This document shows positions 1 to 64,000 of a stretch of DNA of 64,000 bases, piece after piece. Origin of the DNA: Spirochaetia bacterium. Its GTDB lineage: Bacteria; Spirochaetota; Spirochaetia; CADAEX01. The notes beneath the pieces are model-generated. The model did not search any database and was not told the DNA's origin. It saw only the letters and a list, made by a program, of their open reading frames with translations. The stretch covers positions 96,001 through 160,000 of the forward strand of contig JAZURI010000001.1 of NCBI GenBank assembly GCA_045606105.1. The letters run 5' to 3'. A program made the translations under genes and the position numbers. Within the stretch, counting starts at the first letter, position 1. Each line of letters starts with the position of its first letter.

Positions 1-2
1 GT

Positions 3-2735
3 TTCTACACCTTCATCCGCAGCGTAGACGGGTACCCGGAGAAAGCCACCCTTGACACTTGGTTTATAAGAGCCAAGGCGGTGAACCAGTACGGCAACGA
101 GTCGCCCTCCTGGCGTACATCAGCCATTGACACAACCGGCTATGGCACCTGGCTTGTCCAGCCTCCGGTGATCACCGAGCGCACGAACAAACGCTCGCTG
201 CACATTCACCTTGAGCAGCCGACCGGACAGCGTGAGATATACGGCAACGTGCGGTACCAGATACAGATAAGCAGATATGATGATATGGATGGGGCAACCC
301 GGCTCTGGTATAAGCCCAACCTGTCCTCTGCCGCCGACCCGTATGGAGCGGAGACCAACTACAAGGTGGACACAGACCCGGCTCCGGATCCGGCATACGT
401 GGTCGCAACCGCCGACTTCTCCCAGACAGTGCCTCTGCAGGGTCAGTCTGCCACCCCTGCAGCTCCGGGCGACACCGTGTACTATTACCGGGTGCTTGCC
501 TTCAACGAGGCCGGATGCGCTATGCACGAGGTCGAGGGCGTATCTGTGCCTTACTATGCCGAGACCAACCAGATGACCGCAAGGGCAACCGGGGCGAGGG
601 ATGTGGTTCTTGCCCGATTGGGAGACGGCAGTCAGCACCCGGACGCACTCACCGCCAAGAATATCTACGCAGAGAACCTCACAGCGATTGCGGGTACATT
701 CGCGCAGGTGCAGGGCGATGCCGAGACCTCCGACAGCTACTGGAAGGGCATGGACACTGACAACCCGGAGTTCCGTGTCGGCAACGACCACAATCTGGAG
801 GAGCAGGACAGCGAGGAAGCTGAATACATCCACTACAAGGACGGCAGCCTTGCGATGCGGCTAAAGAACTTCATCGTCACAGTAAGAGAGACTACAATAA
901 AAGGCACTCTTACCCTGTATAATGCGGCTAAGGACTTCAGAAACCTTGTATCGTCTGCCGGAATGACATTCCAGAAGAAGGTGACCGACTGGCTTAATCC
1001 TGTAGATGTGGCACAGATAAGTGCCGACGAGAAAAGCAACCTTGTAATCACAAATAACCCGTCGGCTCTGTCTGTGGAACAGATAGCACCGCCCAGCAGC
1101 ACAATCAAGATACACCACCTTGACTCAAGCCTTAACGATACCGACGGCAACAACACCGAGAGCCTTGTCGCAGCAAGCGGCGGATGCGGTGCCACAGCTG
1201 AACCAGTGCTGGCAAGGCTAAAGGCGTACTTTGACGGCAAACTGACAAAGGCAGGGGTGGTTGCAAAGAGTACACCTGCATATAATGCAGCAGCTTATTC
1301 TGGGCTAACTGTTCTGGGAGTATGTAACGGAACAGTTGCAGGTTATACCGTAAACGGTAACATATATACGTTCAAGACTGTCAATATCAAGACAGGTGAT
1401 GTCCTTACCAGTTTTGACTGGACGTTGCCAGCCAGTGATTCTGTCGTAACACACACATTCCATAAAGCAGAAGCGTTCTGGACTGGAACAGCCTTCATCT
1501 TCGGAATATCCAGATATTCAGCCAGCACTACAATTGGGAGCAGATATTATTTCCAATTTTATTCAGAAGATGGTACAGGAATTTTTTATGGTACAACAGG
1601 AATGCAGATGGGATATGCCTATGGAACGTGTTTCGGTGTGTCTTATTCTGGTTTGTCAATAGAAGTGCAGAGCTTCAATCCGACAACCAACGCAATGAAT
1701 AACTATACATTCACTATAACCGGCAACCCATACGCAACCCAGATTGAGGCAATGCTTGTGAGTGGATGGATGATAATGCTCAAATGCAACAATACAAATT
1801 TCTCAACCCATCCTTACCTGTATGCTGTCAGTTATACCTGTTCAGGGGCATTGGTAACAAATATTTATCCCGGTCTTGCTTTTATTGACTCATGGACTGA
1901 TTACGGGGCAGAGACAGGTTATCTGCACGCAATAGGTAACGGTGTCAGATACCTTTTCAAGAACACTGATTTAATGAACCCCGTTCAGATTGATACCGCA
2001 TATTATCCAATAAGAAACGGTGCAGACGATAATACGTTATATCTATATAAACCGGGTGACAACGGAATCTATACCCTTGTAGATGGTGTATACACAAAGC
2101 TCGGTACCGCTGCTGCATCCAACTTATATCTGCGTAGACTGGACAACGACAGGCTTTATTGCCAGGGTGACAATACGGTATACTTCTTCCCAGCCTACAA
2201 CCAGTCCCTTGTGGCCGAGAAGCACTATGCCTTCTGGTTCAAGGGCGGTCGCATACGATTCGGCAAGGTCACTATACCCTGCGATGCCAACAACTGGCTA
2301 TATTGCCGCCTTACTGCAAGCGGTACGACTGTAAGCTGGTATATAGTCAAGAATGAGCTTATCAATGATGAGCTGGATGTATTCGCAAGCGGCTCTTCCA
2401 ACCTTGCAAATTACGGGTTGGAAGAAGATAACGAGTACCTTGACTTTGTGCTTGAAGGTGCGGTTGAGGAGTTCACTTCTGACACTGCGGACATCTCCAC
2501 AGCCGTGATGAAGAAGATGGTGGAGTACAAGTTGCCGTACGGTGCACCCGGGACATCTGAGAACCTGCCGGGAACTGACAAGTTCACACTGCTGGCTAAA
2601 GACCCGGAGAAGGTCATCAGCAATGCGTTCTGGTGCAAAAAGGCAGAGGAACAGATTGTATTATCCGGCACTTATGATGATAACAACCAATCTTTCTCTT
2701 TCACTATAGCAGGGGTGGCAAACAATGGCAGCTGA
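3..2735 (+). CDS. Phage tail/host-specificity-like protein, 5'-truncated by the window edge
   Basis: Frame is open from base 3 to the GTG at 81. FN3-like motif (YYYRVLAFN), AENLTAIAG tail-spike-like segment, and LamG-like pieces (IHHLDSS ... YAFWFK ... NNWLYCRLTASGTTVSWY). Confidence 0.6.
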   Translation, partial: FYTFIRSVDGYPEKATLDTWFIRAKAVNQYGNESPSWRTSAIDTTGYGTWLVQPPVITERTNKRSLHIHLEQPTGQREIYGNVRYQIQISRYDDMDGATRLWYKPNLSSAADPYGAETNYKVDTDPAPDPAYVVATADFSQTVPLQGQSATPAAPGDTVYYYRVLAFNEAGCAMHEVEGVSVPYYAETNQMTARATGARDVVLARLGDGSQHPDALTAKNIYAENLTAIAGTFAQVQGDAETSDSYWKGMDTDNPEFRVGNDHNLEEQDSEEAEYIHYKDGSLAMRLKNFIVTVRETTIKGTLTLYNAAKDFRNLVSSAGMTFQKKVTDWLNPVDVAQISADEKSNLVITNNPSALSVEQIAPPSSTIKIHHLDSSLNDTDGNNTESLVAASGGCGATAEPVLARLKAYFDGKLTKAGVVAKSTPAYNAAAYSGLTVLGVCNGTVAGYTVNGNIYTFKTVNIKTGDVLTSFDWTLPASDSVVTHTFHKAEAFWTGTAFIFGISRYSASTTIGSRYYFQFYSEDGTGIFYGTTGMQMGYAYGTCFGVSYSGLSIEVQSFNPTTNAMNNYTFTITGNPYATQIEAMLVSGWMIMLKCNNTNFSTHPYLYAVSYTCSGALVTNIYPGLAFIDSWTDYGAETGYLHAIGNGVRYLFKNTDLMNPVQIDTAYYPIRNGADDNTLYLYKPGDNGIYTLVDGVYTKLGTAAASNLYLRRLDNDRLYCQGDNTVYFFPAYNQSLVAEKHYAFWFKGGRIRFGKVTIPCDANNWLYCRLTASGTTVSWYIVKNELINDELDVFASGSSNLANYGLEEDNEYLDFVLEGAVEEFTSDTADISTAVMKKMVEYKLPYGAPGTSENLPGTDKFTLLAKDPEKVISNAFWCKKAEEQIVLSGTYDDNNQSFSFTIAGVANNGS

Positions 2736-3954
2736 TTTCTCCAATGTAAAAACACTGTTCCTCAACGGCAGACCTGTCAAAGATTTATATATCAACGGCC
2801 GGAAGGTGTGGCCACGCAAGGTGATGGTGACATTTGACACCAATATTACATACAGCGGAAGTCTTTATTATCTGTCTGAACAGATCTTCCCGAACGGAAA
2901 TCCGGCTACCCCTGCCGCAAGGGAGGTGTCTGCAGGATCTGCGGTAGGGGCTCTGCCTACCATAGGCGACACCACTTACAGCCTGTCAGGAGTCTCCTAC
3001 ACAATCAAAGTCTCCGGCTGGTACACAGACAGAGCCTGCACTCAGGAAGTGTCTGCAACATGGGTTCCCATTGCAGACACAACGTTGTATACCAAGTGGG
3101 TGCTGAACGCCAATACGCAACTGACACGTTCTGCAGCGGGAGCAGTATCTTATGTACTCCCTAAATTCGTCAAGAAGATAGTAAGAGCATACGTACGGGG
3201 CGGGGGTGGTGCCAGCGGTGCCAATACAAACATTTCCGCAGAAAGCGGTGAAATCTGTGAGGTCGGACTCGCAGGTAGCGGCGGCTGGGGTGCTGTTGTT
3301 GACAATACCGCTCTTAACAAAGCAATTTCCGGCGGGAACACCATTACTCTTTATGCCGGGGCTGGTGGTACTAATAAAGGCGCAGGTGGTACAAGCTATA
3401 TCAATCTTGATAATCAACGTCTTTCATATAAGAATGCACAGGGCGTAACTGTTGAGTTCACTGGCAATGGCGGTGCAGGAGGAGCGACAACAGAAAACCG
3501 ATACAACCTATTAGACACCTCGCCAGAGAAGAATATTTGTGACTATAACTCAACACCATGTGTGGGCTGGCAGATTTATGGCAAAGGTGCGACAAAAATA
3601 GTCAGCGGTCATTCTAAGGTGGGAGACATCAGCTTCCAATTTTATGGTAATAAAGGTGTATGGGAAAACCCGACTCCTATCCATATCAGATTCTATCTTG
3701 ATGGCAGCTCCACCGTTTGGACATCCAGAGCCAATGTAGGATATTATTATTTCTATACTTCTGGAGGAGATAATGAACGCGAATATTATACTGTGAGAAA
3801 ATACAATAGCCATAATGCAGTAGTACGGCGTGCAACACAGAGCGGTGCAGGGTGTCCTGGATATGGGGGATATGCTATCTCAACAGGAAACACACAGAAT
3901 CTGACATCGCAGGCAGGACTTGCAGGCCAGGCTTTTGTGATTTTGAGCAGCTGA
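2725..3954 (+). CDS. Phage tail-associated protein with InlB B-repeat-like and glycine-rich domains
   Basis: N-terminal VKDLYINGRKVWP motif; VTFDTN...GALPT...SGWYTD...TLYTKW B-repeat signature; GGGGASG...GAGG Gly-rich domain; overlaps the previous stop. Confidence 0.6.
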   Translation: MAADFSNVKTLFLNGRPVKDLYINGRKVWPRKVMVTFDTNITYSGSLYYLSEQIFPNGNPATPAAREVSAGSAVGALPTIGDTTYSLSGVSYTIKVSGWYTDRACTQEVSATWVPIADTTLYTKWVLNANTQLTRSAAGAVSYVLPKFVKKIVRAYVRGGGGASGANTNISAESGEICEVGLAGSGGWGAVVDNTALNKAISGGNTITLYAGAGGTNKGAGGTSYINLDNQRLSYKNAQGVTVEFTGNGGAGGATTENRYNLLDTSPEKNICDYNSTPCVGWQIYGKGATKIVSGHSKVGDISFQFYGNKGVWENPTPIHIRFYLDGSSTVWTSRANVGYYYFYTSGGDNEREYYTVRKYNSHNAVVRRATQSGAGCPGYGGYAISTGNTQNLTSQAGLAGQAFVILSS

Positions 3955-3975
3955 TTTTATTCTCCCAGTACCAGA

Positions 3976-4113
3976 TCAAGCATTGAGTGCCGCAATCTCT
4001 TCTGGCTGGCCACTGATGGAGATTGAGACACGCTTGATTCCAGTTGCAGGCCTGCCCTGCCTGGGACGTACGCCGCCCCAGCTCGGGTTATACTGTTTGT
4101 CTGGATTCTTCAT
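3976..4113 (-). CDS. Small putative DNA-binding protein (GGxRxxxGRP motif), possibly truncated
   Basis: ATG at 4113 with an AAGGA-like SD; WGGVRPRQGRPATG followed by an alternating beta strand (RVSISISG) and a short helix; 45 aa. Confidence 0.45.
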   Translation of the reverse strand: MKNPDKQYNPSWGGVRPRQGRPATGIKRVSISISGQPEEIAALNA

Positions 4114-4181
4114 GCAACTTTCCTTATGATGATGTATGTGTTGGCTTAAATGGAGATTAAAAGGGTATAAAAAATAAGTTG

Positions 4182-4208
4182 AAAACACAGTAAAACACAA
4201 AAAAACAC
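4182..4208. repeat. Three AAAACAC direct repeats at 10-bp period
   Basis: aaaacac at 4182, 4192 and 4202. Confidence 0.7.
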
Positions 4209-4697
4209 TCAAAAGCATGATATTTTTCTCAAATTAAATGCTTTTTTTTTGCAAAAAGCTCGATGCGTTACATTTATACCATCAAAAAATTTAACATCTG
4301 TTATTTCTGTGATGCCGCATTTTTCCAATATTAATTTTGCAGCAGGCCAGTTTTCTTCTGAAATCCCTAATTTATGCCAAACTTGGTTTTGATTTGTACT
4401 TGCAGAGTCAGTAGTATGCTCTGATGATTCATCGGACATACCAGTTGAAACAGCACCCACAATAGCACACAAAAACATAAAAATTAAATACCCAATGGCA
4501 AAATTTTTTAATTTTTTTAATTTTCTTTTTTTAGTGTAGAAGTTTGACTCAGATGTATCCCACTCAGTTGAGTTTACCGGTTTAATTCGTGTTGCAAAAA
4601 TACAATCCCACTCCGAAATACGAGCACCGCAATGCGGACAACTTTTTGCCTTTGTAGAAACAGGATTATTACAATCTTTGCATAGTATTAGAGCCAT
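4209..4697 (-). CDS. Zinc-ribbon membrane protein (prophage cargo), C-terminus possibly truncated
   Basis: CKDC...CPHCG at the N-terminus, one TM helix, SD GGAGG; ends shortly after an A9 run. Confidence 0.7.
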   Translation of the reverse strand: MALILCKDCNNPVSTKAKSCPHCGARISEWDCIFATRIKPVNSTEWDTSESNFYTKKRKLKKLKNFAIGYLIFMFLCAIVGAVSTGMSDESSEHTTDSASTNQNQVWHKLGISEENWPAAKLILEKCGITEITDVKFFDGINVTHRAFCKKKAFNLRKISCF

Positions 4698-4747
4698 AGT
4701 AACCTCCTAAAATTAAATATACAAATATTTTATATCATTTCCTCTTA

Positions 4748-4780
4748 TATAAGCAATAGCTTATAATGTTTTTGCTTATA
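4748..4780. promoter_or_regulatory. Tandem operator upstream of the XRE gene (C-box-like)
   Basis: TATAAGC-aata-GCTTATA perfect inverted repeat at 4748-4765; GCTTATA recurs 15 bp later at 4774-4780. Confidence 0.55.
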
Positions 4781-4810
4781 ATTCTCTATTCTTTTAATAT
4801 GGAAATGAAT

Positions 4811-5026
4811 ATGGCAATTGCACAGGTCATAAAAGAATTAAGAAAAGAGAAAAGCATTTCTCAGGAAAAACTTGCAGATGCCATAGATTCACATCAGGTT
4901 TATATCTCGGAAATAGAAATGGGAAAGAAGATTCCATCAATAACAATACTTCATAATATAGCCATTTGCTTTGACATGAGTCTTACAAAACTTATTGAAA
5001 GAATAGAAAGCAAACTTGATACCTGA
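4811..5026 (+). CDS. XRE-family HTH regulator (controller-protein-like)
   Basis: ISQEKLAD...HQVYISEIEMGKKIPSI HTH_3 signature; start could be 4805 or 4811. Confidence 0.85.
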   Translation: MAIAQVIKELRKEKSISQEKLADAIDSHQVYISEIEMGKKIPSITILHNIAICFDMSLTKLIERIESKLDT

Positions 5027-5035
5027 CCTCCCCCC

Positions 5036-5563
5036 TCATTCATCATTTTCGCTGAGACTTCTGTATTTGGCGATTCCCAGGGTTTCATAGACCTCGTCGG
5101 CATCGAATTCTCCGCAGCATGACTCACTGGCCAGGAACACGGCCAGGGTTCTCCAGTCTGTTCCCATGTCAACCACATCGAAATCGTCATAGATGATTAC
5201 ATTGTCCTCAGGAACAATGCTTCCCTCTTCCGGATCTTCAAGGTTTTCCCAGGCGCATTTGTTGGAATAAGTTCCGGAGCAGATATGCCAGGCGGTGTTA
5301 TATGCTCCAAAACATGCTTCCCTGTCTTCAAGTACACAGAAAAAGTCTGATTTCAATTCGGTGATGTTTACCGCTTCCTCGTCCATTTCACCATCAATCC
5401 ATGGCCCCACCAGAACCTGTGCATCCTTGAACTTTTCGTCTGCTGCATATTCTTCGGCAACCTGAATTGCTTTGATAAAGGCCTCCTGGAAGTTGTCAAA
5501 AGGGTAACCTTTCCTGTGTCCTTTATTTATTCTGAGCACCAGATATTCGCTGTCATCGTATAT
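5036..5563 (-). CDS. Acidic hypothetical protein (start ATA 5563 or GTG 5539)
   Basis: Open frame downstream of the 5566-6252 ORF; perfect AAGGAGG SD 7 nt before an in-frame ATA. Confidence 0.55.
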   Translation of the reverse strand: MYDDSEYLVLRINKGHRKGYPFDNFQEAFIKAIQVAEEYAADEKFKDAQVLVGPWIDGEMDEEAVNITELKSDFFCVLEDREACFGAYNTAWHICSGTYSNKCAWENLEDPEEGSIVPEDNVIIYDDFDVVDMGTDWRTLAVFLASESCCGEFDADEVYETLGIAKYRSLSENDE

Positions 5564-5565
5564 TT

Positions 5566-6252
5566 TTATTCCTCCTTATTCTTTTTTTCAGCATCTTTTC
5601 CTTCTTCTTCTCTGTAAAGGCTTTCCAGTATAGAAGCAGCTGCGCCAAAGAAGTCTTCATAAAGTTGTTTTCTGAGCTCTGGGTCTTTTTCTGCAACTTT
5701 GTCAAAGAGTTCAATAATTCTTCTTGTTTCATCGTCAAAAGTTTCCAGATCGGAGTCTGTAGTCGGAATTTTCTTTCCGTCGCCGGAAAAACCGAAATTT
5801 TCCAGGAACCGGCTGTATGAAATATATTCTTCCTCCGGCCATATGAAAACCTTGTCTGCATTGATTGTGATGTCGGATATATCAAAGGAAAAATGATCCG
5901 GGCATACAAAGTTTGCCATAAACTTGAAAAACGGTATAAAATCCTCATCCCCATTGTTCACTTCAAAGGGATCTTTATAGTTATCTATACATAAGGTTAT
6001 GCTTTTTTCCATCCTATCCCAGAACAGATAGTCATCAATCTGTCTGACCTGAGGTAAAAAGGTGCTTTCTTCGGTTTTATGTCCGTAAACGAATCCGTCC
6101 ACATTGGTTAAACTTAGATAAATTTCGTTTCCTTTGTTATCCGATACTTTGAGTTCACATATTGGTGGTCCGGGATGCCATCCGGAGCAGGACATTCCTC
6201 CGTCTGCCATTCCGTAGCTGATGGATACAACTTTGTATTTTTCAGAAGCCAT
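5566..6252 (-). CDS. Acidic hypothetical protein
   Basis: 228-aa ORF with SD AAGGAG; no recognised motif. Confidence 0.65.
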   Translation of the reverse strand: MASEKYKVVSISYGMADGGMSCSGWHPGPPICELKVSDNKGNEIYLSLTNVDGFVYGHKTEESTFLPQVRQIDDYLFWDRMEKSITLCIDNYKDPFEVNNGDEDFIPFFKFMANFVCPDHFSFDISDITINADKVFIWPEEEYISYSRFLENFGFSGDGKKIPTTDSDLETFDDETRRIIELFDKVAEKDPELRKQLYEDFFGAAASILESLYREEEGKDAEKKNKEE

Positions 6253-6400
6253 GATTCTCTCCTTTGACTACATTGTAACATCAGGGCTGTGTCATAGAGT
6301 GATACAGGGTGAAAAATATTTGGGTGATTTTTTAATTGTAATTTTAGATTGCCCTTGCTCGGTGCTCTGCGGGTTTCAAGTCCTTTCATCGTATGGGCAT

Positions 6401-6432
6401 AAAAACAGCCGACATGAAGTCGGCTGTTTTTT
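6401..6432. terminator. Intrinsic terminator after tRNA-Leu, probably bidirectional
   Basis: aaaaacagccgac-atgaa-gtcggctgttttt, 13-bp perfect stem with A/T tracts. Confidence 0.85.
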
Positions 6433-6433
6433 C

Positions 6434-6517
6434 TGCCCGGAAGAGGACTTGAACCTCCATGACCGTGAAGTCACTAGAACCTGAATCTAGCGTGTCTACC
6501 AATTTCACCATCCGGGC
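6434..6517 (-). tRNA. tRNA-Leu(CAG)
   Basis: GCCCGGA acceptor stem, CTAGA-TTCAGGT-TCTAG anticodon arm, long variable arm, GTTCAAGTC T-loop; CCA not encoded. Confidence 0.95.
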
Positions 6518-6621
6518 TTATTTGTAAGCATGATAATCATAAACAAGGATGCCCCCATTTGTCAATAAATTAACTTGTTTATTTCGGTATAAAATGATAT
6601 TTTAGAGCAAAGGAAGATATT

Positions 6622-7440
6622 TTGGGGCTTAAAGTTTTATTCATCGGAGAAATTGTAGGCAAGTCGGGTGTGTTCTGCATCAAGAAGCTTCTTAACGAGG
6701 TAAAGCAGGAACACGGCGTGGATTTTGTCATTGCTGCCAGCGAAGGTACTACCGGCGGTTTCGGTATAGGCAGGGCTCATTCCGTATATCTGAGAAAGCT
6801 TGGTATCGATGTCCTTACTTCAGGAGAAAAGATTTTCTTCAAGAAGGATATAGTGGAGCATCTTCCCAAGGCTCCGTGGCATCTCAGACCTGTGAACTTT
6901 CCTTACGGATGTCCGGGGCGCGGGTGGAGAATCTACACTGTCGGCGATACAAAGATTGCTGTCATCAATATTCTCGGCAATTCCGGCTTCAACAGGACCC
7001 ATCTCAATAACCCATTTATCATCCTTCCCGAAATAGTGGCCAAGGCCAAGGAGGAGACTCCGGTGGTCATAGTGGATTTCCATGCTTCCACCACAGCCGA
7101 GAAAAAGACTATGTTCTTCCATATGGACGGCAAGGTAAGTGCGGTGATCGGTACCCATACCAAGGCTCTTTCCGCAGACGAGAAGGTACTTCCGGGGGGA
7201 ACTGCCGTTATCTGCGATTCGGGGCGTACGGGCAGTCTCAATTCCGTAGGGGGACTGGATCCGGAAATTGAAATCAGGAAATACATTACACAGCTGCCTG
7301 AAAGATCCCGTGAATGCTGGGAAAATCTTGAGCTGCAGGGTGTGATTATCGATATTGACAAATCTACCGGCAAGGCCCTTTCCATAGAGCGTATCAGGAA
7401 GAGCTGCAGGCAGGAAGAAGGAGAGTCCATAGATGTATGA
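6622..7440 (+). CDS. YmdB/TIGR00282-family metallophosphoesterase
   Basis: LFIGEIVGKSG, VDFHA..T.EK, GTHT motifs; several metal ligands diverge from the usual consensus. Confidence 0.85.
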   Translation: MGLKVLFIGEIVGKSGVFCIKKLLNEVKQEHGVDFVIAASEGTTGGFGIGRAHSVYLRKLGIDVLTSGEKIFFKKDIVEHLPKAPWHLRPVNFPYGCPGRGWRIYTVGDTKIAVINILGNSGFNRTHLNNPFIILPEIVAKAKEETPVVIVDFHASTTAEKKTMFFHMDGKVSAVIGTHTKALSADEKVLPGGTAVICDSGRTGSLNSVGGLDPEIEIRKYITQLPERSRECWENLELQGVIIDIDKSTGKALSIERIRKSCRQEEGESIDV

Positions 7441-7834
7441 AAGCGGTGTAGTTCAGAGTGTATCAGGTAAGGTTGTCCAGGTGAAATGCGGAACTCCAAG
7501 TTCCTGTCATTCATGCAAGTCCCCTCTGTGCAGCAGAAAGGACCGCATCATTCCGGCCAGAAATGCCAATGATTTTCCTCTTGAGCCGGGCGACGAGGTT
7601 GAATTCTATATTGCTCCCGGAAAGACTATTTTCGAGAGCTTCATAGTTCTTATGCTTCCCCTGTTCCTTTTTATTCTTTTCTTTGTTGCGGGAGAATTCG
7701 TTTTCCATCTTGATACCGAATTCAAGAAGGTACTGTGCGGTATTATCGGTATAGGAAACGGTTTTATCATTGCCCTTTTCTACAGCCGCATGAGAAAGAA
7801 CAAGGATATTCCGGTTATTACAAAGAAGTGGTAA
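7433..7834 (+). CDS. RseC/MucC-family membrane protein
   Basis: CxxCxxxxC N-terminal cluster, GDEVE strand, two C-terminal TM helices. Confidence 0.8.
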   Translation: MYESGVVQSVSGKVVQVKCGTPSSCHSCKSPLCSRKDRIIPARNANDFPLEPGDEVEFYIAPGKTIFESFIVLMLPLFLFILFFVAGEFVFHLDTEFKKVLCGIIGIGNGFIIALFYSRMRKNKDIPVITKKW

Positions 7835-8564
7835 GGGTTTCCCTTATAATTGTCTTTACGGCGGCGGTGGCATAGATAGCTGCAGTTTCGGCCCTCAGTA
7901 TGTTTGATCCCAGATAGATGCTTCTGAAGCCTTTGGCTCTGAGGATTTCTATATCCTTGTCCGAAAGTCCCCCTTCAGGCCCTATGAATATGAATATTTT
8001 TTTCAGTCCCGGTACCAGCTGTCGGTGCATGGTATTTTCAGCCAGCTTTTCCTGATGGAAGAAAAGCCCGGCTTCCCCCTCTCCGATCTGAGGAATGGCA
8101 TCAATCTTTATCATTTCCGAGGTTTCGGTATGAATCCGGCTGTTGCTCTGCTGCATGGCTTCCTTGATTATCCTGTCCCACCGTTCAGGCTTCTCGTTCT
8201 TGAAATCCTTCAGGTGAATCTGTGAAAATTCGGTATCCACGGGTATTACGGCCCTGATTCCCGCTTCGGTGGCCTGTCTGATTATCAGGTCCATGTTCCT
8301 GCTCTTGATAAGGGACTGGTAAAGGTATACCTCCGGTTCTCCGCTCTCTGTATCAGGATTCTCCTCCACAGGCTCCAGCTCCAGTATCACATCCTTTTCC
8401 TCGATTTTCACGGTTCCCTGCCAGTTCCTGCCGGCTGAATCGGTGCATCTGAGCTCCCTGCCGCTTCTGATACGCAGCACGTTCCTGAGGTAGTGGGAGT
8501 CCTTCTCTTCCAGAAGAAGCCGGCTTTCTCCCTTGAAATATCCCGGCAGCATGAATTGCTTCAT
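7818..8564 (-). CDS. rsmE: 16S rRNA m3U1498 methyltransferase RsmE
   Basis: HYLRNVLR, EAMQQS, FIGPEGG, LGSNILRAETAA motifs. Confidence 0.93.
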   Translation of the reverse strand: MKQFMLPGYFKGESRLLLEEKDSHYLRNVLRIRSGRELRCTDSAGRNWQGTVKIEEKDVILELEPVEENPDTESGEPEVYLYQSLIKSRNMDLIIRQATEAGIRAVIPVDTEFSQIHLKDFKNEKPERWDRIIKEAMQQSNSRIHTETSEMIKIDAIPQIGEGEAGLFFHQEKLAENTMHRQLVPGLKKIFIFIGPEGGLSDKDIEILRAKGFRSIYLGSNILRAETAAIYATAAVKTIIRETLTTSL

Positions 8565-9961
8565 TTTACCTTTATTTCCCCGTTTTCAAGCATTTTTACC
8601 GCCTCCTGAAGAACAATGTCATATTCCATGTCAAATACAGGAGGATTGTTCAGCTTCAGGTTAAGCTCGTTGCGGATCATTTTTCTGATTACCCTTTCCT
8701 CCAGGACTATATTATCCTTTCTGAGCTTCTTTATGAAATTGTTGATTTCTCTTTCAGACGGCTTCGGATTATCCTTCACGAAATTGCTGATTGTGAATTC
8801 CTCCACCAGCTTCTTGTAGGATTCCATCTCCTCATCGGTAAATTCCTTTTCCTTCACCTCTTTCAGCGGAGGGATTCCCACCTTGTCTATGTTCTTGTCC
8901 TCCGGTGTGTAATACTTTGACATGGTAAGCTTGAAGCCGCTGAGACCGATGGAGTGTACCTGCTGTACCGAGCCCTTTCCGTAGGTGGTTTCTCCGATAA
9001 GTACTCCTCTTCCGTTGTCGCTGAGTGCGGCGGCCAGGATTTCAGATGCAGATGCCGACCCCTTGTCAATAAGGAGTGCTATAGGAACCGATTTGTCCAG
9101 AAGCATTTTCTTGTCAGCCTTGTAGACATGGTTTTCGGACGGAAGCTTGGATTTTGTGCTGACTATGATTCCCGAATCCAGGAAGTAGTCTGCTATCTCG
9201 CATACGGCGTTCAGAACACCGCCCGGATTGCTTCTCAGGTCGATTACCAGATATTTTATATCCTTTTTATTGAAAGCCTTCAGAGCCTCCTTCACCTTTT
9301 CCGGTGTGTTTGGGGTGAACTGGATTATCCTGAGATAGGCTGTTTCCTTGTCGATATAGTCAAACTTGACTGACGGAACCTGAATAACGGCTCTGGTTAT
9401 CTTGTGGGTAAAGGTTATGTTCTCTCCTCTGAGGAAGGTAATGTTCACATCGGTGCCAGGTTCTCCCCTGAGTTGGTCGGTAACCTCGTCCAGGGCCATT
9501 CCTTCAGTATCCATATCCTCGATTTTAATTATCAGGTCTCCCGCATTGATTCCCAGCTTGTAGGCCGGTGTATCCTCGATAGGGGCAACTACGCGCACAT
9601 ACCTGTCATCCGGCATCTTGCTGATATAAAGTCCCACACCGCCGAATTCTCCCGTGGTGGTATCGGCCAGGGCTTCCATGTCATCTTCCGTAAGATATAC
9701 CGAATACGGATCGTTGAGGCTTTCGAACATCCCCTTCATGGCCCCCTCGAAAAGGGTCTTTTCATCCACTTCATCCACGTAGTGACCCTGTATGAACCTC
9801 ATGAGCTCACTGAATATCCTGGAATAATGGCTGTTCAGGCTTCCGCTCTGTGCCAGAAGCGCTACCGGTGAAAATGCTGCCAGAAGAATGACAAAAACAA
9901 AGAAAGATGTCATTCCTGTCCATATATGTCTTTCGTTTTTCATAAATGCCTCGTTTATCAA
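8561..9961 (-). CDS. ctpA: S41 carboxyl-terminal processing protease (PDZ domain)
   Basis: DLRSNPGG, SASASEI, TYGKGSVQ motifs. Confidence 0.93.
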   Translation of the reverse strand: MINEAFMKNERHIWTGMTSFFVFVILLAAFSPVALLAQSGSLNSHYSRIFSELMRFIQGHYVDEVDEKTLFEGAMKGMFESLNDPYSVYLTEDDMEALADTTTGEFGGVGLYISKMPDDRYVRVVAPIEDTPAYKLGINAGDLIIKIEDMDTEGMALDEVTDQLRGEPGTDVNITFLRGENITFTHKITRAVIQVPSVKFDYIDKETAYLRIIQFTPNTPEKVKEALKAFNKKDIKYLVIDLRSNPGGVLNAVCEIADYFLDSGIIVSTKSKLPSENHVYKADKKMLLDKSVPIALLIDKGSASASEILAAALSDNGRGVLIGETTYGKGSVQQVHSIGLSGFKLTMSKYYTPEDKNIDKVGIPPLKEVKEKEFTDEEMESYKKLVEEFTISNFVKDNPKPSEREINNFIKKLRKDNIVLEERVIRKMIRNELNLKLNNPPVFDMEYDIVLQEAVKMLENGEIKVK

Positions 9962-10043
9962 ATATTCACCTTATAAAAGTTATTTGTCAAGCAAGTTAAT
10001 TAAATTTGACTTGACCTCCTGAGAAGAGAATCTTAAACTGTAC

Positions 10044-10409
10044 TTGATGAAGAAACTCATTTTTACAGGCTTCCTGTGGGAAGTCATAAGATTCTTTTAT
10101 GTTTATTTCTTCGCATCTGCCACAAACAACTTCGATCTGTTTCTCTGGATAAATTCCCAGCAGATCATTACGGTTTTTGCTATATATTTCCTGTATCGGG
10201 ATCCGGTCCGCTTCTTTCAGTTTTCAAAGCTTGTGCTGGTGGCCAAGATTTTCGCCGTGGTAACAGGACTTCTGTTTATCTTCAAGCTGCTCAACACCCC
10301 GGGCCTTATTACGCTGCCGGTAATTGCTGTTCCCGGCTTTGTTGTATTTGCGGATCTGCTGATGCTGATTCTTTTTGCCTGCATGGTCAGAAAGGGGGAT
10401 AATGCCTGA
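10044..10409 (+). CDS. Hypothetical membrane protein
   Basis: Hydrophobic 121-aa ORF; its stop overlaps the lgt start. Confidence 0.6.
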   Translation: MMKKLIFTGFLWEVIRFFYVYFFASATNNFDLFLWINSQQIITVFAIYFLYRDPVRFFQFSKLVLVAKIFAVVTGLLFIFKLLNTPGLITLPVIAVPGFVVFADLLMLILFACMVRKGDNA

Positions 10410-11341
10410 TGCTGTATATCGATTTTCCGTCCTGGCTCCATCCGGAAATCATTCCGGGATTTCCCGTACGCTGGTACGGACTCATGTATCTGTTTGCCTT
10501 TGTTATTGCATATATTCTATTCCGTGTTCAGATCAGGGAAAAGCAGCTGGACTGGAACAAGGATGAGGTTTCTTCCCTTTTTACCTGGGGAATCCTGGGG
10601 CTTCTTCTGGGTGCCCGTCTCTTTGCCACACTGGTTTATGACAGAACCGGACGGTATCTGGAAAATCCGCTTCTCATTTTCTGGCCTTTTGATGAGAGCT
10701 TCAGCTTCGTGGGCTTCCAGGGAATGTCCTATCACGGGGGACTCATAGGTGTTGTTATCGGAATAATTCTTTTTTGTAAAAGAAAAAATAAAAGCATACT
10801 CCAGACCACGGATCTTCTTGTGGCAGCCATTCCTTTCGGTTATTTCTTCGGAAGGATGGGAAACTTCATAAACGGAGAGCTTTACGGTCGTGTTACTGCC
10901 GGCAGCTTCGGAATGATCTTTCCTTTTGCCGAAAGATTTCCGGTAAAGGAGAGCTGGGTTGCCGAAATAATGGAAAAGACCGGTGCCAATGTGGTGGCCG
11001 GCGGACTTGTGAACCTGCCGAGACATCCGAGTCAGCTTTACGAGGCAGCCTTTGAGGGAATAGTCCTGGGACTGGTACTCTGGTTTGTTTTCCGCCGTCT
11101 CAGGCTCAGGACCGGTGTCATGACAGGTCTCTATCTGCTCGGATACGGCCTTATCCGCTTTGTCATCGAATACTTCCGCGAGCCGGATGCTGAACTGGGC
11201 TTTATCCTTTCCCTTTCGGGTGAGAACAATCCTATCTGGCTGTGCAGCTCCGTTCTCGATTTTTCCATGGGGCAGGCCCTCTGCATGCTGATGATGCTTT
11301 CGGGAACAATTTTAATCGGTATTATTCTGAAGCGTAAATAA
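10409..11341 (+). CDS. lgt: Prolipoprotein diacylglyceryl transferase
   Basis: RWYGLMY, GMSYHGG, GRMGNFINGELYGR, RHPSQLYE motifs. Confidence 0.97.
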   Translation: MLYIDFPSWLHPEIIPGFPVRWYGLMYLFAFVIAYILFRVQIREKQLDWNKDEVSSLFTWGILGLLLGARLFATLVYDRTGRYLENPLLIFWPFDESFSFVGFQGMSYHGGLIGVVIGIILFCKRKNKSILQTTDLLVAAIPFGYFFGRMGNFINGELYGRVTAGSFGMIFPFAERFPVKESWVAEIMEKTGANVVAGGLVNLPRHPSQLYEAAFEGIVLGLVLWFVFRRLRLRTGVMTGLYLLGYGLIRFVIEYFREPDAELGFILSLSGENNPIWLCSSVLDFSMGQALCMLMMLSGTILIGIILKRK

Positions 11342-11373
11342 AGCTTTAACCCGTTTTATAAGCAGGAGCTTAA

Positions 11374-14300
11374 ATGAAAAAGGCACTGCTTATATTTCTT
11401 CTTTACAGTTTTACGGTCTCTGTCTCTGCATACGACAAGGAGTATTTCACCAGGATTCTCAGCGAAACCGGTTCCATAGGGCTGAGTACCCTTCTTCACC
11501 GTTATCCGGGAAATGAACATGAAATAAGGAACGAATATGCCCGTCTTCAATGGGAGGAGATAAAAAGGGAGCTGGATTGTCCCGACAGTGAAAGACTTGC
11601 AGCCCTTCTGAAGGAGCTTTCTGACGGAATGGAACGAAAGGATGCTTCGGAGCTGGATAGGGAGCTGGCCTTGTGGAAGGAGGCCGGAAGCAGGGAACTG
11701 GAACGGGTTTACGGGGAATGGGAGGAGAATGCCTCTGTCAGATATGATGAGCTTACATCGGTCATGGACAGCGAAATAAGACTTTTTACCGATATTTCCT
11801 TCGAAGATTACAGGAAAAGCATCCGTAGGGAAATGGAGATAATGCTGGAGGCCCGTCAGAGGGAATTTCTGAATTCCAGAATTGCAGAAAAGGATTCAGC
11901 CGGAGGTGAAAGGGAGGATAAGACCGGATACAGCCTGGTTTCGGAGCTGCTGGAGAATGTACCCGAAATCTATACCGAGCCTGTAACCGAGGCCCTTGAA
12001 GGATGGTACGAAAGCGGTCTCCGGCTGGCGGAAGCCAGGGCTCATTGGGAAAAGGGGGTTGCTGAGGGATTTGCCGAGGCAGAGAAAAAATGGGATCAGG
12101 CTCTTCTTGTGTACGAAACTGAAAAAGAGGTATGGCTGGGAGAAATCGAGGCTGCCTTACGGGAAGGGGAAAAGATCTTTGCGGAAAGACTTTCCGATTT
12201 TGAGGAGCTGTCTGCCCTGCGGTTCACGGAAATAAGCACCATGCTTGAAAAACAGGCCCGGACTGTTTCTCAGAAGATAGAAGGATATCTTTCCGGCTAC
12301 GAAGCGGTGAATGTTATGCTCCGGGAGGCTGAATACAATGCCCTTCTTGCCGAAACCGAAATTCTCAGGCTTGAAGCAGCCAAGGCTTCTCCGGCCGCCT
12401 CCCTTGCCGATTACCGGGCTCTTCTTGCAGATACACGGAACAAGGCCCGGGAAGCAGAGCAGAGAAGGGAGAGTCTTATCCATGAAATGAACAATTATGA
12501 TAATGATGCCACCCATTTTCAGTTTACGAAGGAAAATTTTCCGGGAAGGATAAAGGAGGCAGAGGAGGAAAGGGACAGTTATCTTGCCTTGATACCGGCA
12601 CTTCAGAAGCAGGTGGCGGAATTTGAATCCCTGGTTTCGGAAACAGACAGGGAGATTGAAGAATACCGGAGCCAGGAAATCTTCTGGAAAAAAGCAGTGA
12701 AGCGGTATGTAGAAACAGAGGAAAAGCTGCGGACCGGACTTGCCTCCCTTGAAGCGGAAATAAAGGATTCATCCGGACTGGAGGCTGATTCCAGGGAAAT
12801 GATTCTTGAGGATATGAACAGAAGGCTCAGGATGTACAGGGAGCTGTACGATTTTGCCGTGGAGAGCGGCTCCGGCGGAAAAACAGCCTTTGATACAAGG
12901 GAAAATCTCGAAAAGGCCGGGGAGCTGCTGGCAGAGGCGGAGCTGGCCTACGGTGCCGCAGTGGAAAACATGGGCGGCTACGGAGAAAGAACGGAGCAGC
13001 TTCTGTCGGAGATACAGCTTCTTTCCGAAGAATTGGATAAGACCTGCCGGGATCTGGCAGAGGTCCAGTCTGAATATAATCTTTATTATGAGCTTTTCAT
13101 GAATGACGGAGCCGGAATGCTGAAAACAGCCCTGGAGGAGGAAGAGCAGCTTCTGTCAGAATACAGAGCTTCCCGACAGGAGGCCTGGATTGATTATTTC
13201 ATGAAATGCCAGGCTGCGGAACGGGGTATGATGCTTCCTTTTAATGAACTGAGGGAGGCGGTTACGGTTTCCGTACAGAGCTGCCTGCAGCTTCTGGAGG
13301 AGGATATAAGCGAGGAGGAAAGACTTCTCCTTGAGGATGAGCTTGAAAGCCTGCTGGCAGCCGAAAAGCTGTTTGCCGGTATGGAAACAGTGCCGGAGCC
13401 CGGTACCGTGGAATCCGTATATCTCCGCAGATGCCTTGAATGGGAGCAATGGAACCGGGACCGGGGAGCTGCCCTTATTGCCGGCTTGTTCGGTTTTGAC
13501 GGTACGGAGACACAGGAGGAGGCTGAAAGCTTTCTAATGGAATTGTCTGAATCCGGTTTTCTTCCCGGTTATCTTCTTTATTGTGCCGCCGGATACCTTA
13601 AGCAGTTTCACGATTTCTCAGGTAACGATGAGCTTGCACTTCTTTATGAAGGGGCAGTCGGATATGACAGCGGACTTTTCGGAAAGGCCCTTTCAATATA
13701 TATGTCCGGGAATCCGGCTCCTGCTTCCGCAGATGATGCAGAGGTGGCCCGTACAGCTGCACTTGGGACAGAGAACATGATATCTATCACCGAGGCAGGT
13801 CTGAATGAAAAGAGACGGCTTCTGGAGGCTCTGGAAAGGGACAGGCATACCTTCTGCACTCTTTATGTGGAGCCTTATTCGAAAAAGCTGAGTGTATTGC
13901 AGAAAAATGAGGAGAGGCAAAGGGAGGCGTATAACCGGGCTCTGGATGAAATTGACAGTCTGCTGGCCGGGTACGATGAACGGAAAAAAGAGGCCCGGGA
14001 GAAGTATTCCCTCTGGCAGGAGGCTCTTTACAGTGCAGAACTGACAGAAAAAATCCATCTTTATGCCGCTTCTCCCTATTCCTCTCCTGAGGATATTCTT
14101 GCAGAAATCGAAAAACAGGAGGCTCTTATTGCCGATTACAGTCAGTTTTCCGCTGTCAGGGATCATATCTCCTCTTCCGATATGGTTTCCGCAGAAAATT
14201 TCTACAGGGCTGTGGATACGGAGCTTTATCTGAACAGCGTTGCCGGCAGGGTAGAGGAAAAGGAACGGAGCTGGCAGAGCAGAATCAGTTCTTCATTGAG

Positions 14301-17300
14301 GAATGTTGAGGATATTGTTACAGGACAGCTGTTCAGGTTTGATGCTGCTCCCGATGTTTCCGGTATTTATTCCTCTACAGGGGAGATTACCGATATGAGG
14401 GGCGGACTTCCCGATTCCTATTTCGATGACGGGAAAAAGTATTACGAGGATGTTCTTGCCTGGCTTGGGAATCTGGATGCCGGAATGCTGCATGATTTCG
14501 GGATTGCCTACTATTGGAGAACCGGCTGCAGCATCGATGTCCCCATTTACCGGGATCAGAATTTCCATAAGCTGAGAAGCTACGGTTATGCCTTTTCCTA
14601 TCCTGTGGAATACACCGACAATACTGCATCCCGGGCTGTTTATGACCGGCTGGTTTCTGACAGCAGGACTCATATTCTCTATTCCTTTTTTGAGGAAATG
14701 ATGAAAAACGACCGGATTCTTTTCGACACCTCGTTTATAGGCAAGGATGTAAGTAAAATCGCCCATGATTATCTCTGGAATGTCTCAAAGGAGAAGGAAT
14801 CCCATTACAGGAATTCCCATCGTATTCTGAATGCCCTTACCAGAAAGGCCTCCAAGATGAAAAGCATGAGAAAGGCCATGGCTGATGTAAACGGAACAAA
14901 GGAACGGAACAGGATAATGGAGCAGATAGGTTCGGTTCTGAAAAGCGTTGAGTTCTGCAGAAACGAATCGGCAGAGGCCGAGAAGCAGTACATGAGAGAG
15001 CTTTTCAGTGATGCCGGAAGCTTTCTTTCCTTCTGTGAGGAACTCTCCGGTGTGAAAATAAAGGATGGCTCCCTGGCAGAGAGTTTTTTTGCAGAATCGG
15101 AAGGGGAGAAAAGCTTTGTTGCCGTTGTTGCCGGGCTCAGGGAGCTTTGTAAGGAGACAAAGGCTGAAAACAGCGTTTCACTTTCTCCGGAGACAGCCAT
15201 CTCCTTCGTAAACGGCCTGGAATGCTACGGTCACGGAGGGAATATTGCTTCGGTTATGGAGCTTACCGGCTCCCTGCTTATCTCTCTTCACGGTCAGAAA
15301 GGGGAGGAATATCTGGATTCGGAGGCTGACAAGGCTGAATGGGCTGCTCTTCTTCTTTCGGAGGACTGCCGTTACTGGACAGAAAACATGCTGAAGCTCA
15401 GACAGACGGGGCTTGAGGACTGGGATGCCAACTATCACAGGCTTGTCCGTGAAAGAACGGTATGGGAGGAAAAGCTTGCTTCGGAAATAGCGGAAAAAGA
15501 GAAGATATGGGATCTGAAAGGGGAGCTTATGGAGGAGAAGATGAGAGAATGGCTTACGGAGGCAGCTCTTCTGGAGGCAGAAAAGGAGAATGCCGAAACA
15601 GCAAGGGAGCTGGGACTGAATGCCTTTGCACTGAGAACCTCGGCAGACGAACTGATTGTTCCTATGATTGATTTCTCTCCGGAAATCGTAACGGAGGGGG
15701 ACTCACTTGACAGGCTTCTTTCCCTGGCACTGGAATACAACAGGGCTGCCGTGAACAGAGGGGAAATAACGGAAATTTATCCGCTGCTGCCCGCAGTTTT
15801 CAGAACCGCAGAGATTGATATGGCTGATACCGGGGAATTTTTCGAGGAGGTAAAGAGACAGAGTACATATCTTGCAGTTCTGCAGATGAAGGGTGAGATT
15901 TCTGAAATGTACCGTCAGATCATCCTGAATGTGGAAGAGAACAATATGGAAGCTGACAAGGCAATAACCGATGTTCTTGAAGGGCGGGGATACCGGCTTG
16001 ACGGCAATGTTTTCTCCAGAAAAATCATGATAGACGAGACAATTCTCGGCGGAATCGAGTATGAGGTTCAGGAAATCGAAAGGTACAGATGGTTTTCTGC
16101 AGAAAGCTTTGACATTGAAAAGGAGCTTTCTTCTGTTTTTCTTCATGATGAAAGCACACTGATGCTGAGGCATATTCTTGAAAAGGTCCGGAAGGAGCTG
16201 GATTCCTATGCATCCGAAACCATGGAGGCCTTCAGCATGCATATCGGATATGTACCGGTCATGTCAGAGAAAGACCCTGAAAAGGTAAGTGTAAAGGGGG
16301 CCGGTGAATACGGCCGTATTTTCGAGCTTTTCTATGTAAACGAAGGGCGGCTTGCCCGCGGTCTTGCTGCCATTGATGTTCCGTTCTATCTGCAGCGGCT
16401 GTACGATGATGACAGGGACAATGACGGAAAAAGCGACGGTCTTGTCGGTGCTCCTACAATCAGAGGCGCCACAAGGCTTCTTACCACGCTGCTGGGAAGC
16501 GTGAATCCTGTGCTGGGAATTGCAGCTTCTGTCCTGGACAGCATTACCTATGCCGCCCTGGATATGGGCTTTGCCGGAAAGGATCTGGCAGAAGCAGCCG
16601 CCGATGTGGGATACAGTATCGGTAACACAGCCGCCGCCATGGGTATAGGGGCTGCACTCGGCTCGGTGACTGCCATTGCGGAGAATGCGCTGCTGGGTAC
16701 GGTTTCCGACCTTTATGTGACCAATGTGGCAGCGGCGGCCATCTGCTCCGCAGATGTGGAGGATTTCATCGGTAACTATATGGAGCAGGCTTCCCTTGTC
16801 AGAAACTATAACAGCTATATCAGTGCAGGTATAGGAAGCCTGACCGGCGGGATCGGGGCCCTTGGCTATGAACTGCTTTCCGATGGTGAGACCAGGATAA
16901 ATATCATGAATATCATTGAGCTGAATGTGGGCGGCAGGGGCCCTCTGCTGGAATTCGGGTCAGGGGGACAGCAGCTTGCAGGTATGGTTGACTATGTGGG
17001 CAGCTTTTTTGAGAAGCCTGACATTGACCTGTATTCAACCTATTATGAAATGGTTAAGCTTATGGAGGATGAATCCTATGCTGCCATGTATCTCGACCGG
17101 CCTGAATCGGACTTTGAGGAGGTCCTTGAGGATTCTGTAATGGAATATCTTGAGGAGCAGCTGCCGGAAAAGATTTCGGATATAACCGGAAATCCTGAAA
17201 TCTGCTATACTGAAATATATGATTCCGTAATCAATGACTCTGATAAATATGATTTTACGGATTATGATCCCGCAGATTATGATTTTCCTGTGGAGGGGGA

Positions 17301-17973
17301 TATCGGACGCGGATATTCTTTCCTTGAGGGGACAATCGGGGAATACAGGGCGGTGGAAAAGGAGTTTTCTGCCGCTGTAAAGGAGGAATTTGCATCCAAG
17401 CCTGCAGCTGAGCAGATGAAGGATCTCATGGAATGCTATACCAGGGTACGGTCAGGAAATTATTCCGATACGGACAGAGGCAATATGGCCGCGGCTCTCA
17501 GGGATCTTGTAAAATATATGGATGTGGAGGCGCTTATGGAGGAGAATGAGGACTTCATGAACATTACCCTGAGAAATTTCCTGAATCTGAAGGAGGACGG
17601 AACCATGGATTACACCCTGGATGAAATCAGGAACGAAACCGGCATGTGGACAGAGATGATGAGCTGGGGTTCGGCCTATCATCAGACCAATGTGGAGGGG
17701 GAGCTTCTCAATGCCAAGTTTGTAAGCAGGGACGGAAGGGAGGTGGTCTTTGATTCAGATGAAAATGTTGTATTGGATATACTGGACAAGGGTACCTTCA
17801 ACTACGGCCGACAGACGCTGGCAAGCACACTTTTCGGTCTTCACAGGAGTGCCGATGTGGAGCCGTACAACCGGCATATGAAAAATATCGGAGCCAGGGT
17901 AAAGCACCGGTTCGATCTTCTTCTGGGTATGTTGGGCAATTCCAGAATCTGGGAACTGAGGGGGAAAAGATGA
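11374..17973 (+). CDS. Giant secreted coiled-coil protein with a hydrophobic segment and a putative C-terminal toxin-like domain
   Basis: SD AGGAG; signal peptide MKKALLIFLLYSFTVSVSA; long E/K/R-rich helical region; Gly/Ala hydrophobic stretch; compact C-terminal domain (YHQ...NAKFVSRDGREVVFD...GTFNYG...H..DVEPY). Confidence 0.7.
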   Translation: MKKALLIFLLYSFTVSVSAYDKEYFTRILSETGSIGLSTLLHRYPGNEHEIRNEYARLQWEEIKRELDCPDSERLAALLKELSDGMERKDASELDRELALWKEAGSRELERVYGEWEENASVRYDELTSVMDSEIRLFTDISFEDYRKSIRREMEIMLEARQREFLNSRIAEKDSAGGEREDKTGYSLVSELLENVPEIYTEPVTEALEGWYESGLRLAEARAHWEKGVAEGFAEAEKKWDQALLVYETEKEVWLGEIEAALREGEKIFAERLSDFEELSALRFTEISTMLEKQARTVSQKIEGYLSGYEAVNVMLREAEYNALLAETEILRLEAAKASPAASLADYRALLADTRNKAREAEQRRESLIHEMNNYDNDATHFQFTKENFPGRIKEAEEERDSYLALIPALQKQVAEFESLVSETDREIEEYRSQEIFWKKAVKRYVETEEKLRTGLASLEAEIKDSSGLEADSREMILEDMNRRLRMYRELYDFAVESGSGGKTAFDTRENLEKAGELLAEAELAYGAAVENMGGYGERTEQLLSEIQLLSEELDKTCRDLAEVQSEYNLYYELFMNDGAGMLKTALEEEEQLLSEYRASRQEAWIDYFMKCQAAERGMMLPFNELREAVTVSVQSCLQLLEEDISEEERLLLEDELESLLAAEKLFAGMETVPEPGTVESVYLRRCLEWEQWNRDRGAALIAGLFGFDGTETQEEAESFLMELSESGFLPGYLLYCAAGYLKQFHDFSGNDELALLYEGAVGYDSGLFGKALSIYMSGNPAPASADDAEVARTAALGTENMISITEAGLNEKRRLLEALERDRHTFCTLYVEPYSKKLSVLQKNEERQREAYNRALDEIDSLLAGYDERKKEAREKYSLWQEALYSAELTEKIHLYAASPYSSPEDILAEIEKQEALIADYSQFSAVRDHISSSDMVSAENFYRAVDTELYLNSVAGRVEEKERSWQSRISSSLRNVEDIVTGQLFRFDAAPDVSGIYSSTGEITDMRGGLPDSYFDDGKKYYEDVLAWLGNLDAGMLHDFGIAYYWRTGCSIDVPIYRDQNFHKLRSYGYAFSYPVEYTDNTASRAVYDRLVSDSRTHILYSFFEEMMKNDRILFDTSFIGKDVSKIAHDYLWNVSKEKESHYRNSHRILNALTRKASKMKSMRKAMADVNGTKERNRIMEQIGSVLKSVEFCRNESAEAEKQYMRELFSDAGSFLSFCEELSGVKIKDGSLAESFFAESEGEKSFVAVVAGLRELCKETKAENSVSLSPETAISFVNGLECYGHGGNIASVMELTGSLLISLHGQKGEEYLDSEADKAEWAALLLSEDCRYWTENMLKLRQTGLEDWDANYHRLVRERTVWEEKLASEIAEKEKIWDLKGELMEEKMREWLTEAALLEAEKENAETARELGLNAFALRTSADELIVPMIDFSPEIVTEGDSLDRLLSLALEYNRAAVNRGEITEIYPLLPAVFRTAEIDMADTGEFFEEVKRQSTYLAVLQMKGEISEMYRQIILNVEENNMEADKAITDVLEGRGYRLDGNVFSRKIMIDETILGGIEYEVQEIERYRWFSAESFDIEKELSSVFLHDESTLMLRHILEKVRKELDSYASETMEAFSMHIGYVPVMSEKDPEKVSVKGAGEYGRIFELFYVNEGRLARGLAAIDVPFYLQRLYDDDRDNDGKSDGLVGAPTIRGATRLLTTLLGSVNPVLGIAASVLDSITYAALDMGFAGKDLAEAAADVGYSIGNTAAAMGIGAALGSVTAIAENALLGTVSDLYVTNVAAAAICSADVEDFIGNYMEQASLVRNYNSYISAGIGSLTGGIGALGYELLSDGETRINIMNIIELNVGGRGPLLEFGSGGQQLAGMVDYVGSFFEKPDIDLYSTYYEMVKLMEDESYAAMYLDRPESDFEEVLEDSVMEYLEEQLPEKISDITGNPEICYTEIYDSVINDSDKYDFTDYDPADYDFPVEGDIGRGYSFLEGTIGEYRAVEKEFSAAVKEEFASKPAAEQMKDLMECYTRVRSGNYSDTDRGNMAAALRDLVKYMDVEALMEENEDFMNITLRNFLNLKEDGTMDYTLDEIRNETGMWTEMMSWGSAYHQTNVEGELLNAKFVSRDGREVVFDSDENVVLDILDKGTFNYGRQTLASTLFGLHRSADVEPYNRHMKNIGARVKHRFDLLLGMLGNSRIWELRGKR

Positions 17974-18515
17974 AAAAGAATAAAAGGATTTCATGTATCA
18001 TAATGTCGGTAATCATTGTATCTGCAGTGCTGTTCCTGACCACGGAATACTGGGGCCGGGGAATCATTTATCCACGCTTTACCTACAGCCTTCAGCCGGC
18101 AGACAGGACTCAGGAGACGGAGCTGACATTGTGGACCTCCCGCGGAATCAATCCCTTTGAAAGCGAATTCAATTTTACCATTCTTGCATGGTCGGTTCCC
18201 GAAAAAATCAGAATCAGCTCACTTGCCTTCAGCCATGACGGGAAGAGCCGGGAAATTGCCGGAAACAGAGAGCTGGAAATCAGGGAATCGGGCTGGAAGA
18301 GAACCGGAAACGGAATGTACCTGAATACCAATGCCGTTACTGACCGGCCGAAGATCTGCTGGAGCCGTTATTTCAAGGGTAAGAAAACAGGAGATACCTT
18401 TCCTCTGCGGCTGACCCTGGTCTACAGCCTGGATAACGGGCCGGAGAGGAGGGCTGTCCTTGATTACACCGTGACAGTGACAGATTATTTCTATGTCCAT
18501 CCCCTTGTTTTCTGA
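17970..18515 (+). CDS. Membrane-anchored hypothetical protein, candidate immunity protein
   Basis: ATGA overlap with the giant ORF; single N-terminal TM helix; beta-rich remainder. Confidence 0.55.
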   Translation: MKKNKRISCIIMSVIIVSAVLFLTTEYWGRGIIYPRFTYSLQPADRTQETELTLWTSRGINPFESEFNFTILAWSVPEKIRISSLAFSHDGKSREIAGNRELEIRESGWKRTGNGMYLNTNAVTDRPKICWSRYFKGKKTGDTFPLRLTLVYSLDNGPERRAVLDYTVTVTDYFYVHPLVF

Positions 18516-18537
18516 AACCCTGATGGTATAATCAGAT

Positions 18538-19221
18538 ATGGTTGAAAACATTACGGCCCGTCTTTATGAGCTGAAGGATGAGGGCTACAGGGATTTTCAG
18601 TGCAGACTCATGCCGACTGTGGACAGAAGCAGGGTAATCGGTGTCAGAACTCCGGGGCTCAGGCAACTGGCAAGGGAGATCGGAGGCACGGAAGCAGCAG
18701 ACCGGTTTATTAAGACCCTTCCGCACCGTTATTACGAGGAGAACAGTCTCCATGCCATTCTCATAAGCCGGATAAAGGACTACGGCAGCTGTATTGAGGC
18801 TACGGAGTTTTTTCTTCCCCATGTCGACAACTGGGCCACCTGCGATATCTTTACCCCTGCCGCCTTCGGGAAAAATATCCGGGATCTGGAAAAAAGATGC
18901 CTCCGCTGGCTGTCTTCGGAGCATACCTATACAATACGCTTCGGAATGAGGATGCTCATGAGCTTTTTCCTGGACCGGAACTACCGGCCTGAGCTTCCGG
19001 CGGCGGTGGCTGCGGTGGAAACCGACGAATACTATGTAATGATGATGCAGGCCTGGTATTTTGCCACCGCCCTGGCAAAGCGGTACGAGGATATTCTCCC
19101 TTTTATTGCCGGAAAAAGGCTTGAAAAACAGACCCATAACAAAGCAATACAGAAGGCGGTGGAAAGCTTCCGTATCCCGCCGGAGCACAAGCTTTTTCTC
19201 CGTACCCTGCGGCGGAAATAA
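18538..19221 (+). CDS. DNA alkylation repair protein (AlkD-like)
   Basis: GVRTPGLR, VDNWATCD, EYYVMMMQAWYFATAL motifs. Confidence 0.88.
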   Translation: MVENITARLYELKDEGYRDFQCRLMPTVDRSRVIGVRTPGLRQLAREIGGTEAADRFIKTLPHRYYEENSLHAILISRIKDYGSCIEATEFFLPHVDNWATCDIFTPAAFGKNIRDLEKRCLRWLSSEHTYTIRFGMRMLMSFFLDRNYRPELPAAVAAVETDEYYVMMMQAWYFATALAKRYEDILPFIAGKRLEKQTHNKAIQKAVESFRIPPEHKLFLRTLRRK

Positions 19222-19243
19222 AAAAGCCTCCCGGCGGGAGGCT
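19220..19243 (-). terminator. Intrinsic terminator of pta
   Basis: agcctccc-ggc-gggaggct stem with a T-tract on the minus strand, between convergent genes. Confidence 0.75.
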
Positions 19244-19266
19244 CTGAATACATGTCTGCGGAAAAA

Positions 19267-20262
19267 TTACTGGTTGATTGTTCCGAGAGCTGTGTAAACG
19301 ATATCTGTTGTGCTGCATCCTCTTGAAAGGTCGCTGACAGGTTTTGCAAATCCCATGAAGAAAGGTCCGTAAGCTTCGAAATCTCCGAATCTCTGCATGA
19401 GCTTGTATCCGATGTTTCCTGCGTTGATGTTAGGGAAGATAAGTGTGTTAGGGCACTTTCCTGCAACTTCTGAACCAGGAGCCTTTCTGAGTCCTACTTC
19501 AGGAATGATAGCTGCATCAAGCTGGAGTTCTCCGTCAACCTTGAGTTCAGGAGCCTTTTCCTTAACGATTGCGAGAGCCTGTGTAACCTTGTCTACTGTC
19601 TCGTGTGAAGCTGATCCCTTTGAAGAGAAGGAGAGCATTGCAATCTTTGGTTCTGTAAGGAGGAATGCTTCGCAGGATTTTGCTGCTGCAAGTGTGATGT
19701 CAGCAAGCTGGTTTGCATCCGGTTCGATGATTACTGCGCAGTCTGCCAGGATGTATGATCCTTCGTGACCCCAGTCTGTTCCCTGCTTTTCCATAAGGAA
19801 GCATGAAGAAGCTGTCTTGATTCCAGGAGCTGTCTTGATAACCTTGAGAGCTGCGGAAGCAACTGCACCTGTTGTGTTTACTGCACCTGCAACCATTGCA
19901 TCACAGTCACCCTTTCTAACCATCATTGCGCCCCAGTAAAGTGGGTTGAGCATCTCTTTTCTTGCCTGCTCTTCTGTCATTCCCTTAGCTTTTCTGAGTT
20001 CATAGTATTCGTTTGCATATTCATCCATCTTAGGTGATTTTGCCGGATCTGCAATTTTGATTCTTCCGTCAAGTACAACACCTTCAGCCTGTGCTGCTGC
20101 CTGGATTTCTGCCTCGTCACCAACAAGCCATACTTCTGCGATAAGACCCTTGTCAGAAAGAATCTTTGCTGCGTTGATAACTCTTTTATCTGTTCCTTCA
20201 GGAAGAACAAGCTTTTTCTGGTTTTTGAGAGCCTGTTCTGTCATTCTATCAATAAATCCCAT
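19267..20262 (-). CDS. pta: Phosphate acetyltransferase
   Basis: VLPEGTD, LSFSSKGS, DGELQLDAA, GNIGYK, DLSRGC motifs; SD AAGGAG before ATG 20262. Confidence 0.96.
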   Translation of the reverse strand: MGFIDRMTEQALKNQKKLVLPEGTDKRVINAAKILSDKGLIAEVWLVGDEAEIQAAAQAEGVVLDGRIKIADPAKSPKMDEYANEYYELRKAKGMTEEQARKEMLNPLYWGAMMVRKGDCDAMVAGAVNTTGAVASAALKVIKTAPGIKTASSCFLMEKQGTDWGHEGSYILADCAVIIEPDANQLADITLAAAKSCEAFLLTEPKIAMLSFSSKGSASHETVDKVTQALAIVKEKAPELKVDGELQLDAAIIPEVGLRKAPGSEVAGKCPNTLIFPNINAGNIGYKLMQRFGDFEAYGPFFMGFAKPVSDLSRGCSTTDIVYTALGTINQ

Positions 20263-20391
20263 TTTTTTGCTCCTTAAGAAGATTTTTTTCAATATTATAT
20301 GATAAAACCGATTTAATTCAACCGTTTATATAGGCCAAATCAAAAATTTTTACATCTTGCACATATTTCACCTGTATATTAAAATATAACC

Positions 20392-20742
20392 ATGGTTGAT
20401 GTACGTTTGAAAAATGTTGAAGAATCCGATGTGGATACATTGCTTTCCGAGGATGTGGAATTTTCAGGAACAGCCAAGCTGGTAAAGCCTGCCATGATCC
20501 GCGGTAAGATTGATGGGGAAATTATCTCCTCCGGCAATGTCTATATTGAAAAGACCTCTGAAGTAAAGGCTGTCATAAAGACTGCAAATCTCTCTGTGAA
20601 GGGAAAGGTTGAGGGTAATATCGAAACCTCTGCGGTGCTGGAGCTTCATTCAACTTCTTCCGTGAAGGGAGATATCAAGGCAGGAACAGTTGCCATGGAA
20701 GGGGGCTGCAGATTCAGCGGCCGGATGGATGTGGCTGAGTGA
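20392..20742 (+). CDS. Bactofilin (polymer-forming cytoskeletal protein)
   Basis: I.GKIDGEI / V.GKVEGNI / V.GDI beta-helix repeats and FSGRM C-terminus. Confidence 0.9.
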   Translation: MVDVRLKNVEESDVDTLLSEDVEFSGTAKLVKPAMIRGKIDGEIISSGNVYIEKTSEVKAVIKTANLSVKGKVEGNIETSAVLELHSTSSVKGDIKAGTVAMEGGCRFSGRMDVAE

Positions 20743-21341
20743 AAAAGCTTTTTATCCTGCTTCTTCTTACAGTTTCGGTTTCTCTTTATGCCCGGGATGT
20801 CTCTGATGCAATGGCTGAATACAGAGCCGGAAATTATGATGAGGCAATTTCTGTCTGCAATGAAATACTGGAAAAATCGCAGAATGATACCGATGCGCTT
20901 ATAATTACGGGCTGGAGCCTGATGAAGCAGAAAAAGTATCAGGAGGCTCACGTTGTCTCCCTGAAGGTGCTGGAGAAGACCGAGGATTCCCGTGCCCTGG
21001 AAACAGCCGGAAAGGCATGCTTCTTTCTGTGGAAGAACAGGAGTGCACTGGAATATTTCAACCGTTATGTAAAGGCAGATCCTGAAGGAAAATATATTGA
21101 TGATGTCTTTTCCCTTATGGGAGATGTATATATGAGGCTCAAGGAGTACAACAATGCCGACATTGCATACTCTGCGGCCGTACACTATTATGCTTCAAGT
21201 CCCAGATGGTGGTACAAGCTCGGATATGCCAGGGAACTGGCCGGATCCAGGGGTGCCGCAGTCAAGGCCTATGACAGGGCTCTTGCTCTGAATCCGTCTT
21301 ATAAGGATGCTCTTGAAGGAAAGGCCAGAACCGGGAATTGA
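20739..21341 (+). CDS. Secreted TPR protein
   Basis: Signal peptide and TPR-like repeats (AYDRALALNP). Confidence 0.85.
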   Translation: MKKLFILLLLTVSVSLYARDVSDAMAEYRAGNYDEAISVCNEILEKSQNDTDALIITGWSLMKQKKYQEAHVVSLKVLEKTEDSRALETAGKACFFLWKNRSALEYFNRYVKADPEGKYIDDVFSLMGDVYMRLKEYNNADIAYSAAVHYYASSPRWWYKLGYARELAGSRGAAVKAYDRALALNPSYKDALEGKARTGN

Positions 21342-22714
21342 ACAGAAAGCTTTCCTTTGCCGTATACACATTAGGCTGTCGTCTCAATCAGGTTGAAAGC
21401 GAGGCTGTCTCCGGAGCTTTTCTCAGGGCCGGATTTGTCATCTGGGAAAAATCCATGGAGCATGGTCCCCATATCTTTGTAATCAATACCTGTACCGTTA
21501 CCTCAAAAAGCGAACAGAAGGCCAGGCGTATCATCAGGAAGGCTGCGATTGAAAATCCGGAATCCCTGGTTTTTGTCACAGGCTGCTATGCCCAGCTTAA
21601 CGGCGGCGATATAGAGGCCCTTGCTCCGAATGTCATAGTAGTAAGCCAGGAACGGAAAAGCCAGCTTCTGGTGCTTCCGGCATTTCTTGCAGAATCGGTC
21701 CGGGATTCAGGAACAAAGCTTCTTTCCCTGAAGCAGGCGGTAACTGCCCGTCTCTCCGTGCCGGTTCCTTCCCTGACAAAGTTCGATTTTCTGCCTCAGA
21801 CCTTCAGCTTCCATACCAGGGCTTCCCTGAAGATTCAGGACGGATGCAACAATTTCTGTGCCTACTGCCGTATTCCCTATGCCAGGGGAAGGAGCGAAAG
21901 CATGGATTTCGACAAGGCGGTGGAGACTGCGGTGGGTATCGAGAAAAACGGTTACCGTGAGCTGGTGCTGACCGGTGTGAATGTCACTGCCTACGAAAAT
22001 AACGGCCGGGGACTCAGGGAGCTGCTGGGTGCCGTTCTTGCCGGAACCTCCCGTATCAGGATCAGGCTTTCATCCCTGGGCCCTTATGACAATCTTGAGA
22101 ATTTTGAATATTTTGTTTCAGAGGAAAGAATCTGTCCCCATTTTCACCTTTCGGTACAGTCGGGCTCTGACAGCATACTGGCAGCCATGGGGCGTAAATA
22201 CAGGGCTGAAAGAATTGCGGCCATTACGGATATACTGAAAAAAAGCGGCCGGGATCCTTTTATTTCCGGCGATATCATAACCGGCTTTCCCGGGGAGACA
22301 GATGAGGATTTTGAGGCCTCTTACAGGCTTATAAGCAGCTGCGGTTTCTCAGACTGTCATGTTTTCCCTTATTCTCCGAGACCTGAAACCAGGGCCTTCA
22401 GTATGAAGAACCGTGTTCCGGAGCGTGTTTCCGGAAATCGTGCCGAGCGGCTTTCGGCATTGGCCGGTTCCCTTTATCTTGAATATGCGGAAAGACAGAA
22501 AGGTCGGATTGAAGATATTATCATCGAGGAAAAATGTACTGTTGACGGCAAGGAATATCTTGCCGGCCTCTCATCCAATTATCTCAAGGTCCATCTGGAG
22601 CCGGAAAAAACGGGAGATGTAAAAATCGGAGACATGCTCAGGGTCAGGCTTGACAATGTCAGCGGAATGCTCTTCGGTCAGCCTCTTCCACCATCCGGTG
22701 CTGCCAGTTTATAA
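21338..22714 (+). CDS. mtaB: tRNA t6A37 methylthiotransferase MtaB
   Basis: TLGCRLNQVES, INTCTVT, KIQDGCNNFCAYC radical-SAM motif. Confidence 0.93.
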   Translation: MNRKLSFAVYTLGCRLNQVESEAVSGAFLRAGFVIWEKSMEHGPHIFVINTCTVTSKSEQKARRIIRKAAIENPESLVFVTGCYAQLNGGDIEALAPNVIVVSQERKSQLLVLPAFLAESVRDSGTKLLSLKQAVTARLSVPVPSLTKFDFLPQTFSFHTRASLKIQDGCNNFCAYCRIPYARGRSESMDFDKAVETAVGIEKNGYRELVLTGVNVTAYENNGRGLRELLGAVLAGTSRIRIRLSSLGPYDNLENFEYFVSEERICPHFHLSVQSGSDSILAAMGRKYRAERIAAITDILKKSGRDPFISGDIITGFPGETDEDFEASYRLISSCGFSDCHVFPYSPRPETRAFSMKNRVPERVSGNRAERLSALAGSLYLEYAERQKGRIEDIIIEEKCTVDGKEYLAGLSSNYLKVHLEPEKTGDVKIGDMLRVRLDNVSGMLFGQPLPPSGAASL

Positions 22715-24407
22715 GCCACCGTTCCTTTTCCCTGTCGGCTCCTTCCGAATCGGCAAGTATCCTGAATACAGGTTCTGTTCCTGAGCCTCTCATCCATACA
22801 AAGCCCCTGTCATTTCCTTCTGCATCGGAAAAGATAATCTTGAGACCGCCCTTGATTCCGGTTTTCCTTGTTTCAGGTCCGGTTCCCTCAAAACTTCCGG
22901 TACCGATATAGTTCACCTCTCTCCAGGCTGCAAATCCGAATCTTTCTTTAAGGAATTCCCTGTTTGCCTCCCATTCCTCTGCGAAAACCTCTTCATAGCT
23001 GTTCTTGAGTATACCGTGGTCGGTACAGCTTATTTTCATCTTTGCCAGGGTATCGTCTGTGGCGGTTGTGCTGAATTCCGGCAGGGTTCCGAGTATTTCG
23101 TCCCAGGATGGATTTTCCCTGAACGGTACACCCGCTTTTTCACACCAGATTCTGTAGAGCTCAGGCATGGCCCTGAACTTGATTATGCTCATGATGGTGT
23201 TCAGCGGATCCCTTACTGTGGCAGGATAGGTGATGTTCCCTCCGTTTGAACCCTCTCCCAGAAATCTTACGCACCAGCCCTCAGCCCTTTTTTCAGCAGC
23301 CAGGTTCACCACGTTGGCTTCTCCTACCTCGCTTCTGAAAACCTTTACTCCGTAAAGAGATGCAATTTTTTCAACTCTCAGTGAGGTGGGACAGTTCACC
23401 GCTATGGCTGTTTTTCCCTCTGAGGTCATGCCGGAATATTCCATGAATGAGAGTTCTGCGGCACAGGCCAGTGCAAATATGGTCTGGGCATCAGGAATCA
23501 GCACCTCTCCCTTTTCCGACATGAAGACAAGGTTTCCCCGGTCTCCGTCATTGTCCGGCATATAGCCTATGGTGAAGCTGCTGTCTTCCGCATGCATTTT
23601 TTTCAGATAATCGGCGGCAAAGGACAGGTTTTTTCCCTCCGGAAGGATTCCGTGGGCTATGTTTCCGGCCTGGTCATTGATGAAGGAGCAGGTGATTCCC
23701 AGCCTGTCAAAGAAGCTTCTGTCTATGGAAAGGCATCTGGCGCTTCCGTTCATGTCTGCTATGATTGAAGGCTTTTCGCCACTGATGAATTCCTCCATAA
23801 GCCTTTTTTCAGGAAATGCGGTTTTAAGATTGAATTCCAGGTATGTATCCAGGGCCTCCTTCTTGTATCTTTCTCCGGAGCCGGTATCCATTTCTTCGCT
23901 GTCCGACTTGTTCAATAGCTGAACAAGTATATCTGATACATTTTCCTTTCCCATGAACTCCCTGAACATGGAGATTATTTCCGCAGCATCCTTTCCTCCG
24001 GCCACGCTTCCGTCACCGAAACCGAATTTTACGCCGTTGTGTCCCCTTGGGTTATGGCTTGCCGATACATAGAGAAAACAGTCTGCATCCGGATTTTCCT
24101 TGGTAAAGGCCATTATTTCAGGGGCACTGCAGATGGCAAGATCCCTTACTTCCAGCCCTTTCATGGTCATGATCCTGTTAAGGACGGAGCATATGGCCTT
24201 TCCTGTCGGTCTGGCATCCCGGCCTGAGATTACGGTTCTGCATCCCCTGGAGAGAACCCATTCCGAGAAAATGTGTCCTATACCTGCTGTCAGCAGCCTG
24301 TCGTTGCCGGAAATTTCAGAGGTGGGGCTGTGCTCGTCGCCGTCTGCCGCAAATACCTTTCTCCATCCGGAGGCGGAAATTATCATGTTTTCAATCAGAT
24401 TGGTCAT
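22659..24407 (-). CDS. Phosphoglucomutase/phosphomannomutase family protein
   Basis: SASHNP, DNDGDR, RGSGTEP motifs. Confidence 0.9.
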   Translation of the reverse strand: MTNLIENMIISASGWRKVFAADGDEHSPTSEISGNDRLLTAGIGHIFSEWVLSRGCRTVISGRDARPTGKAICSVLNRIMTMKGLEVRDLAICSAPEIMAFTKENPDADCFLYVSASHNPRGHNGVKFGFGDGSVAGGKDAAEIISMFREFMGKENVSDILVQLLNKSDSEEMDTGSGERYKKEALDTYLEFNLKTAFPEKRLMEEFISGEKPSIIADMNGSARCLSIDRSFFDRLGITCSFINDQAGNIAHGILPEGKNLSFAADYLKKMHAEDSSFTIGYMPDNDGDRGNLVFMSEKGEVLIPDAQTIFALACAAELSFMEYSGMTSEGKTAIAVNCPTSLRVEKIASLYGVKVFRSEVGEANVVNLAAEKRAEGWCVRFLGEGSNGGNITYPATVRDPLNTIMSIIKFRAMPELYRIWCEKAGVPFRENPSWDEILGTLPEFSTTATDDTLAKMKISCTDHGILKNSYEEVFAEEWEANREFLKERFGFAAWREVNYIGTGSFEGTGPETRKTGIKGGLKIIFSDAEGNDRGFVWMRGSGTEPVFRILADSEGADREKERWLINWQHRMVEEADRRAFR

Positions 24408-24422
24408 AAATCAGTCCTTTGT

Positions 24423-25010
24423 TCAGAATATCAGGAAAATTCCCCAGGAAAACAGAAGCACGAAGCCCATGAAGGCAAAGCCCCTGCCGGTGGTTCTTGT
24501 TTCGGATTTCTTTCCGGAGAAACCCTCCGAGCCGTATATTTCCATGAATCTCCGGTCTATGGATTCTATAATCTTTCCCGGAGTAAATTTTATCCTTTCA
24601 GCAGTTATCATGTCGAAAAAGGAGAGCATCTCCCCTACAAGCCTTCCTGCAGAGCCGGGTACGGAAAGCCCCCTGCTGACTGCAAATTTTGAAATCATCA
24701 CCATTCCTGTCAGGACAAGTCCTTTCCTGAGGCCGATAAGAAGGGCTGTTTCGGTTACCGGAAAACCGCCGGCTCTGAACAGGACCTTTCCCATAGGCTC
24801 CAGAACAGAAAAAAATGTGATGAAAACTATTATCAGTACCGAAGGAAGAAGCTTTACCTTTCCGGTTTTCATGTAATTCAGAGCTGTGAAAAAAAGGACC
24901 GTAACTGCTGCCGCTGCCGCATTGTCCTGAAAAACCAGGGCCGGAAGGGTGAGCATGGTGAAAATGAAAAGGACGGAGGGGGAAATTTCACTGCGGATAA
25001 ACCTATTCAT
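24423..25010 (-). CDS. Membrane protein, possibly ECF T-component-like
   Basis: Multiple TM helices with a P.G.VLF...F.VT..AL..G segment; co-operonic with the Gx transporter gene. Confidence 0.5.
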   Translation of the reverse strand: MNRFIRSEISPSVLFIFTMLTLPALVFQDNAAAAAVTVLFFTALNYMKTGKVKLLPSVLIIVFITFFSVLEPMGKVLFRAGGFPVTETALLIGLRKGLVLTGMVMISKFAVSRGLSVPGSAGRLVGEMLSFFDMITAERIKFTPGKIIESIDRRFMEIYGSEGFSGKKSETRTTGRGFAFMGFVLLFSWGIFLIF

Positions 25011-25515
25011 GAAGCCTCCTGAACCATACCGATTTTTTCATGAAGTTTTCTGTAAAGATTCCCAGAAGGACAGCTGAAACCGCCCCTGAAATCAGCAGCA
25101 CCGGGGCAATGTACCTGGTTGCATTTCCGAATATGACGAAATAGGCAATAAGAAGCTGTGCAACGTTATTGGCAGCCGCCCCGGCAAGACTGAGCCCCAC
25201 TGCGGAAACATGCTTTCCGAAAACCCTGAAAACCAGCATCATGGCCAGAGCCGAAGCCAGGGTTCCTCCTGTGGAAAAAAGAAAGATGTAGGAGAAAAGG
25301 GTTCCCGTAACCAGTCCCTGACCCACCACCTTCAGAAGTACCAGAATCATTATTTTTCTGTACGGAAGGAGAAAAAGGGAGAGAATGACAGGCAGGTTGG
25401 CCAGCCCCAGACGCATGAAGGGAAGGGGTTTGGGTACTGCATATTCCACCGCTGCCAGAAAAAGGCACAGGGCGGCCAGGAAAGGGAGCAGCTTCTTATC
25501 GGTCCGTGATTCCAG
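25003..25515 (-). CDS. Gx transporter family protein (heptaprenyl diphosphate synthase component I-like)
   Basis: E..VPKPLPFMRLGLAN and S.AGA..NN.AQ motifs; the frame extends upstream through TM1 to CTG 25515. Confidence 0.85.
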   Translation of the reverse strand: MESRTDKKLLPFLAALCLFLAAVEYAVPKPLPFMRLGLANLPVILSLFLLPYRKIMILVLLKVVGQGLVTGTLFSYIFLFSTGGTLASALAMMLVFRVFGKHVSAVGLSLAGAAANNVAQLLIAYFVIFGNATRYIAPVLLISGAVSAVLLGIFTENFMKKSVWFRRLHE

Positions 25516-25858
25516 CTTCGCCCCCTTCCACCGTTACAATGATACGGTTCGGCAGACAGGCCAGAAAGTCTCCGTCGGAGGCCGCCTTCCCCATATGTAT
25601 GCATATCTTGTCCCTGCACGGTGAATTGTTGAATTCTATGTAATTGTCCTTTATTGTCAGATGAGCTTCTCCCAGCATGCCGGTAAGAACGATTTCACGC
25701 TCCTTGTCAAGAGGATAGATGTATTCGGAATCCTTTACCTTTATGACAGCCTTTGCTTCCGTACCGCCCCTGTCGGAAAGCATCAGGAGGGAAGCTGCTA
25801 TGAGAATTACGGAAACAGCGCCGAAAAGAATGTCTGCAGGTTTCAGGAAAAGCTTCAC
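25496..25858 (-). CDS. NusG domain II (DUF1312-like) membrane-anchored protein
   Basis: N-terminal TM; SPCRDKICIHMG...ACLPNR motif. Confidence 0.9.
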   Translation of the reverse strand: MKLFLKPADILFGAVSVILIAASLLMLSDRGGTEAKAVIKVKDSEYIYPLDKEREIVLTGMLGEAHLTIKDNYIEFNNSPCRDKICIHMGKAASDGDFLACLPNRIIVTVEGGEAGITDR

Positions 25859-25961
25859 AGGATAATTATATCATATCATCTAAGAGAAATAATAGTCTTG
25901 TATTAAAAGATATTTTATTATATTTTGATATAAATCAATTAATTAGAGAGGTTTACCTGTT

Positions 25962-28250
25962 ATGAAGAGAAGATTGATCACATCAGCACTTCCTTATGTA
26001 AACAATATCCCACATCTGGGAAATCTTATACAGATGCTTTCGGGCGATGTATTTGCCCGTTTCTGCCGCAGCCGCGGATACGATACGCTCTATATCTGCG
26101 GAACCGATGAATACGGAACAGCCACCGAAACCAAGGCCCTGGAGGAAAAGAAGACTCCGAGAGAACTCTGCGACTACTATTTCAAGGAACACACACAGAT
26201 CTATGACTGGTTCAAGATAACATTTGACAAGTTCGGACGCACATCCAACGAGGAATGTACCGAAATCACTCAGATGCTCTACAAGGATCTGGAGAAAAAC
26301 GGACTTATCCAGGAGCACACAAACAAGCAGCTTTTCTGCCCTCAGTGCAACATGTTCCTTTCAGACCGCTATGTAAGGGGAATCTGTCCTAAGTGCGGCG
26401 CAGACGATGCCAGAGGAGACCAGTGCGACGGATGCGGTTCCCTTCTCGACCCTACAGACCTGAAGGAGCCAAGATGCTCAACCTGCGGTGCCACACCTGA
26501 AATCAGGGAGACAAAGCACCTGTATATCAATCTCCCTGAACTCAGCGGAAAGCTGGAAAGCTGGATGGAGACAGTCAGCAAGGAAGGAAAATGGTCAGAT
26601 AATGCCATCAACATCACCAAGGCGTGGATCCGCGACGGTCTTAACGAGAGAGCCATCACCAGAGACCTGAAATGGGGAATTCCCGTTCCTCGTCCGGGCT
26701 ATGAAGACAAGGTTTTCTACGTATGGTTCAATGCTCCTATCGGATATATCTCCATTACAAAGCAGCTTGCCAACGAGCTTGCGGCCCAGGGCAAGGAAAG
26801 CTTCGACTGGAAAAGCTGGTGGATTCCCGAAGAGAGCGAAGAGGCAAAAGGCAAGGAAAAGGTTGAGCTTTTCCAGTTTATCGGCAAGGACAACATCCCT
26901 TTCCACACAGTTATTTTCCCATGTACACTTCTGGGCTCCGACCATAACTGGACCAAGCTCCATCACATGAGCTCCTCCGAATATCTCAACTACGAGGACG
27001 GCAAGTTCAGCAAATCAAGAGGTATCGGAGTTTTCGGAACAGATGCCATTTCCACAGGCATTCCGGCCGATGCATGGAGATTCTATATTTTCTACAACAG
27101 ACCTGAAAAATCAGACTTCCAGTTCACATGGAAGGATTTCCAGGAAAAGATGAACAGCGAGCTTATCGGAAATCTGGGCAACCTGGTTAACCGTACACTC
27201 CTTTTTGTAAACCGCTACTACGAGGGTAAGATTCCTCAGGCTCCTGTGGATGAAGAACTCTGGAGCGAGATCAGGAAAAAGGAAGCAAGAATCACAGAAC
27301 TTCTGGAATGGGCAGAGCTCAAGGAAGCATTTCACGAGATGTTCTCCATTTCCGACATCGCCAACAAGGCATTCCAGGCAGCAGAGCCATGGAAGACACG
27401 CAATACAGATCCTGAGCTGGCAGCAAAGCTTATCTACAACCTCAGCTATGTTATCCGCGACCTTATGATCATGATGAATCCATATCTTCCTCAGTACACT
27501 GAAAAGGTTCTTTCATATTTCGGCAAGGAAAGCTTCTCCTGGGATGAAATCGGAAAGCTCGAAGGGCTCGATACAGTGGGACCTACAGAAGTTTTCTTCA
27601 CCCCTATGGACAAGAAGACAATGGAAGCCTTCAGAGACAAGTTCTCCGGAAGCCAGAAGGAGAGAAAAGAGGAAAAGCAGCCTGAGCAGAAGAAGTCCAA
27701 GAAAAAGGAAAAGCCTCCTGTTGAGGACGAGGTTCTCCCATTTGACCAGCAGGCCCCTTTCTTTACCAAAAATATCCGCCTGAAGGTGGCAAAGATCGTA
27801 AGCGTGGAACGCAATCCTGAAAGCGACAAGCTCTACATCGAGCATCTCGATGACGGCAGCGGAGAGGACAGGGTAATCCAGAGCGGTCTGGTTCCTTATC
27901 TTACACCGGAAGAACTCATGGGCAAGCACATCATCCTGGCCGACAACCTTAAGCCTAGAAAGATGAGAGGTGTGGAAAGCCGCGGTATGCTTCTTGCTGC
28001 AGACTACAAGGATGCAGACGGCAAGGAATGTGTTGAGGTCCTCACAGCACCTTGGGCAGCACCGGGAACACAGGTTGTTCTTGAAGGCGACGACCCTGCA
28101 GGAATCAAGCCGGACAATATCGATGCAGGCCTTTTCTTCAGTATCGAGGTAAATGTTGTGAACAAGAACGTTGAAATCGGCGGAAAGAAGCTGGTGGCAG
28201 ACGGCAAGATCCTTACAACAGAAAAAACAGAAAACGGCGGAGTTCATTAA
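25962..28250 (+). CDS. metG: Methionine--tRNA ligase with C-terminal tRNA-binding domain
   Basis: ITSALPYVNNIPHLGN, zinc knuckles, KFSKS, C-terminal OB-fold (NLKPRKMRGVESRGMLLAA). Confidence 0.97.
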   Translation: MKRRLITSALPYVNNIPHLGNLIQMLSGDVFARFCRSRGYDTLYICGTDEYGTATETKALEEKKTPRELCDYYFKEHTQIYDWFKITFDKFGRTSNEECTEITQMLYKDLEKNGLIQEHTNKQLFCPQCNMFLSDRYVRGICPKCGADDARGDQCDGCGSLLDPTDLKEPRCSTCGATPEIRETKHLYINLPELSGKLESWMETVSKEGKWSDNAINITKAWIRDGLNERAITRDLKWGIPVPRPGYEDKVFYVWFNAPIGYISITKQLANELAAQGKESFDWKSWWIPEESEEAKGKEKVELFQFIGKDNIPFHTVIFPCTLLGSDHNWTKLHHMSSSEYLNYEDGKFSKSRGIGVFGTDAISTGIPADAWRFYIFYNRPEKSDFQFTWKDFQEKMNSELIGNLGNLVNRTLLFVNRYYEGKIPQAPVDEELWSEIRKKEARITELLEWAELKEAFHEMFSISDIANKAFQAAEPWKTRNTDPELAAKLIYNLSYVIRDLMIMMNPYLPQYTEKVLSYFGKESFSWDEIGKLEGLDTVGPTEVFFTPMDKKTMEAFRDKFSGSQKERKEEKQPEQKKSKKKEKPPVEDEVLPFDQQAPFFTKNIRLKVAKIVSVERNPESDKLYIEHLDDGSGEDRVIQSGLVPYLTPEELMGKHIILADNLKPRKMRGVESRGMLLAADYKDADGKECVEVLTAPWAAPGTQVVLEGDDPAGIKPDNIDAGLFFSIEVNVVNKNVEIGGKKLVADGKILTTEKTENGGVH

Positions 28251-29209
28251 TGGAAAAATCCTTCCTCCAGAGCAGCTTATGGGCCTCTTTCAAATCTGCT
28301 TTCGGCTGGAAGGGTTATACCTTTGAATTCGGCGGAGAAAAGATAAACGTACTGTTAAGGCGTTTCGGAAAGATTTTCTCTCTGGCCTATATACCCTATG
28401 CCCCTGCCGACGACAGCAGGATCGGGGAGCTTTCCCGCTACCTGAAAAAGCAGCTTCCGGCAGGGTGTATTTTTATCAGATACGATTTTCCGTGGTTTAC
28501 AGAGCAGGAAGGCTCCTGGAAAAGCAGCCCGGCCGTAAAAAAGGGCTTTTTCAAGGCATCCCTGGACATACAGCCCCCATCCTCCGTACAGCTTGACCTG
28601 ACCTTATCCGAAGCAGAGCTTCTCAAGGGAATGAAGGACAGAGCCAGACGCAACATCAGGACCGCCGAAAAACGGGGCGTCAAGGTAGAAGTCTGCGGTG
28701 TGGACAAGCTCCCTCTGTGGTACGACCTTTATAAAGAGACTGCGGAAAGGGACCGTATCTCCATTCACGGATTCAATTATTATCAGAAGCTGTTCCTGCT
28801 GGCGGCAGAGCAGAAGGATATCGAAGCAAGGCTTTATCTTGCCTCTGTTGAGGGGGATGTCATAGCCGGAATCATAACTATATTCAACGGCAGGGAAGGA
28901 ATATACCTGTACGGTGCCTCCTGCGGAAGAAAACGGGAAACCATGCCGGCGTATGCACTTCAGTGGCAGGCCATAAGAGATGCTAAGGCATCAGGCTGCA
29001 CTTCCTACGATTTTTTCGGAATACCGCCGGCCCCGGACGAAAATCATCCGATGTACGGTTTATATTGCTTCAAGACAGGATTCGGAGGGCGTATTATTCA
29101 CCGTCCGGGTTGCTGGGACTATCCTTGCAGGCCTTTACTGTACCGTATGTATCGCCTGGCAGAGGCTGCGCGCCGGTACTACTACAAGACCTTCAGAAAA
29201 AAACACTGA
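28250..29209 (+). CDS. FemAB/FemX-family peptidoglycan aminoacyltransferase
   Basis: FLQSSLW, RRNIRTAEKRGV, YLYGAS, YDFFGI, FKTGFGG motifs. Confidence 0.9.
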   Translation: MEKSFLQSSLWASFKSAFGWKGYTFEFGGEKINVLLRRFGKIFSLAYIPYAPADDSRIGELSRYLKKQLPAGCIFIRYDFPWFTEQEGSWKSSPAVKKGFFKASLDIQPPSSVQLDLTLSEAELLKGMKDRARRNIRTAEKRGVKVEVCGVDKLPLWYDLYKETAERDRISIHGFNYYQKLFLLAAEQKDIEARLYLASVEGDVIAGIITIFNGREGIYLYGASCGRKRETMPAYALQWQAIRDAKASGCTSYDFFGIPPAPDENHPMYGLYCFKTGFGGRIIHRPGCWDYPCRPLLYRMYRLAEAARRYYYKTFRKKH

Positions 29210-29220
29210 TTTCAGTTATT
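29199..29220 (+). repeat. Left copy of a 22-bp direct repeat, AAAAACACTGATTTCAGTTATT
   Basis: Identical to 33596-33617. Confidence 0.95.
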
Positions 29221-30187
29221 TGATGATGGTATATTCTTCTTTTATTTTTTTCTCAAGAGACATATATACACGATCGTGGGCTCCTTCAAGAGTCATAAAA
29301 CCAGTCTGTCCTTCAATATGATAGGTATCCGGAACTGAACCTGTTTCATTATCCTTCATTGTTATTTCCATAAAATATCTGACCATTTGATTAGGATTGC
29401 CTTGAAGCTTGAAGGGTTCAATATTTACTTCACATGAAATTTCGAATCTTGCCGGATTGTATACTGCTATGCAGCCCATTTCCTGTACTTTTTCTGACAG
29501 GGCTTTCTTGAGTCTGCCGTGTCTGTCTCCCGGATTTCCGGTTACCGAAACAAAAACAGGTGCTTCCTGCATAAGGAGGGAAAGTTCCTTCTCTATTTCC
29601 TCAGGAGAAAAAACCATATCCTTGGCCAGTTCTGCCGTATTAAAACTAAGGACTGAAAGGATTGTTATATAATCATTCTGTTTCCCGGCCAGTTCTGCAC
29701 CCTTTTTATAATTGTAACAGTTAATAAGAGGATTTTCATCTTTTCTGAGAAGAGCTGAAATATCCCTGAAAAGCTGTTCAGTTTTCCTGTAATAGATTCC
29801 CGCGGTTTTTTCCTTGTCAAGAACGGCCAAAGCGTAGCACTTGCCGTCAGAAGAAGTCCATGCCTGTTTTATTTCTGCACCGGAAAGAAATTCCATATTG
29901 GTGCTGAGTGAAACGTTATGATTTATGCTTGTTTTATGTTCTCCTGAATCTGCCATGTACCTGGAGGCCTCTGTACGGGAATCTACGCTCTGACCAAAAA
30001 CAGAAGCAAGTGCCTTTATGGCATCTGCTTCCGCTGTTTTCCTGTCTCTGCCGATTCCGGTTGCTGTAAGATATCTTTCATCATACAGTCCGGATGGATT
30101 ATTAATCCATTCCGGAGGTACCTCTCCGAATGCAGTTGAGCATCCAAACCATAAAATAAGAATCAGAGAAGAGAGGTATTTTTTCAT
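29216..30187 (-). CDS. LPP20-family lipoprotein
   Basis: MKKY...FGC signal; PEWI...YLTATGIG...AEADAIKALASVF LPP20-like signature. Confidence 0.75.
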   Translation of the reverse strand: MKKYLSSLILILWFGCSTAFGEVPPEWINNPSGLYDERYLTATGIGRDRKTAEADAIKALASVFGQSVDSRTEASRYMADSGEHKTSINHNVSLSTNMEFLSGAEIKQAWTSSDGKCYALAVLDKEKTAGIYYRKTEQLFRDISALLRKDENPLINCYNYKKGAELAGKQNDYITILSVLSFNTAELAKDMVFSPEEIEKELSLLMQEAPVFVSVTGNPGDRHGRLKKALSEKVQEMGCIAVYNPARFEISCEVNIEPFKLQGNPNQMVRYFMEITMKDNETGSVPDTYHIEGQTGFMTLEGAHDRVYMSLEKKIKEEYTIIK

Positions 30188-30189
30188 GC

Positions 30190-31770
30190 TTATTCCTGGC
30201 ACTGTACTGTCAGAAGGTTAAGCTTTCCTGCTTCTATCTTAACAGATTTTGTTACAGGTTTAATTGATGTACCTGGGAAGCTGATAGTTACATTATATGG
30301 TCCGGGTGCGATTTCCAATGCTCCTGCATGTACTTCCGCAGGGAAGAAGTGAGTTCCTCTGATATCAGCCTTGTCATTTTCATCGATTTTTTTGAGTGTT
30401 GTATCAAGAACCTTTCCGGCTGCCATTGATGCTCCGGCTTTGGCAATCGCATTCATGTCTTTTGCTTTATACATTGCCCCTACGTAAGTAGCTGCTGCCG
30501 CGATATACCTTGTTGTGCTTCTGAATTTGCTTCTCTTTTTATCAAATTCAATATTTTTTTCCATACATGCGCTTGAGATGTCGTTTACATTTTCGATAAG
30601 GTCAAGTGTAACTACCTTGTCCCCGATCTTGATTTCGCATGTTTTTGCTTTATAGTCGCGTGGTTCAAGAACTGTGTAGTCATACTGCATGTTTCTTTTT
30701 GAAAGACCACCTGTAAGAATGCTTGTAATTTCACCCGATGCAACAGCAAGCTGCTTGACTGCAGGAACTGATGAGAGTCCTTCTACTATTGCATTGATCG
30801 GTGTAGTCATTTCTTCTGAAACTCCCTTTTTTTCAGCCATAAGTCCCATAAGAGCCACTACATTGAGGCGAGCCATTCCATTAGGAACATCTTTTGTTTC
30901 TTCTTTTACGGCATCAAGAGTTGCTGCATATTTGGTTTCACCTTTGTAACTTTCCTGTTCATATGCTTCTTTCATTTTTTTGTAGAAATAGTCTCTGTTT
31001 TCTCCCTCTCTGTGATCATTGTATTTGTTGTAGATGAGTGCAAGGTAGTTTGCCAATGCTGAATTGCTGAAAACAACTCCTGCTGCTTCTGGAGCTTTAC
31101 TGTCGCTTGGGGAGGCTTCGTCAATTTTTTCTAAAAGTTTATTTTTGTACTCATCCATTTTACGAAGCATGTGTCTGATATTCTTGAGATCCACGAATGC
31201 ATCATCTGCGGTTTCAGAGTTATCCATTTTGGCAAGGGCATTAAAAATTACCGCATACATATCCTCATAGTCGTATGTTACATAATCTGTGGAATAAGGA
31301 TCAAGAAGCAGTGTTGAAAGTTCAACCTTGTCTGCATTGTTATATTTTTCTTGAAGCTTATGCATATCAGCAGCAACATCGTTGAAATGATTGACAGCTT
31401 CAGCCTTGTTTCCGGCATACAGCTTGATCATACCTGCATCTATGTTGTAGATGTCATCAGAACCGAGAGAATTTCTGTTTGTTTCTTCGGAAAGAAGGCT
31501 ATAAGCTTCTTCGTAGTTTCCGGCATTCATTGCCTCATTTATAGCTGCCAGGTAATCACCTGATTTTGCCTTCTTTGATTTGGCAGTTTTTTTCTTATTT
31601 TTTTCCTTTGCTTTTTCTCCCTTTTTCTGTTCCTTTTCACTCTTCTTGTCCGCTTTTACGGTTTTTTCATTTTTTACTGTATCATTCTGTACAGCACCCT
31701 TTGTTGTTCCGCATGATGCAAGAAATGTTGCACATAACAGAATCAGAAGTCCTCTTTTGATAAACTTCAT
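30190..31770 (-). CDS. COG3014-like TPR lipoprotein
   Basis: LASC lipobox, Lys-rich tether, DAGM, Y...YEDMY..IFNAL and ADIR..HFFP motifs. Confidence 0.7.
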   Translation of the reverse strand: MKFIKRGLLILLCATFLASCGTTKGAVQNDTVKNEKTVKADKKSEKEQKKGEKAKEKNKKKTAKSKKAKSGDYLAAINEAMNAGNYEEAYSLLSEETNRNSLGSDDIYNIDAGMIKLYAGNKAEAVNHFNDVAADMHKLQEKYNNADKVELSTLLLDPYSTDYVTYDYEDMYAVIFNALAKMDNSETADDAFVDLKNIRHMLRKMDEYKNKLLEKIDEASPSDSKAPEAAGVVFSNSALANYLALIYNKYNDHREGENRDYFYKKMKEAYEQESYKGETKYAATLDAVKEETKDVPNGMARLNVVALMGLMAEKKGVSEEMTTPINAIVEGLSSVPAVKQLAVASGEITSILTGGLSKRNMQYDYTVLEPRDYKAKTCEIKIGDKVVTLDLIENVNDISSACMEKNIEFDKKRSKFRSTTRYIAAAATYVGAMYKAKDMNAIAKAGASMAAGKVLDTTLKKIDENDKADIRGTHFFPAEVHAGALEIAPGPYNVTISFPGTSIKPVTKSVKIEAGKLNLLTVQCQE

Positions 31771-31773
31771 TTT

Positions 31774-32403
31774 TTAATCTCCTCTATTTTTTGATTTTTT
31801 GATTTTTTTCTTTACTTTCTTTTCAGAACCGATAACTTTCTTGATGTCCTTGTTTTCACCTTTCCAGATAAGTTCTCCGGTTTCAATGTCCACCATTTCA
31901 GCAAATACAAAATAGGTCTTGACAGCAATATTGATATCTGTATCCACAATAGTTTTTACAGAGCCGGTGAGGATAAGGTCGGGAATAAGCTCGTTTGCTG
32001 CTTCCTTCTGTTTTGTAGGATCAGACCATGAAGCCCGGGCAAATCTTTCTTCCCTTATCTCCTCTATTCTTTTTTTTGAAGCAATGAATCTTGCCTTCCC
32101 TGAATTAAAAATTCCTGTTTCTATTCCCTCTGTAATAATTGAAGTATCAATGTATTCGTCGCTGTCATTTCTGAACTTACCGACTGTAACAATCGGCCGT
32201 CGTCCCAGATCCTCTTTATAGCCTGAAAAACTGCCGGAATTAAGAGCCTGTTCGATAAGCCCTTCACCCACAATCCTTGCGTCCGAATCATTCCAGTAAC
32301 CGCTTGCATCCACCTGAAGATCTGCATCAACTCTTTCCACGGTTTTTGCATAACAGGGCATGATCAGAACTGAGATGAAAAATATGAAAGCCAGTTTTTT
32401 CAT
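31774..32403 (-). CDS. LpoB/YcfM-family protein
   Basis: VERVD...D.SGYWNDSD, RNDSDEYIDT, MVDIETGELIW...IKK motifs. Confidence 0.8.
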   Translation of the reverse strand: MKKLAFIFFISVLIMPCYAKTVERVDADLQVDASGYWNDSDARIVGEGLIEQALNSGSFSGYKEDLGRRPIVTVGKFRNDSDEYIDTSIITEGIETGIFNSGKARFIASKKRIEEIREERFARASWSDPTKQKEAANELIPDLILTGSVKTIVDTDINIAVKTYFVFAEMVDIETGELIWKGENKDIKKVIGSEKKVKKKIKKSKNRGD

Positions 32404-33095
32404 TCTCTGGTTACCTTTCCATCCTTCATAAGCTCTGCCACAAGGGTATCTGCCATGTTTTCGGCCTGCTGTCTGTCACCTGATTCAAATTCGTTTACTA
32501 TCTCATCGATAAGGCTGTTGATCTGTTTCTTGTAAAGTTCCTTGTTGATGGAATAGATCTGGATTACATGATATTCGTCTGTTACCTTGTCGGACTTGTT
32601 GTCAATAGTTCTCAGAAGAGTCCAATAGTCAGCCACTTTACGGAAGCCTGAAAATTCTGCCTTTGAAGCAACAGCTGTAATTGTCTTCTGGGTTTTTTCT
32701 CTATCTGAAAGAACTCCGCTGAACTTATTCATGGCAGCGGTGTGGAATGTGGCTGCAACTCCTGCATTGAAATCTGCATTTTCCATCCAACTCTGAACCA
32801 GATCCAGATCCGGACCGTTATCCTGAACCTTGATTATGATATCTTCATGGCAGTCAAATTTTTCCTTGAATGAATCATAATTATCTTCAAGTACATCCAT
32901 CAGCCACGCCGGCTGATCAAGTCCGAAAGCTTTGTTTTTATGATTGATTACAATAACCTTAGGAACATCCGGTCCGTCTGTGTTCCCAATATCTGTACCT
33001 TGTTGATTTCCGGTTGCTGCCGCACCTGTAGTAGCTCCGCATCCTGTCATGAAAAGAATAACAAGACAAAGAGCTGAGATGATAGCTTTTTTCAT
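32400..33095 (-). CDS. Hypothetical lipoprotein
   Basis: SD GGGAG; MKKAII...MTGC lipobox; FSGFRKVADYW segment. Confidence 0.75.
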   Translation of the reverse strand: MKKAIISALCLVILFMTGCGATTGAAATGNQQGTDIGNTDGPDVPKVIVINHKNKAFGLDQPAWLMDVLEDNYDSFKEKFDCHEDIIIKVQDNGPDLDLVQSWMENADFNAGVAATFHTAAMNKFSGVLSDREKTQKTITAVASKAEFSGFRKVADYWTLLRTIDNKSDKVTDEYHVIQIYSINKELYKKQINSLIDEIVNEFESGDRQQAENMADTLVAELMKDGKVTRE

Positions 33096-33111
33096 TTTTC
33101 TCTCCCTTTGA

Positions 33112-33189
33112 TACGCTAAATGAAGTATGGGCTTAAATAATACCACCTGATAAGCGTGTTGTCAACATAAAAGTACTTATTTTGAAGTA
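33112..33189. promoter_or_regulatory. Divergent promoter region with two TAC-N10-GTA boxes
   Basis: TACgctaaaTGAAGTA at 33112-33127 and TACttatttTGAAGTA at 33174-33189; TTGACA on the minus strand between them. Confidence 0.5.
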
Positions 33190-33201
33190 TATTTAATTAT
33201 A

Positions 33202-33606
33202 ATGGAAATCAATTTTCGAAAGAACCTAAGAAAAATTCTTGATGACAGGGATATTTCTGTTAAGGAATTGGCATCAATGACAGGAATCTCAAAAAGAACC
33301 CTTGAAAATTACCTTGGGAGCAGAGAATCCATTCCCCCTGTTGATTATGGCTACAGAATAGCAAAGGTTTTGGATGTTACGGTTGAATATCTCCTGACCG
33401 GAACAGATAAAAATACAATGAGGGAGGAATCCGCCAAAGCTGTCGCCTTTAAAAATCTTTTTAAAAAATTTAATTCTTCGGAAAGTATGAATAATCTGTC
33501 AGAAGAGGACATGAAGGCAGTGAGTGATATTGTCAATATCATAATAAATGTCAAAAATACCACCAACCATGTCAGTGTGGATAATGTCGAGATAGAAAAA
33601 CACTGA
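33202..33606 (+). CDS. XRE-family HTH repressor
   Basis: ISVKELASMTGISKRTLENYL...IAKVLDVTVEYLLTG; divergent from the lipoprotein operon. Confidence 0.9.
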   Translation: MEINFRKNLRKILDDRDISVKELASMTGISKRTLENYLGSRESIPPVDYGYRIAKVLDVTVEYLLTGTDKNTMREESAKAVAFKNLFKKFNSSESMNNLSEEDMKAVSDIVNIIINVKNTTNHVSVDNVEIEKH

Positions 33607-33617
33607 TTTCAGTTATT
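33596..33617 (+). repeat. Right copy of the 22-bp direct repeat
   Basis: Identical to 29199-29220. Confidence 0.95.
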
Positions 33618-35108
33618 GTCGGGAATCCATTTTCCCCCGGATAATTTCATTCCGTACTGTGTTTCAAGATTCCATGCCAGCCCTTTCTGTGTGGCTCTTA
33701 CCGCACGGGTAAAGTCGGTATCTTCGTGCTTGGCAAGATAAGTTTCGCAACATTCAAGCCCCGATGCAAGAATATTGTCCATCAGAAGCTTGGAGGCAAT
33801 GAATCTCTCTTCCTTGTGAACGGCAAATATTATCATTGATTCCAGCAGACCTATGATTTCCCATGTAATCTGCTCGGTCTGGGAATACATTCCTATATCC
33901 TTGTGCTGGTCTATGAGGCGCACCGGCAGGGAATCAATTATCCTGTCCAGATTCTCCACCAGATATTCCAGATTAAAAAGTCCTGTGGCGCAGTTGAAAA
34001 GAATAGGCATTCCGGAAGCCTCGTGGGAGGCTACGAATTCCTTGGAAATAGCCCTTCCGATATCGCCGCAGTTAAGCCTTCCGTTTTTCTCCCTTACCAG
34101 GATTCCCCCCTTTACATCCACCGGAGTCTTAAAAGAGAAATCAAAGCTGGCATTTCTTTCCGAAAGAGCCAGGATTGCCACTTCTGCCGGAGAAACTGTA
34201 AAACCGATGTTATCCACATTTCCCAGATAGACAAACTTTTTTCCCTCAGCCAGAAGCTTTCTGTATGTATCCCTGAGCACCATGAAATTCTGCCCGTGTC
34301 CTCCCGGAAGGGAATAGAAACTTCCGTCCTCCTTTCTGAAAAAGTCCAGAGGAAAGCCCTTGGATGTATGGGTAAATGCCGGAATAAGCGGCTGAACCGC
34401 TCCGAGCACCTCGGTTATATCCACGCCGGTTTCTTCTGAAAGATCCCTGATGCCGGGAAGCTCCCTGTAGGTTCTGTATTTATTGCGGAGAATGGTATCC
34501 GTGCTGTTGCTGGTCATCTGGAAAACGGAATTTCGGTATGCATCCGGTCCCTTGCCTGTTACAGCCATGGATTTCTTTATGGTAAGAAGAATGGATCTGA
34601 GCTTGAGGGCCATGAAATCGTAGCCCGGTGTACCGTCCGGGTTTATGTATGCCGGAGTTGCCCCTTTAGGAATGTTTCTTGCAGTATCCGCAAGAGCCTC
34701 AAACTGTTTTTCCGCCTCTGCAAAAAGCTCCGGATTGAAGGCTGAATTGTTTTTTCTGTCGCAGTAGCTGGTGGCCATGCCGCCGTTGAGTACACCGTAG
34801 GAAAGGAACGGAATAAGATGAAGTCCTATCTTTTCCGCAGTCTCGAATCCTATATCCAGAGTATCTCCCTCTTTGCGTGCATCTGTCAGCAACTCTGTCG
34901 GAATTCCGTATTTTTTCAGGATTTCCTGCGCTTTAGTCCCGTTTATGTAATAATGAAGATTCTTGTGAAGTACAAAAATATCCTTGCCGTCGGGATGAGG
35001 CAGTGTATCTACATCAAGATGACTGATTCCCTCCGGTCGTGATGCGTTTACTGAGTCGAGAATTTTCTGACCAAGGTTCAGATCTGTTTCCATGCTTTTA
35101 ATATACAA
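33609..35108 (-). CDS. UTP--glucose-1-phosphate uridylyltransferase, UDPGP (eukaryote-type) family
   Basis: LNGGMATSY, PGGHG, GNVDNIG, KGGIL motifs. Confidence 0.8.
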   Translation of the reverse strand: MYIKSMETDLNLGQKILDSVNASRPEGISHLDVDTLPHPDGKDIFVLHKNLHYYINGTKAQEILKKYGIPTELLTDARKEGDTLDIGFETAEKIGLHLIPFLSYGVLNGGMATSYCDRKNNSAFNPELFAEAEKQFEALADTARNIPKGATPAYINPDGTPGYDFMALKLRSILLTIKKSMAVTGKGPDAYRNSVFQMTSNSTDTILRNKYRTYRELPGIRDLSEETGVDITEVLGAVQPLIPAFTHTSKGFPLDFFRKEDGSFYSLPGGHGQNFMVLRDTYRKLLAEGKKFVYLGNVDNIGFTVSPAEVAILALSERNASFDFSFKTPVDVKGGILVREKNGRLNCGDIGRAISKEFVASHEASGMPILFNCATGLFNLEYLVENLDRIIDSLPVRLIDQHKDIGMYSQTEQITWEIIGLLESMIIFAVHKEERFIASKLLMDNILASGLECCETYLAKHEDTDFTRAVRATQKGLAWNLETQYGMKLSGGKWIPDNN

Positions 35109-35150
35109 TATATTTCATTTTAAGACAATTATGCCGATATTTATAAGGAT

Positions 35151-36950
35151 ATGCTCAGAAAAACCTTACTTTTTTTATATATTCTTGTATTTTCCGTTTC
35201 ATTGTATGCGGAGCCTGAAAAAATGATCCTGACTGAGGGAGGGATGCTTATTTCTGCCAACAGGGAGGGAATGATAAAGGTCTCCTATGACGGCGGCGAC
35301 AGCTGGACCGGTATCAGCCCAGGCCTGCCCGAAAAATATGTATATCCTTTTACAGAAAAGGAATACAGGGATATTTCATCGGTGTATTATGATGAGGAAA
35401 CCTCTGCCATGGCAGCCTGCGGTTCCGATTTTGTTGCATTCTGCGGTGCCGGCAGCTCCGGGTGGAAAACCATACCTGTAAAGGCACCGGTAAAGGAAAG
35501 AGCCTATTTTTCCTCCGTTGCCCTGAAGCCTGCGGAAAACGGCTTTCTTATCATGGCCGGAACCAGCTGCGACGGCTTCTTCTGTACCTCTGACATGGGC
35601 GAAACCTGGGAAATCTTCCCCAGCAACCGTTTTTACATAGGGGCCGGGTTCTATGAGGAGCTGACTGCCGTGTGTCCTGCAAAGGGGGAGGGACCCTACT
35701 CCTGGTATGCGGCAGCCGCTCCCGACAATCTTATCTACGGCTTTGATCCTGTAATACAGCGCTGGAGGCCGGTTCCTGTGCCTGATGCTGTTTCTGCCCT
35801 TCCCATCCATTCATTGACCGATACAGGTGCCTCCCTGAAGGTTATTTCCGGCAGCGGTGTCTACGAATGCTCCTACGACGGCCTGGAATGGTACAGCCTT
35901 GACGGTGTGAAGCTGCCGTATATCAAGAAAAAGGTTAAAGCTGCTGCAACAGCCGAAAACAGGACCGGTATCTACCTGAGCTATGGCAGCGGCCGGGGAG
36001 AGAGACTGGACAGGCATATTGAATTTATCAAGGCCCGTGGCATGAATTCCCTGGTTATCGACCTGAAGGACGATTTCGGAAACATTACCTGCGGTACCGG
36101 AAATCCTATGGCTGCAGAGGTGGGAACCGACAAGGAGTATTTTTCCCTGAAGGAGCTTCTGGAGAAGGCCCATGCCGAAGGAATCTATGTCATCGGGCGT
36201 ATTGTGGTTTTCAAGGATGAGAAGCTGTACAACCATGACAATTACCGTTATGCGGTACGGGATATGGATACCGGAGAGCCGTGGCGGCATATTGTTGGGG
36301 GAACCCAGAGGGAATACTGGGTGGATCCGTTCTGCAGCGATGTATGGGATTATAACATAGCCCTGGCTCAGGAGTTTGCAGCTGCAGGTATAGATGAGAT
36401 ACAGTTTGACTACATCCGTTTTCCTACCGACGGTAAAATAAGCCGTATCCATTATCCGTACAGGAAAGAGAGAATGTCCAATTCCGATGCCCTGGAATCC
36501 TTCCTCAGAAAAGCCAGGGAGCATATAGCTATTCCTATCAGTGTGGATTTCTACGGCTTCAACGGCTGGAACAAGATAGAAAAGAAAAACGGCCAGAACC
36601 TGGATATGGTTGCCAGATATGTGGATGTGGTTTGTCCCATGTACTATCCGTCCCATTTCTCCGAAGATTTTCACAGGAACAGCTCCTATATGGAGTGGTC
36701 CGAATATATCTATCGCTCAGGTACCGAAAGGGCAGCTGAAATTGTCAGGGATACAGGCTGTATAATCCGTCCTTACGTACAGGCCTTTCTTGTGGGAAAG
36801 GAGCTGAAGATGGAAAAGGATGAGTATTATGAGTATTTCCTCAGGCAGATAAAAGGTTCCGAAGAGGGAATGGGCTCCGGCTACACGTTATGGAATGCCT
36901 CAAACCGGTATTACATGGTGCCGGAGGATTTCAGAGCAGACTCTTTTTAA
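35151..36950 (+). CDS. Secreted putative glycoside hydrolase (DUF4015-like) with an N-terminal BNR/propeller region
   Basis: Signal peptide; SYDGGDSW and TSDMGETW Asp-boxes; VIDLKDDFG, RIVVFKD, DEIQFDYIRFP, PMYYPSHF motifs. Confidence 0.8.
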   Translation: MLRKTLLFLYILVFSVSLYAEPEKMILTEGGMLISANREGMIKVSYDGGDSWTGISPGLPEKYVYPFTEKEYRDISSVYYDEETSAMAACGSDFVAFCGAGSSGWKTIPVKAPVKERAYFSSVALKPAENGFLIMAGTSCDGFFCTSDMGETWEIFPSNRFYIGAGFYEELTAVCPAKGEGPYSWYAAAAPDNLIYGFDPVIQRWRPVPVPDAVSALPIHSLTDTGASLKVISGSGVYECSYDGLEWYSLDGVKLPYIKKKVKAAATAENRTGIYLSYGSGRGERLDRHIEFIKARGMNSLVIDLKDDFGNITCGTGNPMAAEVGTDKEYFSLKELLEKAHAEGIYVIGRIVVFKDEKLYNHDNYRYAVRDMDTGEPWRHIVGGTQREYWVDPFCSDVWDYNIALAQEFAAAGIDEIQFDYIRFPTDGKISRIHYPYRKERMSNSDALESFLRKAREHIAIPISVDFYGFNGWNKIEKKNGQNLDMVARYVDVVCPMYYPSHFSEDFHRNSSYMEWSEYIYRSGTERAAEIVRDTGCIIRPYVQAFLVGKELKMEKDEYYEYFLRQIKGSEEGMGSGYTLWNASNRYYMVPEDFRADSF

Positions 36951-39090
36951 GGGTGAAGAACGGAATGCATTTCTTGTTTTCCCCTTCGGCCCCGAAGCTG
37001 AAAGGCGGCTCCGCGTAACGAACTATTATCTCGACCGAGAATTCGGTATCCTTCGGAGTTGTTATTTCCATTTCAAAAGGCATAGGCTGATTCTGTCCGA
37101 TACGGAACTTTATGTTGTTTCCCTCTGCCATATGAGGATATGTTGAATCAAGTACAAGAATCCTGTTTTCCGGATTCTTCGGAATAAGGGTAACAATCAG
37201 CTTGTCAGCCTTTCCTTCCGCATCGATTTTCAGCTTCACGGTTTTTCTTTCCAGGAAGTATCGTGTCTCTTCGGAGAAGCTTGCCTCGAACTCAGGCTTT
37301 TTGGTATCTATGGATATTCTTCTGTTATCGGTATTTATGTCAAACTGTTCATCTCCGTAATTAATCCTGAGGCTTCCGAGCTTGTAGCTGCTTTCAAGGA
37401 AAAGGGTTCCGGTATCCTTATCCGCATCTATCTCCTGATGTGCCCTGATTATCTGCAGGTTTTCCTTGCCGTAAGGAGAATAGGTGTAAATAAAGCGGAC
37501 AGAAAGAATCGTGATGACAATTACCCCCACCAGGGCTGCAATTCTTGAAATCTTGTGCCTGAACTTCATCTTAGGCGGAAGAACAAAGAAAATTCTTATT
37601 CCCATGAAAATATACGGAAGCGAAATCATGGTTATGAGAAAATTGATGGTAGCTGATGAGAATATCAGGTCTCCCGCCAGATTGATTGCCGGATAGAAAA
37701 TTATTCCGTGGGTGGCCAGAATAAGGAAAGTTCCTGCCAGAACCATACAGAGAAATTTTATCCTTCGGCTTGAATGGAGTGTGAAGACAAAAATCCAGAG
37801 CAGTCCCCAGATAAAATAGATTGCAAAGGAAAAGTCGATAAAAATGAATATCAGCAGGTCCAGGATTGCCGTAACCACTGCGCTTCCCGAATAGAAGCTT
37901 CCCAGGTTGGCTCTCTTGAGCTTCTTGAAGAACGGTGCAATGGCTGTCAGCAGCAGTACGCAGACCGTACATTTCAGTATGAATATTTCGGGAATTATCT
38001 TCTGCCACTGCGATTCCAGATGGGTCAGTCTGAGAAATCCCACTATCAGATAGGTGGAAATGGAATAGAATATGAAGACTGTAAGGGCAGTCCACGGAAT
38101 CAGATAGAAGTACTTGAATATTCTTTTCAGGTAAAGACCCGACTGTTTTGCATGGAATGTTATATAGAAAATAACGATGACCGATACCGCCAGGAAGAAG
38201 AACAGGAGATAGGATTCCGAAATGACAGTATAGCCGTTGCTGAGCTTTACCACAAAATAGTTCTTACCGGAGCTGTCCCATGTAACGGCAGTCTTTTCCG
38301 CAAAATCGGACATGCAGACTGAAAATCCGTCAAACCATTTGTCTGCATCGGGATGTGTGTCACCGGGGCTGCTGAGGAACATGAGGGCAGGAATATCTGC
38401 ATCCAGATATGTATCCAGGGGCGATGGGGGAAGAATCATTCCCAGGTTGTAAAGGATATTCTGCTCTGCCCTGAGGCTGTAGTCCAGTCCCGATTTCAGA
38501 AGGGCATTGTTTATGTTCTTCACCATCCTGTACGGGGTGATTGCCCTGTTGTTGCCGGTCCTGAGTACAGTCTTTCCCGGTACCGATGAGAAGTTGAAAT
38601 ATATTACAGAGCTTTTTTCATTGTATTCGTTCCTGATAAAGACATTGGTTCCGATGGGATGTCCTTCGGTTCTTCCGGTTTCGGCTCCCAGGAACAGTAT
38701 CCTTACATCCTGCTCGGAGCTTCCGGCTGCAAAAAGCTTTGCCAGCTCCAGGGCTGCAGCCACATTTACCGCATTTCCCTTTTCCCCGTTCAGAGGGGCG
38801 GCGATTATCAGGTGGTTTTCGGAATTGCCCGGTATTCTTGCATATATGTTCTTTGAGAAAGAGTGACGGTCGGAAAGCACATCGAGAGGAACCTCGGAAA
38901 AGCTTATCCCTGCATCGGAAAGGCTCTGCTTGATATAGCCCCTCAGCAGGATCTCATTTTCGGAATTCTCTTCTGCAGGATAAAATTTTTCCATCTCCGT
39001 CAGTGTGGAGGAAAAGCTGTGGGAGCCGGTATCTGCCCAGACCGGAATCAGCATGAGAAAAAATATTATCGATGCAAGAAGCTTCTTCAT
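36931..39090 (-). CDS. M28 peptidase-like polytopic membrane protein, apparently degenerate active site
   Basis: Signal peptide, NIYARIPG...LIIAAP, ILFLGAE, then many TM helices. Confidence 0.6.
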   Translation of the reverse strand: MKKLLASIIFFLMLIPVWADTGSHSFSSTLTEMEKFYPAEENSENEILLRGYIKQSLSDAGISFSEVPLDVLSDRHSFSKNIYARIPGNSENHLIIAAPLNGEKGNAVNVAAALELAKLFAAGSSEQDVRILFLGAETGRTEGHPIGTNVFIRNEYNEKSSVIYFNFSSVPGKTVLRTGNNRAITPYRMVKNINNALLKSGLDYSLRAEQNILYNLGMILPPSPLDTYLDADIPALMFLSSPGDTHPDADKWFDGFSVCMSDFAEKTAVTWDSSGKNYFVVKLSNGYTVISESYLLFFFLAVSVIVIFYITFHAKQSGLYLKRIFKYFYLIPWTALTVFIFYSISTYLIVGFLRLTHLESQWQKIIPEIFILKCTVCVLLLTAIAPFFKKLKRANLGSFYSGSAVVTAILDLLIFIFIDFSFAIYFIWGLLWIFVFTLHSSRRIKFLCMVLAGTFLILATHGIIFYPAINLAGDLIFSSATINFLITMISLPYIFMGIRIFFVLPPKMKFRHKISRIAALVGVIVITILSVRFIYTYSPYGKENLQIIRAHQEIDADKDTGTLFLESSYKLGSLRINYGDEQFDINTDNRRISIDTKKPEFEASFSEETRYFLERKTVKLKIDAEGKADKLIVTLIPKNPENRILVLDSTYPHMAEGNNIKFRIGQNQPMPFEMEITTPKDTEFSVEIIVRYAEPPFSFGAEGENKKCIPFFTLKKSLL

Positions 39091-39179
39091 TTATATTAAG
39101 AATATTTTAACTGTTGTTTACAGTCAATAGAAAAAATTTACTTGTTGCCCGTTGATGTTTTTTATGTTATATCAGAAGT

Positions 39180-39512
39180 ATGCAGGTAAAAGATATTTCC
39201 AGAACCAGGATTTTCCGTTTCTCAGACAGAAGCAGTGCTTTTCTTGCTATCTTTACCTGTCTGGTTTTCTTTCTCTATGCCCTGGGCTCCTATCAGGATT
39301 TCCTGATTTTCTCCAGGATCCTCCTTCTCAGGATATGCCGTTTTTCATCAGTGACCCTTATTGGCTTTTCGTTTTTTTCCCTGGTGCAGATCTTTTTCTA
39401 CGGCTCCATCAAAAAAGGCTTTTTCAGGGTAAAGCTTATCGAGCATATCATCTATCTTGTCATAGCCCTGCTGATGCTCTCCTTTTCCATGTTCATCATT
39501 TCCTTTGTCTGA
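39180..39512 (+). CDS. Hypothetical membrane protein
   Basis: Three hydrophobic segments, LY.LG.YQ.F motif. Confidence 0.5.
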   Translation: MQVKDISRTRIFRFSDRSSAFLAIFTCLVFFLYALGSYQDFLIFSRILLLRICRFSSVTLIGFSFFSLVQIFFYGSIKKGFFRVKLIEHIIYLVIALLMLSFSMFIISFV

Positions 39513-40347
39513 CAAACAGCTTTGAAAGAAGAGTTGCTCCTATATATACCGTACCTGCCAATACTATGGTTATGGCTCCGTTTGGAAGGTTGAAGCTGTA
39601 GCTGAGAAAAAGTCCGGCTGATGAGAAAAATGCACAGAGAAGGGTAGCTGCAGTCATCATGTGGGAAAGCCTTTTTACTGCAGTTCCCGCTGTGGCTGCC
39701 GGTATTGTAAGGAAGGCCAGTGCCATTATTACCCCCACGAAGGAGACCATGAGAACCACGGTCAGCGCTATGAGTATATTCAGGAGAATATTGAAGAAAA
39801 CCGTATTTATTCCCCTGACCCCGGCAAAGGTCTCGTCAAATGAGACGCCCTTCAGCAGGTTGTAATATCTGATTACCACAAAGACCACTATCATATCCAG
39901 AACTGCGATGATAAGCAGATCCTTGCCGGAAAGCAGAAGTATGTTTCCGAAAAGATAGCTCATGGGGTCGGCATAGCTTCCCGAAAGGGAGATGCAGATG
40001 ATTCCCACCGACATCCCCACTGCCCAAACAGCCCCTATCACGCTGTCCTTTCTTTCATTGCCGTATATTTCCACCAGGGAGATAAGCAGTGCCGCCAGTA
40101 CAGCCGCAGCCAGCGCTCCGGTGATAGGGGAAATTCCGGTTCCCATTTTTTCATTGATATAGATTACTGCTCCGATTCCGCCCAGTGCCACATGACTGAC
40201 TGCTCCCACTATGTAGGACATTCTCTTTACCACCACATAGGAGCCTATCATTCCGAAGGCGATACTTGAGAGAAGACCTGCCAGAAGGGCATATCTGATG
40301 AACGGAACAGCAGGGTCTGCTACAGCCGCAAGAAAATCAGTAAGCAT
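39496..40347 (-). CDS. znuB: Zn/Mn ABC transporter permease
   Basis: SHVALGG, YLFGNIL, SFDE.FA, IPAATA motifs. Confidence 0.9.
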   Translation of the reverse strand: MLTDFLAAVADPAVPFIRYALLAGLLSSIAFGMIGSYVVVKRMSYIVGAVSHVALGGIGAVIYINEKMGTGISPITGALAAAVLAALLISLVEIYGNERKDSVIGAVWAVGMSVGIICISLSGSYADPMSYLFGNILLLSGKDLLIIAVLDMIVVFVVIRYYNLLKGVSFDETFAGVRGINTVFFNILLNILIALTVVLMVSFVGVIMALAFLTIPAATAGTAVKRLSHMMTAATLLCAFFSSAGLFLSYSFNLPNGAITIVLAGTVYIGATLLSKLFVRQRK

Positions 40348-41077
40348 GGCCAGCCTCCTTTTCCTGAAGGTCTATGTCATGCCTTACCATCTTGAAGATA
40401 TCGTCTCCCACCGAAATCTCCTGGGTAGGATGCTCGTGGAAATGTCTGTTTATGCAGAAAATCCTGCTGCTGAAGGCTGTGGTGAAGGTGGTGTCGTGGG
40501 TTACCACTATGATGGTAAGCTTCTTGTTCAGCTCCTGGATAAGATTTGAAAGATAATCCCCCGAGGTTGCATCCAGGTTGTTGGTTGGCTCATCCATCAG
40601 CAGTATCTCCGGTTCTCCTGCCAGGGCCCTTGCTATCAGCACCCTCTGTCTCTGACCTCCCGAAAGGGCAGAAAAAGGATTGCTGCTTACATCCTCCAGA
40701 CCGATATCCTTCAGTACCTTTGAAGCAATTTCCCTGTCCCGGTCGGTATAGCGGAAAAGTCCCTTCTTCATCCTTCCCGAAAGGACGGTTTCAAATACTG
40801 TTATCGGAAATTTCGGATCGAAATGGGTATACTGGGGAACATAACCCATGACCGGTGTCCTGAGTCTTGCCGGATTCATTCCGTTTATGAGTATGGTACC
40901 CGATTCAGGCTTCAGAAGCCCCAGCATAAGCTTCAGCAGAGTGGATTTACCGCCGCCGTTGGGTCCCGTTATTATTATTATTTCCTTGTCGTAGATATCA
41001 AAGGAAATATCCTCCAGCGTATAACCGGAATCATATCTGAAAGAAAGATTCCTTACTTCTATCCTTTTTTCCTTCAT
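40337..41077 (-). CDS. znuC: Zn/Mn ABC transporter ATPase
   Basis: GPNGGGKST, GYVPQ, LSGGQRQR, DEPT motifs. Confidence 0.92.
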   Translation of the reverse strand: MKEKRIEVRNLSFRYDSGYTLEDISFDIYDKEIIIITGPNGGGKSTLLKLMLGLLKPESGTILINGMNPARLRTPVMGYVPQYTHFDPKFPITVFETVLSGRMKKGLFRYTDRDREIASKVLKDIGLEDVSSNPFSALSGGQRQRVLIARALAGEPEILLMDEPTNNLDATSGDYLSNLIQELNKKLTIIVVTHDTTFTTAFSSRIFCINRHFHEHPTQEISVGDDIFKMVRHDIDLQEKEAGHAY

Positions 41078-41078
41078 T

Positions 41079-41954
41079 TCAGTTACCGCTTCCCTTTTCA
41101 AAGGCCCTTGTCAGGGATTCTGCCAGATAGGTCATGTTGTTTATGTAATCGTATTCCAGTACGGAAAACATGATTATTTCCCCTTTGATGGCGGCGGCAA
41201 TCTTCTGTGTCCCGGCTGCCGGAAACTCAGGCTGCATGAAGATGGTTCTCACCCTGTCGGCTTCCGCCTCTGCCACCAGCTTTCTTATCTGTGCCGGCGA
41301 AGGCTCCCTGCTGCCTGTTTCTATGGACTTCTGCACAAGGCCGTATCTTTGGGCAAAATAGTCCAGGGCTGAATGATAGACATAGAAAATCCGGCCCCTG
41401 TAGGGTGCAAGCCTGCTTCCGATATCCCTGTCAAGCTTATCCAGCCTGCTTATGAACTCCCTGCAGTTTGCCATGTAGAAATCCCTGTTTCCACTGTCTG
41501 CCTCGGAAAGGGCGGATGCAATGTTTTCAGCCACTTTCTTTACCTTCACCGGATCTGTCCAGATATGGGGATCAGCCTCCCCGTGGTGATGATGCTCTTC
41601 TCCGTGACCGTGATTATGACATCCCGATTTTTCAATTCCGGCAGAAATGTCGTATACCGAAAAGCTCCCGGTGCTGTTCTTCAGCCGGCCCAGAAACATG
41701 TTTTCAGACTGGATGCCCATGGTCAGGTAAACATCAGCCTTGCCCAGCTCTATGATCTGTCTTGCGGAGGGATCGAAATTTTCGGGACTTCTTCCCTGGG
41801 GAACCAGCACCGAAACCTGAACCTTTTCACCGCCTATCTGTTCCGTAAAGAATTTCTGGGGCATGATGCTTACGAAAACCTTCAGCTTCTCCTCTGAGAA
41901 GGCATTTCCTGTGATGAAGATCAAAAGAAAGGAGAATATTATAAGCTTTTTCAT
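41079..41954 (-). CDS. znuA: Zn/Mn ABC substrate-binding protein
   Basis: His-rich loop HNHGHGEEHHHHGE, DPHIWTDP, YH...YF motifs. Confidence 0.9.
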   Translation of the reverse strand: MKKLIIFSFLLIFITGNAFSEEKLKVFVSIMPQKFFTEQIGGEKVQVSVLVPQGRSPENFDPSARQIIELGKADVYLTMGIQSENMFLGRLKNSTGSFSVYDISAGIEKSGCHNHGHGEEHHHHGEADPHIWTDPVKVKKVAENIASALSEADSGNRDFYMANCREFISRLDKLDRDIGSRLAPYRGRIFYVYHSALDYFAQRYGLVQKSIETGSREPSPAQIRKLVAEAEADRVRTIFMQPEFPAAGTQKIAAAIKGEIIMFSVLEYDYINNMTYLAESLTRAFEKGSGN

Positions 41955-42217
41955 TCCTGTTTTTCCTTGCCGTTGCATTTGATGTAGAGCTCGTTGCAGT
42001 CACTGCACTTTTCTATGGAATGGGTTTTTGAGAATTTTTCCCAGTGCTCCCGCTGTGATATGGAAATAAGTCCGGTGCCGCTGCAGAGAGGACATGTGTT
42101 CTGCATATATTCAAGTACCGCATTGCGGATAAAGTCTGATCTGTTGGGTACATTCCTGAGCATGGCTGCCAGTTCCTCGTCTGCCTTGAAGGAGATGACC
42201 TCTGTCTTTTCTGTCAT
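41951..42217 (-). CDS. CopG/ribbon-helix-helix regulator with a Cys/His-rich C-terminus
   Basis: VISFKAD...NRSDFIRNAV RHH, then CPLC..G.G and H...C..C.....C; SD GAGG; ATGA overlap with znuA. Confidence 0.8.
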   Translation of the reverse strand: MTEKTEVISFKADEELAAMLRNVPNRSDFIRNAVLEYMQNTCPLCSGTGLISISQREHWEKFSKTHSIEKCSDCNELYIKCNGKEKQE

Positions 42218-42226
42218 TTTTACCTC

Positions 42227-42245
42227 GGTAATACTTTGTAATACC
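42227..42245. promoter_or_regulatory. Candidate RHH operator
   Basis: GGTAATAC-ttt-GTAATACC: GTAATAC direct repeat and one-mismatch palindrome just upstream of the SD. Confidence 0.55.
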
Positions 42246-42274
42246 AAGATAATCCATCACATGTAGTATGTCAA

Positions 42275-43357
42275 TCAGAAATCATTGAATCTTGAGAAAA
42301 GTCTGTCGCCCAGATATATTCCGGCCCATTCCCAGCTGCCGTGGATTTCGGGGTCTGCAGGGAAATCTATTTTCCTGAAATAGAGATACCAGGTGTTGAT
42401 TCTGTGTTCCCAGCCTGATGTGCGGAGATAGGCTTCCCTGGAATTCGAAACCTTGTCCAGTGTGCTGCTGACCCAGACATAGCTGTTCAGGAAGCTTCCT
42501 ATGTTTTCTGCAGCAGGGGTCACCTCTCCCGTTTCATCCTCCCATGAGGACATGAAGAAATTGACCTCAGACATGTATTTTTTCAGCTGTCTGGCATTTT
42601 TGCTGTATTTGCCCGATTTTATGGCCTGGGAAACCTTTTTCACCAGTTCGTCCAGACTTTCGTCCGCCCAGGTGATATCGGTGTTGTAATATGCAACCAT
42701 ATTGCCGGCATATTCATGGGCCGATGAATTTCCCGGTATCGAGGCTTCCGGATAGCTCAGGAATTTTTTGTAGGACTGGATAGCCTGATCCCAGTCACCC
42801 AGTTCTCCGTATGTATTACCCATGTAGAAATAGATTTCTCCCGGCTCTGCCTTGTCGGGAAACCTGGTTATGATATCCCTGAAGCAGGCAATCTTTTCCT
42901 CCGGATAGGTGCTGTATCTGATAAGGGCCCTGAGACTGAGATAGTGGACCGATTCTCCGCGGAAATTCACATCGCTGCAGTTGTTGATGATTCTCCTGAA
43001 ATAGTGGAGGGCAAAGGGAAGTGCATCCTTGTCCATGGAATTTCCTGCCATGGTGAAAAGATAAAAGGCGTTGTAGGGATCATCCGGATGGGAGTGGACA
43101 TAATCAGACAGGAACAGATTTATAAGCTCAGGGTCGGAATTCCGGTCCAGCATCCCCTTGATCTGCATCATGGTTATGTAGTTCTTTTCGTAGTCCGCTT
43201 CCTCTTCCGCAGATATTTTCAGGGAGGAGACAAGCTGTCCGAATCTTTCCGCATCCCCCTTTTCCATGCCGGAGGTATATATGTCTCTGCCGCAGGAAGT
43301 GAAAACCAGCACCGCCGTCAGCAGTACGGCAGTGAGTATCCGCCTGATATTTTTCAT
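42275..43357 (-). CDS. TPR lipoprotein
   Basis: FTSC lipobox, TPR (IYFYMGNTYGELGDWDQAIQSYKKFL), C-terminal WEWAGIYLG. Confidence 0.8.
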   Translation of the reverse strand: MKNIRRILTAVLLTAVLVFTSCGRDIYTSGMEKGDAERFGQLVSSLKISAEEEADYEKNYITMMQIKGMLDRNSDPELINLFLSDYVHSHPDDPYNAFYLFTMAGNSMDKDALPFALHYFRRIINNCSDVNFRGESVHYLSLRALIRYSTYPEEKIACFRDIITRFPDKAEPGEIYFYMGNTYGELGDWDQAIQSYKKFLSYPEASIPGNSSAHEYAGNMVAYYNTDITWADESLDELVKKVSQAIKSGKYSKNARQLKKYMSEVNFFMSSWEDETGEVTPAAENIGSFLNSYVWVSSTLDKVSNSREAYLRTSGWEHRINTWYLYFRKIDFPADPEIHGSWEWAGIYLGDRLFSRFNDF

Positions 43358-43442
43358 ATTTTAAAAATATATCACACCAAATAAGAGTTGGCAAGAACAG
43401 CACTATCTGTTAAAATGTATGTATTAAGGAGAATCACGGAAA

Positions 43443-44651
43443 ATGGGTGAAATCATTACACTTAAGGATGGGACGATTTGTGTTCCCGACAATCCAATTA
43501 TTCCATATATCGAAGGGGACGGAACAGGTCCCGACATCACAAGAACCGCGCTGCCGGTAATAGATGAGGCTGTAAGGCTTGCTTACGGCGGAAAAAGAGC
43601 AATAGAGTGGAAAGAGGTTCTGGCAGGAGAAAAGGCCTTCAATATAACAGGCGACTGGCTTCCTGAAGAGACTCTCGAGGCTTTCAGGAAATACAGGGTA
43701 GGTATCAAGGGTCCTCTCACAACTCCGGTAGGAGAGGGAAGAAGAAGCCTCAATGTGGCACTTCGCCAGCTTCTTGACCTTTATGTATGTCTCCGTCCGG
43801 TAAAATATTATCCAGGAGTTCCTTCCCCGGTAAAGAATCCGCAGCTGGTAGACATGGTGGTTTTCAGAGAAAACACTGAGGATGTCTACATCGGATATGA
43901 AACACCGGCCGGTAACGAAAATACCGAAAAGCTGGCCGCATTCCTCAAGGAGACCTTCGGATGGAACATTCCCGAGGGAGCCGGAATCGGAATCAAGCCT
44001 GTAAGCAAGGCCAGAACAGAACGCCTTGTAAGAGCAGCCATCGAATATGCAATCGAAAACAAGCGCAGATATGTTACCATTGTCCACAAGGGAAATATCA
44101 TGAAGTTTACCGAAGGGGCATTCCGCAACTGGTGCTACGAGCTTGCAGCCAGGGAATATCCGGGCAGGGTAATGACATGGGAAGAGGCCGGGGACAATCC
44201 TCCTGAAGATGTTATCATCATCAAGGACTGTATTGCCGATGCATTCCTCCAGCAGATCCTTACCCGTCCTGCAGAGCATGAGGTTATCGCCACCCTTAAC
44301 CTTAACGGAGACTATGTTTCCGACGCCCTTGCGGCTCAGGTAGGTGGAATCGGTATCGCACCGGGTGCAAATATCAACTATACCGACATGGTAGGTATCT
44401 TCGAGGCAACCCACGGTACAGCACCTAAATATGCCAACCTGAACAAGGTAAACCCATCCTCCATGATTCTTTCTGCATCCATGATGCTGGATTTCATGGG
44501 CTGGAAGGAGGCTGCGGCTCTCATCGAGAAGGGAATTTCCGGAGCAATCGCATCGAAGCGGGTAACCTACGATTTTGCCCGTCTCATGGATGGAGCTGAA
44601 AAGATCTCCACCAGCGAATTCGGAAAATGTATTATTGAAAATATGAGGTAA
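43443..44651 (+). CDS. icd: Isocitrate dehydrogenase (E. coli-type)
   Basis: [42 protein letters not shown] motifs. Confidence 0.97.
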
Positions 44652-44653
44652 AA

Positions 44654-45181
44654 GTGAAGGATACACCGATAAAGCTGTTGTTTTCAGGTATTATATTGTT
44701 TATTGCGGGACTGGCTTTCATCCTGCATAAGATATACGGAGCGGCATTTCTCAACATTGCCCTTCCCCTTATCTGTTTCCTCAGCGGTGTATTCATGCTT
44801 ATCCTTTCCATCAGCAGCAGGGGGAAAACCTGGAATTTCATAACCGGGGTTTTTCTCTGTCTGACCTGTGCATTGCTCATATGCTATGAGATAATCTTTC
44901 CGGGTGTTGAGTTCAGGGCGATATGGCCTGTATTCATGTTCCTTTTCGGACTGATTGTCTTTATTTATTCCATCCGGGGAAAACAGGGGCGTAATGTGAA
45001 AATCATGGTGCCTTCCATGGCTATCTGTATTCTGGCCCTGATATTCCTCCCATTCAGCCTGAAGCTGATAACAATGAGCCTTTTCCGTTTCATGGAGTAC
45101 TGGTGGCCTGTTATCTTCTGTATCCTGGGGCTGATACTTCTTTCCGTCTATTTCTGGAAAAGCATGAAAAGGAAGAAATAG
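44654..45181 (+). CDS. Hypothetical membrane protein (LiaF/DUF5668-like WP-containing helices)
   Basis: About six TM helices; IWPVF and WWPVI motifs. Confidence 0.6.
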   Translation: MKDTPIKLLFSGIILFIAGLAFILHKIYGAAFLNIALPLICFLSGVFMLILSISSRGKTWNFITGVFLCLTCALLICYEIIFPGVEFRAIWPVFMFLFGLIVFIYSIRGKQGRNVKIMVPSMAICILALIFLPFSLKLITMSLFRFMEYWWPVIFCILGLILLSVYFWKSMKRKK

Positions 45182-45185
45182 TCTG

Positions 45186-46055
45186 TTATTTTCCCTTCCG
45201 GGCCAGCAGCAGGACTGCGGCAAATGAAAGAACAATTCCCGTAAGCTTCAGCAGGGTCAGTCCCTCCCTGAAAACACATATTCCCACAAGTGTTCCCACA
45301 AGAGGCTCCACCGCCACAAGTATGGCAGCCTTTCCCGTTTCCAGCCTTACCAGACCGTAGGTATAGAAAAAGTAGGGCAGCACAGTACAGAACAGGGCAA
45401 TTCCCGCCACCCACAGTGCGGTAACCGGCTCCATGGCCGAAGCTATATGGCCGAAATTACAGAACGGAATTATGCTTAATCCCGAAAAAAGGAATGTATA
45501 GAAGGTTACGGTCAGCGGATTGTACCGCACCAGGGCATACCGGCTGAAAATCGAATAAAGGGCATATCCCAGACCTGCTCCCAGACCGATAAGGAATCCC
45601 TGCAGGTTTATGGTGCCGTCTCCCGAAAGGATTCCTGAAACCAGTATACATCCCCCGAAGGTCATGGCCAGCGCCAGAAGCTTGACAGAGGTGATTTTTT
45701 CCCTGAACAGGAACAGCGACATTATCAGGACAAAGATGGGGGATGTATAAAGCAGGATAACGGCCACGGAGGCTCCCACCTCAAGTATGGTCCTGAAATA
45801 GCACAGCGAAAAGAAGGTAAGGCTGATTACCCCCGAACCTATGAACATCCAGATATCCCTAAGCCTGAAGCAGAGATATCTCCTGTTGGTGAAAAAAAGG
45901 AACAGAAACATGAATCCGCAGGAAATAAGGGCCCTGAGAGCCAGTATTTCGGGAAGTGAGAAGTCTGCGGAGTCAATCTGCTTTATGAAAATGCTTATGC
46001 AGCCCCAGAGAACACCGGCAGCCACCACGGAAGCAATATATCTTGTCTGGTTCAT
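45186..46055 (-). CDS. EamA/DMT-family transporter
   Basis: About ten TM helices; LLYTSPIFV...LFREKIT and VEPLV motifs. Confidence 0.9.
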   Translation of the reverse strand: MNQTRYIASVVAAGVLWGCISIFIKQIDSADFSLPEILALRALISCGFMFLFLFFTNRRYLCFRLRDIWMFIGSGVISLTFFSLCYFRTILEVGASVAVILLYTSPIFVLIMSLFLFREKITSVKLLALAMTFGGCILVSGILSGDGTINLQGFLIGLGAGLGYALYSIFSRYALVRYNPLTVTFYTFLFSGLSIIPFCNFGHIASAMEPVTALWVAGIALFCTVLPYFFYTYGLVRLETGKAAILVAVEPLVGTLVGICVFREGLTLLKLTGIVLSFAAVLLLARKGK

Positions 46056-46155
46056 GGTCTGATTTTCTCAATTTTCATCTAATTTATCAATAGGTTTTAT
46101 TTCCCCCTTTTTTTTTTAAATAAAAGGTATTAATATAATGGGCAAGGAGATAATA

Positions 46156-48135
46156 ATGGACAATAAAGCAATTGCTGCGGTGGCAAATTCGATCCGTGCA
46201 CTTTCCATGGATCAGATTCAGAAGGCAAAATCAGGTCATCCCGGACTTCCGTTGGGATGTGCAGAGCTGGGAGCACTTATTTTCGGTGAAATCCTCAGGC
46301 ACAATCCAAAGGCTTCGGACTGGGCAGACCGCGACAGGTTTGTTCTTTCGGCAGGACACGGATCAGCCCTCCTGTACAGCCTGCTTCATCTTTCCGGATA
46401 CGACCTTTCCATGGAAGACCTCAAAAGCTTCCGTCAGCTGGGTTCAAGAACTCCGGGACATCCCGAATACGGATGGACAGACGGTGTGGAGACAACCACG
46501 GGCCCTCTCGGTGCCGGATTCACAAATGCCGTAGGTATGGCAATTGCGGAGCAGATGCTTGCTGCAAAGTTCAACACACCTGAGCACAGCATCGTTGACC
46601 ATTTTACATATGTACTTTCAGGTGACGGCTGCATGATGGAGGGTCTTACCTCAGAAGCCGCATCCCTGGCCGGAACCCTGGGGCTGGGAAAGCTGGTCGT
46701 TTTCTATGACGACAACGGAATCACCATCGAGGGTAAGACAGATCTTGCATTTACAGAAAACGTGAAGGGACGCTTCGAAGCCTACAACTGGCAGGTTCTC
46801 TCCGGAGATGCATACGATATCGACGGAATCATGAAGCTTGTGGATGAAGCAAAAAAAGAGACATCAAAGCCTTCACTCATCATCCTTAAATCAATTATCG
46901 GAAAAGGCTCCCCTAACAAGGCCGGCAGCCACAGCGTACACGGCGCCCCTCTGGGACCTGACGAAATCATCGAGGCAAGAAAGGTTCTTGGAATTCCTGT
47001 GGATCAGGATTTCTATGTTTTCCCTGAAGCCAGAAAATATTTTGAAGATAAGGCTGCCGGATGGAGCAGTGCATACGAGGAATGGAAAAAGACCTTTGAG
47101 GCATGGAAGAAGGCAAATCCTGAACTGGCTGCCGAATGGGAAGCCTATATGGCAGGAGCTTCCGTTACAGTTGCTTCCGACAAGCTGCCGGGCTTCAAGG
47201 TGGGAGACAAGATCGCCACAAGAAGTGCCAGCGGAAAGACTCTGGTAAAAATCTGCGGCGAAGCTGGAAATGTTGTGGGAGGCTCTGCAGACCTGGCCCC
47301 TTCCAACAATACAGTAGTTCCTGAAAACGGCGATTTCTCAGCCGTGAACCGTCTCGGAAGAACACTCCATTTCGGTATCAGGGAGCATGCAATGGGAGGT
47401 ATCTCCAACGGTATCGTCCTCCACGGCGGACTCCGTTCCTATTGTGCCACATTCCTTTCATTTGCAGACTACATGAGACCTACAGTACGCCTTGCCGCAA
47501 TCATGAAGATTCCTACAGTATTTATTTTCACCCATGACTCCATCTATGTGGGAGAAGACGGTCCTACACACCAGCCTGTCGAGCAGCTGGAATCTCTCCG
47601 TGTTATCCCTAACGTTCAGGTAATCCGTCCGGGAGATGCCCAGGAGGTTGAGGTTGCTTGGCAGATGGCTATGGAAACCGCCGACAAGCCTACCTGTATG
47701 GCATTCACCCGTCAGGATATCGTGGTTTACGAAAAAGAGGACAGACAGTGGAAGAAGAACATGCGCAGAGGTGCATATATCGTGAAGGACTGTGCCGGAA
47801 CTCCTGATGTGGTGGTTGTTGCCACAGGCTCCGAGGTTTCTCTTGCAGTTGCAGCCGCAGAAAAGACAAAGAAGAAGGTAAGGGTTGTTTCCATGCCTTG
47901 CCGTGAGCTTTTCGAGGCCCAGAGTGCTGCCTACAGGAACAAGCTGCTTCCTAAGGGAGTACGCGTGGTGGTTGCAGAATGCGGAATTCCTACAGGCTGG
48001 AGAGGTTATGCCGATGAAAAGGACATTCTCGGAATCAGCACCTTCGGAGAATCGGGAAAATATGCCGATGTAGCTGCAAGGTTCGGTTACACAGCCGAAA
48101 ACCTGGCAAAGATAATCAACAGAAGATGCTGCTGA
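46156..48135 (+). CDS. tkt: Transketolase
   Basis: SGHPG, DRFVLSAGH, GDGCMMEG, FGIREH, THDSIYVGEDGPTHQP; SD AAGGAG before ATG 46156. Confidence 0.97.
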   Translation: MDNKAIAAVANSIRALSMDQIQKAKSGHPGLPLGCAELGALIFGEILRHNPKASDWADRDRFVLSAGHGSALLYSLLHLSGYDLSMEDLKSFRQLGSRTPGHPEYGWTDGVETTTGPLGAGFTNAVGMAIAEQMLAAKFNTPEHSIVDHFTYVLSGDGCMMEGLTSEAASLAGTLGLGKLVVFYDDNGITIEGKTDLAFTENVKGRFEAYNWQVLSGDAYDIDGIMKLVDEAKKETSKPSLIILKSIIGKGSPNKAGSHSVHGAPLGPDEIIEARKVLGIPVDQDFYVFPEARKYFEDKAAGWSSAYEEWKKTFEAWKKANPELAAEWEAYMAGASVTVASDKLPGFKVGDKIATRSASGKTLVKICGEAGNVVGGSADLAPSNNTVVPENGDFSAVNRLGRTLHFGIREHAMGGISNGIVLHGGLRSYCATFLSFADYMRPTVRLAAIMKIPTVFIFTHDSIYVGEDGPTHQPVEQLESLRVIPNVQVIRPGDAQEVEVAWQMAMETADKPTCMAFTRQDIVVYEKEDRQWKKNMRRGAYIVKDCAGTPDVVVVATGSEVSLAVAAAEKTKKKVRVVSMPCRELFEAQSAAYRNKLLPKGVRVVVAECGIPTGWRGYADEKDILGISTFGESGKYADVAARFGYTAENLAKIINRRCC

Positions 48136-49481
48136 AATTTCCCGCCCCTGTAGTTGAGTTTGCAGAGATAGTTTTCAGGGGCGGATATGAAATCTATCTG
48201 GTAGGAGGTGCCGTAAGGAACATAAAGTGCGGCCTTCCTCCGGATGATTATGACTTTACTACCAATGCCACACCTCAGCAGATTACCTCTCTCTTCCGGA
48301 AGGTCATACCCACAGGAATAGAGCACGGTACGGTAACAGTTCTTTTCAAGGGCTTTTCCTTTGAGGTCACCACATACCGCATAGACGGAAAATATTCCAA
48401 TTCCAGACATCCCGACAAGGTAATCTACAGTACAGATCTTTCCGAAGACCTCAGAAGAAGGGACTTTACCATAAATGCCATGGCACTGGATGTCCGCAAC
48501 AACAGATTTATCGACATGCACGGTGGTATGGAGGATCTGAAAAACGGAATTATCCGTGCCATCGGAAACCCGGATGAACGGTTTGCCGAGGACGGACTCC
48601 GTATCCTGAGGGCCTGCCGTTTTGCCGCCCAGCTGGAATTCGACATAGAACCTCTGACCCTGGAGGGGATGAGACACAACAGTCACCGGCTTGCGGGAAT
48701 TTCTGCGGAGCGTATCAGGGATGAACTGGTAAAGACCATGAATGCGGAGCATCCCTCCAGGGCCTTCATTGTAATGCATGAAACCGGGGTGCTGAAGTAT
48801 GTCCTTCCCGAACTGGAGGAGGGCTTCGGAATGGTGCAGCGGGAGCTTCACCGCTACGATGTTTTCCATCACATAATCTACAGCTGCGACTTTGCCGAAA
48901 AGGATGCCGTACTCAGGATGACAGCCCTTCTCCACGATATAGGAAAGCCCCGCTGTCTCGAAATCAGGGACGGTGTTCCAACCTTTTACAGGCACGAGGA
49001 GATTTCGGCCGAAATGGCAGGGGAAATTCTCCGCAGGCTCAGGTTTTCAAAATCTGACGAAAGCCATATCTGTCACCTTATCCGTTACCACATGTTCCAT
49101 TACACATCGGACTGGAGCGACAGTGCCGTAAGACGCTTTGTCTCAAAGGTGAGACCGGAGAACATATCCGATCTTTTCAGGCTCAGGTTTGCCGACAGGG
49201 CTGCCATGTCAGGCTCTTCCGCCCACGCCCTGACACCGGACGATATCGAGTTTGCAAGAAGGATTGACGGAATAATAAAGGAAAAATCGGCTCTTTCCAT
49301 GAAGGATCTGTGTATAAACGGCAATATTCTTGCCGAAAAGGGAGGCATTCCCAAAGGACCTCACATGGGAACTGTTCTCAGTTTTCTTCTGGAGTCGGTA
49401 CTTGATGATCCTGCCCTCAACGAGCAGGAGAAGCTTCTGGAGCTGGCAGTGAATTTCTACAGGAGCCGGATCAGTCTATAG
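48126..49481 (+). CDS. cca: CCA tRNA nucleotidyltransferase with HD domain
   Basis: VGGAVR, DYD, DLRRRDFTINAMA, RFAED.LR, ERIRDE, LLHDIGKP motifs. Confidence 0.88.
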   Translation: MLLKFPAPVVEFAEIVFRGGYEIYLVGGAVRNIKCGLPPDDYDFTTNATPQQITSLFRKVIPTGIEHGTVTVLFKGFSFEVTTYRIDGKYSNSRHPDKVIYSTDLSEDLRRRDFTINAMALDVRNNRFIDMHGGMEDLKNGIIRAIGNPDERFAEDGLRILRACRFAAQLEFDIEPLTLEGMRHNSHRLAGISAERIRDELVKTMNAEHPSRAFIVMHETGVLKYVLPELEEGFGMVQRELHRYDVFHHIIYSCDFAEKDAVLRMTALLHDIGKPRCLEIRDGVPTFYRHEEISAEMAGEILRRLRFSKSDESHICHLIRYHMFHYTSDWSDSAVRRFVSKVRPENISDLFRLRFADRAAMSGSSAHALTPDDIEFARRIDGIIKEKSALSMKDLCINGNILAEKGGIPKGPHMGTVLSFLLESVLDDPALNEQEKLLELAVNFYRSRISL

Positions 49482-50574
49482 GACGGATATGTCCCGGATC
49501 ACTTATCACATTCTCGTACAGGGTCTTGTATTTATCGCCGAAAAGCTTCAGTGTATGGCGTTTCAGGATAAGCTCCCTTCCTTTCTGTCCCATGTCCCAG
49601 AGCTGAGGAATCTCCACCTTTTTCAGGATTTCATAGAGCTCGTCCCCTTTGCCCGGAGTGAAAAGGAAGCCTGTTTCCCCGTCGGTTACGGTTTCAGGGT
49701 TTCCTCCGCAGCGTGATGCAATGAGAGGTGTACCGCTGGCCATGGTTTCCAGAGGAATATATGAGAATGCCTCATCCCAGCGTACCGGAAGAACAGTAAC
49801 ATCGGAATTTGCATAGAAGGCACTTACCTCCTGAGGGCTTTTCAGGAAGCCTACCCAGTTGATGGCCGGATCCCCTTCGGTCTTTTTCTGGAGAAAGCTT
49901 TTCAGGGTTCCGTTTCCTACGATATTCAGCTTTACCTTCCTTTCCTTGGAAAGCTGCTGTACCACGTCGATAAGGAGGTCGATTCCCTTTTCCGGGGTAA
50001 TCTGTCCCACAAAGGTTATTTCCAGGGTATCGTGAGGAGTATATTCCACCGGCTTGAAGATCTCAGGATTTACTCCCGCATAGAGAAGAACAATTTTTTC
50101 TTTGGGAACACATCCTATTTCCTCCAGCTGTTTCTTTACAAACTGGCTTATGGCCACATGACAGGCCGCATTTCTGAAATTTCTTTTTGTAAGGGTGAAG
50201 AATTCATTCATGAACTTGTCCACCATGTACTTCTTGGAACCTACAGACATGTGGAAGGTACAGATCAGGGGAACATCCAGCTTTTTCCTGAATTTCTCGA
50301 TGGAAAAATCGAGTCTTCCCGACGGATGGTGATGATGGATGACATCCGGTTCGAATTCCTTCAGCCTTTCAAGGACATCGTTGGGATGCTTTGCCCATGG
50401 AAGGATGCCGCCGATAAGGTATGAATCGGGTTCATATACGGGAATTGCCTGCTTTTTCCACTTGGCTTCGCTGACTACGAGGGTTTCCTGGTTGATTTCT
50501 TCAAAATACCTATAAATGTTAAGGGCGTAAGAAGCGATCCCCCTTACGCCGCTGTGAATGTGAGCAATCTTCAT
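49471..50574 (-). CDS. Glycosyltransferase family 4
   Basis: FVGQITPEKG and EAFSYIPLETMASGTP (EX7E) motifs. Confidence 0.9.
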   Translation of the reverse strand: MKIAHIHSGVRGIASYALNIYRYFEEINQETLVVSEAKWKKQAIPVYEPDSYLIGGILPWAKHPNDVLERLKEFEPDVIHHHHPSGRLDFSIEKFRKKLDVPLICTFHMSVGSKKYMVDKFMNEFFTLTKRNFRNAACHVAISQFVKKQLEEIGCVPKEKIVLLYAGVNPEIFKPVEYTPHDTLEITFVGQITPEKGIDLLIDVVQQLSKERKVKLNIVGNGTLKSFLQKKTEGDPAINWVGFLKSPQEVSAFYANSDVTVLPVRWDEAFSYIPLETMASGTPLIASRCGGNPETVTDGETGFLFTPGKGDELYEILKKVEIPQLWDMGQKGRELILKRHTLKLFGDKYKTLYENVISDPGHIRPID

Positions 50575-50608
50575 GTCAGTTAAATGATACTATGGAAAAA
50601 TTATCCTG

Positions 50609-51010
50609 TCAATCTTTACGGAATGCGGTTCCGTGGTACAGGGCAATCATCTCCCCGTTTTCGTTTGTTATCCTTACATCGTACCGTGCCAGGGTCTTCT
50701 TACAGGAAACCTCCACCGCCTCCGCAGTCAGTATTCCCTCCGAAACTCCCTTTATGAAGGAGACCGATGCCTCCACAGCCACCGCTGTCTTGCCTCTGGA
50801 ATTGGCTGCCATGGCAAATGCATAGTCGGCCAGGGTAAAAAGAAGTCCCCCCTGGATTATCCCCACTCCGTTCAGGTGGTGGTTCCTGATCTTTACGGAA
50901 GCTCTGCCGTATCCGGGTCTCACTTCCTCAGGCTCTATTCCGCAGAAATTTACAAATCTGTCATTTTCCAGTCTTACTACTACGTCGTCAGCAATATCTT
51001 CGGTTTTCAT
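50609..51010 (-). CDS. PaaI-family thioesterase
   Basis: HLNGVGIIQGGLLFTLAD motif. Confidence 0.9.
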   Translation of the reverse strand: MKTEDIADDVVVRLENDRFVNFCGIEPEEVRPGYGRASVKIRNHHLNGVGIIQGGLLFTLADYAFAMAANSRGKTAVAVEASVSFIKGVSEGILTAEAVEVSCKKTLARYDVRITNENGEMIALYHGTAFRKD

Positions 51011-51090
51011 ATATGTTAAATATAATTACTATAAAAATAAATTACAACAAACATTGAATAAAACATATTTTTTCTTATATATTTAAAAAC

Positions 51091-52692
51091 ATGGAAAAGA
51101 AAGAAAACATTCAGTCCGTGCACTGGGCTGACATCACAGCAGACAAGATTATCCGTGAAAGAACAAAGTTTCTCGGTGAAAACAAGAATGCATTCGTATG
51201 TGCCTCAGGTATTACCCCTTCAGGTACAGTTCACATAGGAAACTTCAGGGAAATCATTTCCGTGGAGCTTGTTGCCCGTGCCTTGAGCCAGAAAGGGCAG
51301 AAGGTCCGTTTCATATATTCATGGGACGATTATGACGTGTTCAGGAAAGTTCCGAAAAACATGCCGAAACAGGAGGAGCTTGCAGGTTATCTCCGTTTCC
51401 CGATTACCATGGTTCCGGATCCGTGGGATAAGGAAGAAAGCTATGCCAGAGCCCACGAGGTGGAACTGGAATCTCTTCTCCCTCTGGTAGGTGTATACCC
51501 TGAATATCTTTATCAGGCAAAGAACTACCAGGCTTCCAGATATGCGGAAGGAATGAGAAAGGCTTTTGAGAAAAAGAAGGAAATCAAAGCATTCCTGGAT
51601 GAGTTCAGGACAGAGCCGCTTCCTGAGGAGTGGCAGCCGGTTTCCGTATTCTGCAGCCGCTGTCATAAGGATACAACCACTGTAAAGGGCTGGGACGGAG
51701 AATGGGGCGTTTCCTATGTCTGCGATTCATGCGGTCACGAGGAGACTGTGGATCTCAGAACCACATCCGTAGCCAAGCTTCCATGGCGTATTGACTGGCC
51801 TATGAGATGGGGCGTTGAAGGGGTAGACTTCGAGCCTGCCGGAAAGGATCATCATTCGGAAGGAGGTTCTTTCAGCACAGCAAAGGGAATTGCCAGAGAG
51901 ATCTACAACCACGAGCCTCCTGTGACATTCCAGTACGACTTCCTCAGTATCAAGGGAAGGGGCGGAAAGATCTCATCCTCCAGCGGAGAAGTAATCAGCC
52001 TCAGGGACGTACTCGAAATCTATCAGCCTGAAATCGTAAGATACATGTTTGCCAGCACAAGACCGAATACAGAATTCGCCATCTCCTTCGACCTTGATGT
52101 TCTCAAGATCTACGAGGACTACGATAAATGCGAAAGGGTTTATTTCGGTGTGGAAAAGCTTAATGAGAAAAAAGCCGAGAAGGAAAAACGCATATATGAG
52201 CTTTCACAGGTAGGTGACGTGCCGGAGGTTATGCCTTATCAGATTCCACTCAGACATCTCTGCAACCTTCTCCAGATCAACAACGGTGATGTGGATGCGG
52301 TAATCGGACTTCTGGATATCAGCGACGAAAGACAGATTCCTCGTCTCAGGAACCGTGCCGAATGTGCATGGAGATGGATCACCACATTTGCACCGGATGA
52401 TTTCCGCTTCTCACTGAAGGTACCGGGAGAGGATATGCTTGAAATCGATGAGCAGACACGGAATATTCTGGCAGCATCGGCTTCTGTTATTGAAAACCTT
52501 GAAAACTACAACGAGAAATCCCTGGCAGAGGAGCTTTATAAGGTTGCCCAGGAGCAGGGAATGGAGCCTAAGGATATGTTTACCCTTTTCTACAGGATTC
52601 TTATCGGCCGTGAGAAGGGACCGAGACTTGCAGGCTTCATAATTACGGCAGGAAAAGAAAAAGTTCTTCCTATCTTGAAGTCATATCTCTGA
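51091..52692 (+). CDS. lysS: Lysine--tRNA ligase, class I
   Basis: HWAD, GITPSGTVHIGNFRE, KLPWRIDWPMRW, KISSS motifs. Confidence 0.96.
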   Translation: MEKKENIQSVHWADITADKIIRERTKFLGENKNAFVCASGITPSGTVHIGNFREIISVELVARALSQKGQKVRFIYSWDDYDVFRKVPKNMPKQEELAGYLRFPITMVPDPWDKEESYARAHEVELESLLPLVGVYPEYLYQAKNYQASRYAEGMRKAFEKKKEIKAFLDEFRTEPLPEEWQPVSVFCSRCHKDTTTVKGWDGEWGVSYVCDSCGHEETVDLRTTSVAKLPWRIDWPMRWGVEGVDFEPAGKDHHSEGGSFSTAKGIAREIYNHEPPVTFQYDFLSIKGRGGKISSSSGEVISLRDVLEIYQPEIVRYMFASTRPNTEFAISFDLDVLKIYEDYDKCERVYFGVEKLNEKKAEKEKRIYELSQVGDVPEVMPYQIPLRHLCNLLQINNGDVDAVIGLLDISDERQIPRLRNRAECAWRWITTFAPDDFRFSLKVPGEDMLEIDEQTRNILAASASVIENLENYNEKSLAEELYKVAQEQGMEPKDMFTLFYRILIGREKGPRLAGFIITAGKEKVLPILKSYL

Positions 52693-52746
52693 AAAACCGT
52701 GTAACTTTTTAAGATATAAGTAGGTTTGACTGTTGATATGATTCAG

Positions 52747-54030
52747 ATGAAACGAATTTTTTGTTCAATTTTGTTATTGTCTGTTTTTGCCGCATCTGCA
52801 TTCTGCGAAACTGTACTTACAGTGGATGATGCGGTAAAAAAGGCTTTGTCCGACAACAGGAATATTCAGCAGGAATCAATAACATTATCAGATCGGGAAA
52901 GAAGCGTAAAAAACAGATGGAATATCTTTCTTCCCGAAATCACCGCCTCGGCAGGACTGGGACGGAACAATGAAATCCTTGAAAACTCACCCGATGCCAC
53001 ATGGAACGGCAGGGTCAGCGGCGCTGTTTCCCTGACCTTGGGTACAGATTTCCCATACAAGATATCCCGTATAAAAAAAGAATATGAATCGGGAAGCATA
53101 GATTATGAAAACGCCAGACGTAACCTGGAGGTTGCCGTAAGGGAATCCTTCTGCGAGCTCCTTATCTATGAACGGGACATTGCCCTGGTAAAGGAAAACC
53201 TGGAAGCAAACAGGAAACGGTACGACCAGGCTCTTGTGAACCAGGAGGCAGGACTGGTGCCTGAACTGGATGTCCTCAACGCCCGGCTGGCCTGGACCAG
53301 GCTTATACCGGAGCATGATGCCCTGGAAACCGAATACAGCCGCAAGCTGGATCTTTTCAAGATATCCCTGGGGATGGATTCCTCGGAGACCGTGGTTCTT
53401 GACGGAGATATCGATACCCTGGTTCCGGAAAATATAGATTTTTCAGCTGTTCCGGCCGAAATCGAGACACCGGTTCTCAGAAGCCTGAAGGCAGAACTGG
53501 AAATTTCCGAAAGCAGCAGACGGGAGCTTCAGGGCTCTTCCCTTTTTCCGGAGCTGACCCTGGGGTGGGATATAACTCCTGTATGGCCTGATGTGACAGC
53601 CTCCGGTGACTACAGCGACAACGGAAGCTTTTCGGCCGGTCTCAGATGGCGCCTTGACAACCTGGTCCCTAATTCGGACGGAGACCTGAAGATAAAGCAG
53701 CTCAGGGACAATTCCGAAAAGCTCAGGCTTCAGATTGCCGAGGAGCAGGCAGACAGCGAAAGTGCGGTCAGAAACCTTATCAGTGAGATCAGACGGGGAC
53801 AGGAAACCGTTAAGACCCTGGAAATGACTGCCGAAATTGCCGGCCGTACCCTGGAGCTTACGGAGGATGCCTACCGTTACGGTGTCAAGGATATCCTTGA
53901 TGTAAGCGAAGCCCAGCAGACACTTCACAAGGCAGAGCTGGATATTCTCCGGCAGAAATATGAAATTTACCGTTCATTGCTTGAACTTGAATATAAACTC
54001 AATCTTTCCTTTGGAACTTTAGGTGGATGA
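52747..54030 (+). CDS. TolC-family outer membrane efflux protein
   Basis: Signal peptide; two OEP repeats (GLVPELDVLNA, YRYGVKDILDV). Confidence 0.85.
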   Translation: MKRIFCSILLLSVFAASAFCETVLTVDDAVKKALSDNRNIQQESITLSDRERSVKNRWNIFLPEITASAGLGRNNEILENSPDATWNGRVSGAVSLTLGTDFPYKISRIKKEYESGSIDYENARRNLEVAVRESFCELLIYERDIALVKENLEANRKRYDQALVNQEAGLVPELDVLNARLAWTRLIPEHDALETEYSRKLDLFKISLGMDSSETVVLDGDIDTLVPENIDFSAVPAEIETPVLRSLKAELEISESSRRELQGSSLFPELTLGWDITPVWPDVTASGDYSDNGSFSAGLRWRLDNLVPNSDGDLKIKQLRDNSEKLRLQIAEEQADSESAVRNLISEIRRGQETVKTLEMTAEIAGRTLELTEDAYRYGVKDILDVSEAQQTLHKAELDILRQKYEIYRSLLELEYKLNLSFGTLGG

Positions 54031-54031
54031 T

Positions 54032-54925
54032 ATGAAAAGAATTGCATTGCTTTTACTCTGTATCCTTACAGCAGCCTCGGTGCTCTCCTGTAAGAAGAAT
54101 GAAAAAGAGGAAACTCAGGTCAAAAAGGAAAGAATCTATGCCGTAGTTGCCGATACCGTAACTGTAAAGTCGGTTCAGAGCTATATCGAAACCAGCGGCG
54201 AGGTTGAGGCCCGTACCAATGTTTCGGTCTATCCCGAAATCGGCGGAAAGGTGGCATCCCTTGCGGTGGAGGTGGGAGATGAGGTCCGGAAGGGTGATGT
54301 GATTGCCTCCGTGGATCCTTCAAAACCGGGTGCATACTACAGCCTCAGTCCCGTAAAGGCCCCTATTACCGGCACAGTCACCGAGATTGTTTCCAGACCA
54401 GGAACCACGGTTACTACAGGAACCGCTGTTGTGAAGGTGGGGGATATTGATGACCTTGTCATTTATGCCGATATTCCGGAGCGGGATGTGGCAGACCTGA
54501 AGGTAGGGCTCAGGGCCGATATAAGCTTTCCTGCATTCAGGGGAGAGATTTTCAGCGGTGAGATTGTCAGGGTTTCTCCCGTGGTGGACAAGGCATCCCG
54601 CAGCAAGCAGGTGGAGCTCCGTATCACAGGCTCCGACAGCAGGATAAATGCCGGAATGTTTCCTAAGCTTAAATTCTACACAAGAATATATGAGGGCTAT
54701 GTGGTTATCCCCGACGAGGCCATTGTTACCAGAGCCGGAAAGAATTATGTTTTCCTGGTGCGGGAGGACAAGGATGGACCGGTTGCCGAAAGGGTTGAAG
54801 TCGAAAGGATTGCAACCGTGGATAACGATGCAGTCATCGGCAAGGGGCTCAGGGCCGGAGATAAGCTGATCGTGGACGGCATGAGTTCTCTTGTGGACGG
54901 TGCCAGCCTCAATATCATAAAATAA
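54032..54925 (+). CDS. RND efflux membrane-fusion lipoprotein
   Basis: LSC lipobox; VEVGDEVRKGD and APITGTV lipoyl-like motifs. Confidence 0.9.
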   Translation: MKRIALLLLCILTAASVLSCKKNEKEETQVKKERIYAVVADTVTVKSVQSYIETSGEVEARTNVSVYPEIGGKVASLAVEVGDEVRKGDVIASVDPSKPGAYYSLSPVKAPITGTVTEIVSRPGTTVTTGTAVVKVGDIDDLVIYADIPERDVADLKVGLRADISFPAFRGEIFSGEIVRVSPVVDKASRSKQVELRITGSDSRINAGMFPKLKFYTRIYEGYVVIPDEAIVTRAGKNYVFLVREDKDGPVAERVEVERIATVDNDAVIGKGLRAGDKLIVDGMSSLVDGASLNIIK

Positions 54926-54937
54926 CGGGAGGCAGAC

Positions 54938-57900
54938 ATGAGTGTTTCCCGTACCGTTGTAAACCGTCCGGTTCTTTTTACCATTATTTTCGTAGTATTG
55001 TCGGGGCTGGGGGTATTCTTCTATTCTGACCTTCCGGTGGAGATGATGCCGGATATCGAATATCCGATGATTACGGTCGTTACCACCTATTCCGGTGCGG
55101 CCCCTGAATCGGTTGAAAAAACCATAACCAAGCCTATAGAGGAGGCCCTTACCAGTGTTTCGGGAGTCAAGGAGCTGACATCCACCTCTTCCGAGGGACG
55201 AAGCCGGGTAATGCTGGAATTCGACTTCGGTACGAACCTGGATACCGCCACCAATGATGTCCGTGACAAGCTGGACCGTGTAAAAAGGCAGCTTCCCGAC
55301 GATGCTGACGATCCTCTCATCAGAATATACAATTCATCATCAAGACCTATCATGCGTATTGCTGTGCGCGGTGACAGGGATATCGGTGAACTCAGATACA
55401 TGGCGGACAACAGTATTTCAGACCGCCTTTCCCAGGTGGACGGGGTAGGTGATGTTACAGCCTACGGAGGACAGGTAAAGGCTGTTCAGGTGGAGCTGGA
55501 CCATAACCGTCTCGATGCCTACGGAATCACCATCCAGGATATCAAGTCTGAGCTCATGAAGCAGAACATTGAGCTTGGCGGCGGTGATGTGGAAAGCTAT
55601 TCAAAGGAATATCTCATCCGTACAACCGGTGAATTCAGGAATGTCCGGGAAATTTCGGAAACCGTGGTGGCAACCAGAGGGGGCTACGATGTAAAGCTTT
55701 CCGATCTGGGCGAGGTTTTCATGGGCTACAAGGACAAGACCTCCATAGCCTCCGTAAACAGCGATCCGGGAGTATATCTTGCCATCCAGAGGGCAACCGG
55801 GGCAAATATCGTCAAGGTGGCGGAAAACATGTACAGCAAGCTGGAGGAGATGAAAAGCTATCTTCCCGACGACATAAGCCTGGTAATCATCAGGGACGAC
55901 AGCGTGGAAATCCGCAAGGTTCTTCAGGAACTCAGGACCACACTGCTTCAGGGTCTCGCTCTCGTGGTCATCGTACTCTTTGTTTTCCTCAGAAGTGTAA
56001 AGAGTACCCTTATCATCAGTATTTCCCTGCCGGTAGCTATTCTCATAACTATTTTTTCCATGTATATATGCGGTTTTACCCTGAACATGATGTCCCTTAC
56101 AGGTCTCATCCTGGGTCTGGGTATGATTCTGGATGCCTCCATCGTTGTTCTTGAAAATGTTTACCAGCATCTGGACAAAGGGGAGAAAACCAGGGAGGCT
56201 GTAATCAACGGCTCCCACGAGATGATCTCGGCCATTACCTCCTCAACCCTTACCACGATTGTCGTTTTCCTTCCGTTCATATTCTACAAGAACCAGCTGG
56301 AAATGGTGGGACAGGTACTCAGCGACGTTATCTTCACCATTATCATTTCCGTAAGCATCAGCCTTTTTGTTGCCATCTATCTGGTACCGGTTCTGGCCAC
56401 CAGATATTTCAAGATAAAAAGCAAGCTGAAGCCGGTTGCGGAGGGTGCAGAAGGAGAAAGGAAAGCTACCTTCATAGACCGGTTCAGGAACGGCTACAGG
56501 GTTCTGCTCAAAAAGGCCATCAGACACAGGTTTGCCGTAATCCTGGTGGTTATTGCCTTCTTCTGTGTCGGTATGTACATGATTTCACAGACAAGAATCA
56601 TCTTCATGCCGGGTATGACAACAAACAATGTATCCATTTCCGCTACCCTTGCTCCTGGAACCAAGCTGGAGGATACCGAAAAATTCATGAAGGGCATAGA
56701 AGAAATTGTCCGGAAGGAAGTGGGAAAGTATAAGTATATCATCAATACAGCCGGTTCCGACGGTGCATCCTACAAGGGAGAGGTATCGGTGGAGCTTTAC
56801 GGAGCAGGTGAAAGAGACGAGACTCCGGACCAGATCAAGGAAAAGCTCAGGAAATATTTTGCCGATTTCCCTCAGGCCAAGCTTGAATTCAGTACCAGAA
56901 GAGGCTTCTCATCAACCCCGACAATCAAGGTTCAGCTTATCTATGAAGATATCAATAATGTCAGGATGACAGCAGAGGATATAATCAGCCTTATCCGGCT
57001 CAACATGCAGGGAGAGGTAACCAACGCCATCCTGGATCTTACCGACGGTCTTCCTCAGATAGAGGTGGTCATCGACAGGCAGCGTGCATACCATTTCGGT
57101 CTTTCCGTTGAAGAGATTGCCCAGGAGGTGAGAAATTCCATAGAGGGAACCGAAGCTACCACATATCGCGAGGATGGAAACGAATATGATGTCATTCTCA
57201 GGCTTCAGGAGTCGGACAGAAGCCACATTCCGGACCTGGACAAGATATTCCTCATAAGCGATTCCGGAGAAAAGATATACCTTTCCAATGTGGCGGAGCT
57301 CAAGAAGGGTGTAGGTCCTATGACCATCAGCCGTGACAACAAGCGCCGTCTTGCAACCATCAATGTGGAATGCTCCGCAGATGCCAAGATGAACGAGGTA
57401 CAGGACAGGATCAAGCAGCTCATGGACGAGAACATGGTTTTCCCTGACGACATAATCTACTCCTTTGACGGAGACTGGGTTGAGGTACAGGAAAAGGGAC
57501 ACTATGTATTCGTAATCCTGATAATGGCCATTATCCTTATTTTCTCGGTTATGGCAGGACAGTACGAATCCTTCAAGAACCCTTTCATCAACATGTTCAC
57601 CATACCGCTTCTGGTTATCGGTGTGGCTGCCATCTACTTCATCACGGGACAGTCCCTCAGCCTCTTCTCGGCGGTAGGTGCCGTAATGCTTACCGGTATC
57701 GTAGTAAACAACGGTATCGTACTTGTGGATTTCATCAATCAGCTCAGAGCCAGGGGAATGGGTGTCTACGAGGCCTGTATCGAGTCTGCGGTAGCCAGAA
57801 TCCGCCCGATCCTCATGACCAGTACTACTACCATTTTCGCCATGATGCCTATGGCTTTCTCCCAGAAGGAGGGTCCAAACATGACCCAGCCTATTGCCCT

Positions 57901-58021
57901 TACTGTTCTGGGCGGCCTGGGAAGTGCCACCATCATTACCCTTTTCTTTATTCCTATCATGTATTTCATTTTCAATGAGACAAGGGAAAACAAGAAAAAG
58001 CTCAAGGCAGGAAAGCTCTGA
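54938..58021 (+). CDS. RND efflux permease (AcrB/SwrC family)
   Basis: 1027 aa; YSGAAPE.VE, GMILDASIVVLEN, GIVVNNGIVLVD, RIRPILMT motifs. Confidence 0.95.
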   Translation: MSVSRTVVNRPVLFTIIFVVLSGLGVFFYSDLPVEMMPDIEYPMITVVTTYSGAAPESVEKTITKPIEEALTSVSGVKELTSTSSEGRSRVMLEFDFGTNLDTATNDVRDKLDRVKRQLPDDADDPLIRIYNSSSRPIMRIAVRGDRDIGELRYMADNSISDRLSQVDGVGDVTAYGGQVKAVQVELDHNRLDAYGITIQDIKSELMKQNIELGGGDVESYSKEYLIRTTGEFRNVREISETVVATRGGYDVKLSDLGEVFMGYKDKTSIASVNSDPGVYLAIQRATGANIVKVAENMYSKLEEMKSYLPDDISLVIIRDDSVEIRKVLQELRTTLLQGLALVVIVLFVFLRSVKSTLIISISLPVAILITIFSMYICGFTLNMMSLTGLILGLGMILDASIVVLENVYQHLDKGEKTREAVINGSHEMISAITSSTLTTIVVFLPFIFYKNQLEMVGQVLSDVIFTIIISVSISLFVAIYLVPVLATRYFKIKSKLKPVAEGAEGERKATFIDRFRNGYRVLLKKAIRHRFAVILVVIAFFCVGMYMISQTRIIFMPGMTTNNVSISATLAPGTKLEDTEKFMKGIEEIVRKEVGKYKYIINTAGSDGASYKGEVSVELYGAGERDETPDQIKEKLRKYFADFPQAKLEFSTRRGFSSTPTIKVQLIYEDINNVRMTAEDIISLIRLNMQGEVTNAILDLTDGLPQIEVVIDRQRAYHFGLSVEEIAQEVRNSIEGTEATTYREDGNEYDVILRLQESDRSHIPDLDKIFLISDSGEKIYLSNVAELKKGVGPMTISRDNKRRLATINVECSADAKMNEVQDRIKQLMDENMVFPDDIIYSFDGDWVEVQEKGHYVFVILIMAIILIFSVMAGQYESFKNPFINMFTIPLLVIGVAAIYFITGQSLSLFSAVGAVMLTGIVVNNGIVLVDFINQLRARGMGVYEACIESAVARIRPILMTSTTTIFAMMPMAFSQKEGPNMTQPIALTVLGGLGSATIITLFFIPIMYFIFNETRENKKKLKAGKL

Positions 58022-58048
58022 TAAGTCCGGAAGGATAAAAAGGGCAAT

Positions 58049-58083
58049 AAAAAAGGCAATCTGAAGAGATTGCCTTTTTTTTT
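58049..58083. terminator. Bidirectional terminator between the RND operon and the tRNA cluster
   Basis: aaaaaaggcaatct-gaag-agattgcctttttt. Confidence 0.9.
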
Positions 58084-58092
58084 ATTTTAATT

Positions 58093-58165
58093 TGAGCCGC
58101 AAAGGGATCGAACCTTTGACCCACAGATTAAGAGTCTGTTGCTCTACCAGCTGAGCTAGCGGCCC
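58093..58165 (-). tRNA. tRNA-Lys(CTT)
   Basis: ACAGA-CTCTTAA-TCTGT anticodon arm; canonical D and T arms. Confidence 0.95.
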
Positions 58166-58185
58166 AATATTATTCTTTTTTAAGA

Positions 58186-58259
58186 CACACCCGACAGGAT
58201 TCGAACCTGTGACCTGCGGATTCGAAGTCCGACGCACTATCCAGCTGAGCTACGAGTGC
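58186..58259 (-). tRNA. tRNA-Arg(TCG)
   Basis: CGGA-CTTCGAA-TCCG anticodon arm; GGTTCGAATCC T arm. Confidence 0.93.
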
Positions 58260-58266
58260 ATTCTAG

Positions 58267-58339
58267 GGTGTCTAGTGGGGTTCGAACCCACGACAACCGG
58301 AACCACAATCCGGGGCTCTACCGCTGAACTATAGACACC
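58267..58339 (-). tRNA. tRNA-His(GTG)
   Basis: CCGGA-TTGTGGT-TCCGG anticodon arm; encoded G-1 and C discriminator. Confidence 0.95.
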
Positions 58340-58454
58340 AAGTGTGCCATAAATATGCCAAAAAAAGTCGGTTTTTGTCAATGCCCTTTCAGGCAAAAGG
58401 GTGGAAATTGTTAAAAATTTTTGTTATATTTGTTTTGTAAGCAAGGAGAAAGAT

Positions 58455-59237
58455 TTGTTCCGGGGAAATTTTTACATAACAGAAACCAAAGGTCCGGCAA
58501 TCAGGGGAAAGCTTCCCTTTGCCCGTAAGTTCAGTTTTTTCAGCAGATTCATCCGCCAGGTGTTCCGTGTCAGGAAAAATGTTCTGAAGGGAAAAGGGCT
58601 GGATTATGTATATGAAAACAGCGCCATTGTCATCAGGATGTGCGAGGAATTCGGTGCCAGAATCCATATCGAGGGGATAGACAATCTCCGTAATGCACCT
58701 GGAGCCGTGGTTATTGCGGCCAATCATCAGAGTACGCTGGAAACCCTTATGCTGCCGTCAGTTCTCGGAAGCTTCATGCCTCATACCTATGTTGTGAAGA
58801 AAAGCCTTTCCGACGGTTTTATCTTCGGTCCCATCATGAAGCTGTTCGGTCCCATCGGACTTGAAAGGAACAGGAAGGAACCCAGGGCCGATCTGGACAA
58901 GGTAATGAAGGTGGGGGGAGAGGCTCTTGCAAACGGAAAATCGGTGGTGATTTTTCCCCAGGGAACCCGCTGCATGAACTTTGATCCGGCAGGCTTCAAC
59001 TCCATTGCGGTAAAGCTGGCCAAAAGGGCAGGAGTGTCTGTCATTCCATGTGCCGTAAAGACTGATTTCTGGGAAAACGGCCGTGTTGTAAGCACCGTGG
59101 GCAATCTGTGGCCCGAAAGGACTGTTCATCTCGCTTTCGGAGAGGCTGTGGCCATCGAAGGGGCAGGAAAAAAAGAACAGGCCCATATAGTTGAATTTAT
59201 TGAAAAAAAATACAAAGGATGGACTGAAGAGGGTTGA
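58455..59237 (+). CDS. 1-acyl-sn-glycerol-3-phosphate acyltransferase (PlsC family)
   Basis: NHQSTLE and IFPQGTR motifs; TTG start after AAGGAG (start uncertain). Confidence 0.85.
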   Translation: MFRGNFYITETKGPAIRGKLPFARKFSFFSRFIRQVFRVRKNVLKGKGLDYVYENSAIVIRMCEEFGARIHIEGIDNLRNAPGAVVIAANHQSTLETLMLPSVLGSFMPHTYVVKKSLSDGFIFGPIMKLFGPIGLERNRKEPRADLDKVMKVGGEALANGKSVVIFPQGTRCMNFDPAGFNSIAVKLAKRAGVSVIPCAVKTDFWENGRVVSTVGNLWPERTVHLAFGEAVAIEGAGKKEQAHIVEFIEKKYKGWTEEG

Positions 59238-61150
59238 GCAGTAATTCAGAAGAATGGAAAAGGCTTGTTTCTTCTCATTCCGACCAGTTTTTTACAGATC
59301 TGGCCAGGAATTATCTGGGAGATATAAAATCTCTGTCCAACCGGCAGCGGCTGACAGACAAGCTCAGGGAATTTCTGACAGAACCGGAAAACACCGAAAG
59401 GATCCTTTCCCTTATCGATGAGAAGGATGCCTCCCTGCTGACTGCCGTGAGCATTCTCGGTTGCAGTACTCCGGGTGCCCTGTATACTCTTTTTGCTCCC
59501 GAACAGAGTTATCTTGATTTCTATAAGCATCTCATAAACTTGGAGGAGCGGATGCTGCTCTGCCGGGACGGCGGAAAGGTTGTCATCTCACCTTTGTTCC
59601 GCGACATTCTTGAGGAAAGGATAATAGATACCGACATGTTTATCGGCTGTGTACCGTGCAGACCCGAAACCGGGGATTTTCCTCCTTGGTACAGCCCGTC
59701 AGCCCTTTCCGCCTTTTTTTCCTATCTGCTGAGAGGGGGAAGCCTTTTCAGGAACGATTTCTCCTTCCGCAAGAAATATGCCGGTGAGCTTAAAGCCCTG
59801 CTGGCCCCCTCCTTTGCCGGAGGTGACGGGGATGCCTGCGTGGAATACCTGCGCCGGTTCTTCATTGAAAACAATCTGGTCAGGGTATCGGATAAGAAGA
59901 TAACTCCTGTCATGCCGGTCATAAAGGAGTTCATGGAACTGACACCGGAAAAGCAGAAGCAGCTTGTTCTCAGGACAGTAACGGGAAACACATCGGCAGC
60001 TGCCTGCTTCCTGGAAAACATCTCCCCTGACAGGAGCTGTTCCGAAAAGGCCCTTGCCCGGCTCCTCCGGTGCTGCTGTGCCGCATCCGGTGCGGCGGAA
60101 TGCCGGTACGAGGAAATCAGGGACACCCTGGCCGGAGCAGCCCTTATTGTTAAAACCGGAAACAGCTGGCATGCCACCGCAGAGTGGGACCACAGGGAGC
60201 CGGGCCGGTTTGTGGTACAGCCCAATTCCTCTGTCTATGTTTCGGGAAATGTTTCTCTCAGGGACAACATGTTTCTCGCCCTGTGTGCCGATATCAGGGA
60301 GATGGATTTTGTCAGCAGGTACGAGATTACCAGGGAGAGCTTTTTCAGGGCCCTGGCTTCAGGTATCGATGCCCGCCGTTTCATAGAATTCCTGGAGGAA
60401 AAATCGGGCAGCACCCTTCCTCAGAATATTCTCTTCTCTCTCAGAAGCTGGGAAAGCGAATTCAACAGCATATCGGTGGACAGGGGCTTTGTGGTCAAGG
60501 TGGATGACAGGTTCCGTCCCGTGCTGGAAAGCAACCGTAGCTTCAATGCCAGGATAAAGGAAAAGCTGGCAGAGGGGGTATATTTCGTGCCGGAGGAAAA
60601 TATGGAGTGGGTAAGCAGATATCTTAAAACCCTTTCCGGCTGCGAATTCATGGCACATTCCGAAGAAAAGGGGACATTCCCGCCGTTGTCGGTCCGCGGC
60701 TCCGTACCGGGTCTGAGATTCAGCTCCGGCGGCAGGAAAAGAACCGGCTCCGGCACATGGGATCCCGAAATCCATGAACGGAAAATAGCGGAGCTCAACA
60801 TCTTTCCGGAGCAGAAGGAAATCCTCCGGGAACGGGTCCGCAGCCGTCTTATCCTTTCCGAAACCCAGCTGGACAGCGAGAATATCAGATACGAAAAGAA
60901 CGAGGCCCGGGGTATCGACTACAACGGAAAGCTGAGGCTCTGCGAACAGGTGGTCCGGAACGGAGGCTATTATCTGGAGATTCTTCTTGCCGGTGAGAAA
61001 CGGGGAATAATGCTTGAGCCCCAGGGACTCAGGAAGACAGAAGGGGATCATGTCCTGTCAGGCATCGTGGTGGGTGACGGGGAAAAAACAGAGATATATA
61101 TCAGGAAAATAGGAGTGGTCAGAAGAATACGCATTTCTTTTAATGATTGA
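59234..61150 (+). CDS. Helicase-associated (XPB/Helicase_C_3-like) domain protein
   Basis: VVQPN...YEITRES..RAL..G...FLEEKS...LPQNILFSLRSW signature; no helicase Walker motifs seen. Confidence 0.75.
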   Translation: MSSNSEEWKRLVSSHSDQFFTDLARNYLGDIKSLSNRQRLTDKLREFLTEPENTERILSLIDEKDASLLTAVSILGCSTPGALYTLFAPEQSYLDFYKHLINLEERMLLCRDGGKVVISPLFRDILEERIIDTDMFIGCVPCRPETGDFPPWYSPSALSAFFSYLLRGGSLFRNDFSFRKKYAGELKALLAPSFAGGDGDACVEYLRRFFIENNLVRVSDKKITPVMPVIKEFMELTPEKQKQLVLRTVTGNTSAAACFLENISPDRSCSEKALARLLRCCCAASGAAECRYEEIRDTLAGAALIVKTGNSWHATAEWDHREPGRFVVQPNSSVYVSGNVSLRDNMFLALCADIREMDFVSRYEITRESFFRALASGIDARRFIEFLEEKSGSTLPQNILFSLRSWESEFNSISVDRGFVVKVDDRFRPVLESNRSFNARIKEKLAEGVYFVPEENMEWVSRYLKTLSGCEFMAHSEEKGTFPPLSVRGSVPGLRFSSGGRKRTGSGTWDPEIHERKIAELNIFPEQKEILRERVRSRLILSETQLDSENIRYEKNEARGIDYNGKLRLCEQVVRNGGYYLEILLAGEKRGIMLEPQGLRKTEGDHVLSGIVVGDGEKTEIYIRKIGVVRRIRISFND

Positions 61151-61209
61151 CACTTCACGATAATTTTTTATAATAGTCTTGACTATTTCTTTTGAAACTG
61201 TTATAAAAT

Positions 61210-61290
61210 GCGAGAGTGGTGAAATTGGTAGACACGCTAGACTTAGGATCTAGTGCCAAAGGCATAAGGGTTCGAGTCCCTTCCCTCGCA
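61210..61290 (+). tRNA. tRNA-Leu(TAG)
   Basis: CTAGA-CTTAGGA-TCTAG anticodon arm; variable arm; GGTTCGAGTCC T arm. Confidence 0.93.
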
Positions 61291-61309
61291 AAGGAAGAAT
61301 ACCAAATTC

Positions 61310-61381
61310 GCGGGAGTAGCTCAGTGGTAGAGCGCCACCTTGCCAAGGTGGATGTCGCGGGTCCAATCCCCGTCTCCCGCT
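61310..61381 (+). tRNA. tRNA-Gly(GCC)
   Basis: CCACC-TTGCCAA-GGTGG anticodon arm; GCGGGAG/CTCCCGC acceptor stem; atypical T-loop TCCAATC. Confidence 0.92.
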
Positions 61382-61391
61382 CTCTTTTTAC

Positions 61392-61416
61392 AGCAGCTGA
61401 ACAAGCTGCTTTTTTT
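61392..61416 (+). terminator. Intrinsic terminator after the tRNA pair
   Basis: agcagct-gaaca-agctgct followed by a T-tract. Confidence 0.8.
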
Positions 61417-61497
61417 ATTTTTTTTACATATATACAAAACTATAATTATTTTATATTATATTAATATCTACCCTATAAAAATTGTAAGAGGAAGACA

Positions 61498-62853
61498 GTG
61501 ATAGCAAACAAAGAAATTAAATGTCTTGAAAATTCAAAGGTTGAACTTTCTGTTAAGGTCGGAAAAGAATTTGTTAAGAAAGAGTATGACGAGCTCCTTG
61601 CAAAATATGCAAAGACAGCTCACATCAAAGGCTTCAGAAAGGGAAAGGTTCCTGCAGCAGTTCTTGAAAGAAAATTCGGGGATTCACTTGTTAAGGAAGC
61701 CGGCTTTAACGTGATTGAAAAGAGCCTTGAAGAGGCACTCATCGATGTGGAGAAAAAACCACTTCCATATTTCACACCGATCCTGAAGGATGAAGAGAAC
61801 CTTAAGCTTGAACTGGATTCAGACATTGAATATACAGTTGAATACGACACATTCCCTGATGTTGAACTGGGGGAATACAAAGGTGTTGAAATCGAGGTTC
61901 CTGAAGTAACAATCGCAGAATCAGACATCAACCGCGAGCTGGACAGATACAGGGAGCAGAATGCCATCGTTACAGAAAAACGGGGCGGAAAGGTAGCAAA
62001 GGACAATGTTGTTACAGTAAGCTATACCGAGGTTGACGACCAGGATCAGGAAATCAAGGGAACAGCAAGAGAGGATTTCACTTTCACAGTAGGAACAGGA
62101 TACAATTTCTACAAGTTCGATGACGAGCTTATCGGATTCAAGAAGGATGAAGAGAGAATCATCGAGAAGGAATATGCTCCTGATTTCGAATTCAAGGACC
62201 TTGCCGGAAGAAAGATCAGAATCAAGGTAAAGGTTACAAGCATCAAGAAAAAAGAGCTTCCTGAAATCACAGACGAACTGGCTCAGGATATCAGCGAAAA
62301 CTACAAGACAGCTGCAGACCTCATCGAGGATGTAAAGAAGCGTCTCAACGGTGTTACAGAAATGAAGATGGAAGAGGAAAAGAGAAGACTTGCCATGGGC
62401 AAGATCATCGAAGGAACAAAGGTTGCTCCTCCTCAGGCCATGATTGATAACCAGCTGGACACAATGTGGACAAACTTTATCTACCGTTTCGGCGGCGACG
62501 AAAAGCAGGTTGAAGCACTTCTTTCCGCAGAAGGAAAGACAAGAGAAGACCTTGTTAAGGAATGGGAACCTGAAGCACTCCGTGCCGTAAAGTCACAGCT
62601 TATCATTTCCAAGATCGGACAGGCAGAGAACTTCACAGTAACAGACGAGGATCTTGATGCGGAAATCAGGGTTCAGGCAGACAGAAACGGAATGCCGTAC
62701 GAGGATTTCAAGGCTTATGTTCAGGAAAACAAGATGAACGAATACCTTACAATCGGAATCCTTGAAAGAAAGGCTTATGCTTTCATCCTTGAAAATGCAA
62801 AAATCAAAGAGGTAGGAAAGATGAAATATCTCGACTTCCTCCATAAGGCTTGA
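61498..62853 (+). CDS. tig: Trigger factor
   Basis: KGFRKGKVP ribosome-binding motif, FKBP-like domain, upstream of clpP. Confidence 0.96.
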
Positions 62854-62863
62854 TTATTCTGAA

Positions 62864-63475
62864 ATGAATGAAAAAATGAACAATCTGGTTCCTGTCGTTG
62901 TAGAACAGACAGGAAACGGAGAAAGATCATATGATATCTATTCAAGACTGCTGAAGGACAGGATTATTTTTCTGGACGGAGAAATAAATGACCTTTCGGC
63001 AGATCTTGTGGTTGCTCAGCTTCTTTTTCTGGAATCCCAGGATCCTGAGCGGGATATCAGTCTTTACATAAATTCTCCCGGCGGTTCGGTTACTGCCGGG
63101 CTTGCAATCTACGATACCATCAAATACATCAGACCTGATGTCCAGACCATCTGTATCGGACAGGCTGCATCCATGGCGGCCGTTATTCTTGCCGGCGGTG
63201 CGGCAGGCAAAAGATTTTCCCTTCCGTCGGGGCGCGTGATGATTCATCAGCCATGGGGCGGTGCCGAAGGGCAGTCCAGGGATATCAATATCCAGGCCCG
63301 TGAAATTCTCCGTCTCAAGGAAATGCTCATAGAATATATTGCTCAGGATACAGGCAGGTCAGCCGAAGCTGTGGCAGCCGATATGGAAAGGGATAACTAC
63401 ATGTCTGCTTCCGATGCCCTCGGTTACGGAATAATCGACAGGATAATGAACAAGACAAAAAATGGCAAAAAATAA
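62864..63475 (+). CDS. clpP: ATP-dependent Clp protease proteolytic subunit
   Basis: [30 protein letters not shown] motifs. Confidence 0.97.
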
Positions 63476-64000
63476 GATTCAGTGCAGCTTCTGCGGTCTT
63501 CCGGAGGAAATGGTCAGCTTTCTCGTACCGGGTATCAACGGATATATCTGTGAAAACTGCATAGATATGTGTCATACCTTCCTTGAAGAGGGGCGTAAGA
63601 ACAAAAACAAAAAAGGGAAGAAAATCTCCAGACAGCCTGTATGTACAGATGTGACACCGCAGGAACTGAAGGAATTTCTCGATCAGTATGTAATCGGTCA
63701 GGATAAGGCAAAAAAGGTACTTTCCGTGGCGGTTTACAATCATTACAAGAGAATTTTCAGCAAGGAGAGGATTTCCGGCGATGTGGAGCTGGATAAGTCC
63801 AATGTTCTCATGATAGGTCCTACAGGTACCGGAAAGACACTCCTGGCAAAAAGCCTTGCAAAAAAACTCAATGTTCCCTTTGCCATTGCAGATGCCACCA
63901 CCCTTACAGAGGCAGGCTATGTGGGCGAGGATGTGGAAAATATCCTTCTCAAGCTTATCCAGGCTGCAGACGAAGATATCGAGGCAGCAGAAAAGGGTAT
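63462..64000 (+). CDS. clpX: ClpX ATPase, 3'-truncated by the window edge
   Basis: Translated by hand: [12 protein letters not shown]...ICENC zinc finger, [43 protein letters not shown]. Confidence 0.96.

Follow-up and report, generated by a model that had tools for sequence, protein, structure and literature searches.

The DNA examined here is a 64,000-base stretch, called the window (positions 96,001-160,000 of the forward strand of contig JAZURI010000001.1, assembly GCA_045606105.1). It belongs to a Spirochaetia bacterium (GTDB CADAEX01), an uncultured gut spirochaete whose metagenome-type assembly (G000) is 99% complete and comprises 1,464,972 bases. Between the core genes femAB and UDPGP, which are arranged tail to tail, lie four lipoprotein genes and an XRE regulator in a 4.4-kb block (Table 1). 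From one copy of a 22-bp repeat to the next, the unit measures 4397 bp. GC and codon profiles, which a first-pass annotation had suggested as a check, set the block apart: its GC content is lower, at 0.395 (0.49 and 0.48 in the flanks), and its GC3 is 0.33-0.40 (0.50-0.58 in the flanks). None of the five enclosed ORFs matched a recombinase family in Pfam or NCBIfam, in agreement with the earlier description of an islet without integrase.

Table 1. Features at the femAB/UDPGP site (window positions) and two further islets of the same genome
Feature	Position	Strand	Evidence or remark
Recombination tract metG-femAB-junction-UDPGP, about 4.8 kb without the block	25900..35100		identity vs G005
femAB, left flanking core gene, FemAB family	28250..29209	+	family search
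Left 22-bp copy AAAAACACTGATTTCAGTTATT, native femAB/UDPGP-type junction sequence	29199..29220		exact match
LPP20-domain lipoprotein	29216..30202	-	Pfam PF02169, E 5e-9
526-aa lipoprotein, without Pfam or NCBIfam family	30190..31770	-	family searches
LpoB-like lipoprotein	31774..32403	-	PF13036, E 1e-22; TIGR02722, 70 bits, below cut-off
248-aa ORF, lipoprotein of unknown family	32400..33146	-	lipobox MTGC
XRE-type HTH regulator, divergent from the lipoprotein operon	33202..33606	+	PF12844, PF13443, PF01381
Right 22-bp copy AAAAACACTGATTTCAGTTATT	33596..33617		exact match
UDPGP-family protein, right flanking core gene	33609..35108	-	family search
C11 islet			60-bp repeat around a sulfotransferase-like gene
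C3 islet			20-bp repeat around an AAA_14 ATPase and a Type III restriction-modification pair

The likely true start of the LPP20 gene is the ATG at 30187 (MKKYLSS..., lipobox WFGC), and that of the 248-aa ORF lies near 33098 (MKKAIIS...). The stop of the LPP20 gene is placed as in its orthologues, and the last ~15 residues of the XRE regulator extend beyond the ends of its G003 and G008 orthologues, into the repeat.

As the first-pass annotation had reported, the 22-mer is present in two exact copies, with mismatches bounding the repeat on both sides. Allowing ≤3 mismatches, the window contains two matches, a number reached in 0 of 100 shuffles, and a search of the whole genome for the further copies that a mobile site might have left returned these two only. 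The four stop codons ascribed to the repeat were found at the same coordinates: the left copy carries those of femAB (TGA, 29207-29209) and LPP20 (TTA, 29216-29218, minus strand), and the right copy those of XRE (TGA, 33604-33606) and UDPGP (TCA, 33609-33611, minus strand). Therefore, LPP20 and UDPGP use different triplets of the repeat. FemAB and XRE do share a KH terminus (FRKKH and EIEKH, respectively), which is native to FemAB, as the G007 homolog likewise ends in KKKH. The back-to-back ends of femAB and UDPGP mean that reading frames stay closed in every junction state, and the stop positions agree with the earlier expectation that an excised circle would leave its terminal genes, XRE and LPP20, intact. 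The inner palindrome ACTGA-TT-TCAGT (5-bp arms, 2-bp spacer) is also real, but as a recombinase site it counts for little, because the two convergent TGA stops account for six of its ten paired bases. Its core, ACTGA-N(1-4)-TCAGT, occurs in the genome only at the two repeat positions. An exact search for the 22-mer in JGI metagenome contigs gave 0 matches, and among 401 genomes of the class the exact sequence was present only in G000 (two copies) and G005 (one copy); allowing ≤2 mismatches added single 2-mismatch hits in G057, G211 and G215, which is about chance level.

The empty femAB/UDPGP junction that the first-pass annotation had suggested looking for in relatives was found in G005, a metagenome-type assembly of about 240 contigs and 74% completeness. 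Its contig C189 contains femAB, a single 22-mer and UDPGP, with both genes intact; the two aligned pieces on C189 share precisely the 22-mer, and identity in the flanks is 97-100%. Removal of one 4397-bp unit, predicted earlier to rejoin intact femAB and UDPGP, thus yields a sequence that really exists. In the gut metagenome X3, Logan contigs contain occupied and empty junctions together: one contig runs through femAB and the 22-mer into GTCGGGAA, the empty junction, the depth of the block is 2.7-5.8 vs 7-10 in the flanks, and the DNA past UDPGP (depth 8.3) resembles that of G000, differing at 7 of 1353 bases. These alleles establish the block as a precise presence/absence polymorphism within the species. 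The data for the runs containing the organism were contigs, and the sole raw-read run, X21, gave 2 reads at the locus. A single 5473-base Logan contig of X1 (28591-34081) crosses both junctions, as do contigs of X10; such independent contigs show that the repeat is not an assembly artefact, the doubt raised in the first-pass annotation. Across the block, this X1 contig differs from G000 at 124 of 5473 bases, and the flanks show 5-14 differences per 0.6-1.3 kb. An apparent X1 joint (36392>33440) proved spurious, as the contig behind it has 191 bases and matches imperfectly over 32 of them.

From the start of metG to the start of UDPGP, G005 and G000 are 96-100% identical, whereas the surrounding DNA is 71-86% identical, and in G005 it is this near-identical tract that carries the empty allele. 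The pattern is compatible with recombination between two species, with the proviso that the contigs of a 74%-complete MAG may be chimeric. ComEC and DprA are encoded in G000, and the organism may, judging from these genes, be naturally competent.

Further examination of the femAB/UDPGP site in nine genomes of the genus revealed an empty site in five, the block in three and other cargo (SlyX/PC4/lipoprotein/ABM) in one. Two of the three occupied sites carry extra small ORFs, and G003 has a HicA-like gene as well. The position and orientation of the block are identical in clade A (G000) and clade B (G003 and G008); between these clades the block proteins are 46-49% identical and the flanks 61-67%. 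No flanking repeat of ≥14 bp was detected around the same-site orthologous blocks in G003, G008, L039, L040 and L042. A 13-mer common to G003 and L040 was attributed to chance, as it lies at the end of femAB in one and inside the HicA-like ORF in the other, both coding KFRK. Elsewhere, the block was found beside recQ and its own paralogue operon (G007 and L038) and between AAA_14 genes (L041 and L043), with no recombinase next to it in any of these four cases. Phage and plasmid collections gave no match.

A search for orphan tyrosine recombinases, which mobilisation in trans might employ, returned only the housekeeping pair: G000 encodes two tyrosine recombinases, one XerD-like (ftsZ-xerD-dprA context) and one XerC-like (topA-xerC-hslV context). 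Genome-wide, PF00239 (serine recombinase), PF00665 (rve) and PF01609 (DDE_Tnp_1) had no matches. Using a dif-like motif, we obtained five dif-like candidates (best at C9:34817), none of which resembles the 22-mer, and the GC skew of C1 tracks gene orientation, with no switch at the islet (C1:125 kb). G000 contains two further islets that are recombinase-free and bounded by perfect repeats unrelated to the 22-mer (Table 1). An empty site for the C3 islet was sought without success: no relative has its block, and the only close contig, G005:C113, begins 134 bp before the right repeat of the islet. Another 22-bp repeat, at C10:62038/63330, was rejected as an islet because it marks the starts of two tandem paralogues.

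The best explanation, which we hold as a whole with moderate confidence, is that the block is an accessory operon in a hotspot between femAB and UDPGP; it was probably inserted with target duplication, after which homologous recombination in the core genes on either side would swap its alleles, and precise loss would also be possible. As the empty allele has the 22-mer for its native tail-to-tail junction, the repeat is a duplication of the target. No dedicated recombinase would be involved: host recombination and repair would join the block from incoming DNA into the junction, either by a single insertion with target duplication or by a homology-anchored illegitimate join involving occupied and empty alleles, and the joints would fall at the A-run and at TTATT. 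After DNA uptake, occupied and empty alleles would spread and replace each other through homologous recombination in the flanking genes, as the tract suggests, and recombination or slippage across the two repeat copies could delete the block precisely. This account is favoured by G005 with its empty site, the native KKKH end, the alleles in X3, the recombination tract, ComEC and DprA, the limitation of mobility genes to the XerC/XerD pair, the two further repeat-bounded islets, the variable content of the site and the other contexts of the block, and it fits the published patterns of insertion with long target duplication and of minimal mobile elements. Its insertion step would be of a kind whose mechanism is also left open in the discussion of target duplication in PMC2853133. 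On the other side, the same site and orientation in clades A and B are explained equally well by repeated targeting, the G005 mosaic could be two chimeric contigs, and the X3 support consists of Logan contigs, with one 8-letter loose end and depths.

A rival account, which takes up the first-pass interpretation, is a site-specific, CIME-like cassette. The 22-mer would then serve as its att core, with the block excised as a circle and re-integrated by a recombinase acting in trans, which could be XerC/XerD or an enzyme of the serine or tyrosine class encoded by a helper element missing from the assembly. A perfect 22-bp repeat with an exact single-copy empty site, a circle that would leave its terminal genes intact, an inner inverted repeat with a central TT, both alleles together in X3 and the presence of XerC and XerD all fit such a cassette; moreover, two deep clades of the genus carry the block at this site and it recurs in two further contexts, so that it moves as a unit. 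The repeat length also leaves room for a site-specific origin, because 22 bp falls short of the >30 bp threshold by which att-type repeats are excluded in PMC2853133. However, this 99%-complete genome offers no recombinase beyond the Xer pair, the 22-mer is unlike the dif-like candidate C9:34817 and away from a skew switch, its core is confined to two genomic places, and outside G000 it was found in no genome or metagenome contig except G005. Orthologous blocks lack flanking repeats of ≥14 bp, the two other islets have unrelated repeats, and phage or plasmid similarity was not found. A circle junction was also missing from the listed joints and loose ends, but such contig data could hardly show one. 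We thus retain from the first-pass interpretation a scarless presence/absence block between convergent genes and not its site-specific mobilisation in trans: the cassette deserves consideration but is unlikely, and a live 22-mer at which operon and regulator reversibly excise and re-integrate through a host or helper recombinase is decidedly improbable.

In a second rival account, no insertion ever took place in the G000 lineage. If it were ancestral at the site, empty alleles would be deletions between pre-existing repeats, and the repeat a by-product of an older rearrangement that removed the clade-B spacer and small ORF. In favour of this, the block is old, its lower identity (46-49% vs 61-67%) being roughly in step with the faster-evolving clade-B block; it has the same position and orientation in G003 and G008, its left junction (femAB stop, then LPP20 stop in native position) resembles that of clade B, and its diversity within the species, as seen in X1, is at least that of the flanks. 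Nevertheless, some event must still have copied the target to place a perfect 22-bp duplicate of the femAB terminus next to XRE; this is in effect the illegitimate join of the favoured insertion account, and without it the chance expectation is 0. We consider an ancestral block rather unlikely. The assemblies themselves could be suspected, as G000 and G005 are both metagenome-type and the latter is fragmented and incomplete, so that the block might have been mis-stitched at a short shared word or the G005 empty site collapsed. This artefact is largely refuted and barely credible, given that contigs from other studies (X1 and X10) cross both junctions, that synteny in G003 and G008 agrees and that the empty junction appears in both G005 and X3.

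On the insertion account, the block appears to belong to a known class of gene gain and loss that does without a recombinase, and not to be a new mobile element. Insertion with long target duplication was reportedly described by Nobusato et al. in 2000. As treated by Furuta, Abe and Kobayashi (2010; PMC2853133), it is found mostly in naturally competent species, its mechanism is unknown, and repeats >30 bp were required in order to exclude att-type repeats. The present block resembles the cases described there in being <20 kb (4397 bp), in its atypical GC, in having no integrase or transposase in or beside it (Pfam and NCBIfam) and in the single-copy, uninterrupted target of a relative with aligning flanks (G005:C189); its repeat is likewise unique in the genome and overlaps the 3' ends of the neighbouring genes, and ComEC and DprA here parallel the competent species there. 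It differs in its 22-bp repeat, shorter than the >30 bp set in PMC2853133. It also carries a lipoprotein operon with a regulator instead of the restriction-modification genes of the cases described, although the islet with the 20-bp repeat has a Type III pair.

IMEXs are elements integrated by XerC/XerD at dif, such as the CTX phage. The block shares with them the absence of a recombinase of its own in a host whose sole tyrosine recombinases are XerC and XerD, and its regulator has a weak match to the RstR repressor family, below the cut-off (36.8 vs 80 bits). Identity as an IMEX was rejected, as the flanking 22-mer is not dif-like by the motif used and no skew switch marks the site. The minimal mobile elements of Neisseria (Saunders and Snyder 2002; Snyder et al. 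2007), as defined in PMC3082526, consist of two conserved genes around variable whole-gene cassettes or none, which is also the arrangement in the nine genus genomes, and they are incorporated by homologous recombination in the flanks, with which the near-identical 4.8-kb tract between species is compatible here. Unlike in that definition, the target is duplicated, and competence in this uncultured gut spirochaete is predicted from its genes. CIMEs, according to the description in PMC6323972, lack integration and transfer genes, keep attL and attR of a known ICE/IME family and are moved by the integrase of that family. The block has directly repeated att-like sites and neither integration nor transfer genes, but searches of the genome, of 401 genomes of the class and of metagenome contigs revealed no further copy of the site, and neither such an ICE/IME nor an integrase other than XerC/XerD turned up.

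Gene gain and loss without a recombinase is seen unusually cleanly at this locus, where the target, its duplication, the empty allele, a sample containing both alleles and a tract of recombination between species can all be observed together. With almost no mobile-element genes and at least two more repeat-bounded islets, this 1.46-Mb genome offers a compact natural system for the origin of 20-60 bp target duplications. The lipoproteins encoded by the block are probably displayed at the surface, and the polymorphism may therefore reflect host or phage pressure. Were the 22-mer a live site after all, it would act as a scarless on/off switch for surface lipoproteins, and the preservation of every gene in all four junction states would be a designed feature, not a coincidence. 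As for the 526-aa lipoprotein, a pattern search of genome contigs produced 111 matches, of which 0 were confirmed, the patterns having been taken from a lysine-rich stretch. Its resemblance to clusters of spirochaete lipoproteins and of the 'COG3014 family' is a lead only, and a paralogue with 26% identity is encoded at G000:C7:105189-106574.

The 4.4-kb islet between femAB and UDPGP is bounded by two exact copies of the 22-mer AAAAACACTGATTTCAGTTATT, and, as the first-pass annotation had noticed, these copies hold four stop codons, on which the ORF table and the sequence agree (see table). The KH* ending attributed to both FemAB and XRE is also found (FRKKH* and EIEKH*, respectively), and the two convergent TGA stops make up six of the small palindrome's ten paired bases. 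With up to three mismatches allowed, the 22-mer has two matches in the window, a number reached in 0 of 100 shuffles. A scan for extra copies returned only the two bounding the islet in the whole assembly of this genome, G000 (1,464,972 bases, 11 contigs, 99% complete).

Coordinates of islet and flanking genes and of the repeat-bounded blocks in G000 (C1 positions are those of the window; stops from ORF table and sequence)
Feature	Position	Strand	Stop	Repeat	Spacing	Content	GC inside
femAB	28250-29209	+	TGA 29207-29209
LPP20 gene	29216-30202	-	TTA 29216-29218
XRE	33202-33606	+	TGA 33604-33606
UDPGP	33609-35108	-	TCA 33609-33611
C1 islet	29199-29220 and 33596-33617			22 bp	4.4 kb	lipoprotein operon + XRE	0.395
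C3 block	C3:117916/125172 (block 117916-125191)			20 bp	7.3 kb	AAA_14 ATPase + Type III mod/res	0.34-0.37 (mod/res)
C11 block	C11:113361/114784 (block 113361-114843)			60 bp	1.4 kb	sulfotransferase-like gene	0.27

When window 27500-35500 was searched against 41 related genomes, the expected empty junction was found in contig G005:C189 of the genus relative G005. Here the left flank (99% identity) meets the right flank directly, the two sharing just the 22-mer, in the order femAB...AAAAACACTGATTTCAGTTATT...UDPGP, and both genes are intact (98.7% and 98.8% amino-acid identity to G000). This single-copy junction shows that the 22-mer is the native tail-to-tail junction, so that G000 carries a target duplication. 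KKKH* also ends FemAB of another genus genome, G007, so the femAB end is native. Logan contigs from public gut and faeces metagenomes were also compared with window 27000-36500. A single 5473-base contig of run X1 covers 28591-34081 (124 differences, 18 gaps), and in X10 each junction is crossed by separate contigs; an assembly artefact, which the first-pass annotation had raised against its own reading, is therefore extremely improbable for either the islet or the repeat. In run X3, one contig follows the window to 29220, where it jumps to GTCGGGAA, the bases after the right repeat copy, while a second begins exactly at 33596; their 30-base overlap is that of a k=31 graph branch, and thus empty and occupied junctions are both present. 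Depth in X3 is 2.7-5.8 over the block versus about 7-10 on both flanks, and beyond UDPGP the DNA is G000-like at depth 8.3 (7 differences in 1353 bases), which places the empty allele there in a G000-type background. The block is a scarless presence/absence polymorphism with both alleles in one sample. The joints and loose ends listed for the Logan contigs include no circle junction; rare forms are invisible in such contigs, and the sole raw-read run, X21, had only 2 reads on the locus.

By pairwise identity, the genus falls into clade A (G000 and G005) and clade B (G002, G003, G004, G006, G007 and G008), plus G001. The femAB/UDPGP site is empty with tight junctions in five of the nine genomes (G005, G006, G007, G002 and G004), holds the block in conserved order and orientation in three (G000, G003 and G008), and carries other cargo in G001 (SlyX, PC4-like, small lipoprotein and ABM; the two sides were joined through a 55-bp overlap of contigs C26 and C32). 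It is a hotspot with alternative cargo. The G004 assembly contains two metG-femAB versions, L021 (G004:C17) and L020 (G004:C118), whose metG genes are 83% and 86% identical to that of G000; one version lies at a contig end, and the pair probably reflects a strain or species mixture in this MAG.

Around the block in G003 and G008 no flanking repeat was found, and XRE and UDPGP are separated by an additional 0.6-1.4 kb that includes a conserved, cysteine-rich ORF of 75-81 aa that overlaps the UDPGP end and, in G003, a HicA-like ORF (26.8 bits, just below the cut-off). These spacers (L016, G003:C54 7900-8200; L015, G008:C24) also show, 5' of small ORFs that include the 75-81-aa one, a hairpin, GGGACTGAGAAATCAG(T/C)CCC, with a T-run and a Shine-Dalgarno-like GGAGGG after it. 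The arrangement is present at two places in G003 and at one in G008. The hairpin resembles a terminator/leader module that has been repeated, and its ACTGA...TCAGT core is reminiscent of the 22-mer, a likeness that may be coincidental. The LPP20 stop position is the same in G000 as in orthologues; the XRE C-terminus is variable, extending in G000 about 15 residues past the G003 and G008 ends.

Orthologues of the 526-aa islet protein are present in four of the nine genomes (G000, G003, G007 and G008). The G007 block has a recQ-like gene on one side and a paralogous LpoB/526-like operon on the other, and the G000 counterpart of that site (C7:104486-104592) is empty. Among six block-bearing metagenome contigs, three have the femAB context (L039, L040 and L042, two extending to UDPGP), L038 has the recQ context on one contig, and L041 and L043 have another XRE-like gene next to the block, which in L041, the contig with both sides present, is enclosed by AAA_14/DUF4143 genes. 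Within the stretches present, no recombinase occurs on any of the six contigs, nor does a flanking repeat of at least 14 bp. Between G000 and clade B, block proteins share 46-49% identity and the flanks 61-67%; within clade B the values are 69-91% and 80-90%, respectively. By these identities, the block is old in the genus and did not come recently from clade B.

As a genome, G005 is no close sister of G000, the two being 71-86% identical around the locus. From about window 25900 (metG start) to about 35100 (UDPGP start), identity rises with sharp edges to 96-100%, indicating that an approximately 4.8-kb metG-femAB-junction-UDPGP tract with the empty allele is common to two species. The simplest reading would be recent homologous recombination; chimeric contigs could also explain the tract, G005 being a 74%-complete MAG. 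G000 encodes ComEC and DprA, which makes DNA uptake by this organism plausible.

As first annotated, none of the five enclosed genes encodes a recombinase. The suggested orphan tyrosine recombinase did not emerge elsewhere: the two PF00589 matches in G000 lie between ftsZ and dprA (296 aa) and between topA and hslV (306 aa), the usual XerD and XerC contexts, and PF00239, PF00665 and PF01609 have no match in the genome. Judged by its gene content, G000 has no dedicated recombinase beyond XerC/XerD. The 22-mer is unlike C9:34817, the one good dif-like candidate in G000 under what we take to be the dif motif, and on the same assumed motif the islet differs from an IMEX in its site. The ACTGA-N(1-4)-TCAGT core occurs in G000 at the two 22-mer copies only, and the GC skew does not switch at the islet; together, these observations argue against a Xer/dif link.

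We lean, at slightly better than even, towards host joining of incoming DNA combined with allele exchange in the flanks and loss across the repeat. The block would have been joined into the femAB/UDPGP junction by host recombination and repair, either as a single insertion with target duplication or through a homology-anchored illegitimate join of an occupied with an empty allele, and the latter would also account for the missing clade-B spacer and the changed end of XRE. Occupied and empty alleles would then be swapped via homologous recombination in the flanks, and precise loss across the 22-bp copies might occur. The first-pass proposal of a site-specific cassette mobilised in trans is unlikely: the repeat length is within the att core range and two deep clades carry the block at one and the same site, but neither a recombinase nor a second site, helper element or circle was found in its support. 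Less likely again is that the block is simply ancestral and has changed by deletion only, which would still require an event copying the target.

Insertions with long target duplication, as characterized by Furuta et al. 2010 (PMC2853133), are indels relative to a related genome with no mobility genes, an insert of <20 kb and a duplication of >30 bp, the mechanism being left open by these authors. The islet shares all of these features except repeat length, its repeat being shorter (22 versus >30 bp), and its cargo is non-RM. Minimal mobile elements are outlined in PMC3082526 as different cassettes between two conserved genes, incorporated by homologous recombination; varied cassettes are indeed found at the femAB/UDPGP site, and such incorporation is supported, not proven, there. 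CIMEs, according to PMC6323972, keep an ICE's or IME's attL and attR, whereas no ICE/IME family with matching att sites was found for the islet. The islet is a clean further case of a known kind, and there is no reason for calling it a new one.

The block encodes an LPP20-domain protein, a protein of 526 aa with no family, an LpoB-like protein, one of 248 aa, likewise with no family, and, divergent from this operon, the XRE regulator. For the 526-aa protein, an Atlas grouping with 'COG3014 family' and spirochaete lipoprotein clusters serves as a lead only. All four operon proteins start with lipoprotein-type signal sequences. Block composition is distinct from the flanks (GC 0.395 versus 0.49 and 0.48; GC3 0.33-0.40 versus 0.50-0.58). 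In the 526-aa gene (window 30900-31400), the X1, X3 and X10 strains differ from G000 by 60-69 substitutions per ~1.1-1.2 kb and several in-frame indels of 3 to 12 bases, a divergence far above the flanks that would be consistent with a surface protein under diversifying selection. G000 also has a conserved two-gene paralogue of the operon (C7:104593-106574), encoding an LpoB-like protein and a lipoprotein of 461 aa that shares 26% identity with the 526-aa protein. The block lies directly upstream of this paralogue in L017 (G007:C92) and L038, a place that may be its birthplace by duplication.

Exact direct repeats of at least 18 bp within 40 kb, with the CRISPR array and paralogue pairs set aside, delimit three low-GC blocks in G000, whose perfect bounding repeats have no sequence relation. 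The C3 block, bounded by GGTTTTTACAATAGGGTGGG, has an additional 164-aa ORF, is flanked by AzlC and DUF6548 genes, and was not detected in the eight other genus genomes, nor could an empty site be identified. In the C11 block, the sulfotransferase-like gene stands alone within its repeat, beside an MFS/nucleoside symporter gene.
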